Shown piece after piece: positions 1 to 64,000 of a stretch of DNA of 64,000 nucleotides. The stretch is from Raja brachyura (lineage: Eukaryota). Both the position numbers and the translations under genes were made by a program. How positions within the stretch are numbered: position 1 is the first letter of the stretch; each line of letters begins with the position of its first letter. The notes beneath the pieces are model-generated. The model was not told where the DNA came from. It saw only the letters and a list, made by a program, of their open reading frames with translations, and searched no databases. The DNA lies in the NCBI GenBank assembly GCA_963514005.1, contig OY740800.1, positions 41,602,001-41,666,000 on the forward strand. Direction: 5' to 3'.

Positions 1-40
1 TTGCCTGCATTTTAAAGAGAACAAGCCCTTTGTAACTATA

Positions 41-110
41 GAAACGTTGCCTATCTCCTTCGCTTCTTAGATGCTGCTGCACCTGCTGAGTTTCTCCAGC
101 CTATTGTGTA
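41..110 (+). mobile_element. Short Penelope-derived non-autonomous insert
   Basis: Same GAAACGT...agatgctgc...ctgagtttctccagc unit as other copies in the window; exact 14-bp direct repeat ccctttgtaactat at 26-39 and 111-124. Confidence 0.75.
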
Positions 111-249
111 CCCTTTGTAACTATGATCATCGTAAAAATACAAGTACTTAGTAAAAGTTTTGATGCCTGTAATTGTAATTTAAATCTGGTTCAATTAAAA
201 AGGGACTTACCCTGTATAAATGTAGTTAATTTGTATTCCATGACCTTAA

Positions 250-815
250 TGGGGCTGTCCCACTTAGGCAATTTTTTTGGTGACTGTCATAGTCGTAGCA
301 GTCGCCGAAAAATCAGCGACTGGACCCCCCTACGACAATGTCTATGACAACCAACCTCCTAGTCAACGTCAAGCTACGGCAACTTACCGACAACTGGCGA
401 CCCATTAGCACGTTCACCTACAACCTCATCTATGACAAACTACATCCACCCGCGATAAGCTATGACAAGGTAAGACAATTCAGTCTCCGGTAACTGTCAC
501 CGGTTAATGCAGGTAGTCGCCAATGGAATTCACCGGTCAGCACCGGCGTCAATCTATGCATTCCTGGCGACAATCTATGTAATCTTGACGACAACCTACG
601 TCATCCTGGCGATAGCACCTACGTCAGGCTACGATTGTTGGCATCAAGCCCACGGGTGCCGACTCGCCGAAAAGTTTCGAACAATTCAAAATCCAGTGGC
701 GACCAGAAAAAAGGTACGACTCTTTGGGCGACTGAGGAGACCATACAGGCGACACCCCGGCGACAGCCTAGTCACCTGTAGTCGCCTAAAAAATCGCCTA
801 AGTGGGACAGGGGCA
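250..815. mobile_element. PIF/Harbinger-like MITE
   Basis: Terminal inverted repeats tggggctgtcccacttaggcaattttt / aaaaatcgcctaagtgggacaggggca; TAA on both sides (247-249, 816-818); no transposase ORF; related to 36892-37188. Confidence 0.75.
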
Positions 816-3800
816 TAAGTGCCTTTAAAAATATTTAAATGTTGACTGATCCATCATGGATTTATTTACTGTGGTTATCTTTATTATATCAGTTTGCTTT
901 AACACATATCATTCGACCTGAACAATTCTGGGCCTCAAAGGGATTCAGATCTTGGTGCACATTGCTATTTTCAGGCAAGCTGTGCATTTTTTAAATTGTT
1001 ATTTATAAAATAGATTAATCATGTTGCATTAAAGAGTTGACTACAAATATTTCAACAGTTGGGCAACAGTTACCAATAGTTTAGCATATACAGTAAGAAA
1101 ACATCTTTGTGGACAAGATGCTTTTTAAATTTATGAAATCAGCTTACCATTCCACAGAGTATATCCTCGAGAAAAAAAATATTTACAGCTTATTCTGGTT
1201 ATTGATTCATGTATGCAGCAAATATCTTGTCATCAATTAATATTTAAGTTGTTTGTTATCAAATTGAATATAAACTATTACTGCATAAGTTATGACCTTA
1301 ATAAACATATTTCAGTGAGATTGAAGGTTTTCATGTGCTATATAGACGGTTGTCTAAGATTACAGCTATCAATTCAAAGGAATTTTTTTAAATAATCTTT
1401 ACTATATCAAAGTATTATTCATGGAATGTACTTGAGCAAAAGAGGTTTGCAATTGCTGGGTTGCATGCAAAATAAATGTACACGTAAAGTAAAATACTTC
1501 TATTGTTTTACTGAAATCTCCTATGATGATCCAAAAGCTATCCAGCTTGATGTCTCTGAAGAGTCCAACTTGTTATCAGCTGCACAACAACAATTCAAAC
1601 AATGTAAAACTAGTAGCAGTGAAAAAAAATCTGCATAAACAGAGCCTAGTGAAGAACGCAGATTTAACAATAAACAAAACTTCAAACCCTCTCAACAATT
1701 CCCGATAATTTTCAAAGAATTATACTGCATATATTACTTCCTCGTAATTTAAAGGTAGTGCTCAAGAAAAGTTCACAACAGTAAAAAAAAAAGTAGACCT
1801 ACCTTAGCAACACTTTCCTTAACTGCTCTTAGTGTAGAGAAATATATTGGACTTGGTACTTAAAGTAGTAGCTATTTTAACTTTATCTATTTGGTTGCTT
1901 TACCAAATCAGTTTTGGAGGGAACACTAATATTTTCCTATGTTCACATACACAAACAGTGGAGTATGGTTACCCAAGTGACCTTCTAAATACTTTTTTGT
2001 TAGAACTCGTCATCCTTGAATAATTATCAAGTCAGGCTTTTAAATCTATAAACATAATAGCTTCTGACATTTTAAATAATCTTTTAGCCAAAAAGGAGTC
2101 AGCATTATTCATTTAAAATGCATCTCAATATTTATAAACATTCTAAATTATATTCAGAATAGATAACGTAATTCTTTTTTAAGTCTCTGATTTACAATGA
2201 GAGAAATTATATATATTTTAAAATAATAGCTTAAATGTGTTAAATTTCCACTTTAAGCAAACAAAGCTTCCCACTCTGCTACATTGTCTTTACAATGGTG
2301 TTTTTGTTTCTAGTTTACAGACAAATTCTTTGTATCAATAATGAATTTGAATTAACTCTTCAATGAAGCCTTTCATTACGAAAACAAAACCCAGAACCTG
2401 AACTGGCAACTGTTTCCTAGTTATTTTCAATAATTAAAAGGCAGAGGGAAGGATTATCCCCAAGAATAGAAGCTCGTACAGTATATCTCCTCTTTCCCTA
2501 CTAAGTGCTTTATATAGGATACTAATAAAATGTGCTCATTCCCAAGCATGTTCAGAAATAACAAGTGTTAAACAATAGGTCTGATATTACCCAGCATGGG
2601 AGAAGCAGCAGTCTGATACAGCAGAACTCCTAGCACTCATAGAGGAGCTTCAAATTGAATATTCACACTTATATCAACAATGAGATGGATAAATATGACG
2701 AATGTACATGTTTAATACCTGTTTGAGTATTTACACCAGAAAATGATTGTGAAAATGAATGAGATTGTTTTCAAAATTACTACCCGTTATCAAATTTGTC
2801 CATTTCTAGTAAGTGCAACACCCTTTCATTAATCGAATGTCACAATCCATGCCCAGAATTATGATATTAGTAGTATTTAAGTTAATTGATCTAATTAACT
2901 CAGGCAAAGTTACACTATGTTAAACATTCCAAAATCTTTTTGATCCTGTTAGATTCCACAAATCTCCCCTCAATTGTATGCTCTTGAGAACTGTAATCAA
3001 GAAATCTTACCGCTGCTTGTCTTGGAAATTTTAAATTGGCACACGGGAAACCAAAAAGCAACAGAATAATCTGTCTTGACGTGATCCTTTTCCCTTAGAT
3101 TTCCTTGATAAGTTTAAATCTATTATTGTATTTATACATTTGACATATGTAAATATATCAGATTTTGTAGGTTTCGTGTGTTGCAGCTCAAGGCTGGATC
3201 AACTCAAAGAAACATACAGAAATAAGGTATTTGGCTTGAATAGATTAACATCAAGGGATTTTTGCACTCGGAAAATAGCATGTTTCTGGCCTCCTGACTT
3301 CATCCTCCCCAGCGTGTGGAGCTTTATCCTCCATCAGATGCCCATTTGAAGTGGACCACTGATGATTATTAATTGAAATGGACAAGGATACAACTGTGCA
3401 TGTGCAATAGGTGGCTATTCCTAAATGTGAGGATCCCTCCAAGGGCTCGCTAAACTCCAAAAATAGCATCCAGAAGTTGTGCTTTTTATTCAAACATTTA
3501 ATGAATTGCAACCACCATTTGCTTTCAAAACTACGGATCACAGTGGATTAAGAAATGTTCATAATTTATTATGCTGATTCTAATAATTTTCTCTATTTCT
3601 TTAAGGCTTGGAGTTCAGATGAAACGCATGGCTGGGTATTAAATGATCTGTTGTGAGAAAAGTAGTCCCTGTGTTGACGAAGGGTCCAGTGCCGTACTGT
3701 TCTAAAATGTTTCACTTGTTTCAGAACACAATGCTTACTTTCTTCATTTTATTCCAAAGGGATCACAGCAAAAGTCAATATGCTGAGAGATAAACAGGCT

Positions 3801-4844
3801 GTCAAAGCTTTGTGTAAAAAAAATGCATATAATTACAAAGAGTCCAGGCGTATTCTTAAAGAATTTAAAGGTTAACATTTGAAATTAGAGAATAATTTAA
3901 AAAATAAATCCAATAATCATGCAGCAGAGAAAATGCTCACCTCATATCTGCCACAATTTCTAATTGAGTATCTGACAACTATTTTCGTCCAGCCTTTGTG
4001 CTCCAAACTTCTGCTATACTTCTGTGTTTCAAGCACGTTGCATGTCCAATATAGGTCTCACTGCCTGGCTGGACCATTGTCGTGTTCTTTTAAAAAGGAA
4101 AGAAAAGCAAATTCCTTCTGCAGTGCTAAACGCTGCCATGTAGCACTCGCTTCTATAGAAGTTGCCTGGAGAGGAGAACTTTACATTTTTTGTTAATTGA
4201 GATGGGATTTCAATGTCTACCTAAATGCACTTACAACAATGCCAGGAGTACAATGTGCTTCTCACAGTAATGAAAGTGTCTTACAGTGGAGACTATACCA
4301 ACATTAATCATCAGTACAGTGTATCTGCTGCATGCCACTGCAGCCTGTGACATTTTATTTCATGCTAAGCGCAGCTGCCAGTACATCATTGGCATGAAAA
4401 CCAAAGCACTCAGAATTCTGCAATAGTTCAAGTATTCTCAGGAGGAAATAGTGCTCTTTCTCCCTCCCCCTTTCTCTTTTCTTGTAGAGGAGACAGCTGA
4501 GAACAGCAATTCACAGACCTTTCTTCAACTGTCATTCACCACGCCCTGTCTGGTCCCTCCTACTATCTCTGTCTCATTAAAAATGGTGCCAAACTGGCAG
4601 CATGCCACATGCTAAACGAACAATTTTTCCTTCAGAAAAAAAAAAGCAAAACCAGTTTATCACCATTCTCATCTCAATACACACGATTACTTTACATTGC
4701 CAATTTTTTTTTAATATTACTGCCGACTGCAGCAAACAGTCATTTAAAAAAAAACTTGCAAGATATAGGCTGGCTTCTTCTCTGGCTACTTTCTAGTTTA
4801 TTGAACAAGAAGCTGGCAGTTGTCCAAACCCACTGTCGGAAAGC

Positions 4845-4933
4845 CGACCCGTCTCGATCCGAAATATCACCCATTCCTTCTCTCCAGAGATGCTGCCTGT
4901 CCCACTGAGTTACTCCTACATTTTGTGTCGACC
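4845..4933 (+). mobile_element. Short Penelope-derived insert
   Basis: gtctcgatccgaaatatcacccattccttctctccagagatgctgcc...ctgagttactcc matches the arm of 33016-33198. Confidence 0.7.
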
Positions 4934-7900
4934 GTCGCAAAGCTAGAATCAGTCAAGGTCATATTGTATGTTATCAACACAACTAGACTTACAGTAACCA
5001 TGCGCACAGTCTAAGGTTGTCTTAGTTCAGGAGTGGGGGAAGGGATCTTGATGTCCCAACCTTCCAAAATGTATTGTAAACAATATTATGATATCTATAA
5101 AGTTGTGAGCTGCCAAAACAGCCATGTGAGCTCAGTCTGCAACCAAACCTTGCTCTCCCTCTTTCTCATACTGTTCACATTTAGATGTGGAGTGTCCTTT
5201 GTGTGCATAATTTCACACTTATCAACAAAGAAAGATGCCATACTGCTCTCTGCCAGCTGATGCAGCTCCTCTGAAATGCCACAAGACTGCCGAGAGGCTC
5301 ATTAATAATTGCAGATGGCTTTCCACTCCCAAACTTAAATTCTCAAGCACTGCATGATTAAGAGAGGTTCTGAAAGCTGTTCCTATACCTTCTCTGTGCA
5401 ACAGCAACTTAAAGACGTTCACTGATTAATTCAATAAATGCCGCCATAATTCAACAATCAATTTAACAAACTAGTAAAATAGATAAATAGATGAAATTGC
5501 TTTATTTTTGTTAAACAGAGGTAATTGGAATAATTCTAAAAAACTATGCAGATTTCTTTAAAATTCTAAAAATGTGTAGATATATTTCAAACTGAAAGTT
5601 TAGTTTTTTCTTCAAATGACTCATGAAGCCATAGATTGATTGTTCATCAGTTGTACTTTCATCATAGATTAAATAAATCCGAGCTGCCACCGTACAAATG
5701 GCCAACATTATTTGTTTCAGTGAAATCATGCAATTTTAAAATGTGGCCACTTAGCGCTGCAAAATGGCAACATTAAATTGGGCAAAACAGCCTTGCGAGT
5801 ATGTTGAAGAGATCTGGCAACGCTATACCCAAGGGCATCCCCTTTGGAATGAAATTATCAGGTTACTGAGTATAGGTACTGCATAATAATCCAGTCCAAA
5901 AATGTAGTTGCTTTTTTTTCCCAAAGCAAAACAACAAAAGGTTAATGCTGTCAGAAGCAGGTTAATGAGGTTACCTGCAAGAAAGGGCATGTTGGAGTTT
6001 CCATTTCATGTCTTTCACAAAATTCTTGACAAGCCACCTAATCTTTCCTTGTTGAGAGGATTTTATGATATTCTCACTGTCACAAGAACCACAAAATCAT
6101 TCCACATTGACTCATTTTCCTTGTTTGTCCACGACCATGTGTTCATCAAAAAAAGTAGAACTGAGACAAGAAAGCCACCTGAAGTGAGTGTAGCAATGAA
6201 TGGAAGCGTTAGCAGACTATGCTACTTTGATGGCTGTAAAATGCTTCCTTTTAAGAACAGAAGTGTAAAAACAAGCCAAATGCAAGTTAAAAAACAGCAC
6301 AATATAAATCTACAAAGTAGATCAGGAGGTTGAGATTTATAGAATTATCTGTGGGACTCTCTTTGGCCACTTGTTTAAAATAACCAGCACTGTTCCTTTG
6401 TATTCTGTCTTTAAAATAATTACATTTTATATTTGAATCAGAAAACATCATGTGGAAATAGTGTTGATAAATAATGAAATATAAAATGAAACATGACAAA
6501 ATTAAACTGTGGTTATATTTTGTTATGTGTGGATCAAAAAAAATACAGTGAGCAGAGATTTCATTTAGGTATGATGTGCTCTGTTGTCCTTGGATACAGC
6601 ACTTACTCAGATAGTAAAACCCTATTTCAAGCCAATCTCTTATAACATTGCTACTGTATGGCTCGGCTGTGTGAAAAATCATTCTGGCATGATGTTACAT
6701 CCTCCATCTTAGCCACAGCTGGCACTCAGCTACATGAATAAAGAAACTGTGGTCATATATTCATTGCTGTGAGAAAACCTGAATGTTTAGGCTCCTAACA
6801 ACCACATAAAAAGTTCATTGGCACTTTTTTTTCAGTCAGCCTCCTCTGACCTATAAACCTTTGTGACTGGAACAAATGCAAATAAAGCTGACTTGCTTAG
6901 ACAAAACACTGAAGGGTATTCAAATCAGCTACTCCTGGCCTGCTAATACTAATTCACTGCATCACATGGCACAAAGCCTTTCAAAAGAAACAGTCGGCAT
7001 TTTAGGCCCATAAAATCAAAAAGGGAGGATGAAATGAAAAACAAGGCATAACTGTTGTTCAGTTACCTGCATCATTTGCTGGAACAGCAACAGCACTTTC
7101 TCTGAATATAACAACTTGTAGGACTGTTTGGCCATAGAAAATCACATTTATACCTAGTTATGCACAAGCAAATAATCCAAATAATAAGCAAAATGACTAA
7201 AAAAAACTGTATGAGGACATCAGAGGTTGAAAATAAACACATTGAATGTATGAACAAGAACGGGCAAAAACAATTAAGAAAAACACATTCTGGATAGAAT
7301 CTAAGCAACATACTCACACTCAGTTAATCTAGTACCAACCAGCTTGTGTGCTATATTCCATTTCCTCAAGTTCATTTCCAGGACTATTGAAGTTTCAATT
7401 CAATTAAACATGAAATTACTCTTTTTTCATGTCACGTCTTTGCAGAAGAAACACATTGGATTCATTCATATCAACCTGGTTATATAGGGTAGATGGTTGC
7501 AATCAATCCGGAAAATATTTCACAACATTGCAATTGTTCATGGGTGATGCCTTATCCTGCTACCTAATTGTGTATTTGCTAGCCTCAAGAATATCATCTC
7601 AGTATCTGGCTTGCCAATTGCTTTCAGAAAATCATGTATTTAAAATAATTACTTTTCTAGCAAACATAGGTTAATCCTACTCAATCTTTCCAAGTAGGAC
7701 ACTTCCTCATCCCAATATTCAATGCGGTGAATGTATTTACATGGACTGCAATGCAAATATACTATTCCTTTGGTTTGGAAACTCCATCATCATTCAATGG
7801 GTAGTCTCACCAAATCATTGTAAAATCACAGTAGATTTGGTTACTATTGTACTCCAGCCTTTTGCAAAGAACCCTGACCAACCATTTTCCTTCTCAATTG

Positions 7901-8939
7901 CTCATCTGTAACTTAATTTGTGTTTAAGTCACCAGATAATGATACACTTTACACTAACATCTGATAATTCCACTAAATAAAATGGAAAAAACTTTTAAAA
8001 TGTTTTTTAATTAATATTCATATTTACCGAGAATGCATCTGCTATTTTCTTGATACTACTTCATACTACTCATTTTCCCAACAATAAATCCGAGCTGCCG
8101 AGTCTAGCATCAAACTTGGATATGTTACGCACCATCTTTTAATGGCAATTATTAATATAGATTGTATAGCTCGATACTAACCCGTACTCGGCCTACAAAC
8201 CTAAAAAGGCAGGTTATTTCTAACCACTCTCTGTCCGTTAAGCTATCCTTTATCAATGCCAATATATTAAACTCAGCTCATTAAACCTCTTGCATTCATG
8301 CCAGCATGCCTTTTGATAGCTTGCTTATTTCTGAAACCTGGAGTAAAGTTAAATTGGAAAAAAAGTGGGAAAAGATAAATTAGGATGCAATCATTTTAAA
8401 CAGTTAGGATTCTTTACCTATTATTTATATGTCCTCAATTTGCATTTCATAGGATGATTTCAGAAGACATCCACACAATTGGCTGTTAACACTTGGCTTG
8501 TTCTCTGCTGAGATGTCTGCTGAATGCACAAGATTTATTGCATGAATTTGTTACTCTTTATCAAAAGAGTCCTAGCCTCTGAAACATTGTGTAAAGCTTA
8601 TATATTTCTAAGTTGCAGAAAAATGCTTTGAAAGTTATACCTCTAAATGTTATTTAAATGTGTTTGTAATGGATAAATATTATTACAGAACTGCTTTTCA
8701 TGAAGTATAATTTTCCCCGGCAGAGTTTCTGATTCTCATTGTGCAACATTGAGAGCTAATGAGTTCTGTAGCCACAAATGTTATATGCATTAAAACTTCA
8801 GGGACCCGAGAGGAAAAAAAACTTTTTGTACTAAGTAGAAATTATCAGAAACAAAATCATTATTTTGTTATGGTTTCAGTGTTTGGTGTTAAAATTTTAT
8901 TTTTATTTACATTAACTATTTTGCCTTATTTGGTATTGA

Positions 8940-9880
8940 TATTAATTTATTATTGTCATGTGTGCCAAAAAACTGTGAAAAACTATACAGGAGACAGGGA
9001 CAGCAAAAGTACATGTCTATGTCTATGAACCAGACTGCAGGATATAGTGTTACAGCTACAGAAAAAAGTGCAGATTAAAGTGCAATGAGGTAGGCTGGGA
9101 GATCAGGAACACATCCTTAGCCTATTACATGTCAATTGAAGAATCTGAAAACAACAGAGAACTCTGCTGCTCTTAAATCTGGTGATCCGTGCTTTCAAGC
9201 TTTTATATGTTTTTGCCCAATGGGAAAGGGGAGAAGAGGGAATGACTGAGGTGTGTGTGGTCCTTTATTATGATGGCAGTTTTCCCTACATAGCTTGGCA
9301 TAGATAGAATCAATGGGGTGGGCACGGTCCTCATCACAATCAAAGGGATCTACATGAAGCAATGTCTCAAGAAGGAGGCAGCTTTCATCAAGGATTCCCA
9401 CTATCTGGGCCACACACTCTTCTTTCTACTACTGTCAAGTAGGAGATACAGAAGCCTAAAGTCGAACACAAACATATTCAGGAACAGCTACTTTCCTACA
9501 AGTATTAGGTTCTTGAATCGACTTGCAGAACCCTAATCTTACCTCAGCAACAGACTACAACCAACTCTTGAACTACCTTAGACTTGTTCTTTTTCATGTT
9601 ATGTAAAAAAAAATATTTGTACTGTCTTGCACGTAATTGATGTATAATTTATGTTAATATGTGTTGTCTGAGTCTATGTGCCTGTGATGCAATATGGGTT
9701 TCATTGTACTTGCAGGAGATAATAAACTCTTCATGTCTTGACTTAATAAATTGTTGGTTATATTTACATCGATGAACTTGAAGCTCTCAGTCTTCTCCAT
9801 CTCAGCACCATTGATGTAGACGGGGACATTTACTCCACCCCACTTTCTGAAGTCCATGACGAGCTCTTTCATTTTTGCTG
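8940..9880. mobile_element. Rex1/Babar-type LINE 3' fragments in mixed orientation
   Basis: Plus ORF 9318-9536 ends LLSSRRYRSLKSNTNIFRNSYFPTSIRFLN (Rex/Babar C-terminus); minus ORF 9654-9872 KELVMDFRK...INGAEMEKTESFKF (late RT); minus-oriented 3' end at ~8940-9315. Confidence 0.7.
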
Positions 9881-11311
9881 ATCTAATTGCTATAAATATG
9901 CATCGGAATGTCCATTTCTATCCAATGTAAAAAATGTTTGTCACTCATACTAATTAAAAAGCAATTTCCACTTCCCCACACCTCCTAATCAATTATTCAA
10001 CGAGACCTTTACATCTGATCTACTACTATTATGAACTACATATTTTGTCATAGAAATGCAAAACTAAACAAGATATGAAACTTCAAAGAGACAATTTTTC
10101 TACAAAAATTTAAATGAATCTACTTCACTTCATACATCTTTCCTAATTCCCTCCATTCTATACTTTCTTACTCTTCATTGTCAACACAAGAGTTGATCCA
10201 ATGGCCATCAACATAACCTTTGGACACAGTTTGAAACATTAACTAATAAGGAAATGTATCCTAAAACATACTATACACATATATCTAAATTTTTCCAAAA
10301 CTGTAATTATAAAAAATTGATACATTAAGAAACCACATCACTCAATGAACAGAAATTGGAATGAATGTCACAATAATTTACATCATTGATTTAATATTTT
10401 CCTCTGATGATATTAAGAAACATTGTGGTCGAGGTTTTGCAGTCGGTGGTTAGTTGCCCGATGGATTTTTCAGGACTGATTTAGTGTCATTGGAACCGGC
10501 TTTTATAACACTGTAAAGCTTACATATTTCTAAGTTGCAAGGTGCCCAGCTAGGAAAACAGGAAAGAATATGCCTCATCAACCAATTAGATTGAAGACTC
10601 CTTACTTGAGACACGCATCCTAATTAATTAGAGTGAACTGAAAACCCGCTGCAAACAAGGTTGCAACCCTATGCCTCTGAAATCATCAACCGAGACAAAT
10701 GATTAAATCTCCCTGCTTACTCGCTGGTGGATCAACTGGTTACTTGGTGTCTTTAGGTTCTATTACACCCTTGAACCATATTCCCTCATTCCACTGCTTG
10801 GATTCTTAATGCTGGATCATCTATTGGTTCTCAATGCATTCATCTCCAACCTTAAAAAAGGTGGGAATCGTTGCCTTTATCTCCATAAATCCCAGTATTA
10901 TACATTTTCTTTCCTCAGCACTGTGCCAGATGAATTTTTCATTCAGATTGCCGACTCAAAGAATGGGCATTAAAATAAGTTATAATTGCAGGAATGGCAG
11001 TTAAAAAATATGGGGGTCAATTTTTCTTGTTGTCTTTGATAAACAGAAACAGGTATTGAACTTTCGTTGAGCTTTGCATGACCAGTTTTGAAAGGTGGAA
11101 CAGAGTATCAACCTTGATAAGAATCTCGTCTTGTGAGTCACAAGGACAAAACACAAGCCCTAACTTCTGATGTGGAAAGAAAATAAACAAATAGAGTTTA
11201 GCTCTTGAGTTTATTCAATGAAAGAAGGGTCTTTGTTAAGGCAAACTATCCTTTAGGGTAGCTAAAGGATAGACAGTACACTACAACTAAGTCACACTGA
11301 CAAAGGTCTTA

Positions 11312-11375
11312 CGTTAGTAGACAAAAATGCTGGAGAAACTCAGCGGGTGAGGCAGCATCTATGGAGCGAAGGAAC
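11312..11375 (-). mobile_element. Short Penelope-derived insert
   Basis: gtagacaaaaatgctggagaaactcagcggg...gcagcatct; 9-bp direct repeat aaggtctta at 11303-11311 and 11376-11384. Confidence 0.7.
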
Positions 11376-12339
11376 AAGGTCTTATTTTTGGATTCTGTGA
11401 AGGAATTGCATCACTTTATGAAGGCATTTTTTTTTAAACAATCTGATTAGAACTTCTCCTTGGCATGTTCTCTTTAGTATAAATCTACCTTTAAGCTTCA
11501 CTTTCCATGTCTAAGGGACATCAAAATCAAAATGCAAAAAACAAGAATATCTGGTATGTATCCCAAAGGAATGATATTGTTAAATCTTCGAATCATGCTA
11601 TTGTACGAGTGCATACTGGGCAGGCAGTATGAATCACTTCCAATAAAAGAAACCTAATCTATTTGAAGGTTTGGGAGCTAAATTTGATAGCTGCTGAAAG
11701 CAGCTGTGGGGATTATATTGCATTGGTTCTGAAGCAGGCAGCATACCAATTTAGTGTTGCTCATTTCAAATGATTCAAGCAATCACCCGCAGTGTTGATT
11801 CGCTGTACACATCAGGTGAGGACCAATTTTGTGAGCAGTTAGCTCATGCTACTGCCTGTCTTCAAGTATCAGTCAGCTTTATCGCTTTAAGCAAGGTGCA
11901 CTGTGGTGAAGCTGTCCTTAACCACAATGCACTGATTGACAATGTGGAGAGTACAGGTTTTAAGTGTATTGTATTGCATTTGCACAAAAGGGTTGTGTAT
12001 TGGAAGTGTGCTATATTTGCAGGGGACAATTTGGCCCTCCACACACGCAGTCAGAGAAGAAGGATGCACTCACTGAACTTGAAAATGGCAGCAGCTATCC
12101 TCAAAGGTAAATTCCACACAATTGGAATCAAATCTTGAAAGAAGTCCAATGAACTCACACGAGTGATCAAGTTCAGTGAATGCATCCTTAATTGCCATAT
12201 CCTACTAATTCCATCTAGGCTCACTGAACCAAACAGTTGTGAGCGTCTGCCTATCCGAACAGCAATGTAATTTTCATTCTATTATTGATCTTTCTTGCAA
12301 GCAATATAGTTAAAAAAGTGAAGCCAATTTGTTTGTGCA

Positions 12340-12800
12340 TCTTACTGGGAGATATTTGACTTTTTTGCAGTAGAACATCTCTGGTTTTGAAGTACATTCA
12401 ACTGTACAGATCTGTAGCCCATCAAGAACGACTTGCTGTGGCCTTGAACTTTCATCAACATGGATCTTACCTCCCATGTTGCAGGAGTTGTCAACATGTT
12501 GATATTTAATAGAAACAGTGACATCACCTTTGGCAAGATATTCAATTCCACAGAGTGCTAAGACAAAGACTTTATATACTAGTATTTCCATGTAACAGGC
12601 TTCGTTTTTGTTTTACTATTGGAGTCAAACACCATCCTGAACCCGAGGTAGTTTTGAGTCAAATGAAAGTTTCTTAATTAATTTATTAAGTTTAGCCAAA
12701 GTATTTGAACTTTGGTATGGTTTTCCGAGTATAGTCATCAATGCTTCATTTGGGAAGCACCTGTGACCTGACCAATAATGTGTATTTTCTTCAATTCTGT
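12340..12800 (-). mobile_element. Very degraded RTE-type LINE fragment
   Basis: Translations ILVYKVFVL, SSRPQQVVLDGL...KPEMFYCKKVK and SNTLAKLNK loosely resemble the RTE post-RT region; many stops and shifts. Confidence 0.35.
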
Positions 12801-14385
12801 GGTGAAACAATATTTATTGTATGGCTGAGAGAATCTATCGGCACAAAAGTATAGATTGGTTTCATCATGCTCTCCAAAAGGCTCCATTGTCAAATTAGAG
12901 TATTATACTGATGAGATATGGCAGATATTTGATTATGTAGGTTACATACCCTTCTGCCTGACTTCCTATTAGTTGTATTGATGAAAGCATGTCAGAGAAG
13001 AAGGGATAAGAATATGCCAAACAATATTATAACAAGTGCAAAACCTTGTTTTACCCCACTTTGTAACTTGAAGGAACTTGATGATGATCGATTATACCAT
13101 AACATTACCAAATGTTGTAATTTTTTGTGGAGGAAATTGATAATAGTCAAATGTCTCAGGGGGAAAGTGATTGTGGGGGAGGGGAGAATAAGAATTCCTT
13201 CTCAACAGTTGGTCCGATACCTTTGTTATGCTGATTTAAATTAAATACAATATTTTTAATTCTATACATTTCTCCTTCAATGGTCTGATGGTGAATATTT
13301 TGTCTCTTGTAAGTTTTTGCTCAAAAACCAGACCGGGCTTGGATGTACTCACTTTGCCTGTGTTCATGTTTCATTCAATACCACTCCAGCAACTAATTTA
13401 CCCGGGATGTTATGCAGAAAGACTCTGCAGCAGTTGCAATTACAGCACTCTTTATTTTTGCAAAGTGTTACAGTCATTTTACAGCTCTTGAGTCACTGAG
13501 ACTGTATTCTTGGATAGAAGCAATAATTCATGGAGTCAATGCAGAAGCACCCCTTTTCCATATTTGAACATTTGGCTGAAGTATCATCTATGCTCTGTTA
13601 TCTCCATGGGTACCCATAAAGTAACATGCTGGGTTCAGAGTCCAGGTCATCACTCAGACACTTCCTAATGGCATCTAGTTCTATGCCAGTGAGAGCAATC
13701 TATTTAGTATCTAGCTCCAGCTAATGTTCTAGTCAGCAATCCAAATGTTTATATTAGTCTGTGATAATTTCACCTCATTTCTTTGGTTTCTCATATCAAT
13801 GTAACATTACTCTAATATTTGGCAGGTTTTGGCAAAAACGCACATCATATCACTCTGGCATAGAGGCATTAAACTAACCAAATATTTTCCTTAGCCAAAA
13901 TGACAATTTCCATTAAGGCTAAATAAATTAAGAATGAAAAATTTGGTTCCCACCCAGTTAAGGTCTATTGTAGTGCACTGGAACTGGAGACATAGAGAAC
14001 TATTTCCATTAACATTGCACATGATGGAAATGTTTGCAAACACGAGACCAAAATCTGAAACATACATGTATTTATCCATATGATAATTATGAACAAGTTA
14101 AAAAGTTACATGCAATGTATCTGCTCGAGTTGTATCCTTAGTTTATTACATGTGCGATGAAACTGCTCTACAACCTGTGCATTAGAAAAGCAGGCCCTAG
14201 GTAGATCCTATACCATCCCACTGAACTTACTTACAACCTATACAAGAAATGGGAGCTGGATAAAGCTATATGGTCTTTCAAATCCGTTATGCCATTCATT
14301 AAGATCAAGGCTCAGATTTACTTCTCAATCTGTTGGGCATTGAATATATTCAATAATTCAGCATGTAACGGTTCTCTGCTTAGAG

Positions 14386-15160
14386 CAGCGTTTCTCAACC
14401 TTCTTACCCTTGTGGAACCCTTGAAAGAATTTTCATGTCTCAGGGAACCCCTACATAAAATTATTATATATCTTTATGAATCTCTTTCTTTCTCTTTCAT
14501 AAACTTAAAGTTCATAAGGCAAACATAATATATTTTTCTGATAACTGGCTTAAGCAAAAAATAACATGTTTTTCTCAAGTTTATTGACAATGCTAAAAAA
14601 ACTGAAATCAAACTGCTTGTTCAAAACTGAAGCAAATAAAGAACTAACATTGGAGGAGAGAGATAGAGAGAGAAAGAGAGAGAACAAAAACATAGATAAA
14701 TAAACTTTTGGTAAACTAACCAAACTAAACATAAACATACTTACCTTTTAAAAATTCATATAACATCCCTAAATGATGGGTAAAAATTACTAAATAACGT
14801 GGGTGAATCAGGGCTGTACCTGCACGCCAGGAAGCACAGACAGGACTGATGGAGACCATGCATGCGTCTGTACTCGAGTGAGTCACTTGATGATATACAA
14901 ATCGGTCACGTACAGCTCCTGTCCACTGATCACTAAAGGCCGTTTCACACTGGCGCCGTATAGACGTCACTAAATATGATGTCACTAAATAGACGTCGCT
15001 AAATATGCTGTTCGTGTATAATAAAATTACGAATATGAAATTAAACACAAAAATGACTCAAAAATATATTTACATATGATTAGCTTATTTATCACTATTT
15101 CTCCTGTTTGACCTCTCGCGGAACCCTAGCATTCTGGGGAACCCTGGTTGAGAAACGCTA
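14386..15160. mobile_element. hAT (Charlie-like) non-autonomous DNA transposon
   Basis: TIR cagcgtttctcaacc / ggttgagaaacgcta; exact 8-bp TSD gcttagag at 14378-14385 and 15161-15168; subterminal ggaaccc repeats; inserted in an old CR1 relic. Confidence 0.9.
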
Positions 15161-15169
15161 GCTTAGAGA

Positions 15170-16310
15170 GTTCCAAAGACCTATTATGCTCCGAGAGAAG
15201 ACAGTCCTACTCATCCCCACCTGAATTAAATAATGGTTTAGCTCCAGATCCTCCCATGAAGGAGAACATCATCTCAGCATCAACTTGGAAAAACCCCTGA
15301 GGTTATAGCAAGAGCAGGAGCAAGCCAACTGATATCTCAAAATTATTCATGGCTGATTCAATCTTATCCAGAACACTCCCCATGAATCTTCACTTCCCTG
15401 AAGCTCAATTGACTGGTTAATCATGGTCTTGAATATATTCAATTACTGCCTCACAGCTCTTGAGAATAGAGAATTCTGCAGATTCATAACCCTTTGGAAG
15501 AATACATTCTTCATCATGTTCATCTTACATTGGTCCTGAAGTTCTAGATAACTCCAGTAGGCAAAACATCCTCACATCTCTCAGAATCTCAGAAACACAT
15601 TTCAATCAGCTCAGGGCTTGTTGCTCTAAACTCCAATAAACAGAGGGCCAACTTGCTCAGATTTTCCATTTATCAACTCCTCTATGCCAGAAATCAACTC
15701 AGCACACTCCTTTCAAAGTAAATATATTATTCTTTAAATATGGGGACTACAACTGTACCCAGTACATCAGGTATGCCTCACCAATACTCTGTAGAATTGC
15801 ATCAAAACTTCCCTACTTCTATAATTCATTTTCCTCGCAGTAATGTGACTTTCCAGTCCTTTGGCTTCTCTCCAGGATTCAAGGAATTTTGGTACAACCT
15901 GCACATTCTATCTGCAGCCACTTCCTTTATGACACAATGCCATGAGTTATACCTAGTGCAGTAACCTTTTATATTGAATGCTTTCTGGAAAACTAAAAAT
16001 ACTTATCCACTGGCTCTCCATTATTCCCCACACTTGGTACATTCTCAAAAAACTCTAGTAAATTTGTCAAACCCTATTTCCCTTTCATAAAACCACGCTG
16101 ACTCCACTTGACTGCATTATGATGTTCTCAACGTCTAGCATTTTCCCCAATGACAGATGTCAGGCTGACTGCCTATAGTTTCCTGCTTCCTGTCTCCCTC
16201 ACTTCTCAATTAGATGGTTACATTTACAGTTTTCCAGTCTGCTGGCACCTGTCCAAAATCAAGGGAATTTTGGAAGATCACAACCAATGCATTCACCATC
16301 TCGTCAGCCA
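15170..16310 (-). mobile_element. Old CR1 LINE fragments
   Basis: Degraded reverse-strand similarity to the young CR1 at 49007-51120 (e.g. acagatgtcaggctgactgcctatagtt, ggaattttggaagatcacaaccaatgcattcacc). Confidence 0.55.
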
Positions 16311-16667
16311 TTTTCAAAAAGGCTGCCCACATTAAACAGCAATCTAAACGACATGTAGAAATACCTCCAGAAATAAAAGATCAAGCCAAATCACCACACA
16401 ACAATAATTGCTGCATTCCATCATCGGGACAGGAATGTTAAATGCAACCTGACAGTGACCTTTTGCAGCAAATGCTACAATATGAATCCTATTTATGAGC
16501 AAAGTTGGACTGAACATTAATTTTCCACTAGTACTTGAAGATGGTAGCCAGCATGATGTAAAAAAGGCTCTCGATGTGGCCTCCTCTACATTGGTGACAC
16601 CTAGTGAAGGCAAAGTGACCACTTTCCCGAATACGTGAGCTGTCCACCGGGGCATCGTGGACCTTAC

Positions 16668-16755
16668 GGTTGCTGGATGATCAGCCATGATCACAGTGAA
16701 TGGTGGTGCTGGCTCAAAGGGCCGAATGGCCTGCTCCTGCACCTATTGTCTATTG
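16668..16755 (+). mobile_element. CR1 3' UTR tip
   Basis: ggatgatcagccatgatcac...aagggccgaatggcctgctcctgcacctattgtctattg, as in other CR1 tails. Confidence 0.75.
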
Positions 16756-16789
16756 ACATTTTGATTTCTCTTCCAATTCCCAAACCAGC

Positions 16790-17280
16790 CTATCTTTCCT
16801 TGGCTTCCTCCATTGGTAGTTTGAGGCCATTAACAGACTGGAAGAATAGCACGTCGTAGTCCACCTGAGAAGCCTTAAACCCAAAGGCAAGAATATTGAA
16901 TTCTCCAACTTTAAGTAATCCCCCCGGCCACCTCTTCCTTATCTACACTGTTCTTCCCCAATCTCCCACTCATCCTTATTTCCTGCTTTCCACTCCACTC
17001 CTCCATCCGTCACCCACTTCCATCTGCTCATCTCCCAGCCCTCCTTACTCCGGGTTCCTTATTTTTGTTCCTCCTCCTGGTGTTACATTACACTCCCCAT
17101 CTTCCATCTTTATCAGATTCTACCTGCACCCCGTTGCCTTCTCCACTTTTCGCCTCGAGCCTTGGTTACTATCTCACTCATTTCTCTCCCGCCCGACTCA
17201 TCTGCTAATCAACCACTCATCATCATCATCATCCACCTCACTCGTGCTCATTCTTGCCACACCTCTTACATTTTGTAACA
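16790..17280 (+). mobile_element. Penelope-like element: GIY-YIG C-terminus plus pyrimidine-rich 3' region
   Basis: Translates GFLHW*FEAINRLEE*HVVVHLRSLKPKGKNIEFSNFK*, matching the Penelope C-terminal pattern LEEQHLIFRLGSLQPxGxNIxF. Confidence 0.65.
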
Positions 17281-17299
17281 TCATGGTGAAAGAATGAAC

Positions 17300-17622
17300 A
17301 CTCGGCAAATTCTTTAAAATATGTATCAGAAACAGCTTATTCCCCTCTATTCTAAGGCTTTTGAACAGTTCTTCCATAAGCGAGGAAACTGTCCGATTCA
17401 CCTCCACCTCATTGTGGAGAGTGGATTTTGTCTATGGAATGCTCCAATGGGTGCTACAATGCTGAGAACTATATTCTGCACTCTGTGTCTTCCCCTTTTC
17501 TCTAATGTATTTTAATTTGACTTGATTGTATTTGTGTATGGTATATATGCATGCTGTTTGGATGCAATAGCATGCAAAACAAGGATTTCGACTATACCTA
17601 TACATGTGGCAATAATAAACCT
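17300..17622 (+). mobile_element. Rex/Babar-type LINE 3' end
   Basis: aacagcttattcccctctattctaaggcttttgaac (NSxFPxxIRLLN-like); tail ...tgtggcaataataaac. Confidence 0.55.
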
Positions 17623-19174
17623 ATAATTAAAATGTAAATAAAGCATTTGAATCATTAAAAAGCTTAATGCAATCTGAAAATAATTTATACAATGTAACTT
17701 GCATTATACTTATCTCCCTTTCATGTAGCCATAAAATCTTCTTTGCAATGAATGGGCTACAGATGAATATAGAATAGGCCTACAGTAGCTTTAATCAAAT
17801 GCAGTTTCTAAACAGATTTCCCAGTGTTAGTAATGGAGTAACTGACAGATTTGCTGGCTTGAATCTGTTAACAAGTTTGGAAATTCCTCATTCAGAAAGG
17901 CACATGCCAAACTCCTGAACCTGCTGGCATTTTCATGAGTGAAAATGCAATTGCTGAGAACAAAACAAATCCATGATGGATATATACAGTTAATTGGCCA
18001 AAAATCCAAATATCCTTGCAGTAAAACAATTATAAATGGTAATTGGTCACATTATTATATTGTTTGAAAACTCCCTACCGTGCATGCTTATATTGGAAGA
18101 ATGACTAAATATCAAAAGTTAAAATATTAAAAGTATTGGATTTACAGTATGAGTTCCTATATAAATGCAATTCTTTATTCTCTCCTTCCACGGTTGTGTT
18201 TGAATAGCATTTGCCAAGTAACCACTTTATGGGAGCACGTCGTCATACAAACACGACAATCCCTGGATCCTGCAGTACAACAGACCTTCCAAAAATAAAT
18301 TTGCATCAAACTCTCAAGTTGATGCTTGGTACTTCCGAACGCATTCATAAAAGGACTGCGGAACATTTTTGGCATTTATCAACCAGCAAATGAATAAACC
18401 AAGAAAATGGACGTTGTTAGACTACAAATACAGTTACACGTTATAATAAATTCACTAAGTTGTTGAAAAATGCAAAGAGTACAGTTGTTCATTAATGCGA
18501 GGAGCAAAATGCCCAGTCTCGAACAAGCCAGCAGTATTTAATGGATATTAACTAAAAGAAGCATCTGAGGGCATCGAGGAGATCGAAAATAGGCTCTGGC
18601 AACACATGACAGAATGTAGCGTGGTGAGTCAAAACAAAGGAACCATTTTTCAAAAAGAAGGGATAAGTAAGAAACAGAAACCTGCACTGATTTTTGCCTG
18701 CAGCTGGAAGAATCATCAGACTACGAATCAGGTCAGGAGTCCCTTCTTCCTTGTTTGAAAGAAATTAAGTGTCAAACATTCAAACCATTTTTACATTAAA
18801 AAAAATTGCAACTTAATAATACTGAAAAATGAGAAACTCTGAATTTTGCTCAGATAGCCAAATTGCAGAAGAATATGGGCAAAAATGAATGTCTTAAACT
18901 TGTTGCTTAACAGAATGGAGGTAAATAGCTCGAAGACATGGAGAGAAGAAAGATGTGCCATGTCTGCAGGAAGCTAGGACACACACGCATACCACACCTA
19001 CTAAGATGTCCACCTCTTGGTGAACAGTGCTGCCTGGAAGATCTAACGGTGGCAAACGAGAAGGCTGTCCACTGTACAAGAGCCTGGCCGAACATTTGAA
19101 ACATAGATGATGGACACGAAAGAATAACTTTTTTTTGAAGTTTTTAAAAAATTACTAAGGCGGTTGTGGCAATC

Positions 19175-20372
19175 CCAAAGCACAGGAATGCAAGTGGCTG
19201 CAGAGAGAGATGGACTCAGCCCTGTCCATCATTAATTTTTAAAATTTTATTATACAAATACTTTTATTCAAAAATAAATAAATAAATATACAGATTACCA
19301 TAATCAAAGACTGCCTATGTTAACAGTTTTACAAAAAAACGATCATCAAATTAATATAACGCCAACTTTATCAACAAAACACTCAACCTCCCGTGGCGAT
19401 CAGCGTTCACGGAAGGCCTCCAAAGTCCCCATGGACACTGCATGTTCCCTCTCCAAAGACACGCGGGCACGGATGTTGGCCCGGAAAAGGGGCAGGCGGT
19501 CAACCCCGGTGCGGACGTCGACTACCCGCTGCCTGGACCCGCGAATGGCCATCTTGGCCGGGCCTAGGAGCAGATGGACAGGGAGATCCCCCCTCTCCTC
19601 CCTCCCGACCTACTCCCCTCTGTACCAGGTGCCCAAATATCTGGATTGTGGAGCTGACATGTAGCCAAAACTTGAGGAGCAGCCCCTTCAGATAGTTGAA
19701 CAGGGGCTGCAACCTCTCACACTCCATGTACAAATGGAACACGGTCTCTATCTTGCCGCAAAAATGACAGGCAGTTGGCAAGTCCGTGAACTGGCTCAAG
19801 TACCTGTTATAGGCCACAGCCATGTGCAACACTCTCCATCCCAGGTCCCCGATGTAAAGGGGGAGGGCTCCCTTATAGAGAGACAAGTCTATCATTGGCA
19901 CAGCCCTTCCCTTCCTTGAAAACAGCTACATGAGAAAGTGGCATCTGTCATCAAGGATCCCCACCATCCACGTCATGCCGTTTTCTTGGTGCTACCGTCA
20001 GGCAGTAAATACAGAAGCCTGAAGTTGCATACCATCAGGTTCAGGAACAACATCTTTCCTAAAACTATCAGGTTCTTGAAACAATCCACACAATCCTAAT
20101 CCTACCTCTGCAAGAAACCACTGCAGATGACCTCTTGCATTATCATGGACTAATTTTTCTAATCGTGTTTTCTAATCTTGTTTTTCTGATAATCCCGTTT
20201 TTTTGCACTTTCAAAATTGTGTACTGTGTTGCAGAATTTTCTATGTGTAATGTACTGTATAAATTATGTATAATTTAAGCTTTTATGTGTTTGTTTGAAT
20301 CTATGTGATGCTGTACTTTTTATTGTACTTGTACCTCACTCTCCTGGTGCATGTGACAATAAAACTCAACTG
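19175..20372 (+). mobile_element. Rex/Babar-type LINE 3' portion, interrupted by Tx1
   Basis: atcaaggatccccaccatcc...ctaccgtcaggcagtaaatacagaagcctgaag...ttcaggaacaac (IKDPHHP...LPSGxxYRSLK...FRN); tail gtgacaataaa. Confidence 0.7.
19234..19886 (-). mobile_element. Tx1-type L1-clade retrotransposon, 5'-truncated ORF2 C-terminus (zf-RVT)
   Basis: ORF 19500-19901: SLYKGALPLYIGDLGWRVLH...CHFCGKIETVFHLYMECERL (CxxC..H..C); continues after a frameshift as LGLAKMAIRGSR; A-rich tail with aataaa; direct repeat gtccatcatt (19224-19233) / gtctatcatt (19887-19896). Confidence 0.85.
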
Positions 20373-20809
20373 GACTTATCAGTCGCTATCCTGCCAATGT
20401 CAGATACTGGTTAATGCATCTGTTACTCAGCTGCCAACACACTGATCAAGATTTATTTTTAACTTCGCACCTTCATGTAGTTTGTGTATGGAGTGCACTC
20501 ACCTCCTCACCTGGCATGAGTGTCAGCCACATAAGAATAATGCATATCACACAAGTACCTTCAAGGCCCTCACTAATAAAGCTCAATCTGGCTTGCAGAA
20601 CAAGGGGCATACAACTAGAAAAGGCAGCAGGGGCAGCCAACCAGCGGAGCAGATGTATCTCGACCCATGGTGGAAAAAATGCTCATTAACACCAGAGAGC
20701 CCACTACTAAATCTCATTAAATGCCAGCAACAGCAATTATACTGTAGAAGACAACACTATCTTCATATCGAGTCCTCTGTTTCATATTCTCCTTTATCCC
20801 ATAACACAT

Positions 20810-21103
20810 CACGAGGACATGACTTTAGAATTAAGGGACAGAGGTTTAGGGGTAACATGAGGGGGAACTTCTTTACTCAGAGAGTGGTAGCGGTGTGGAA
20901 TGAGCTTCCAGTGGAAGTGGTGGCGGCAGGTTCGTTGGTATCATTTAAAAATAAATTGGATAGGCATATGGATGAGAAGGGTATGGAGGGTTATGGTATG
21001 AGTGCAGGCAGATGGGACTAAGGGAATAAAGTTGTTCGGCACGGACTTGAAGGGCCGAGATGGCCTGTTTCCGTGCTGTAATTGTTATATGGTTATATGG
21101 TTA
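20810..21103 (+). mobile_element. CR1 LINE 3' end, different subfamily with (TTATATGG)n tail
   Basis: End of ORF 20482-21021: SRGHDFRIKGQRFRGNMRGNFFTQRVVAVWNELP...GRWD; tail ttatatggttatatggtta. Confidence 0.85.
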
Positions 21104-21490
21104 GTTCTTCAGGGAAGGAAATTAGTCATTCTGGCACAACCTTGGACATTTGATCTGCATGGACATGTTGGGCCAGAGGATCTGTTTCCATGCTGCATGG
21201 CGGTATGACTCAATGACTCTCTTTGCGACTCCAGACTAACATTCCAGCACATTACAGTGAGCCCTCGTTATAATGGACCACGGATAGAGGGGGGGGGGGG
21301 GGGGTGTTGTCCGTTATTGCTGATAGTCCGTTATAATCAAGTAAGGTATTATCATCGAATGTAGTTGAAACCAAGAACTGCAGATGATGGTTAATGCACA
21401 AAAGGACACAAAGTACTGGAGTAACTCAGCGGGTCAGGCAGCACCACTGGAGAACAGTCTGCTGAGTCACTCCAGCACTTTGTGTGATTT

Positions 21491-21740
21491 CACCTTAAAA
21501 CTAGGCACCAATGCTGCTGGTCTGCACCAACAAGTCCGTCTTCACCCACTGCGCGATCCAGTTCACATGGAGGTTGTTGCAGCTCACGTTGTAGCCCCTG
21601 GCCAGCAGCGCTTTCTTCAGGCCGCTGCCAAAGACAGGACATGCTCAGTCAGCCTGGGGCTCCCTCCCCTCTCATCAGCTGCCATTTCTTCCTGTAGGCC
21701 GTCGCTTTGTCTGCTCCCCACTCTACCTCCGCCTCCTCCT
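21491..21740 (-). pseudogene. Linker histone H1-like pseudogene fragment, left arm
   Basis: 21620->21501 translates LKKALLARGYNVSCNNLHVNWIAQWVKTDLLVQTSSIGA*, preceded across a 2-nt shift by PRLTEHVLSLAA and followed by FKV. Compare the H1 globular domain [24 protein letters not shown]...LVSKGTLVQTKGTGASGSFKL. Confidence 0.75.
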
Positions 21741-21857
21741 CCTTCTCCCCTGCAGACGCCGACATCTTCCAAGGTGGAGTATGTTGGTTACTCTGGGGGA
21801 GAAGGAGGAGGAGGTGGAGGTGGGGGTGGGGGAAGAGTACGAGTGGACAGAACTATA

Positions 21858-22085
21858 GGAGGAGGAGAAGCAGGTAATGGTGTAAAAGAGAGCAGACAAA
21901 GCAACAGCCAACAGAAAGATGCAGCAGCTGGTGAAAGGGCAGGGATCCCCATAGTGACCTAGCATGTCTTATCATTGGTGGCATCCTGAAGAAATAGCTG
22001 TCCCCTGGGGCTACAACGTGAGCCGCAACAACGGCCGCGTCAACTGTACCGTGCGGTTGGGGAAGAAGGGGGTAATGTTGGAAGC
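21858..22085 (+). pseudogene. Linker histone H1-like pseudogene fragment, right arm
   Basis: PIVT*HVLSLVA / LKK*LS / GYNVSRNNGRVNCTVRLGKKG (from 22009); reverse-complement homologous to the left arm. Confidence 0.7.
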
Positions 22086-22739
22086 CGGGGCTGTAAGCGT
22101 CCAGGAAGCTGGTGCGCACCAAAATCTGTTATAAAGGGTCCATTAAAACTATGGTTTACTGTATTTTGTTTCCTCCTAGCTATTCTCTGAAAAAGTTACT
22201 CAGTTGAAGGGCAATTAGAAATTGCTGATAAATGACGGGTTTGCGAGTGATGGCAACATCTAGTGAATACATAAAATGTGACTTTTAGCAAGGGTGGAAA
22301 TAAAAGTTATTGTGGTCGCTAACTTGCACATATTAACTGACAAGATGCTACTAAAGACTCTGATGGGAACAACAGAAAACTGATGAATTTGCAATGATAA
22401 AATGCTATTGAATTGCCACGGCTGCCTGAAAGTCTGCGTGCAATGCCAAGTAAAACGGAGAAATCCTCACTAAACTTTACACTGGGTTTTGAGCAGAAGC
22501 TGGAGTCCATTCTTCCTGGAATGAAGGTAATCCAGAAACTACATGGGCACAGTTGCAGACGTAAACGTTACACACCATTTGAGCACTGGAGTTTCAATTT
22601 CCATTGCAACACACCTCTGGATACTACAGGTTAACTTTGGATCTCTGCTATCATTACAATGGACATATATTAAAAATGTTATGCTTTTGCTTGCTTGGGA
22701 AAAGAGGTATTTGACAATCATGAACTCAAACCAAGCATG

Positions 22740-22975
22740 GGAATCTGCGGCAGGAAAAGTGAAAAACATCCGCTCCGAGGCCAAGATCATCAGCACTGAG
22801 GCTCTAATTGTACTGAATCAGCACTGAAGGGGAGGCCTCATTTTTTGCATGGCCAACACCAGACTCCAAAAACATTCAATTTCAGGCTTCACGCAGCAAG
22901 ATAATATCAGGTGGATAATGATGAGCATAATTCATAAACATATGCAAGAGCCCTCTTGAGAAAACAATGTGAGTG
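22740..22975 (+). mobile_element. RTE-type LINE fragment
   Basis: SEAKIISTEALIVLNQH*RGGLIFCMANTRLQK resembles RTE ANIxSIEAxxxxxQLRWAGHVxRMxxxRLPK. Confidence 0.6.
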
Positions 22976-22999
22976 TAGCTCGAAGAAAATGCAAGGGAA

Positions 23000-23960
23000 T
23001 TAACAATTGATAACAAGAAGATAGCAGATAAATTAAACAGTTACTTTGCATCATTGTTCACTGTAGAGGACACAAGTAATATACCAGCAATAGCTATATG
23101 TCAGAAATTGGAAGAGTGGAAAAGCATCACCAGAGCAGATAATGAACAAAGCAATGCCAAAAGAATATACAAAAGAGTAAGTCAATGTGCTCCTTGAACT
23201 TGTTCTGCCATTAGATCATTGCTGGACGAACTCTGGCTTCAACGTTAATTTCCTGTTCGCATAACCATCGACACCTTTGTAGTTTACTTAACTCTCAACT
23301 ACCATCTAGAATAAATTCAATGAGTCTGTCTCTGCAACTCTGTGGTAGAGAACTTTGAAAAATCATAGGTAGACACAAAATGCTGGACAAACTCAGCGGG
23401 TTAGACAGAGTCTCTGGAGAGAATGAATGAGTGACATTTCGGGTCGAGACCCTTCTTCAGACTTTTGAAAAATCATGACCTTCTGAGAAAAGAAATCCTT
23501 CTTCATTTCTGTCTTAATTGGGCAATACCTTAAATTATTCTGAAATTATCTTCTCAGAGTCAATCCCTCTCAGAAGTTCATAAAATCACTTCACTTACTG
23601 TACTTTTAAATTCCATCGAGTATAGACCCTACCTGCTCTTTGTTCAACCCTTAAACTCCAGGAATCAAATTATTGATTTTTTTTCTGCACTGCCACCAAT
23701 CTTAGTTAAATTAAAGAGACCAAAACTGAACAGTGTACTCCAAGTACAGTCTCCCTACTGCGCTGTAAGGTTGCATTAACATTTCCCATCTTTTATGCCT
23801 TGCAATAAATGTCAATGTTCCATTAGCCTTCCTATTTGCTTATTTGTATTCAAGTTTTTGTGTAATTTGCATAATAATTTGCTTTTCATTTATCCTTCCG
23901 CATAGCATTCTTTAATGTTTCTGACCTTATTCCACCTACCAACTTCTTGTCCACATACTA
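23000..23960. mobile_element. Old CR1 fragments (plus ~23000-23130; minus ~23180-23960)
   Basis: gcagataaattaaacagttactttgcatcattgttcactgtagaggacaca (ADxLNxYFxSxFTxED); reverse gagaccaaaactgaacagtgtactccaag. Confidence 0.6.
23367..23463 (-). mobile_element. Short Penelope-derived insert with hammerhead-like core
   Basis: Minus strand agtCTGAAGAagggtctcgacccGAAAtgTCact; 13-bp TSD tttgaaaaatcat at 23354-23366 and 23464-23476. Confidence 0.8.
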
Positions 23961-24399
23961 AAACTACCTAGCTCAGTTTGCATGTTTTGTGTTCACCTTA
24001 CAACCTACAACTTACCAAGTTGGCAAATGTCTCCGGGCTAAAAGGTGCCATGAATGTGCCCAAAGGAACATATTCCCTGTGGACAATGACATGGTGTATA
24101 TTTTTATCAAAAAGAAAACAAATGGAAACATTATTTTCCAAAGTGTATCAAATCATACTCATCAAAAGATCCCAGATTCAAATTTGAAGGTTCACTTAGT
24201 TAACTGATCTAAACTAAAGAACTAGCTAAAATTCTGCGACTATACTCTGCACCTCCACAGAGGGAAAGTCAAAATATTAATCCTAAAAATAACACATGCT
24301 AAAAATAACACAAATAAAAGGATAGAATAATGCAGAACCAAACCCCAAAAGGATGTCCTTTGTACTCTCACTGTGAGTAGAGAGTTAGATACAGCTTTA

Positions 24400-24568
24400 G
24401 AGGGAGAGAGTTAGATATAGCTCTTTGGGCTAACGGAATCAAGGGATATGGGGAGAAAGCAGTAATGGGGTACTGATTTTGGATGATCAGCCATGATCAC
24501 ATTGAATAGCAGTGCTGGCTTGAAGGACCGAATGACCTACTCCTGCACCTATTTTCTATGCTTCTATG
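24400..24568 (+). mobile_element. CR1 3' end
   Basis: gagttagatatagctc...ggaatcaagggatatggggagaaagc...ttctatg tail; the tail resumes at 25588. Confidence 0.85.
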
Positions 24569-24569
24569 T

Positions 24570-25587
24570 AGGTATGTTACAATACCTACCTTTAGCAACG
24601 CTGCAGTTCTGCCGCTCCCCGTGTGCGCGACTTTGGAGGGGGGACGGGTTTAAAATGCCGATTTTTTCTAGGCAGTCCAAGTCGATCCATGTCGGGCGAT
24701 TTTGTCGCTAAAGAGAAATCGCTCCGACATTTCATTCATTATTTTTAAACTACGCTAGATTATTTATTAACTAGAGTAGTTTAAAAATCATCTTCTAAAG
24801 CTCTGAATGGTGACAGCGGAACAGACCTAAGGTAGGCGATAAAAGAAGCTACAGAGTTTATTTTTACATAAAAACTTGGTTTTTAGGAAGGCTTTAATCA
24901 CATTTTCATGTTGCAAAAAGGGGACAAAAAAAATGTATGAACCGGTTGCATTTTTCATACCGACTTCACCACAAACCGCAACATTCTAATCCACCGCATT
25001 CCACTAAAACCCACTCGCTAGTTGATTTAAATGGCCATTAATTTACAGGCATTAAACACTAAATTCCTTCCATTTGGCCTATAAATTCATGAAAATGAGA
25101 TTTAAAAATTATGTTATACTGTGGATTATTGTGTGAATGTTATTTGGACACTTAGGCAATTTAAAAAAGTTTATATTTTCTTAAGAAATGGATAGATGTT
25201 TAGATCTACTCATTGAATTTTGTAATTAGCTACAACTAGATAACTAACTAATTATATGCTTTGATTTCAGGTCATCCAAATAAGATTGTTTCATATTTGT
25301 TTCAATATGCTTCAATCTATAATAACTGAAAATTTCATTGCGTTCTCTTAATTTTTAAGAAAGTTATGGGCTTTTGACTGTTCTAGATCACAGCTTTTGA
25401 GTTAAGTCAATTGAAAGGCAATGGGGAACAAGATGCTAATTTCCGAGTATGAAAATGGTCATAACTTTCTTAATACTGAAGATATGAAAGTGAATTAGGT
25501 GTCAAATTAAACTTCTTTTTATGCTTTATCTGATGGGATAAATTGCAGACTTGATTTTTAAAATCTCAAAATTTTATAACATTGCTA
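24570..25587. mobile_element. Unclassified ~1 kb insertion, probably a non-autonomous DNA element
   Basis: Splits the (TTCTATGT)n CR1 tail; weak terminal inverted match taggtatgttacaa / ttataacattgcta; internal inverted repeat ttaagaaagttatg...cataactttcttaa. Confidence 0.6.
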
Positions 25588-27879
25588 TTCTATGTTTCTA
25601 TCCCAATATTTAGTCATTTCCATCGAATTCCCGTGTGTTGAGAGTCAAAAATGAGATATTGATAATTAAAATTGAGTAAATACTTATAAAATTGTCAAAT
25701 AATTATAGTTTAATGTTGACTGCATGAGCAAATAAAGTAGGTTACAAATTAATATAATGGCATACTTGGGGCAAGTTTTCACCCCATACCGAAAATGTAT
25801 AAAAATAAGACTTCCAATTTTATTTTTATTACTCTGCCTAATAAAAGAGGTGAATAATCTCAGAGATTGTGAGCAAAGGGGAATGTGTTTGATGTTGAGA
25901 AGTTGTTCAGCAAAAATTGAAATAGTTACATGTAGAGCTTTGCAAAGATTTACTTAAAATGTATGTTAAATGTGTCTGCTTAAAGTGAAAGTTTTTTTTG
26001 TGCGAGGTATATTTTAATGATGATTTATATGATGTTCTCCATTTCAAAAGAATTCGTATTTAATGATGCCTTTATCACAAAACTTGTAAATAGTCGCATC
26101 TGCAGACACTGTCACATGGAAGGTTCTTGCAATTTCTGTAACAGCTTGTTGGAGTCATTGAAGACAGTATTTGACCAACAGAGCGTAATTTTGCAGCTGT
26201 TTCATTCCAAATGCTGGCACCAATCCAATATAGGAAGCTTTGTCCAAAGAACAAGGGATCTCCACTTTTATTTAAAATCAGGGTAAAGTGCAAAGCTCTA
26301 ATAAAAACGATTACTTGCATCCCTGACTGAATCTCAATCATGTTCCAAGTGACTGTCTGTCCACCGCATTCAAGGTGCACACAATTCAGCCCAAATATCC
26401 ATTTGTACCGGCATTTTTCATATACACAACTCAAAGCTAAAGAGCTGAACTCTACTATGACAGTGTAGAGTTATATTTTTACATCATGGACTGGCCCAAG
26501 GGGAAAGCTGATCTTGCAAATAATGTATATATCACTAATGTATCTTTTCTTCACAATGGCAGAAGGCACTAGCAAGACATACCCACTACTCCTTGTATGC
26601 ATGTCAATGATTACCAAATTCACTGAAGGATAAAGGAAGTTAGTTTACTTAGCCTTAGCCATATGAGAATGCAAGTGGGGCATAAGTTTTTCGCACAACA
26701 TTGTATATCAAACTGAGGGGCAAAATGTTTCATTCCATCCCCCCAATAAAGATATGTCATTCTAAGACAGATGAATGAAAATTATTTTTCAAATAGTATG
26801 CATGAGTATATGAATAGTTTGGGATGGACAATGAGTGTGACATCCTTGCTTCAGGAATGAATAAATGAAAACAAATTTGTTTCTACATCATAAGTAACAT
26901 TCAATTCAGGCAGCAAGAATGCACTTGGACCTCAGATTATTCAAAGTCTCAAGAATAGGTGACATTAATTACATAATACTAAAGAAAGCCAGTGAGAGGA
27001 TTTTATAAGATACTGACAGGCAAATGGAGAAAGATGTTGAATATGGAAAATCTTACTAAAATTGAAACAAAACAGTAAGGTAATTAAAAAAAACTGGCAA
27101 GAGGTAAAAATGTAATTTGACATGACAACCAGAAAAATAATAGAATTGAATGTTAATAGAGGTCCAAGAGTTAGTCTTGGGTTCATTATCATTTTAATTT
27201 TATGAATGGTCAGCATTTTATACTAATAATAACAACATAATAAATCTACAGGTGCTACAATATTTCACATTGTTGTAAAAATCAGAAAATGCTGGAGAAA
27301 CACCGAATAGATTCGGGTTACCTCTTGAAAAAACGTTAATGTTTCAGATTGGAGACCCATCTTTGACCTGGAATTAAAAGCCAATTTCACTTTCTGCCGG
27401 TAATGTGTGACATGCTGAGTGTTTTCAGCATTTTCTGTTTTTATGTCAGATTTCCAGCATCTACACTATTTTGATTTTCATTTGTAGTGTACTCAATTAT
27501 AGCAAAAAAAATTACAGACTTTGTGATGGCTGAGAAAATGATGAAGTAGATGGAATTACCGCAAATGGAGCCCAATATGTGGAAGGGCGAGAAAGTAAAC
27601 TTCTAAACTAATCTGATTTTCTATAAATTACACAATTTAAAAAATATAAATGAGAAGAGAGATCATATTACCCATAAATGCTAAAAAAGTAGCAGGGTAA
27701 GTTGAAAAGATGGTTTTAAACGCATGCCATTTACTTGGCATTACTTCAGGTCAATAGAATATGAAGCAAAGTGATAAAGCTGAAAGCATTTCAATTTATG
27801 ACTGAGTTCAACGTAATACTTGAGGGGGAAAACGGGAAGCACCAAATAAAATTCTGGATTTGGTTAAGATCAACTTTAA

Positions 27880-28590
27880 CTAGATAAGAAAGGAAAGGGA
27901 AAAGCCAGAGAATTGCGGACCAGTTAGTCTAACATCTGTTGCCAGGAAATTACCCTTTTGTGTTTAAAGATAGAGTGTCAGGACATTGGAAATTTTCAAC
28001 TGGTCTGAGGTAGTTAGCACGAGTTCTTAAAATAACTCATGCTTGACAAACCTGATTGAATTTGTTGAAGAGCCTAAAGTGGACAGACAGCAAATGCTAT
28101 TTATATGGGCTTACAGAAAGCATTTGATGAAGTCCCTCGGGGGAGATTGTTGGCTAGAGCTGAAACTCGTGGATTTGAAGGTAAATTATTGATTGGCTTG
28201 TGAAACTGGTAGAGGGTCAGGAAAAAGCAGTAGAAAAAAAAAAGATCAAGAACACTAATTGGCAAGAATTTGCAGGTAATGCCCCAAGAGTATTCACCAC
28301 ATTTATAAAGGACTTAGATGATGGGATAAAAGACCTCATATCTAAGACTGCTAATTACACAAAAATAAGCAACAGTGTAAGCAGTGAAGATGAAAACTTT
28401 AAATAAAAGAGAAATATTAATGGATACTGCACTAATTGGATGGTCAGCGAAGTGGCAAATGGCATTTGTTCTGCAAAAAGTGGTTTAGCCAAGGCCAAAC
28501 ATGTTAAGGAAATCTCCAATAAATGTTTGGATACTAGTAAGCTAAGAGGAATAATAGGATCTTGATGTGCATGTCCACAGATCCACAAAA
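27880..28590 (+). mobile_element. Old CR1 RT fragment
   Basis: gagaattgcggaccagttagtctaacatct (NxRPVSLTS), tcatgcttgacaaacctgattgaattt (SCLTNLIEF), cagaaagcatttgat (QKAFD). Confidence 0.8.
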
Positions 28591-29232
28591 CAATGATTCA
28601 CTTATTTTCTGTCAGTCTAAATGTTCACTATTGTCACTTAATTTACACTAATAGTAATTGAACTCTTTTCTGTTTAAATCTATTCTGAACAAGACTACAA
28701 ACATGTTTGGTGTACAGTGTCTGTCAATTGTATTAAAGCACTCCTGATAATACAACATTAAAAAACATGCAAACTACCAGAAATAGCAGAACATGCATAT
28801 TATAAAGATAACTTAAGACATTAGAACATTTTTTACCCTCGTGTATATTTTGTGAAATTATAATTTTAGCCATATCTGAACCCATCTGCACTATTATCCA
28901 CTTCATCTGAGAGTTTAATGGTGTAGCCTAATGTTCAGCCTAATTCTGTCAGTTTCCTGCCACACGGTTTAGTTCAACATTACTTCTTTTATATTTTCCA
29001 ATCGGATCATATTCCAGCAAAAGTGGCAACATTTGAAGTTAGAGTTCCTGTGAATTACTGATAACTGTCAAGTCAATTTTGGTAACCAGGCCCTTGTTTG
29101 GCTCTGAGTGTCAGGATGAGATAATATGTCCCCATGCAAACCACCTCCTCAATGATGCAACTTGCAGCTCTAAAGATCTGAGATTAAGTTAGACACAGAA
29201 GCTTCCAAATACTTTGATCCCCGATCTTCAAA

Positions 29233-29390
29233 AGGAGTTAGATACTCTGGGAGTTAACGGAATCAAGGGATATGGGGAGAAGGCAGGCACGGGTTACTGA
29301 TTGTGGATGATAAGCCATGATCACAGTGAATGGGGGTGCAGGCTCGAAGGGCCAAATGGCCTCCTACTGCACCTATTTCCTATGTTTCTA
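29233..29390 (+). mobile_element. CR1 3' end
   Basis: ggaatcaagggatatggggagaaggcagg...cctatttcctatgtttcta. Confidence 0.85.
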
Positions 29391-30286
29391 TTACATATTA
29401 CTTTCCCAAAGTGCCACACCTTTATCCCCTCCAAATGAAAACTGACAGACATAAATTGTTATTTTAGATACTGCTGCTAGAAGACAAGGGAGCACAATAA
29501 CGCAATAACAGTTCTACTTAACTTGGCCTTTTGAGAGGAACATCTGAGAGGAACATTTCAATCATTTATATCTGATCTTTTCAATCAGATATTCAGTTAT
29601 TCATATCATTGCACTAAAGGTTTAGTTTAAATGAAATTTGTGCCTTGAATATGGCCTGCAGAGAATCTTTGCATAAGTTCGGCCCTTTGCCATTCACTGA
29701 GACCATGGCTTATCTGAGGTCTCAGGCCTGTGTGCATCCGAAAGGCAGCTCAGTGCCTAAAGTTCTACAATGGTACAAATTATCTGTGTCAATTATTAGC
29801 TCATGGAAATTCTCATCTATCATGCAAATCTAGTGGTTAATGAGAGAAACATTCTTATAAACTCCAAAAATAAACGTTAACAATATCTGCAGATCAATAT
29901 TTAAACAGAACAGAAATTCATATTTAATCATTAACACAAAATGCATGCAAATGTGTTAGCCATCTGTTATTCTCACCTCCACACCTAGTTTGCCAGTAGC
30001 AACTGAATATAAATTCCTGCCCCAAGTTCTGCAGGTCAGTCTCCTAGTTCGCCAAATAGCAAAATAATCACAAAAATATCCCGAGAAAATCCAGTAAAAT
30101 ATCTGAGATAAGTAAATACTTGAGCCGTTTGTAGGAATATTATACTTATTTTAAATGCAACAATATGCCATAAGAACTCCAAATGTTGCTTTGGGTTAGT
30201 GGGTGGGGACAGGATTTGTCTGTCATTCCTTGTCAAACACAGATCACATGTTTGTTTCCAAACTTTTGCCAACTTCACTGCTGGCG

Positions 30287-30334
30287 AAAATGATGTGACA
30301 CAAGCAGTCCAAAATGTTGTGACACAAGCAGTCC
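30287..30334. repeat. 24-bp tandem duplication
   Basis: aaaatgatgtgacacaagcagtcc aaaatgttgtgacacaagcagtcc (1 mismatch). Confidence 0.9.
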
Positions 30335-30482
30335 AGTTTTTTTAACCTGCAAATGAAGTAACACCACTTCCACCTTATTGTACAATGGATAATTTGAATT
30401 GTAATAGGTATTTGCCTGCCCTCCGTAAATTTTGTCATAATATAAGCAAATCATTAGCATTGAGGCCTTGCTTTTTTATAGC

Positions 30483-30499
30483 ATTGCCATCTGCTGGAA
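30483..30499 (-). promoter_or_regulatory. Candidate CTCF site
   Basis: Minus strand ttCCAGCAGATGGCAat matches the CTCF core CCASYAGRKGGC; lies in repeat-free sequence. Motif match only. Confidence 0.45.
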
Positions 30500-31679
30500 G
30501 CCACATTTCACTACAAATTATTTTCAATATAACATTCATAAATAAATCACTTCCCGCTCAGAGCATGCAACTAAATCTGATTTCTCATCTTCTGAATCGA
30601 GTTACATGCCTTTTCACTTCCAGGTCAGTCATTTCAACAAGCACAGAGAAGGCGTGGCCAGCAATCACAGATTTTGCTGCATTGAAATTAATCATGATTT
30701 TAAAACCATTTTAAAATCCAAACAATTGCAGTTACATTACAAATTAAATTTATAAACATTATAAAGTCTCACCGTCAATAAGCAGGAAATAATATAATCG
30801 TATATTAAACATTCTAAAATGCAACTAAAGAAACAAATTCACTGTACATAAAATAAGAACACGTCAATTTTGAACCAGGTAAATGTATTACAAAAGATAA
30901 ATGCTAAACCGTAACCACCCAGCGTCTATTTAAATAATGTGTTAATCATTTAATTCTCTACTGTCTAGTTCACACCATTTCCCTCAAAAAAATGATTTAG
31001 TTAGAATTTTTCCTGCCTGTGCCAGTATCAGTACGGATTTTTTCTTTCTCAATTACCAAAAGGAATACTTTCCATCTCTGTCAGTTTCATTACTTCAACT
31101 ACAACTAAAGAATCCCAATTACCATGATGTTGAACTCAATTCTGTCATTTCAGAGTTCCCACCTACATGTTCATGCTTTTCATGCTTTTAATGTTCATTT
31201 TCATGCATTTAATCTTTCTTTATATTTCTACCAACTGCTACATTGTTTCTTCTCTCTTTGGTTATTTTCATCACTTCTTTTCATATTTCCCATGTTCCTA
31301 TTTCCCTACTTCTTCCATATTTAAACTGATTTCTCCCAAAACTACTGGGAAGCAGTAATGAAGGGAGAAGGGACAAGAGACACAGTTCCAAACATTGATC
31401 TCTACTCAGACTCTTGTGTAAGAGTGCTTATCAAAAGCTTTCTCAATGCCCATGCAAATATACAAATGTCTTTATTTATCAAGTTATTTCAAATTTTTTA
31501 AAAAATCATCCAAATTTGTCAGACACACTTTACTTCTAACAAATCCATGCATTTTCTTCTCATGAGTATCTGCCTACCAAAATGTTCAGTCATTTCTTCT
31601 ATAAGAACTTGGAATCAAATTTATACCATGTTTCATAAAAATACTGCATTTTGAAAATCACCATCATGCCTTATGTATC

Positions 31680-31958
31680 CTAGAATAAGGGGTAAGCCAT
31701 TTAGAACGGAGATGAGGAAACACTTTTTCACACAGAGAGTTGTGAGTCTGTGGAATTCTCTGCCTCGGAGGGTGGTGGAGGCTGGTTCTCTGGATACTTT
31801 CAAGAGAGAGTTAGATAGGGCTCTTAAAGATAGCGGAGTCAGGGGATATGGGGAGAAGGCAGGAACAGGGTACTGATTGGGGATGATCAGCCATGATCAC
31901 ATTGAATGGCAATGCTGGCTCGAAAGACCGAATGGCCTACTCCTGCACCTATTGTCTA
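31680..31958 (+). mobile_element. CR1 3' end
   Basis: ORF 31673-31876 RIRGKPFRTEMRKHFFTQRVVSLWNSLP...GYGEKAGTGY plus 3' UTR. Confidence 0.9.
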
Positions 31959-33015
31959 TCTATCATTACATACTTTTCGACAAAGAAGAACTGGTGCTAT
32001 ATCGTTGCTATCCAAAGCAAAAGGCTGCCAAGCTGCAAATTAATCACATATACTGTATATGTTTTGAACTCTTATCTTATACTTAACATTGTCACCTGTA
32101 AATATTGATGCACTAAAAGTTATAAATCAACGTAATACAAAGATAATGATGGATAATGCTATTTGGGAGATTAAAACTACATTTCAATTGGTGATCTACA
32201 CAAAGGTTAGAACAATTCATAGTTTAATACAGAATATAATAATACCTTATCTAGCTTTATTTTGTGTCAAAACTAATGTTATTTGCTGTTATGCTCTGGC
32301 ATACACCATTCAATTCCTCACCCATCTTGGATTTATGAACTGCAGAAAATGCAATTTAATCACAGAGGAAAAACATTATCTTCAAGTCCACTAAATACAG
32401 ATAAATAAAGCAAATGTAGACATTTGGAAACAAAAGAACAAACTTCCATCCATCAATTTTGTTTACTGTAAATATTACATTCTCATTAATTACTGTGTTA
32501 TTCTAGAATGTAAAGATGCTGAGACTTGACAAGTCTCTTGTATGATTTCTCCAATGTAATCACTGGATTTGAAAAAGTGAAAAACATGAAATATACACAT
32601 TTAAATCTTCTTCCATTATCAGTTGGAGTGAACAGTTTCATCAATGGCACTTATAGTGAATATTGCAACTAGCCCTCCTTGTTGGACATGGCAGGAAAGC
32701 TTGTTACAATATAATCTACAGGTATTGTCGTAACAAAATAGTTGCCTACCGAAGAAACCTCGTATTAGAGAAGCAATTGAGTCAATGGGGAAAAGGATTT
32801 GGGGGTCAGACAATTTCAGACTTGCAATAACAAAAATGTTTTTTTCTGCAGAATTCTCAAAAATAGGGGCCTTTTTAATACCTATAAGTTTATTTTTGTT
32901 ACTGGGAGTGAAAAACACTAAAGCTGTACATTACATTGTTCCACAGCATTTCATTGTACAAGTATCAATAAAAGCATGTGTAGGAAAGAACTATAGACGC
33001 TGGTTTAAATCGAAG

Positions 33016-33198
33016 GTAGACACAAAATGCTGGAGTAACTCAGCAGACAAACAGCATCTCTGGAGAGAAGGAATGAGTGACGTTTTGGGTCGAGACTGTT
33101 CTTCAGACTCTGAAGAAGGGTCTTGACCCGAAACATCACCCATTCCTTCTCTCCAGAGATGCTGCCTGTCCGCTGAGTTACTCCAGCATTTTGTATCA
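33016..33198. mobile_element. Palindromic (inverted dimer) Penelope-derived unit with two hammerhead-like cores
   Basis: Left ~90-bp arm is the reverse complement of the right arm, centred near 33108; plus core CTGAAGAagggtcttgacccGAAAcaTC from 33110. Confidence 0.8.
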
Positions 33199-34140
33199 AT
33201 CAAAGCAAATGCTTGTGAATCTCTCTGGCCCGCTACGGTGAAACTGACAGACTGAGTTCTTAAGAAACAATGCCGTTTGATTACTGTGGGGAATTTACAT
33301 GGAAACATATTTTTCCCAAGACTGTTTTTTTCCCAAAACTGTGTTTTATTCTGCTTGTCAATTTCCAGAATTACTTGTGAGTGCTTCTCTAGTTCCGGAT
33401 CAAAATCAGGCTACAACCAATATAGCCGGCATAGTACAAATAGTATTCCCCAATTCATCAAACATATATATAATATAGTAACTGGCTTTTTTTTTCCTCT
33501 CTCTTTTTTCTTTTTCGTTTCTAGGGTCTATCTCTTAGTCCCCTTTCTCTAATTCTTTGACCAAGGGTTCTTTTTTTTTCCCCCCTTTGGCACGCTCTTT
33601 CACTTTCACAACTCTTTTCACCTACTTTACTCTCTCTGTTTCTATTCTTTTTTCTTAAAAGCCATAAAATTATTGGGTACAATGATTGTAACAATATATA
33701 TGTGATGTACTCTGATGTATTTACTTCTATTAAATAAAAATATATATTTTTAAAACATGTAATATCCAATTTGCATTATGGAAACATACGTTGTCGAAGA
33801 ATTACCTGTACTTCCGAAAATACTTTACCTTTAGGATAAACTAGACTAAGTGGGACCCGTTGGGCCCCAATATCACATGGGAGGGCTGGTCCCCCAACGC
33901 AATATTCTACCTCTCCACCAATTCCAATATTGGTGGCCAGTTGGGGGGGGGGGAGAGAGCTTTCTGGAGCGCTAGTATAGGTGTTGTTGTGGGCTGGACT
34001 GGTCTCCAGAGGGCTAGTATGCACATTGTAGGCCGAGTGGATTCTTGGGCTGGCGGCTCACACTCAAGCGTGTTGTGCTGGCAGCTTACTCACTCACGGC
34101 TGGTGGGCTGGCAGTTGACTCACGGCTATTTCTTGAAATT

Positions 34141-34260
34141 CCATTTCAAGCATGGTGCAAGGCCACCAAATTCAAGTGCAGTTTCTTACCACTTCAAGCA
34201 GGGTGCAACGCCACCAAATTCAAGTGCAGTTTTATACCATTTCAAGCAGGGTGCAAGGAC
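34141..34260. repeat. 48-bp minisatellite (~2.5 copies) inside the Helitron
   Basis: Unit ccatttcaagcatggtgcaaggccaccaaattcaagtgcagtttctta. Confidence 0.9.
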
Positions 34261-34584
34261 ACTAAAGACAGCGAGTCGTGACCTCTCCCTCCTCCATCTT
34301 GCAGAGTCTGAGCCACGCCCACGCTTCTGGTTTTTATTGTCCCTCCCCCAGAATGGGTGTGGCCTTCATAGCGTGATTGACAGGAGAGAGAATCTAAATG
34401 TTTTTTTAAACACTAATAACTCTTTTATTTTTCATTGATGGGAAAAATCCTCGGCACCTGATGAGCGGAGGGGGACTCTGAGTAAGATGGCCAAATTTCA
34501 CAGCCGTATGTGGTAGCGTTTTTTCTAAAATCATTATAAAGTGCAAACAGGAAGTGGTCAAGATTAGACTTTTAATTATATAGA

Positions 34585-34711
34585 AGGCAAGGCAACTTTA
34601 ATTAGGCAAGGCAACTTTAATTAGGCAACACAGCTTTAGCATTTCCAAACCAAAGGCAACACAGCTTTAGCATTTCCAAACCAAAGGCAACACAGCTTTA
34701 GCATTTCCAAA
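34585..34711. repeat. Short tandem arrays inside the Helitron (aggcaaggcaactttaatt x2; 31-bp unit x~3)
   Basis: ggcaacacagctttagcatttccaaaccaaa starts at 34624, 34655 and 34686. Confidence 0.9.
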
Positions 34712-35747
34712 CTATATGTTCAAACCACATTTAAGGGCACTGACAGGTCAGTAAAACCACTCACAGTTTAGTAGTCATGTGTTCAGTGTTATTCACAGCT
34801 CAGACTTAGAGACATGGCCCTCTCGCTTCCCCATCTTGCAGAGACTGACTGAGGCACTCAACACTTCCGGGTTTTATATCCCCTCCGGAAGGGGCGTGAC
34901 CTTCAGGAGGGAGAATCTCAACATTTTTTTAACACTAATAACTCTTTTATTTTTCATCGATGGGAAAAATCCTCTTGCCCTGCGCAACGGAGGGGGACTC
35001 AGAGTAAGATGGCCAAAAATCACAGCCGTAAGTGGCAGCGTTTTTTCTAAAATCAATATACAGAACAACAGGAAGTGGTCAAGATCAGACTTTTAGTAAT
35101 ATAGATGTCTGCTTCGGTTTAACCCAATGTAGTATCATTTTTGTTTGAAAAGCATTCAGATACCCAGCAAGGTGCCTGGTCTTGCTTGGTGCTTTCTCTT
35201 TAACCCATACTCTTTGGTTACATTTAGTTTAACAACAAGTATTCTGGAACTATTTTAGTAAAATATAATGAATTTTATAGATTGATGGAATGTTTCCTTT
35301 CAGTTCCAAAAAAATGAACTACTAAGAAAATAAACGTTCTTCAAAATGCTCTGAAAATTTTTTTCCCCAAAAAGGAAAAGTGAAAAATCAAAATGATTGT
35401 GTTCTCACTTTTCCTTCTCCATGACATTTCTCCTTAATGGTTGACTCCACTTGCAAAATAATCAATGATTGAAGCAATTCTGGTTAGTACCCAATGGCTG
35501 GGCAGTCCGGCAGAAGGAAGGTGGTCTGTCAATGATGAGCCCTAACAAGGCACAAACAAAAATAATACATGCTTCCTGTTTTGGTGCTCTTCCCACTGCA
35601 TAATACAATCTTCAATATAGCTTTCTAGATGTTGATGTTGTTTGTATACTTACAGAATTTGTCGACTTAAATCTCTATCATAATAATTAGATAGAACATA
35701 GGACAGTACACCCCCAGAACAGGCACTTAGCCCACTGCATACTAATA

Positions 35748-35874
35748 CTGAGGAAGGGTCTCGACCCGAAACGTCGCCTATCTCCTTCGCTCCTTAGATG
35801 CTGCTGCACCCGCTGAGTTTCTCCAGCTTTTTGTGTAACCCTCGATTCTCCAGCATCTGCAGTTCCTTCTTTAA
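35748..35874 (+). mobile_element. Short Penelope-derived insert with the best-preserved hammerhead-like core
   Basis: CTGAGGA a gggt ctcg accc GAAA cg TC (35748-35775); 12-bp direct repeat cacttagcccac at 35724-35735 and 35875-35886; sits in an old minus-strand CR1 tail (~35690-36140). Confidence 0.8.
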
Positions 35875-36891
35875 CACTTAGCCCACAATGTTTATGCCGA
35901 ACATGATGGCAAGACCATCTCTTATCTACCAGCACATAATCCATAACTCTCCATTCCCTTCACATCCACATACCTATCCAAAAGTCTTAAACGTTCTGGG
36001 CATTCACCACCCTCTGTGTGAAAAAGCTTGCCTCTCTCTTTTAAGCTTTGCCCCTCTCACTTTAAAGTTATGCACTCTTTTATTTGATTTTTCCACCCTG
36101 GAAAAAAATCTGTGTACTCTTCCTAAGCCTCTCATAAGTTGCAGTTCATTGTAGCTGAAAGAGTATGTCTTCAATTGGATATTACTGTGACGCTATATGC
36201 GGTTAGCAACATTTTATCAGACCTTCATATTTAATATTAATTAAATGGAAGCAAGCTAACCAAATCTGTATTACATTTCACTACTGCTTTCATGGTCACT
36301 AAAATTTAGATTTCCTGTTGAGGAAGGGGAAAAGGTCAGGATCACTGCGTTTGATCACTATAATGTTAATCATAAGGAAACAATATGACTGTTTCAGCTT
36401 GCAAACTGACATAAAAGGCTTGGGCAATAGTAATACTTTTGCTTTTAATACAATTAAGGTCACACATGTTTTATTGTGATGAAACCTATATGCAGTTGCA
36501 TTGAATTTGTGATAGCATACAAACTTTGTTGCTGCCAGACTAGGGTTATCATGTTCAAAGTGGGTGACAGACTCACATTATTAAAGGCAGCTCCGAATGG
36601 TTTCAAATGCATCCACTAGCAAAATTGTTGGATCGGATACTTTTTCCTTTTGACAGAAGCCAATTTCTGGAGCTCAGTTCTTGGGGTCAATGCCTAAAGC
36701 CATTATTCGTGAAACTGACACTTTACAAAATGCTCCATGCAAAGCTGTTCCATACCTATTTAGTTCTCTTTTGAACAGACAACATTTTGCATCAATTACA
36801 AGTGTCCAGAACTCCAACCTAAATAATTGTCTGTCCATTTCTCTCCGCAGATGCTGCCTGGCATTCTGAATTCCTCCAGCAGTTTATTTTA

Positions 36892-37188
36892 AGCGCCTGT
36901 CCCACTTACGCAACTTTTTCGGCGACTGCCGGCACCCGTCATAGGTCGTTACTGGTCGCCGAAAATCTTCAACATGTTGAAAATCCAGCGGCGACCAGAA
37001 CAAGGTACGACTCCTTCGGCGACTACTCACGACCATACAGGCTTCACCCCGCGACATGTTGCCAGGGAGTTGCCTGTATGGTCTCCTAGTCACCCAAAGA
37101 GTCGTAGCGTCTTTCTGGTCGCCGCTGAATTTTCAACATGACGGGTGCCAGCAGTCGCCGAAAAAGTCGTGTAAGTGGGACAGGCCCT
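36892..37188. mobile_element. PIF/Harbinger-like palindromic MITE
   Basis: ~50-bp TIR agcgcctgtcccacttacgcaactttttcggcgactgccggcacccgtcat and its complement; second internal inverted pair; flanks tta/ata; inserted in a Penelope-derived unit. Confidence 0.8.
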
Positions 37189-38049
37189 ATACATTCAGGA
37201 TTCTAACATCTGCAGTCTCATGTCTCCAGAGATTTTTTTAATATAGTCTTTGAATGTCATCTAGCATTTAATTTGTGCTTGCCCTGTAGCATTTCTCATA
37301 TAGCCAGGAATACCACCAACTCTTTAGTAAGTAAAAAATATTTTTAAAGAGGCATTTTAAAATTGCGATTGTTCTGAGGGATGCTAAAACAGTCACAATC
37401 AATGAATTCAATTTTAAGAAATAGAATTTTAGTTTCTCTTCTATACTTTTCCTTGGATTTTTCCTTGAGTTTGTTTTACCTATTAATAGGCTTGGTGAGA
37501 AGAATCATTATCTTCCAGTAATGTTGCAAAATAAATTGTAATGTGCCAACAGGAGGGAAATACAGGAATGACATCAAATGAATATACACTACTCACTGGT
37601 TGCTCAAAGCAACTATGGCAGAGACTGTAGAGATATCTATGAACATTTTCAATCAATCTTATACAAGTGCCCAGACTAAAGGGACTCAATTCCATGAAGG
37701 GGAATTGTTATAAATTACAATGGGACAAACAGCTAACGTAACAAGATTTAATTTAAATATTTAACTGGACAGCAGTAACCTTTATAAGGGTATGGGGTTT
37801 GTAAGAATGGGAATTCATACAATATTCCATGGTTTTAACTGTATTGCTGTTTTAATTTCTGTAATATTAAAAAAAATAACAATGGGTGATTAAAAGTTCC
37901 TTTGCTGGACTTGCATAATTGTAGAATATCCAGGTTTAATGAATACTAAAAACTCAATTGAAACAGATAGATGCAAGAAAGTTAGTTTGCCTAATCTCCC
38001 ATTTCACCCAACAGTGTGAGAGGGCAAATTAATAAATGCAGTTAGGATG

Positions 38050-38201
38050 GTTAGATAGGGCTCTTAAAGATAGCGGAGTCAGGGGATATGGAGAGAAGGC
38101 AGGAATGTGGTACTGATTGGGGATGATCAGCCATGATCACATTGAATGGCGGTGCTAGTTCAAAGGACCAAATGGCCTACTCCTGCACCTATTGTCTATT
38201 G
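38050..38201 (+). mobile_element. CR1 3' end
   Basis: Near-identical to 31810-31958. Confidence 0.9.
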
Positions 38202-39069
38202 ATGAGAAGAATGTAGATGCTCTGCTCATTTCATTTTCAATAATATTTATTTCTGTCTTATGATCAGGTTCAATTACCGTTCCAATACTCAGTTCCCACA
38301 ATGATATTATCACCATTCATTGCACAATTACATTTTCTCCTGTAGGTACTTTTCAGAGCCTCCTGTAAACTCAGCTCTTCAACAATATTCAAAATGTACA
38401 ATTGTACATTTCTATGGCCATACAGGTTGTAGTTTAGCTAGATTAAAGGCAAATGTTAAATATATGTTATTACGTAATACGTGACCATATATTGATTAGC
38501 ACCTGTAGAAATGGAGGTGTAGGAAGTGAATGACTGACTCCTGTATCAACTTCTGGAAGTAAGTGGTGACTCTGCCAATGCTTCAATGCACCCAATCATT
38601 TGCTCGTCAGAATGCAGATTGATTGGAATTGCAGCAGAACATACTTTGCCTGGGATGAATTTAAAAAGACGTGCACACTGACAGCAAGAGATTTTTGCAT
38701 CTGGGATTGGATTGTTTCTTACATTCTTTGTGGGTGAACTCAGATTGCAAGCAGCTGAATGTGAGATTTATGGTTAAGGCTTAGATTATTGTATCAGATT
38801 GTTCCAACTTGTTTAACCATTTACATACAGGACTGGATGATGATTCAGTTAGATAACACCAGAGTGTAGTAAAATGGCTACAGATCTCCCATTGATGAAA
38901 ATAATTTAACTCACTTGCAGCAAGGCAACTGGCAAATTATGTGATGACATGCTTCAATATTAACGTCATATGTCCTTGATTTACTAAACATTAAAAGGGT
39001 TTTTTTCAAAATCTTTTGTCATGCAGAGAATGGGAATAATTGTTGTCTTTATCTCCAGGAATTAGAAAT

Positions 39070-39530
39070 GTCAAACGAATAAATAAAAATGGTAAGTACT
39101 TGAACTATCCAGCAAATCAGGCAGCATTATGTAGAACAGGAAACAGTTAACGTTTTTAGTCAATGATCCTTCATAGGAACAGGAGAAGTGAGAAAACAAG
39201 GGACTTTTCAGTTGCAGAGAGGGAGAGACAGAGTGCGTGCAACAAAAAGAATATGCTGAAACTGCAAAAGGCACACAGGTCCAGCATGTTCTTTTGATTT
39301 TCTTATTCTTACTTTCTCTCTCACTGCCCTCATTCTCAAAGCATTGTGTCACCTGGGTAGCCATGATCCCCACCCTATTAGTAACATACTTTTGATCACC
39401 ACCCATCCCCCTTTTTTGCAATTTAAAACACACTTGTTTTCTCACGTAATAAAATCATTAAATGCTGGAAACACTCAGCAGGTCAGGCAGCACCTGTGGA
39501 AAGAGAAACAGATGCTGCCTAACTTGCCGA
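39070..39530. mobile_element. Degraded Penelope-derived fragments
   Basis: aatgctggaaacactcagcaggtcaggcagc and related arms in both orientations. Confidence 0.5.
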
Positions 39531-40394
39531 GTGAGACCTCAGTGGTAAGAAGGCTTCATGTGGCAAACCGCCAAAGCTCCACTCCCTGAAGACACTGATA
39601 GCCTTTGCCAAGAGGTAAGGCAGGGGGCAGAGCCTCAGCTCCTCAGAAAACCTGGAAGGCCTTGCAATAGGTTTAAAATGTCTCCGATCTTCACATCATT
39701 TCAATTATTTTTAATTGCTTTATATATTTGAAAATAATAAAAAAATATTAAAGCACTAAACAGTAAAAATATTGAAATAAAGTGAAAAGGTATGACATTA
39801 ATGAATAACCAAATGTGTATTTTCCTATCTAAGCTACAGGACCAGAATTTTCAAGAGTGGTGGATTTGCACAACTCCAGGTCTCACTTTACTTAAAACAC
39901 TCAAGCCCTGGATAGCCATTTCCTTTTGGGACTGTGTAACATTTGTACAAAGTCTTGATTGGACTCCATTCACTTTGGGCACTGACTTTCAGAAAGGTGC
40001 CATTGAATGCAGATTCCCATGTTTCAACCAGTGTCCTCAGAATCATATGGGATGGTAGTAAAAAATAGGTTTGCGTTCGTTCAGTATAGAAATGAAGGGT
40101 CATTGATACAAGGTGTGCAAAATCATTCAGCTAGGTAGATGCAGAGAAGCAATTTCCACCAGTGAAAGAACACATATCAAAAGGACATCACCTCAAAACA
40201 ATGCTTGGGCCATTTGGGATTAAACGACAAAGCACATTTTCATGTGAAGGATTTGAGTAAACAGAATCAAGCTATTTCACCTGCTGCCATTTATTCTTTG
40301 CTCCCTCTGAAGCTCCAAATTTAACATTTGTGTTTGCCTATCGCCATACAACGCACTTGAATTGTTAATGTAAGACAAAAACCCCCCACAATTT

Positions 40395-40491
40395 TGAAGG
40401 AGGGTCTTGACCCGAAACATCACCCATCCCTTTTCTACAGAAATGCTGCCTGACCTGCTGAGTTACTCCAGCACTTTATGTCTATCTTCAA
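40395..40491 (+). mobile_element. Short Penelope-derived insert
   Basis: tgaaggagggtcttgacccgaaacatcacc...; direct repeat cacaattt at 40387-40394 and 40492-40499. Confidence 0.75.
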
Positions 40492-40935
40492 CACAATTTG
40501 ACAAATTAGTTTGGCTTGACTGAAATGGTTTTAAGATCTAGGGGCCATCATCCACTTTGTATGATCCACTTAATGTACCAACATTATATCCCTTTGGTAT
40601 CGCCATGACTAGTTCAGTTGCCTGATACTTGTTCTTTTAACCATAGCTTATGGGGAAAGCCACCTTACAGGTCTGCTGACAAGTAGTGATGGATATAACT
40701 ACAACAAGCTAACATGTTTTACAGTTACAGAGACTGCAGATGTTGGAATCTGGAGCAAATGACAAGCTGTCAGAGGAACTTAGTGGATAAGGTGCAACTA
40801 TGGAGAGAAATGAACAGTCAACGTTATGAGTAGAGACTCTTCACTTCATCATCATTCACATGAAGGGTCTCAACACAAAAGATTGACTACAGGTGCTGGA
40901 ATCTTGAGCAAAAAACAATCGGGAATCTTGAGCAA

Positions 40936-41048
40936 AATCTGAAGTAGGGTCCCTCCTTAGATGCTGCCTGACCTGCTACCTTCCTCCAACATTATTAGAT
41001 GAAGGCAGCAGGTCAGGCAGCATCTATGGAGGGACCCTACTTCAGATT
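40936..41048. repeat. Near-perfect inverted repeat (48-bp arms, 17-nt loop) of Penelope-derived sequence
   Basis: Arm 40936-40983 versus reverse complement of 41001-41048: 2 mismatches. Lies in a Penelope-derived cluster at ~40730-41240. Confidence 0.9.
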
Positions 41049-44000
41049 GGCAAAGGAGATGAATGCTGGAAAAGAGAGGACTGAGTGGAGCAAAGCCTAG
41101 CAAGTGATAGGTAGAGGCAGGCAAGCTTGGCGAGGTGGGAGGGGTAGTTTAAATGACAAAAGCTAGACGTGAAATGGAGTCAAACTGTGTCAGATGAGTT
41201 ATGAAATGTAAAGTCAGGAGAGGGATAAGAGTAGGATAAAAGGGTGGGAAAAGAGGGGAAACACAAACATATTGAAAGTCAGGATCACTGACCTTGTCAC
41301 TGTTGTCACAGGTCACTGTTTTAAGCCTTAAAAATAAATAATCATTAATTAAAAAAAATTCAAACAAAAGATACACAACATAATGACCATATTTTATAAC
41401 TAACACCAGTAAGTTCCAATCCATTCGTTCAGATTAATCTGCATATGTACAGCAACTTCCAGTGACTTTGCACAAGCAGTAACATTTGGAAAATGCTGTC
41501 TGAGATTGGATCTCCTTGATAAACTCACGAATATAGCAGCATGCATGGAATTGGGTGAAGATGCTGTACCTTACTAATATATACACACATAAAACACAGC
41601 GGGAAAGTTTCAGGCCTTTCACTTCATAGTAAGGGATCTTCGATGAGGTGATAAGTTTTAGTTACTGTGAATAAGTACTCTCAGCCACTGAAAATCTATT
41701 TGAATAAAGAAGGAATGATGCAGATTTTACATTGGAGATTTTAAGGAATAAATAAATTATTAAACTTTTTCTCTCTCTTATCTACCTTTCAATCCAGCAT
41801 TTCCCTACCCCTCAAATTCACTTTCTGAATTTGACATTAACATTGAAGACTCGGGTTCTGCTCCGATGAATACGTCTTCAATCCAATTGATTTACGATGC
41901 ACACAATTGCTTGCCCTGTTCACATGGATCCCAGATGTCCAATAAAAGGGGCTGATTTTTCATTGGCTGGCAGGAATTTCAGTGCAAGAGGCAACAAAAT
42001 GTTTTTATGTATGTAGAACTGTAATGGCTCTGGCCATTTGCCAGTGGCAACAAAATTAGACCAATTCTCTTTCTTTCATATTTTCTTACTCTTCCTCTGA
42101 ACTAATCCCTGAGAGGGACAAGGCATCTTCTAATGTCACACCATCAAAGCCAAATACCCCCCTGCCCCATCCCCCTTACACTAGCTCTCTCTCACACAGA
42201 TTCAGATGGCGTTGTGGATGCTAATGATAAAAGTGAGGGGGGAATGAAATAACGGAAAGGGGAGGGGGGGGGATGAGAGATTGAGAGAGGGGGATTGAGA
42301 AAGGGGGGAATGAGAGGATGAGAGAGGAGCGAGACAAGATTACTATATTTTTTAAGTCAAAGTTACTTTCTACAATTTTTCTCTTGCCTGTAAATTGACC
42401 ACATTTTTTAAACATTTCTGTCTGGAACTAAATATCTTAATTTTGCCATTATTTGATAACAAGAATTGCAGCAAAATCTGAAAAAGTCATCTCGTTAACC
42501 ACAAACTCTTATGTAATATCTACCAGAGGTTGCTCCATAATTAAAGTAGGAAACATAGATTATTTTTCATTGCATAGCCTCGGGGTTCCAAGGTTAGTGG
42601 GAGCACCCTAATCTTGCTTTAAAAGCTATTCGGCGTGGTTTAAACAATGAGAGTTGGAAGGATAATTCAATACAAAAGCAATCAACTTGAACCAAAATCC
42701 ATTTTTACTTGCTGTCCTTGCGTAGGTCTTGCCTGTTACTTAGGGTGAAAGTAACTGAATGCTGTTCAAGAAAATAAATCCAAGATTTTTCTGATCTGCA
42801 TTTGTTATGACTGCATTGGCACACTATTCATGAAACTCCAGAAGTAAAGCAAATTATTGCTAACGCCATTGATTACAGGGATACATGCATCTAATTGTGT
42901 TAGAGCAGAACACTGAAACTCTGCAATAAAAATCCTTGGAAGCTTCCTGCAGGTTCAATGAGAATGCACTGGAACTGTCACAAACAGCCTAAATTTGCTC
43001 CTCTGCTCATCTTACGTAATATAATTTGCTCATGTTTGCACTGTCTGATCCCTTTTATGTATCAGCAAACTTGACTACGTTGTGTCAAGTTTACAAAGTG
43101 ATTCAGATGATCAGACCAGGGGCATCCACCTCAGTACTCCCTCAATCCCACAATTACAGCAACCTCTCTTTCAACCATTCAGCCAATTCAGACATTCTTG
43201 AGGCTTGACTATATAATTGCGCCTGACACTTTAATGTGCTACTGAGCAAGATGCCTCTTTTGGATAAATTGATAAATGGCTGCAGATGGTTGTAAAGATT
43301 TCTCAGCCAGTCCATTGTTCCAATATTCCCCTGAGTGGGACCCCATTCATCCACACTCCTCATTCCTTCCTTGAGCTTACCTCCTCATTGGGCCAGACCG
43401 TCCTTGAGACAAGTGGCCCTGAATGGCAAAAGAATTTAGAAGAATGTAATGGCCCAGCCAAACCAAGCCCCACCCACAAAACCTCTCTCAAAACCTTTGT
43501 CAGATGGAAAATCCCCATCTCAAACAGAGAAACAATTTTGACATTCAGGAATATTTAAAAAAAACTAGTGAGCTGAAGCTTCTTTGCAGTGGCAGGCAGT
43601 TCCCTTTGAAACTGCTATCATTCATCTATTTGTACAAAGGCAAGTCCCATATTTCCATGGATCTGCTGCAGATTCAGGACTTAGTGGTGGTGCCACTTCT
43701 GTCATTCCCCTCCACTAGAGTAAACCCCGCAGAACCCATTGACGAAGCCCAGTCTTGCTGGGTTTCACAAGCATAATGCTCGACAATTTCAGATTAGACC
43801 CAATGCTGGACTGGCCACAACATTTTTTACATGGCAATTCTCATGTCAAGTGGAATAGAGAGGATAAATAACCAAAATAAAATAATAAAACGATTTGTCG
43901 GTGTGTTAACAGAAGAAATAAAGTTTAATAAAAGTTATTAAAACTACTTCACATATTGAAAAAGAGGCTTCTTTCCCAGCTTGGCTTTTACCAAGGCTAT

Positions 44001-44279
44001 TGGCTTTTACCAGGCCATTGATCCCTGGTGGTTGTGGGCTACATCTGTACATCATCCAAGGCTTTTGTGCTACCAAACGCATGGGTGCATCGGTGCACTG
44101 GGAAAGGCAGGTTGGTGGACACCATGGGCAACAATCCTCAACGATTACCATGTCAAATACTCAAGAGGAAGCTGGAGAATCGGCTAGTTTTGTACCATCT
44201 TTGAATTCCATGCGTCCAACAAAGAAATTGCTGCCTGCACTAATGACAAACCTCAATTTTATTAAATTATTGTCAGAGC

Positions 44280-44510
44280 TGAAACATAAAACAAACTGCT
44301 GGAAAGAACTCAATAGGTTAAGAAGCATTAGTGGAGGCCAAGGGATGGTTGACATTTTGGGCCAAGATCCTGCATCATTCCTGATGTAGGGCCTCATCCC
44401 AAAATAATGACCATCGCATCGCACTGCTTCCACAGATGCTACCTGGCTCACCGAGATCTTCCAGCACTTTATTGTTCGCTCCAGATTCCAGCATCTGCAG
44501 TGTCTGATCT
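44280..44510. mobile_element. Degraded inverted-dimer Penelope-derived unit
   Basis: ctgctggaaagaactc... then ctgatgtagggcctcatcccaaaa...cagatgctacctggctcaccgag...ccagcatctgcag. Confidence 0.6.
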
Positions 44511-44539
44511 TTCCATCATCAGAACCAAGTCTCTGATTA

Positions 44540-45065
44540 TATAACTCATTGAACAGTACAGCACAAGAACATAATGATGAACATGATGCCAAATTACACT
44601 AATCCCTTCAACTGCACAGGACCCATTACCCTCCCTTCCCTACATATTCATGTGCCTTTTTAAAAGAATCAAACACATATCCATTATAATACAATTATAT
44701 CAATTTCCTCCACCACCCCATGCGTTCTAGGCACCCACTACTCTGTGTACAAAAAATAGCTTCATAGATCTCCTTTAAACTTTCCACATCTGATTTTAAA
44801 GCTATGCCTTATAGTATTTGACATTTCCATCCTGGGAGAATGATTCTGACTATCTATCCTACATGCCTCTCAATTTATCAGGTCTCCCTTTGGTCTCTGA
44901 TGTTTCAGAGAAAACTCTCCAAGTCTGTTCAACCTCTTCTAAAATCTGATATTCTCTAATCAGGTAGCATTCTGGTAAATCTCTTCTGCACCCTCATAAA
45001 GCATCCACATCTTTCCTACAACGGGCAGACCAAAATGACACACAATATTCCAAATGCGGCCTAAC
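44540..45065 (-). mobile_element. Old CR1 3' fragment
   Basis: Reverse similarity to the CR1 ORF2 end (cacacaatattccaaatgcggcct = RPHLEYCV). Confidence 0.7.
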
Positions 45066-45126
45066 TCAACTCATTTATGTTCATGCAACGTTCTGCATCT
45101 TTGCTATGTTTGAATAATGAATACAT

Positions 45127-45750
45127 GGATTTGAGTATAGGAGCAGGGAGGTTCTACTGCAGTTGTACAGAGTTTTGGTGAGACCACACCTGGAGTATTG
45201 CGTACAGTTTTGGTCTCCAAATCTGAGACAAGACATTCTTGCCATAAAGGGGGTACAGAGAAGGTTCACCAGACTGATTCCTGGGATGTCAGGACTTTCA
45301 TATGAGGAAAGACTGGATAGACTTGGCTTGTACTCGCTAGAATTTAGAAGACTGAGAGGGGATCTTATAGAAACTTACAAAATTCTTAAGGGGTTGGATA
45401 GGCTAGATGCAGGAAGATTGTTCCCAATGTTGGGGAGGTCCAGAACAAGGGGTCACAGTCTAAGGATAAGGGGCAATTCCTATAGGACCGAGATGAGGAA
45501 AACATTTTTCAAACCGAGAGTGGTGAGTCTCTGGAATTATCTGCCACAGAAGGTAGTTGAGGCCAGTTCATTGGCTATATTTAAGAGGGAGTTAGATGTG
45601 GCCCTTGTGGCTAAAGGGATCAGGGGGTATGGAGAGAAGGCAGGTTCAGGATACCGAGTTGGATGATCAGCCATGATCATATTGAGTGGCGGTGCAGGCT
45701 CGAAGGGCCGAATGGCCTACTCCTGCACCTATTTTCTATGTTTCTATGTT
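45127..45750 (+). mobile_element. Young 5'-truncated CR1 LINE
   Basis: Open ORF 45163-45666 nearly identical to the C-terminus of ORF 49104-49976; (TTCTATGT)n tail. Confidence 0.95.
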
Positions 45751-47264
45751 AAAAGAGGTGTTGCATTGACTTTCATGGCTGTGAAAGATGTCGTATGTAA
45801 ATAAAATTTGTTCCTAACAAGATGAGGCAGGGTTTGGATGTGGACAGGAGGGCATGATCAGGGACCAATACATTAGTTAGATTGGCCTGCATAAACAATA
45901 GGACACATGATAACCGAACGCTTGCTTAATGACGAAACTCCCACCGCTTTTATGATAGTGGAGATGAGAGTTTTTTTTAAACACTTATGAATGGAAGTAA
46001 TTGGGTGAACTTCAAACCATCAGAAAGAGCATCCCAGGTTCATTCATCCTCCGTCAGCACTAGTTTCATCCACCCCCACACCATTGCATCCACCAACCTG
46101 ACCAGCATTCAATTTTAAATGACATTCATCAACCATGTCAAAAATGTACACTCCAATTCTACAAATCGCCCCTCTCAAAAAGTGGACTTATGACAAGGTA
46201 ACTACTGCCACAAGTCGCTCATTAAGATTCATACCACTGTCAATACAATTCCAATGTAATTACACACAGCCCAACAGTGTTTTGAACACATTTAGAACAA
46301 GACCTGGAGCAAGCATTCTTTACTGAACAATGACAGAATCAACTGTTCCAAAGTCCACATGATTCGTTCTGCAAAAGGTTGTTCTAGTAACTATGGCAGC
46401 AGACAAGTGATGTCTGGGTCACAGAAAATTTAGGAGTGCAGACAAAACTACATAGTATGCTATCAATTTAATAGCCCATGAGCCAACACCTGCGTGAACC
46501 AACTAAACAAACACAGGCCGGCAACAACCATATAATTCTGTAGCCAGGTCAGCACTGCATTAGCATCTATGTCGGGTCTTTTAGCTTTGTTTTTAAATGT
46601 ACAAAAGTACGAACGAAAAAAAAGATTTGTAGCAGCAAAAAATACTTTACCTCTACACAAATGAAACTATTATAAACCATTACAGATAATCAGTTTGAAA
46701 TTGTCAAGTGAGCAGTGCCATTATAGATTTAGTATATTTCTGCAATCTGCGATGGACATGGCATTGTAAATGGGATTCTACAGTTCAGATGTTATTGATT
46801 CACACAAACAACCTGGTATTTTCAGCTGCTGTAAACTTGTTATAAAGATCTAGAATTGCTTTAGTTCAATTTGAACGAAACTGATAAGCTTCCTGTAAAA
46901 TCATAACCTTTATTGTTAATCTAGAAGTTATTTGCTGTTCCATTAGGCCCGTGCCTTCGATGGGAGCTTCAGTCAGAGCATTTCTATCCCATTGGCATCA
47001 CAAAATGCCGACACAAAGAACTGCATACGCTGGTTTACAAAATGCTGCTAGTTTCAGTGAGGCAGAATCAATTTTCTAGTCGCTAGATTATAACTCTATC
47101 CGACATACATATGCCAAATTCTAATGCGAATCAAAGTGCTGCGATTTAAAAAAAATCTATATTTGCAATTAAAAAAATCAGTTTTAATCTTGTGGGTTCG
47201 AGACAAAAATCAGGCAAGTAGCATGCCTAAGAAATTGAGAGAGTGCAGATAAGTGAGAATAAAT

Positions 47265-47730
47265 AGATCATATTCTGCTTGGGTAGCTTGCAACCTAATG
47301 GCATGAACATCACATTTTCCAATATTGGGTAACTAATCCACAAACAGCCTCCCTTCCACCCCCCTCCTTGCCTGTGCCCCATGTGGATTTGCACCCATTT
47401 CTCTCCTTCCTCTGTTCTCTTCCACTTGTATTCCTTTCTCTGGCTTCACGATTCACACTTCTTCTGTCCTTATCTCACATTGTTTGTATTTTCGTCTCTT
47501 GGCCTTTGATCAACCATATTCCTCTCAAACCCCCCCCTCCCCCCAACTCACCTATCACTCCAGTTTTTGTCCTGCTCCAATCTCTCTTCCTGTGACAAAT
47601 AAATTTGACTTTGTCTTTGCTTTCTCCCCCACCACAGTCAGTCTGAGGAAGGATCCCAATCAGAAACATCACCTATCCATGTTCTCCAGAGGTACTGCCT
47701 GATCCGTCGAGTTATTCCAGAACATTGTTT
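47265..47730 (+). mobile_element. Penelope-like element 3' end: GIY-YIG C-terminus, pyrimidine tract, hammerhead-bearing unit
   Basis: IIFCLGSLQPNGMNITFSNIG*, then a C/T-rich UTR, then gtctgaggaaggatcccaatcagaaacatcacctatccatgttctccagag. Confidence 0.7.
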
Positions 47731-49006
47731 CATTTTTATCAGAATAAATTTGATGGATATGTTATGCCATTTCAATGCTCGAAAAGGTGAGAAATTTGTA
47801 TCTTATCACAAAGTTCCATGATTGATTGGCGTAGTAGACTTGATGGGCCAAATGGCCTAATTCTGCTCTTATCTCTTATGATCCTACGAAGCCTTCAAAA
47901 TATATTTTGGCGAATGCATTACAAGAACTTTACAATATGCATAGAAATGAACCAATTGACTGTGACCAACTCTTTCCTCATAACCAGGAACGCAGAGAAT
48001 CGTTTAATATTTACTCAATTAACTGTTAACAGACAGTAATTTCAGAGATTTTGAATACTAATTTACTAGAGGTAGTATTATTTGTGGAACCTGGGAATCG
48101 AGCCTAAGGGATAGCTGCTGTGCAATAGAGAGTTAACTCTAATAAAGTGCAGTCAAAAATGCAAAGCTGCCAAACTATCCAAAGCCAGGTTAAAAGTGCT
48201 GGACGGCCAACAGAAAGAAGTATGTGCAGTGAAGCACGAGACAAAAAACAGAACAGGAAAAGTACAGCCAAGGTCAGTTAGATGTTGCAAGTATTGTGGA
48301 TGGCAATATAACTAACTGAAAAAACATCCTTCAAATGTGAATGAGAGCACATTGAGTAGAATGGAAAATTATTTCTTCAAATAGTGCTCAAAAAAGACAT
48401 CAAACAACTGAATTTAAGTGTGTTTTATACATACAGAGGAAAGGTTAGAGTATCATTTGACACAATTCATTAGGGACCATACAAGGCTCACTCAGTGAAA
48501 GGAACACCCACTGGATGTATTTATAAAAATGTTGGTTAAAGCGAAATAGTGACAATTCAATTGGACTGGGAATAACCTGTAATGCTCCTGTAAAGCAATC
48601 CAATAATTTTGAGCGATGCAATTAAACTCTGTGTGCTTTGTGCTATACAGTAGATGTGCCACAAGCCTGCTACTAACTAAGCCAATTGGGGGATTATCTT
48701 TAAAGGTGCTGAGCTCAAAGCTTGGCTGTGGCTAATTTAATATTTCTGTGTAGTATTTGGACATTTTTCGAAAGTGGTCTAAGCTCAGAGTATGTTCATT
48801 GGTATGTTTCGGGGCATATCTTACTCTGTCACCTGAGCAGTTTTGTAGCTGTGACTATCACTTAATGTGAAAATTGTGCTTTCAGTACCAACATCAGAAT
48901 TTTCATCTGATTAAAACGCCTGAAGATGGGTCTCACCTATCCATATTCTCCAGAGATGCTGCATCTGCAGTCCTTGTTTCTATATCAATAATTACCTTTT
49001 GTTTCA

Positions 49007-51120
49007 TAGAAACATAGAAACATAGAAAATAGGTGCAGGAGTAGGCCATTCGGCCCATCGAACCTGCACCGCCATTCAATGTGATCATGGCTGATCATCC
49101 AACTCAGTATCCCGTACCTGCCTTCTCTCCATACCCCCTGATCCCTTTAGTCACAAGTGCCACATCTAACGCCCTCTTAAATATAGCCAATGAACTGGCC
49201 TCAACTACCTTCTGTGGCAGAGAATTCCAGAGACTCACGACTCTCTGTGTAAAGAATGTTTTCCTCATTTCGGTCCTAAAGGAATTCCCCCTTATCCTTA
49301 GACTGTGACCCCTTGTTCTGGACTCCCCCAACATCGGGAACAATCTTCCAGCATCTAGCTTGTCCAACCCCTTAAGAATTTTGTAAGTTTCTATAAGATC
49401 CCCCCTCAATCTTCTAAATTCCAGCGAGTACAAGCCGAGTCTATCCAATCTTTCCTCATATGAAAGTCCTGACATCCCAGGAATCAGTCTGGTGAATCTT
49501 CTCTGTACCCCCTCTATGGCAAGGATGTCTTTCCTTAGATTTGGAGACCAAAACTGTACGCAATACTCCAGGTGTGGCCTCACCAAAACCCTGTACAACT
49601 GCAGTAGAACCTCCCTGCTCCTATACTCAAATCCTTTCGCTATGAATGCTAACATACCATTCGCTTTCTTCACTGCCTGCTGCACCTGCATGCCTACTTT
49701 CAATGACTGGTGTACCATGACACCCAGGTCTCGTTGCATCTCCCCCTTTCCTAATCTGCCACCATTCAGATAATAGTCTACCCTCATGTTTTTGCCACCA
49801 AAGTGGATAACCTCACATTTATCCACATTATACTGCATCTGCCATGCATCTGCCCATTCACTCAGCCTATCCAAATCACCCTGCAGCCTCCAAGCATCCT
49901 CCTCACACCTAACTATACCCCCCAGCTTGGTATCATCTGCAAATTTGGAGATGTTGCATTGAATTCCCTCGTCCAAATCATTAATATATATATTGTAAAT
50001 AGCTGGGGTCCCAGCACTGAGCCTTGCGGCACCCCACTAGTCACTGCCTGCCATTCTGAAAAGGACCCGTTTACTCCTACCCTTTGCCTCATGTCTGCTA
50101 GCCAGTTCTCTATCCACATCAATACTGAACCCCCAATACCATGTGCTTTAAGTTTGTATGCTAATCTCTTATGCGGGACCTTGTCGAAAGCCTTCTGAAA
50201 GTCTAGATATAACACATCCACTGGTTCTCCCTTATCCACTCTACTAGTTACATCCTCAAAAAATTCTATCAGATTTGTCAGACATGATTAACCTTTCGTA
50301 AATCCATGCTGACTTTGTCCAATGATTTCACCACTTTCCAAATGCGCTGCTATCCCATCTTTAATAACTGACTCTAGCAGTTTCCCCACTACCGATGTTA
50401 GACTAACTGGTCTGTAATTCCCCGCTTTCTCTCTCCCTCCTTTTTCAAAAAGTGGGGTTACATTAGCTACCCTCCAATCCTCAGGAACTACTCCAGAATC
50501 TAAGGAATTTTGAAAAATTATCACTAATGCATCCACTATTTCTGTGGCTACCTCCTTGAGTATTCTGGGATGCAGACTATCTGGCCCTGGGGATTTATCG
50601 GCCTTCAATCCGTTCAATTTACCCAACACCACCTCCCGGCTAACCTGGATTTCACTCAGTTCCTCCATCTTATTTGACCCCCGTTCCACTGCTATTTCCG
50701 GCAGATTATTTATGTCTTCCTTAGTGAAGACAGAACCAAAGTAGTTATTCAATTGGTCTGCCATGTCCTTGTTCCCCATGATCAATTCACCTGTTTCTGA
50801 CTGCAAGGGACCAACATTTGTTTTAACTAGTCTCTTTCTCTTCACATATCTATAAAAACTTTTGCAGTCAGTTTTTATGTTCCCTGCCAGTTTCCTTTCA
50901 TTATCTATTTTCCCTTTCCTAATTAAGCCCTTTGTCCTCCTCTGCTGCATTCTGAATTTCTCCCAGTCCTCCGGTAGGCTGCTTTTTCTGGCAAATTTGT
51001 ATGCCTCATCTTTTGTTTTTTTACTATCCCTGATTTCCCTTGTTATCCATGGATGCACCACCTTACCCGATTTATTCTTTTGCCAAACTGGTATGAACAA
51101 CTTTTGTACTTCATCCACCA
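49007..51120 (-). mobile_element. Young CR1 LINE, 5'-truncated ORF2 (reverse transcriptase), inactivated
   Basis: Three consecutive ORFs carry KSPGPD, NYRPVSLTS, LDFQKAFD, GVPQGSVLGP and FADD. One in-frame TAA (50288-50290) and one frameshift in a TA run (~49985-49993). (TTCTATGT)n tail; possible 6-bp TSD gtttca (49001-49006, 51121-51126). Confidence 0.97.
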
Positions 51121-52309
51121 GTTTCAAGACCAGTACTCAATTATATGACCACAATGAGATAGCAAAAGTATCTTATCCCTGTATTCTTGAAGTTACAATG
51201 ATTGAGGTGATCAATTTTCGGCTCCGAGTGGTAATAGCTGCTAATTATCCCAAAAGATTTCTCATGGTCATCATGCTTGATAATTTGATGCATCACTTAC
51301 AATCCTCAATGTCCTTGTTATATTGTAGTGCACCAGAGATTTGCCACTCAGACCCGTTTCCAAAGATCATGCTTCTTGTTGTGCTTTGGTCCACTTCTAT
51401 TTCCTAATCTTCTCTGAGTTACTGCAGTGGTGTAAGTACTGTGGTAGAACTTAGTAAGAATCTGTAAGATAAACAATCTGTATGTGTAAAAGGTACTAGA
51501 ATTGTTTAGGTTTTACTTTGTGGTGATGGAAATGCTCAAGAAACTCAAAAATATGTAGATTTTATTCTGCTTCAACTGTGATGCCTCAGTTACATAGTTG
51601 GTGGTCAAGACCCTGGATGATCGTGGCCATTGTGAATTAAAAGATTTTCAGTAGGGATGTGATTCTGTATTTCAACTCAGTAGAGGAATGTAGGCCCTTT
51701 ACAGTGAGATACTGTTGATTCTTCTCATCCAATCTTGCTGTACATGTGTACAACAAACCCAGTCTCATGAAAAATTTGATTCCTGCCAACTCTGCCATAA
51801 ATCATCAAATGTTTGCACTGGAATTTGTTGACTGGGAATCACTGTGTTTGCTGCTTAATCCGACTGCCTTGTCAATCTTCAGTTTAGTTTATTATTATTG
51901 TCACATGTACTGAGGTACAGTGAAAACATTTAGTTGTGCGCTATCCAGTCAAAGAAAAGACTATACAATCAACAGCATTCAGAGTTTTTGCTGTTCTTTA
52001 ACATGATTCAACTGAGTGTATTATCAGCCAAAAAAACATTTCCATTGCTTCCATGAATGACTTACATACTGCATTGAACACCCCAAGGCTGCTAATGTGA
52101 ACTGTCTGCACTTGAGCCATCATTTTGCCCAATTTTCTTGCCTCCAGACTCCTGTACTGTTCACCTTTTCAATAGTTAGTGTGCTTCCATGTACATTTAA
52201 ATGCAGCCTACTTGTCTTTTTATTATACTACTATTATTTGCCTTCCCCTTATCTTTTATTGATTTGGTGGTGTCTGTGCAAATATACCAACTAACTTTAT
52301 ACCCAGAAC

Positions 52310-52690
52310 ACTAGAGGCGAGGGGAGACCTGATAGAAATATAAGAGGCATAGATAGGACAGAGTCAAAAAGCTATATCCCAGGATGGAAATATCAAATAC
52401 TAGAAGGCATAAGGTTTAAGGTGCGAGGGACAAAGTTTAAAGGGAGATGTGTGTGGCAAGTTTTGTTTACACACAAAAGGTGGTGCATGCCTAGAATGTA
52501 CTGCCAGGAGTGGCAGCTGAGACAGACACAATAGTGGTATTTAACAGACTATTGGATAGGCGCAAGGATATGCAGGGAATGGAGGGATATGGATTACATG
52601 CAGCCAGATAAGAATTAGTGTCGACGTCATGTTCAGCACAGACATTGCGGGCCAGAGGAACTGTGACAGTGCTGTGCTGTTCCATGAAAC
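52310..52690 (+). mobile_element. Old CR1 3' fragment
   Basis: aggggagacctgatagaa...actagaaggcataaggtttaagg...ggagggatatgg. Confidence 0.75.
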
Positions 52691-53679
52691 AATGCAAGCC
52701 TTTGGCTAAACCAAACTCTGATTACTTATGGCACGATGAGAGAAATATATAAAATTCCTTGGAAGTACATGAAACAGAATGACTGGTAAGGAGCTTTGCA
52801 GCTGGCTGGTCTGGGATTGATGAGTGGCTATATAGTCCAGTGAACAGGGGATAGTGACTTGGTTAGGACTATCTGACCCAAAGGGTTGGAATGAGCAAAA
52901 CCTACAATCCCAATGGATAAGAGACCAATGGATAAGAGACAGGTGTCAGAGGCAGCACACGAGATATGCTGGTTGGTATGACTAAATACTGGGGTACAGA
53001 CATTGGAGGGCTATTCACACAGACTGCAGGTCTATTGAGGATATTACATCAGGTCATTTCATGAGTCCCAAACATTATGGTGCCCTGAAATGGGTGGACG
53101 ATGTATAAACACAACTGTAATTTCTACATGGTGAAACCAAAATGTAGAAAAATGGCCTATATTAAAATCTGACAATGTGCACTTTAACCACGTGATTTTT
53201 TCCATTACAAATCTCAAATTGTGGAGTACAGAGGCAAATAAATAAATGATGGGTCTTTGTCCCAAACATTATGGAGGGAACTGCATAGCAGTCACCGGAG
53301 GTACCGACACCACCACTTTAAAATCATCCAAACCGATTTGCAGAGAAGTGAACCAAAATTCAGCATTCTCTCCCAAGCTAACAGGCTCACATCAGAGCTC
53401 TCAATACCCTGGGAGGCCACAACAACTATGTGCCTTTCAATACAACCTTTCTCACCTCCCACCACCCCCTGCCCCCCCCCCCCCCCCACCCAAAAGATAA
53501 TTCAGGCAAGACATACTAAGAAAGACAGAAAATGTGAGAGAAAATAAATATAAAAAGAACATTTCATACAACTTTATTATCAAAGCCCCATTTTTTTTTT
53601 AAAGTTGCAATATCCAAACCAATTCATTGGAGTCCATGAACACTCGTAGGAGCATTCAGGAAAAAACACCAAGCACCTA

Positions 53680-53890
53680 TTCAGAAGGAGTCTCTTCAGT
53701 GGAGTAATGGAGGGCAAGCAGATATGGCTGAAGAAGCTTTTTAATCTCACACAACCTTATCCCATCAAGCACCTCATGCCCCACCAGTGGAAGAGTCCAT
53801 TGGTACCACATAGGCATTATTACCCACATCAGAACCCACACAACCGAAGTGAAACAAATCCCCCTTGACTCCAAGGAAATGTCTAATAAG
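53680..53890 (+). mobile_element. RTE-type LINE 3' end (C-terminal zinc finger)
   Basis: TSCPTSGRVHWYHIGIITHIRTH matches the RTE pattern CPxCGRxCxSxIGLxSHxRTH. Confidence 0.65.
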
Positions 53891-55297
53891 AGTTGTACTG
53901 ACATGCTAGAAACAAGAATGGGCAATCCCACTGAATGTAATGGTTGAAGATTGAAATATTTTATGCTTCCAGTCCTGTAATGATTAGTTTTTGTATTACG
54001 CTGCTCTTCTAATGATATACATTTAAGGATTCTGACTTATTACATGTACCAATAATGAAAGTCTCACACTGAAAATATCAACATGAACCAAGTTAAATAT
54101 CCCAACACATTAAATGCAACAGCTAAATCATACTATGCCAAGAACAATCAACCACACCCAAACATTAACACCACAGACTTGCAGGATAGAAAAATCAACA
54201 AATTATGCCTGTATGACTTTGCAATTAATTAACTATCCAAGAAAACTCTCTCTGCTATGCTCGGAGACCAAACACCAATGATAAATATGCAGGGTTCATT
54301 CTGGGTCTTGTTTAATCATTGACAAAGACTTTATTTAGAGTCAAAAGCTGGTTGCAGTTTGCTGAACTGAGCAAACAAAAATTCAAACACAACTTGGGTG
54401 ATCAGGCTTAGTAGAAACATTATCAAGATTCACCTATGAATATACAGTACATGTCAACCTGGAAAACAAGCAATAGCTGACAACTCAATGGTGATCCTGA
54501 CCATAAACCTCCAAAAGGAAAAAAGTAGTCACAGGAGCTTTGTAGTTTCAACTGTGAAATGCACACTATTCCTCATTTAAATTGGATAAATAAATATAAG
54601 TATTTGGAAGACAGGTGAAGAAATATCAATGTTGGAGATATAATATTTATTTTTGTTCGGTCCAGATGATGCAAGTGAACGATCAAGTTAAATTAATCTG
54701 GATGGAAAGTATTAGGACTCCTTTCTTCATATGCCAAAAGCCAGAATTCAGTGGTTATAGTCACAATTTCAATATATTGGCCCCTGCTGAGAATGGAATG
54801 GTTCCAAGTAGCAACACAATTCAGGTAGAATAGTGTTGGTGGGAGAGTGTCCTGGGACACATAATCTGCTCGATGCCAAAACATTGAGTCATTATAAATG
54901 GTTTACGATGATTGGCTGCCACTTGTAAATCACTTATAAATGTTCGGGGGTCAGAGGATCTGTAGAGGCACACCTTATTTGTTCTAGAATTTAATACGCT
55001 AACTTGATGACCGCTATTAACTGTATATTAAAAACTCAATTGTGTGCTTCTGCGCTGTAACTCGAGTGGTCTCAATTTAGAATGACATACATTGAAGGGA
55101 GTATAATACAAAGCACTATTGCCTTGGAGTTATATTTAATCTGGGTTTTTAAATATATTTTTCCCCTTCTTTTCACAGATGTTTAACAATTTTAGGCACT
55201 TGACAAACTATAGGCCAATAAATGAAAGGTAACAGGGATTGAATTAAGACAGTCAAGTTCTCTGAAGAAGTAATGGAGAGTTGATTTAGGTAGTAAA

Positions 55298-55482
55298 AAT
55301 GAACTGCAGATGCTGGTTTATACCAAAGATAGACACAAAATGGTGGAGTAACTCAGCGGGTCAGGCAGCATCATGGATAGGTGACATTACAGGTTGTGTC
55401 TGAAGAAGAGTCCCTACTGAAATGTCACTTATCCATGTTCTCCAGAGATGCTGCCGGACTCGCTGAGCTTTATGCCTATCTT
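55298..55482. mobile_element. Inverted-dimer Penelope-derived unit
   Basis: gacacaaaatggtggagtaactcagcggg... then tctgaagaagagtccctactgaaatgtcac...ctcgctgag. Confidence 0.7.
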
Positions 55483-55489
55483 TGATTAG

Positions 55490-56330
55490 TGTAGTTCATC
55501 CAGTATGAATCTTCCAAAGGAATTTGATAAGTAGCACAATATAGTTGTGGCAGCAAGATTAATGCATGAAGAATAAGAAGAAATTACAACATGAACAGAA
55601 GATTGATTAAGGTACCAACATTAATGATAACATTTTCTCATATTGATGGAAGATTTCGAAGGACTTCCTCCAGGAGTTAGTAATGGGACCACAATTGTTT
55701 TTGAGGTGTAATGATGAACTGGTCTTTGATAAACAGTGCAAAATTTACAGATGAAAATTGCAAAAATGTTATTAACGATGAGGAAAACAGCATAAGAGCC
55801 ATAAGGATAGCAACAAACTGCAAAATGGACAAGTTCATGGCAGATGGACTTACATGCAGGAAAATGAGAGGTGATACTTTTTGGTAGGAAGAATGAATAC
55901 AAATTAAATGAACTGTTCAAATTATGGGCACTAAACATCTGTAATGGTACCATGGATTTAACTAAACAGGGAGAATAGAAGCTAAGATTGTTTTCCATAG
56001 GACAGAGAAGATAAAGTGAAGATTTTGTATGTGTTTAAAAATCATGGAAAATTTTAATTAGACACATAAAGATAAACAGTTTCCTGCAGCAGAAAGGCAA
56101 GTTGTTGTGATAAATAAAAAATCAGAAGCCGTATGATGAGTCTTATTTACACTGAGTAGTGGTGATCTGCAATGCTGGGTTTGAAAGGATGGTGAAGGCT
56201 TTCAAAAGAAAATTGTGTAAATACTTGAATGGAAAAGTGCACAGGTCATAAATGGCAAAAAAAAGAGATCCTGTGCAGCAGTACCACAAATAATAATGGG
56301 ATAAAAAGGTCCCTTTCTGCAATGCATGAT
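55490..56330 (+). mobile_element. Very old CR1 RT fragments
   Basis: ttccaaaggaatttgataagt, aaatttacagatgaa (KFxDD-like), tggcagatggac...gtgatactttttggtaggaagaat. Confidence 0.6.
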
Positions 56331-57432
56331 TTCAAGGATAGAACATAAAATCACACAAATTGTTGGTGTTGATTAAAGAGCTTTCATAATAATCATAGAC
56401 ACATTAAGGGAGAAACTAAAAGTATTCAGTATATTGCTAAAGTAGATCCACTTGCACAAATGTATATGTGAAATAGATTCACACACACACATATACAAAC
56501 AGATCTTATTTTAATTTAAATGTTGAAAATTAAAAAATTGCAACTAAAATCTCCAAGTGACCACTTCTAAATCAGAATTGTCAGCTTTGAAAGCAAATCT
56601 CTGTCCACTTCATTGTTCAGAACTGCCATAGTAAATGTGTTTTGACTTAAATAAATCAATTGGGACATTGCAGGTTAAATATTATGGAGCACCGAGTCCC
56701 ACGAGCCATACTATACGTAAACAGCAAGCTGGGCTGTAAATCAACTTAAATACATAATCAGGCCAAATTTATGCACCTGACAAGCAGTTCATTAAACGCC
56801 AAGGATATCCATGATAGCTGCAAAGGCACAAGCATAGATGTTATCATTTAATGTACCGGCACTAATAAAAGTGGTAATTAGCACGTTAATAACAAAATGG
56901 CACTTCAATCAGTTGCAGTAATTTTGGGTGCCTATGACTCTTCATCTTCATCAATGTGATTTAAATTAAGATACTTTATAGTATTGCAGAAAAAGGGTAT
57001 ATTCTCTTAACTGTGCTCCCATTCAAAGACCTTGAAATAAAAAGTATCAGAAGAGCTTGATAATATGCACAATACTTTGTCACAACTGAGAGTGTTAATA
57101 TCAAATTACAATTAGTTGACAACACACAATTAGCACTGAGAATCTCACACCAAGCCTTTTTACTTATTTTGTAAAGATCAAAATGACTTTAAAACAATAA
57201 AATGACAAGGTGATAAACAAAGTGCAGATGTTGAACATTTCTTGATTCAATATTCCTTACAACCATTGCACTATTAAACACTACAACCACCAAATAAGTT
57301 CCGAACTACATAGACTTGGGGACATTATGTTTATATATACACACAGAGTACAATGTTAACATATCTGTTGTGCTGCTACATGTACATTATTCCATTTCGG
57401 GACATATGACAATAAAACACTCTTGATTATTG

Positions 57433-57529
57433 AGTAGGTAAACTCCACACAGATAGCACCCGAGGTCAGGATCAAACTAGGGTCTCTGGTGCTGCAAGAC
57501 AGCAGCTCTACCAGCTGCGCCACAGTGCC
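57433..57529 (-). mobile_element. tRNA-derived SINE head (V-SINE/HE1-like)
   Basis: Minus ggcactgTGGCGCAGCTGGtagagc...agtttgatcctgacctcggg: Pol III A box and degenerate B box, then SINE body rather than an acceptor stem. Confidence 0.7.
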
Positions 57530-57689
57530 AATCATATTGTATGTGCAACACAATGTATTTCCTTCTCCATTATAGTCTAATAAAAACAGCGTGGCAAAAA
57601 GGTTTTTCATTTATGGATGATTTGCACTGCTGTGGAAACAAGGAAGTGGGGTTCTGACCCAAAACATCACTATACATGTTTTCCAGGAA

Positions 57690-60120
57690 TGCGGAGGGTG
57701 ACCTTATATAAGTATATAAAATCATGAAGGACATGGATGATATGAACGGTCATTTCTTTTCAGGGTAAGGGAGTCTAAAGCCTACAGAAGACATAGATTT
57801 AAGGTGAGATGCCAAAGATTTAAAGTTCCCAAGGGGCAAGCTTTTACACAGAGAGGATGGTAGGTATGTGGATCAAGCTGATGGAGGAAGTGCTAGACAT
57901 TGTTGCAATTACAACATTTAAGAGACATTTGGACAGGTGCATGGATAGGAAGGGCTTAGCAAGATCTGGGCCAAACATAGGCAGATGGGATTAACTCTGG
58001 TAGGCAACTTGGTCGGCATGAATGAGTCGGTGATGTATAACACATTGACTTTATATGTTGAAAGCGAAAATATAATGGAGAACAAAAGAAAGGCAGGGGC
58101 ATTAAATAAATTATTTTAATCTGTTAGAAGGGAAACAAACAGCTTAATAATAGCCAATAATCAAAAGACAGCAAGGGAGTTAAAATAGTTAACATCAAAG
58201 AGAAAATGCTTAAAAGAAAAGGGGAACAACATCCAATAAAATAACTCAAAGTGGATTTTAAAGAAGCGGTACCAGAGAAAGTGAACGTTTTAAATTTGAT
58301 CCTCCAAAATGTCCTAGATTCTCCCAGTTCCTGGGACTGGATGGTAGCAAGTGTCACACTATTATTCAAGAAAAGAAGGATCATGAATACAGGGAATTAT
58401 AAAGCACAAATATCATGTGAGAATAAATAGACTTTTTCTACGTTGGAACCCAGCAGAAATCAGAAATCTCTCAATTCTTTACAATTTATGTGAATCACCA
58501 TGTTGAAAATAGAATGAAATGTACGCAGATATCCTGATGATCCAATGTGATCTGTGCGTAGATGCAAGTTATTTGTGAAAGGTTAATAGGAATATTAAGT
58601 AAGTGAATATAAAGTTGGCATAATGTAAAAAATATGAAATTATTCCGTTTTGCTAAAAGGGATCTCTCAAACAGTGAATAACAAGTGAAAAGTTATATTC
58701 AGGGTGGGATCGTATACATGGGAAGAAGAGGTTAACATGCAAGTTAAATAAACAACTAGGTAAGCAAATTTTAAGTTGGCTTTCATGCGAAGGTTTGTGG
58801 ATGAAAAATAAAGATTATTTAGTGGTTTGTGAAACCACACCTGGAAAACTGTGCAGGTTTCTTTCTGCCTTCTAAAGAAATATATACTGACTGAAATTCT
58901 AGCACAGAATCACTAGATTGATTCCTGGAATGAGGGATTTGTGGCACAAGGAGAAAACAAGCATTATTCTATAATATTCAAAGAAGAGACTGATGGATAA
59001 AGGGAAACGAGGATGTGGGGTCAGGTAGGAAAGGGGACTTGTAGGACATGATCAGCAGTAATAATTTTGAATGACAGAATAGGGTCAAGGGGTAATATAT
59101 AGGCATAGAATTATACAGGTAGAACAGGTACTCAGACCCTTCGGCCTAAAGAAAACACACAAACGACCAAGCACACATTTATACTGGTCCAGCACTATTC
59201 CTATTTTATTCTCCACACATTCCCATAAATCTCCCTTGACTCTACCATTTACCTACACACTAGGAACAACTTACAATGACCAATTAACCTACCAACTCAT
59301 ACATCTTTCATGAGAGAGGAAAAGGGAACATCAATTTAAAACCCACATAGTCTCAGGCCCGTTAAAAAATGGCAGATGGCTTTTAATTCAGGAAAATGTG
59401 AGTTATGCATTTTTGGAACATTAATGAGGCGAGGACATACGCCACAAATAAAAAGATCTCAGGGATGAATGAGGAAAAATAAAATAATGGAGAAAAAATC
59501 CCTAACTCTGTGAAGGTGGCTACACAGGTAGATAACATGATTAAGAAGACATATTGGCTTTCATTTGTCAAGGCAGTGAATCCAGAAATGGGGAAGTTAT
59601 GCGCTAACTTTATAGAACCTTGCTGAGACCATAGGATTAGATGTGATAATGCTGGGAAGGGTGCAGAGGAGATTCACCAGGATGGAACAGTTATAAGGAG
59701 ATAATATATAAGCTAGGTCTGTTCTGCCTGGAGTGCAGGAGTTATGAGATACATGATTGAGGTATATAAAATTATGAGGAGTAAGGATAGAGTAAACTGT
59801 AGAAACCTTTCCCCTCCATATCAGAGATAGATAAAATTGCTGGACATAGATTTTAGGTAAAGTGAATGAGATTTAGAGCAGGTGTGAGGAAGGCCATCTT
59901 CACCCAGAGAGTGGCAAGTGGCTGAAATGCCTTGCCTGAGAGAGTGGTTAAAACTGGGTCATTCAGAGCATTTAAATGTCTTGATGAGCATTGTAACCAC
60001 TTAGGCATTGAAGGTTATGGACCAAGTGCTGAGGGATGGACAATGCAGAAGGGTGGCGACAAATCGGTATGGATGAGTTGGGCTGAACAGTCTGTTTCCT
60101 GCTGTATGATTCTATGACTT
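57690..60120 (+). mobile_element. Cluster of old CR1 fragments with a minus-strand SINE core at ~59120-59355
   Basis: Repeated CR1 C-terminal motifs (ttttacacagagag, ttcacccagagagtggc, gagattcaccaggatg); SINE core acctacacactagg...caattaacctacc. Confidence 0.65.
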
Positions 60121-61324
60121 TAATAACTACAATAAAACAGCTAACCAAGGTAGCAAACCAATTGCTTGAAATTGGCAAATTTCCCAAACAAACAGCAGAA
60201 AAGGAAATTGAAGCGAGAAGGACAGAAAATGTAAATCGTCACTTCACAGAGGCCGAAATATGGACCAGCAATAACAAGAAGACTGGCAAGTTTGCAGTCC
60301 ATAACAAATAGACACATTAAACTGATATAGAAATTTGAGCCATAACAAGCAACTGGTTGCAGAGACTGTTTAATTCTTCCACAAGCTCTGAATGTTTATG
60401 TCAGATCTGGAGAAAAGTATGCACTGTTGCAAATCTTAAGCTGGGTAAGGACACCTTGGATCCAAACAACTTTTGGCAAATTTCCTTGCTTGTCCACCTC
60501 CATAAACTTTGAGTTGGTTATCTTGAATTAGCTCTGTAACAGCAATTTATTAGCAATCAAGCTGGTATCCCGGTAGACCAGATGTCAAAGCTTACTCAAT
60601 ATACTGAATATATACTCAATATATATTGAATCACTTCTATCAACATTTCAGCAAAACTTGATGCTGTCAATTATGGCTTAGCCTGCTGTTAAATGCTAAT
60701 TTACATCACTTTTAACAAAGCATGGTCAAGAAAGCACTTTAGGATTTTCTAAACATGGATGTGAAAGGTGCTGCATAAATCTTTGGCTTTATAACATTTG
60801 CATTGAGAATAATTAATAAACAACTTCAGTTCTCTTCTTATCAGTTCACCAATTTTTGAACAATATTCTGGATAAAATACAAAGGAGCTCACTACACCAG
60901 AAGTTGCTGTAGAATTTCTTCCATTATAATGGTGAACTTTATAGTCTCGTGCAACTTCAGACCAATGTTTCAGGGTCAAAGTTAAAGCTAAAACCATGAA
61001 TAACAATATTATTACCTATGAAACTAACACCAATTGTGCTGCTTATTTAACTGCCATATATTTGCCTTCATTTTGGGCATACAGCATGAATTTTGAGGTG
61101 TAAGTTTCTGTGTGCATGCTAAACTTCTCACCAGTTACTTGAAGCTGATATGGTGTGCAATGATGTGCAATTTCTTTTGACGATTACTTTTATGAATATT
61201 CCAAATAAGGTTTAACTTAACATCCTGGACAGCTTTCCTCTTTTTTGCAATTGGCTCTTTGTAAGCCAAATTAATGTCACTGAATACATGTTTTAAAAAT
61301 CCTTTCTAGACTAAAAATAAAAAT

Positions 61325-61942
61325 ATGATTTACCGGCCACTTGGTTCCAGAGACTTGTCGGGTTTATCATTTTGCCGGAACAACAGATGTCACATAATAG
61401 TAATTCAATAATACACCTCTGGCCCACTAATTATCAGACAATTGAACCATCCTATCACCTACCAGAGAGCAGTCCTGAGCAACCATCTACCTCATTGGAG
61501 ATTCTTTGGACTATCTTTAATCAGACTTTACTGGTCTTTATCTTGAACTAAATGTTATTCCCTTTTATCCTGTAACTGTACACTGTGGACGGCTTGATTG
61601 TAATCATGTATAGTCTTTCTGCTGACTGGATAACATGCAGCAATAAAGCTTTTCACTGTACCTCGGTACATGTGACAATAAACTAGATTTAAATAAATTA
61701 TACCCCTCCCGTGTCTCTAAAGTGGGACTGAAAGAAACTTAAAACTAATATTAAAACGCACAGAAACACCACGGTCAACTTGTTTCAACAGTTCTACCTT
61801 GTCTTATATCACGCAATGCCATCTATGGCCACCCAGAGAATTAGTCTCGTGGTCACAGGAATCTTGTGTGCTCTCGTAATTTTGTCTGGATTAAAGGAGG
61901 TGCTGGACTTTCAGTTGCCGGAAAATCAATGGTGTGCCTGTA
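61325..61942. mobile_element. Tigger-like MITE relic interrupted by a Rex/Babar 3' end (~61415-61690)
   Basis: Right end gttgccggaaaatcaatggtgtgcctg|TA; left gatttaccggccact is an imperfect inverted match; insert ends gtgacaataaact. Confidence 0.5.
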
Positions 61943-62919
61943 TTATAATGGATAGCTGAATGCTTGGATATAACAAAAGCAGTTTAGGTCCACTTATTAT
62001 AGACCACAAATAGCACTCACACTTTGAACTATCAAGTGCTGGAGCAGGGGAAATAGAGCACTTTTATTGCATGTGAGGGATATTTATATCTGTTTATAAA
62101 CAGGCCATTATAATCTGATTCTAAGATATACATTTTGAGGTATACCAGGCAGATACCAATGTTTCATGACAAAAAGATTTGTGGAGAATCAAAGTTAAGG
62201 GAAGAAATGGTTAACTTGAAATCCTGCTTCATTTACAATGTCCCTAGAAGATGAGGATTTTGGCACAATGCAGAGTACTCCAAGTGCAGCCAAGAAAGAC
62301 AAGAACAAAATAAGCCCAATCATGCCAAAACACAGGCTCTGTAAAGTTTAACAGAATATTTTTCTATTTTCTGGCCAACTGTCTCTCCTCCCTTCCTGAA
62401 GGTGTTCATTCTTGCAGGGTTACATTTCAATGGATATTGGGAGTCCTCCAATCGCTCGCTCAAGTGGTCATTATTCATGTATGTGCAGTGGATAAACATA
62501 GGCAAGCCTAAACCTGTCCCCAGTAAATCAACTAAAGTAACAACGTAGCTCCATAACTCAGTACCACTCTATAACCAATAATATGGAAATATAAATAAAT
62601 AAGCAGCACAACGAATGAGGAGGATGGTGAACCAAAGAGAGTGAATTACAAGTTAAGGAAAGACTTAACTTGTAAAGCGAGGCAGGGAAGGAAAATTACA
62701 TTCTAAAATTGACATTTAAAAATCTCTGACGACAAATAAATAAATGAGGCCAAATGTGTAGTAGTTAATTTTCAGTGCCAAGGATATGACATATATATAT
62801 ATATATATAGCAAACATACCACAATCTTGCGCAATTCAATGCATTTAATGTAACCCTAGGACAAATGTTTCCAGCAGTAACTGGGGATTTCAACATGAAT
62901 TACAGCCTCACCTGCATAA

Positions 62920-63430
62920 AATATACAGCCCAGGAACATGCTCTTCGGCCCAGGACGTCTGTGCTGCAAATTAGATGATGCCAAATTAAAGTAATCCCTT
63001 CTGCCTGCAAATGATCTATATCCCTCCCTTGATACGCCTACTTAAAAGACACGAATCCCACTCACCCATCTGTTTCCACCATCACCCTAGCAACAAGTTC
63101 CTTGCATCTATGACTCTGTAAAAGGAGTGATAACCTCAAATATCTCCTTCAAATTTTCCACTTGCACTTTGTGTTTTGGCAAGACTGGGCTTATGCCCTC
63201 TAGTCTTTGACGTTTCCATCCTGGGGAGAAAAAAATTCTGATTGTCTACCTTCTCTTTGCCTGGTAATTTTATCACCTTCTATCAGGTTTCCATTTCTGC
63301 CTCTGATGTCCAGGGGAATCAATCCATGTTTGTCCAACTTCTCCTCATAGCTAATGCTCTCCAATCCAGGCAGCATCGTGGTAAATCTCATTTGAACGTT
63401 TTCCAAAGCCTCCACGCTATTTCTGATCAT
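62920..63430 (-). mobile_element. Old CR1 3' fragment
   Basis: ORF 63200-63430 ALENVQMRFTTMLPGLESISYEEKLDKHGL. Confidence 0.8.
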
Positions 63431-64000
63431 TTGATTTGCCCAGTCGATATGTAGATCAAAGTCCCTATGCTTACTGTATTACCCTTGTTACATTTCACCT
63501 TTTTTTCCTTATTTCTACTATACTGTGCAGTACCATGATTATTTGGGACCTACACACAATTCAAATCGATGTTGTCTACCCCTTGCTGTGATTTTTCTGC
63601 CCCTTGCAGTTTCTGAGTTCCAGCCAAACTGATTCTATTTCTTGATTTTCTGAGCTCAGATCTTTCCACTCGTTAGTCTTTAATTTATATTTCAACAGCA
63701 CCACCTGCCTGCCCCCTATACCGTTTCCCCCATCTCCCCTAAAGTACCCTGGAATATTTAATTAACTTTGCAATCACATCTCTGCACAGACTATTACATC
63801 ACATATAATTAATTCCATCTGTCAGTAATTCACTCATCTTGCTATGAATGATGTATGCATTCAATTTTAACTCTTTACATTTTTTTTCCAAACTTTGAAT
63901 CTAATTGAAAGAATACTCATGTGTTTGAATGCACTGCCCTTTCCTGATAGTCTCTGGTTATCATTGTCCAATTTGCTCCATAGACACTTCTGAAATTTCC

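Follow-up and report, generated by a model that had tools for sequence, protein, structure and literature searches.

The window analysed here, a 64,000-nt stretch of the Raja brachyura genome located at C20:41,602,001-41,666,000, contains at positions 21255-22161 a short DNA transposon whose interior reads, in two opposite directions, like a linker histone gene. This raises the question of whether a gene fragment fell once into an old element or was captured and carried about by a transposon family, and, in the latter case, whether the element found in the window is the one that made the capture. The evidence presented below makes it probable that a decaying, non-autonomous pogo/Tigger family spread an inverted and broken H1 fragment, and that this family is likely to have received its cargo from a second transposon family and not from a gene.

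Architecture of the element

The CAGT and ACTG termini with TA duplications described in a sequence-only reading are exact: the window sequence gives TA-CAGT...ACTG-TA boundaries at 21255-22161, a length of 907 bp, and 25-bp terminal inverted repeats (TIRs) beginning with CAG. We refer to these ends as shell A. The parts of the element are listed here; shell C is a second carrier of the same cargo and A2 an H1-free sister of shell A, both described below, and P0015 is a Rhinoraja "histone H1.5-like" protein.

21253-21254, no strand: left TA target-site duplication, from the sequence; TA precedes 28 of the 37 shell A ends recognised in loci L001-L030, the remainder having mostly TG or CA
21255-21355, plus strand: shell A left end, with a 25-bp TIR (21255-21279) and a subterminal region bearing a repeated GTTATAA-type motif
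21364-21454, plus strand: Penelope-like terminal-repeat piece
21455-21485, minus strand: small palindrome I4, a short copy of the preceding piece in inverted orientation
21490-21505, plus strand: 16-bp relic of shell C sequence, which in shell C flanks the Penelope-like piece on both sides in the manner of a target-site duplication
21504-21771, minus strand: left H1 arm, frameshifted, covering a P0015-type H1-like gene from its N-terminal tail through most of the globular domain
21768-21778, no strand: palindrome centre TCCA-AGG-TGGA, a 4-bp stem with a 3-nt loop, at donor codons 5-8 by alignment to P0015
21775-22067, plus strand: right H1 arm, which lacks the same 34 nt as the left (~21985/21986)
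22068-22116, plus strand: GC-rich repeat tract, common to the H1-free sister subfamily A2
22117-22161, minus strand: shell A right end, a subterminal region and 25-bp TIR (22137-22161), similar to the end upstream of a 550-aa transposase frame at C1:47.65 Mb
22162-22163, no strand: right TA target-site duplication, from the sequence

A 39-bp loss from the Penelope-like piece of this copy has removed, among other bases, the hammerhead-like core seen in the consensus. The 34-nt deletion of the left arm falls at ~21620/21621, and the right arm carries changes specific to shell A, namely a duplication of ~61 bp, a 1-nt deletion and a 3-nt deletion.

No host gene was detected in the 64-kb window by Pfam, where matches occurred in 4 of the 120 longest of 256 frames and were all reverse-transcriptase related, in a search that short exons would escape. 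A LINE with broken reverse-transcriptase frames occupies window positions 49107-51136 on the minus strand. The palindrome element is found at the same insertion site in other organisms, with contigs spanning both junctions in two of them (organisms B and C) and the right junction in three (organisms D, E and F). A 289-bp insertion at window positions 20813-21101 is absent from organisms B and C and is therefore younger than the H1-palindrome element.

A damaged H1-like gene in both arms

The interior is indeed an imperfect inverted repeat, with 159 of 214 columns identical in the window copy (74%, E 3e-34) and arms paired as 21606-21748/21858-22000 and 21536-21601/22004-22069. The left arm had been drawn too short and continues to the centre at ~21771. 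When 21491-22090 is folded as RNA, z-scores of -17.4 (plus strand) and -16.9 (minus strand) are obtained, equalled by none of 100 shuffles.

The peptides quoted in the earlier reading are present in the translation, and the homology to H1/H5 that it proposed is recovered by a custom profile and by the family consensus, but not at the cut-off of the Pfam Linker_histone family. None of four single frames from the window copy reached any Pfam family; two of six frames from other copies touched Linker_histone, both below the cut-off, and no intact H1 frame with a globular domain above it was present among the cargo frames and the consensus, while the control protein P0015 scored 56.9 bits. An HMM built from 20 H1 proteins matched the left arm at E 3e-8 and the right arm at E 3e-4, and the family consensus is 88-90% identical, over 125-145 nt, to two H1-like genes of the same genome.

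A deletion between TEHVL and SLAA, thought at first to be shared by the two arms, proved to be mistaken, as the arms continue as VLS(V/L)AAA. Both arms instead lack 34 nt (11 codons and one base) between VLSVAAA and LKK, and two more frameshifts in the N-terminal part are common to both. These shared deletions indicate that the two arms derive from one damaged gene copy, in support of the suggested sequence of events in which a single H1-like gene was captured, deleted and then duplicated in inverted orientation. In the consensus of 38 copies 237 of 248 aligned bases agree between the arms (~96%), so the 74% identity of the window copy reflects its age.

The cargo is the 5' half of an H1-like gene orthologous to P0015. 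Three in-frame cargo segments agree with P0015 at 59 of 65 residues; the next protein agrees at 50, and L047 and L048, paralogues in the skate genome itself, at 47. Proteins resembling P0015 are on record for several sharks and for a stingray, and none was seen from two other named skates with paralogues among the 17 matches of a word-based search, which is subject to annotation gaps. The closest named proteins to the H1-like genes of this genome are from skates. The canonical H1 genes (contigs C45, C50 and C55) were rejected as donors, having no nucleotide match to the arms, as were L047, L048 and L050, which match well in the globular part and not at all in the N-terminal tail.

The only trace of the likely donor found in the genome is a frameshifted C-terminal tail at C32:33.83 Mb (33,831,6xx), with E 0.001 genome-wide and E 4e-12 locally, on the contig that also carries the paralogue cluster. 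This tail is followed by a stem-loop resembling those of L047 and L048, which we take to be the histone stem-loop. An intact donor was absent from the 150 of 988 candidates that were scored, from 600 kb of the C32 cluster and from 40 kb around the tail, although a gene missing from an assembly need not have been lost; nor was the donor 5' half found in those 40 kb. A truncated globular-domain pseudogene of the L047/L048 type lies on the opposite strand, 3 kb from the tail (C32:33,834,650-33,834,931). The clustered H1-like genes (C32:35.09-35.69 Mb; C25:37.56 Mb) are single-exon genes with long arginine/lysine-rich tails, and their distant matches include H1t and a protamine-like protein. We found no paper on their expression.

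A dispersed family with pogo-like ends

In a DNA search of the 2.7-Gb genome, all 40 candidates scored out of 4422 were dispersed copies, 66-78% identical to the window copy. The TIR is matched at 175 places genome-wide with at most one mismatch, and a 28-nt arm motif at 410 places with at most two; the controls gave 0 in both cases. With 37 of 97 aligned arms passing the two-mismatch threshold, the motif count corresponds to ~1,100 arms and at least ~500 elements, which is a lower bound because the calibration set was picked by similarity. The cargo was thus mobilised, as had been suggested, and these hundreds of dispersed copies exclude a one-off insertion. A shell A consensus of 1004 bp was built from 38 copies (29 from the DNA search and 9 from the TIR search, with L030 omitted as a near-duplicate of L025), from which the median divergence at non-CpG sites is 12.6%. 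The window element is one old, decaying copy of a dispersed, non-autonomous family of pogo/Tigger type.

Shell A does not always carry H1. Among 70 of the 175 TIR-anchored loci, 19 have H1 arms, 23 belong to A2 and 28 are other or broken. The H1-free sister A2 consists of A's left end, its own Penelope-like repeat unit, a GC-rich interior and A's right GC-rich tract, and has a divergence of 15.1%, from 8 copies only. Shell A elements match A2 to the left of the repeat's end and to the right of the cassette, and match C in between. The GC-rich A2 interior contains a splice-donor-like motif, GCAGGTAAG, and may represent a captured first exon. Shell A is found with at least three interiors other than the H1 one (L083, L101, L102, L104, L107, L110; L082/L105; L109/L303/L311/L312; L321).

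A source for the mobilising activity is suggested by a broken transposase at C23:15.03 Mb (L364), situated between an A-left end and a match to the A-right subterminal region. An open frame of 550 codons at C1:47.65 Mb (L367:3939-5588), with which it shares 74-77% identity, has CENP-B_N, HTH_Tnp_Tc5 and DDE_1 all above cut-off and is preceded by an A-right-like end after TA (score 41, 0 of 1000 shuffles); the left end of shell A is the counterpart of the 3' end of the transposase-bearing element. Because the presumed first catalytic Asp position reads Val in the 550-aa frame, and because no A-type end was found downstream, leaving one terminal repeat, this frame appears to be a relative or a domesticated copy and not the active driver.

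The ends common to shell A and a CENP-B-like DDE transposase group shell A with pogo/Tigger-type elements, and the Tigger-like identity first assigned to the transposon is supported by the TA duplication, the 25-bp TIRs and the matching transposase ends. "Pogo-like" is nevertheless the safer label, because "Tigger" is polyphyletic in a study of pogo within IS630-Tc1-mariner (PMC7325037). The pogo/Tigger group of that study has the same TA duplication, short TIRs and a partner transposase with CENP-B_N, HTH_Tnp_Tc5 and DDE_1; the H1 family differs in being non-autonomous and laden with cargo. TcMar elements are reported to have expanded in skates, to 3.28% of the genome compared with 0.14% in sharks (PMC12361510).

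A second carrier of the cassette

A match to P0015 with unfamiliar flanks (L116) led to a second family carrying the same cargo. This family C (L174-L196, e.g. at C4:14.957 Mb) comprises 23 aligned copies of ~1.06 kb, with TIRs unlike those of A, TA before 18 of 24 ends and a median divergence of 13.3%. A and C are nearly alike throughout the stretch that begins with the Penelope-like piece and ends with the right arm, so that the cassette common to both consists of the Penelope-like piece and the H1 palindrome. The 30 loci anchored on cargo have A ends in 19 cases and C ends in 6, with neither recognisable in 5. The C left end shows only a resemblance, of ~80%, to the ends of family B (described below), and no transposase with shell C's own ends was present among 30 DDE_1 and 26 HTH loci. 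Bases following the left arm, which had been read as H1 "SFKVK", are shell C sequence; a search for the undeleted form gave 0 matches.

The right end of shell C is the TATA box and 5' UTR of the donor, inverted and facing the palindrome. Its alignments with the TATA/5' UTR regions of three paralogues score 42-56, where shuffles reach at most 36. The C arms are without A's stop, 1-nt deletion, 3-nt deletion and 61-bp duplication. In C the Penelope-like piece lies between two copies of the 16-bp sequence, and A has the inner copy only.

A unit related to the Penelope-like piece (76% over 96 nt) lies behind a GIY-YIG-like frame in L338, where the GIY-YIG match (E 0.001) is below cut-off. Letters of a putative hammerhead core are visible by eye in the Penelope-like consensus, and the Rfam hammerhead had no match in 3 loci; hammerhead motifs of such elements are described as minimal (PMC6155905). 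An apparent transposase inside L300 turned out to be a Penelope-like insertion also present in L157.

Probable origin of the cassette and its proposed transfer between shells

These structures suggest a history in which the H1 fragment would have entered shell C during repair synthesis with several template switches. One switch may have been a fold-back at the 4-bp stem and 3-nt loop near codons 5-8, a stem pieced from two element junctions because the donor 5' DNA was not found. The 16-bp duplication points to a later insertion of the Penelope-like piece into shell C. An H1-free A2 copy, with its own unit of the repeat, could then have repaired a gap on a C copy and so given rise to the H1-bearing shell A, entering the C template through ~125 bp of repeat homology and returning at a 2-bp (TG) microhomology, a length that chance often gives. 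Since A reads as A2, then C, then A2, gap repair of A2 on a C template is the simplest mechanism. A possible TGCG microhomology at this right junction is not upheld, as C reads TGTG. A and C have each dispersed to many TA sites, A presumably mobilised in trans by a transposase family with the same ends. Copies now diverge by ~13% and contain no intact H1 frame, and would be neutral fossils. The placing of C before A is drawn from structure, and the divergences (C 13.3%, A 12.6%, A2 15.1%) agree with it but overlap widely.

The sequence-only reading had placed the capture in the window element's own shell, which would require C to have copied the cassette later. A is the more numerous of the two families, their ages overlap, and the palindrome centre is cleaner and more complete in A, most C copies having lost parts of it through various deletions. 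This history is nonetheless very improbable, and is largely refuted by the donor promoter and 5' UTR, which are in C and not in A; C is also undamaged at four sites changed in A and is the only one of the two shells in which the 16-bp sequence occurs twice. With its donor TATA/5' UTR and less damaged arms, shell C is the likelier site of capture. The label of Pack-type capture consequently holds in that host H1 cargo was mobilised, but not in its simple form, since the capture was likely made in shell C and the cargo also includes a Penelope-like piece. It has further to be asked whether capture and donor loss were one event, in which a shell C element beside the gene took the 5' half away. 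The part missing at the donor locus, from the promoter to ~residue 129, does include the part present in the cargo, from the promoter to residue 113. However, 40 kb around the donor remnant contain no shell C end, and the remnant tail is 35% identical to P0015 across frameshifts where the cargo segments are 91% identical, a difference that faster change of the tail explains either way; we regard a single event as unlikely.

Potential of the palindrome as hairpin RNA

When folded, the consensus cassettes give helices that run for 78-96 bp without interruption, compared with 26 bp in the window copy. Because the young cassette would have formed a near-perfect duplex, small RNAs may possibly have been produced from it in the past, most of all from the promoter-bearing shell C. 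If the hairpin had been kept, arms should match better within a copy than between copies. Arm identity within and between copies is 74.6 and 74.3% in A (22 copies, p 0.25) and 72.6 and 71.8% in C (10 copies, p 0.12), and derived bases common to both arms of a copy are not enriched. There is thus no sign in these 22 A and 10 C copies that pairing was kept by selection or homogenisation, as neutral decay predicts, although such a family-wide average is compatible with a few functional copies. In one read set, presumably of RNA, coverage fell on the abundant repeat piece and hardly at all on the arms, a pattern that carries no weight for or against expression. Most copies are most likely neutral today.

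A stronger proposal is that the palindrome is or was a hairpin-RNA gene, driven in C by the H1 promoter, whose germ-line small RNAs would silence both the donor and the paralogues close to it. The TATA box and 5' UTR that face the palindrome in shell C and the long consensus helices fit such a role, as do the 92-94% identity, over 104-114 nt, of a cargo stretch to L047 and L048, which are living paralogues, the finding of no more of the donor than a frameshifted tail, and a report from maize that captured gene pieces are siRNA reservoirs against their donors (PMC13317346). Yet within-copy pairing shows no excess, the promoter is missing from shell A, to which the window copy and 19 of the 25 assigned copies (about three quarters) belong, the frames of the close paralogues L047, L048 and L050 are still open, and a plain deletion explains why the donor 5' half is missing at its own locus. 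We consider this role unlikely. Slightly less probable again is its furthest extension, in which transposons built an anti-H1 hairpin from a host promoter and coding start and passed it to a second family, and germ-line small RNAs helped to kill a donor variant that is intact in sharks, a stingray and another skate.

An independent capture of an H1-like gene

A further family, B (L065, L066, L068, L072, L077, L119-L132), is ~1.1 kb long and has ends common to several DDE_1 transposase loci, which presumably resemble those of human Tigger4/Zombi. Its cargo extends from the TATA box to the mid-globular part of L048 (83% over 414 nt), is single-armed and is without the 34-nt deletion; at least 10 copies are ~6% from their own consensus. 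Family B captured a paralogous H1 gene separately, and two paralogous H1-like genes were taken up by two different shells. Because family B was found with an H1 query, it speaks for recurrence of H1 capture and not for a preference for H1. Open DDE_1 frames of 550-640 codons, some clustered and with family B ends, are located at C1:10.8-11.1 Mb, C37:12.08 Mb, C38:14.0 Mb, C14:32.57 Mb and C8:69.83 Mb.

Comparison with known gene-capturing elements

Tan et al. 2021 (PMC8277862) report four multicopy Pack-TIR cases in 100 reference genomes and model them as template switching followed by transposition. As in their Pack-TIRs, host sequence is held here within one TIR element at distinct sites on many chromosomes, and the carrier is of the TcMariner type, common among theirs (115 of 370). 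The H1 family works as a multicopy Pack-TIR and departs from the definition only in that no living parent was found in the same genome. It differs in scale, with at least ~500 elements compared with three copies in the example given by those authors, and in the passing of cargo between two shells, which is absent from the parts of that paper examined. As the search of Tan et al. needs 90% identity to a unique living parent, an old H1 family with a dead donor would fail it; their main text contains neither the word "shark" nor the stem "palindrom". We found no description in the literature of H1 capture by TcMar elements or of cargo transfer between two shells, though Dfam, Repbase and the supplements of Tan et al. 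may hold the families. The presence of the same cassette in a second shell is new. The whole is a composite and unusually high-copy animal Pack-TIR.

Multicopy gene capture by cut-and-paste transposons has been reported as rare in animals, and the H1 family has hundreds of copies. Its junctions record a history of capture with fold-back, retro-insertion and cassette transfer to other ends, and, if the transfer is true, a common retro-repeat can act as an adaptor through which cargo changes its transposase. Made1, the source of hsa-mir-548, is likewise a palindromic MITE with RNA hairpin potential (PMC1784062), but the Made1 hairpin is formed by its own TIRs and yields microRNAs, whereas the hairpin of the H1 family is captured gene sequence and is predicted. 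In plant Pack-MULE and Pack-TYPE elements, as here, captured fragments are usually pseudogenes, and they can supply siRNA against the donor (PMC13317346); the H1 family belongs to another superfamily and kingdom, its cargo is an inverted duplication, and it is known from DNA alone. With a donor that is seemingly dead in this genome, it makes the plant idea of conflict between fragment and donor testable in a vertebrate.
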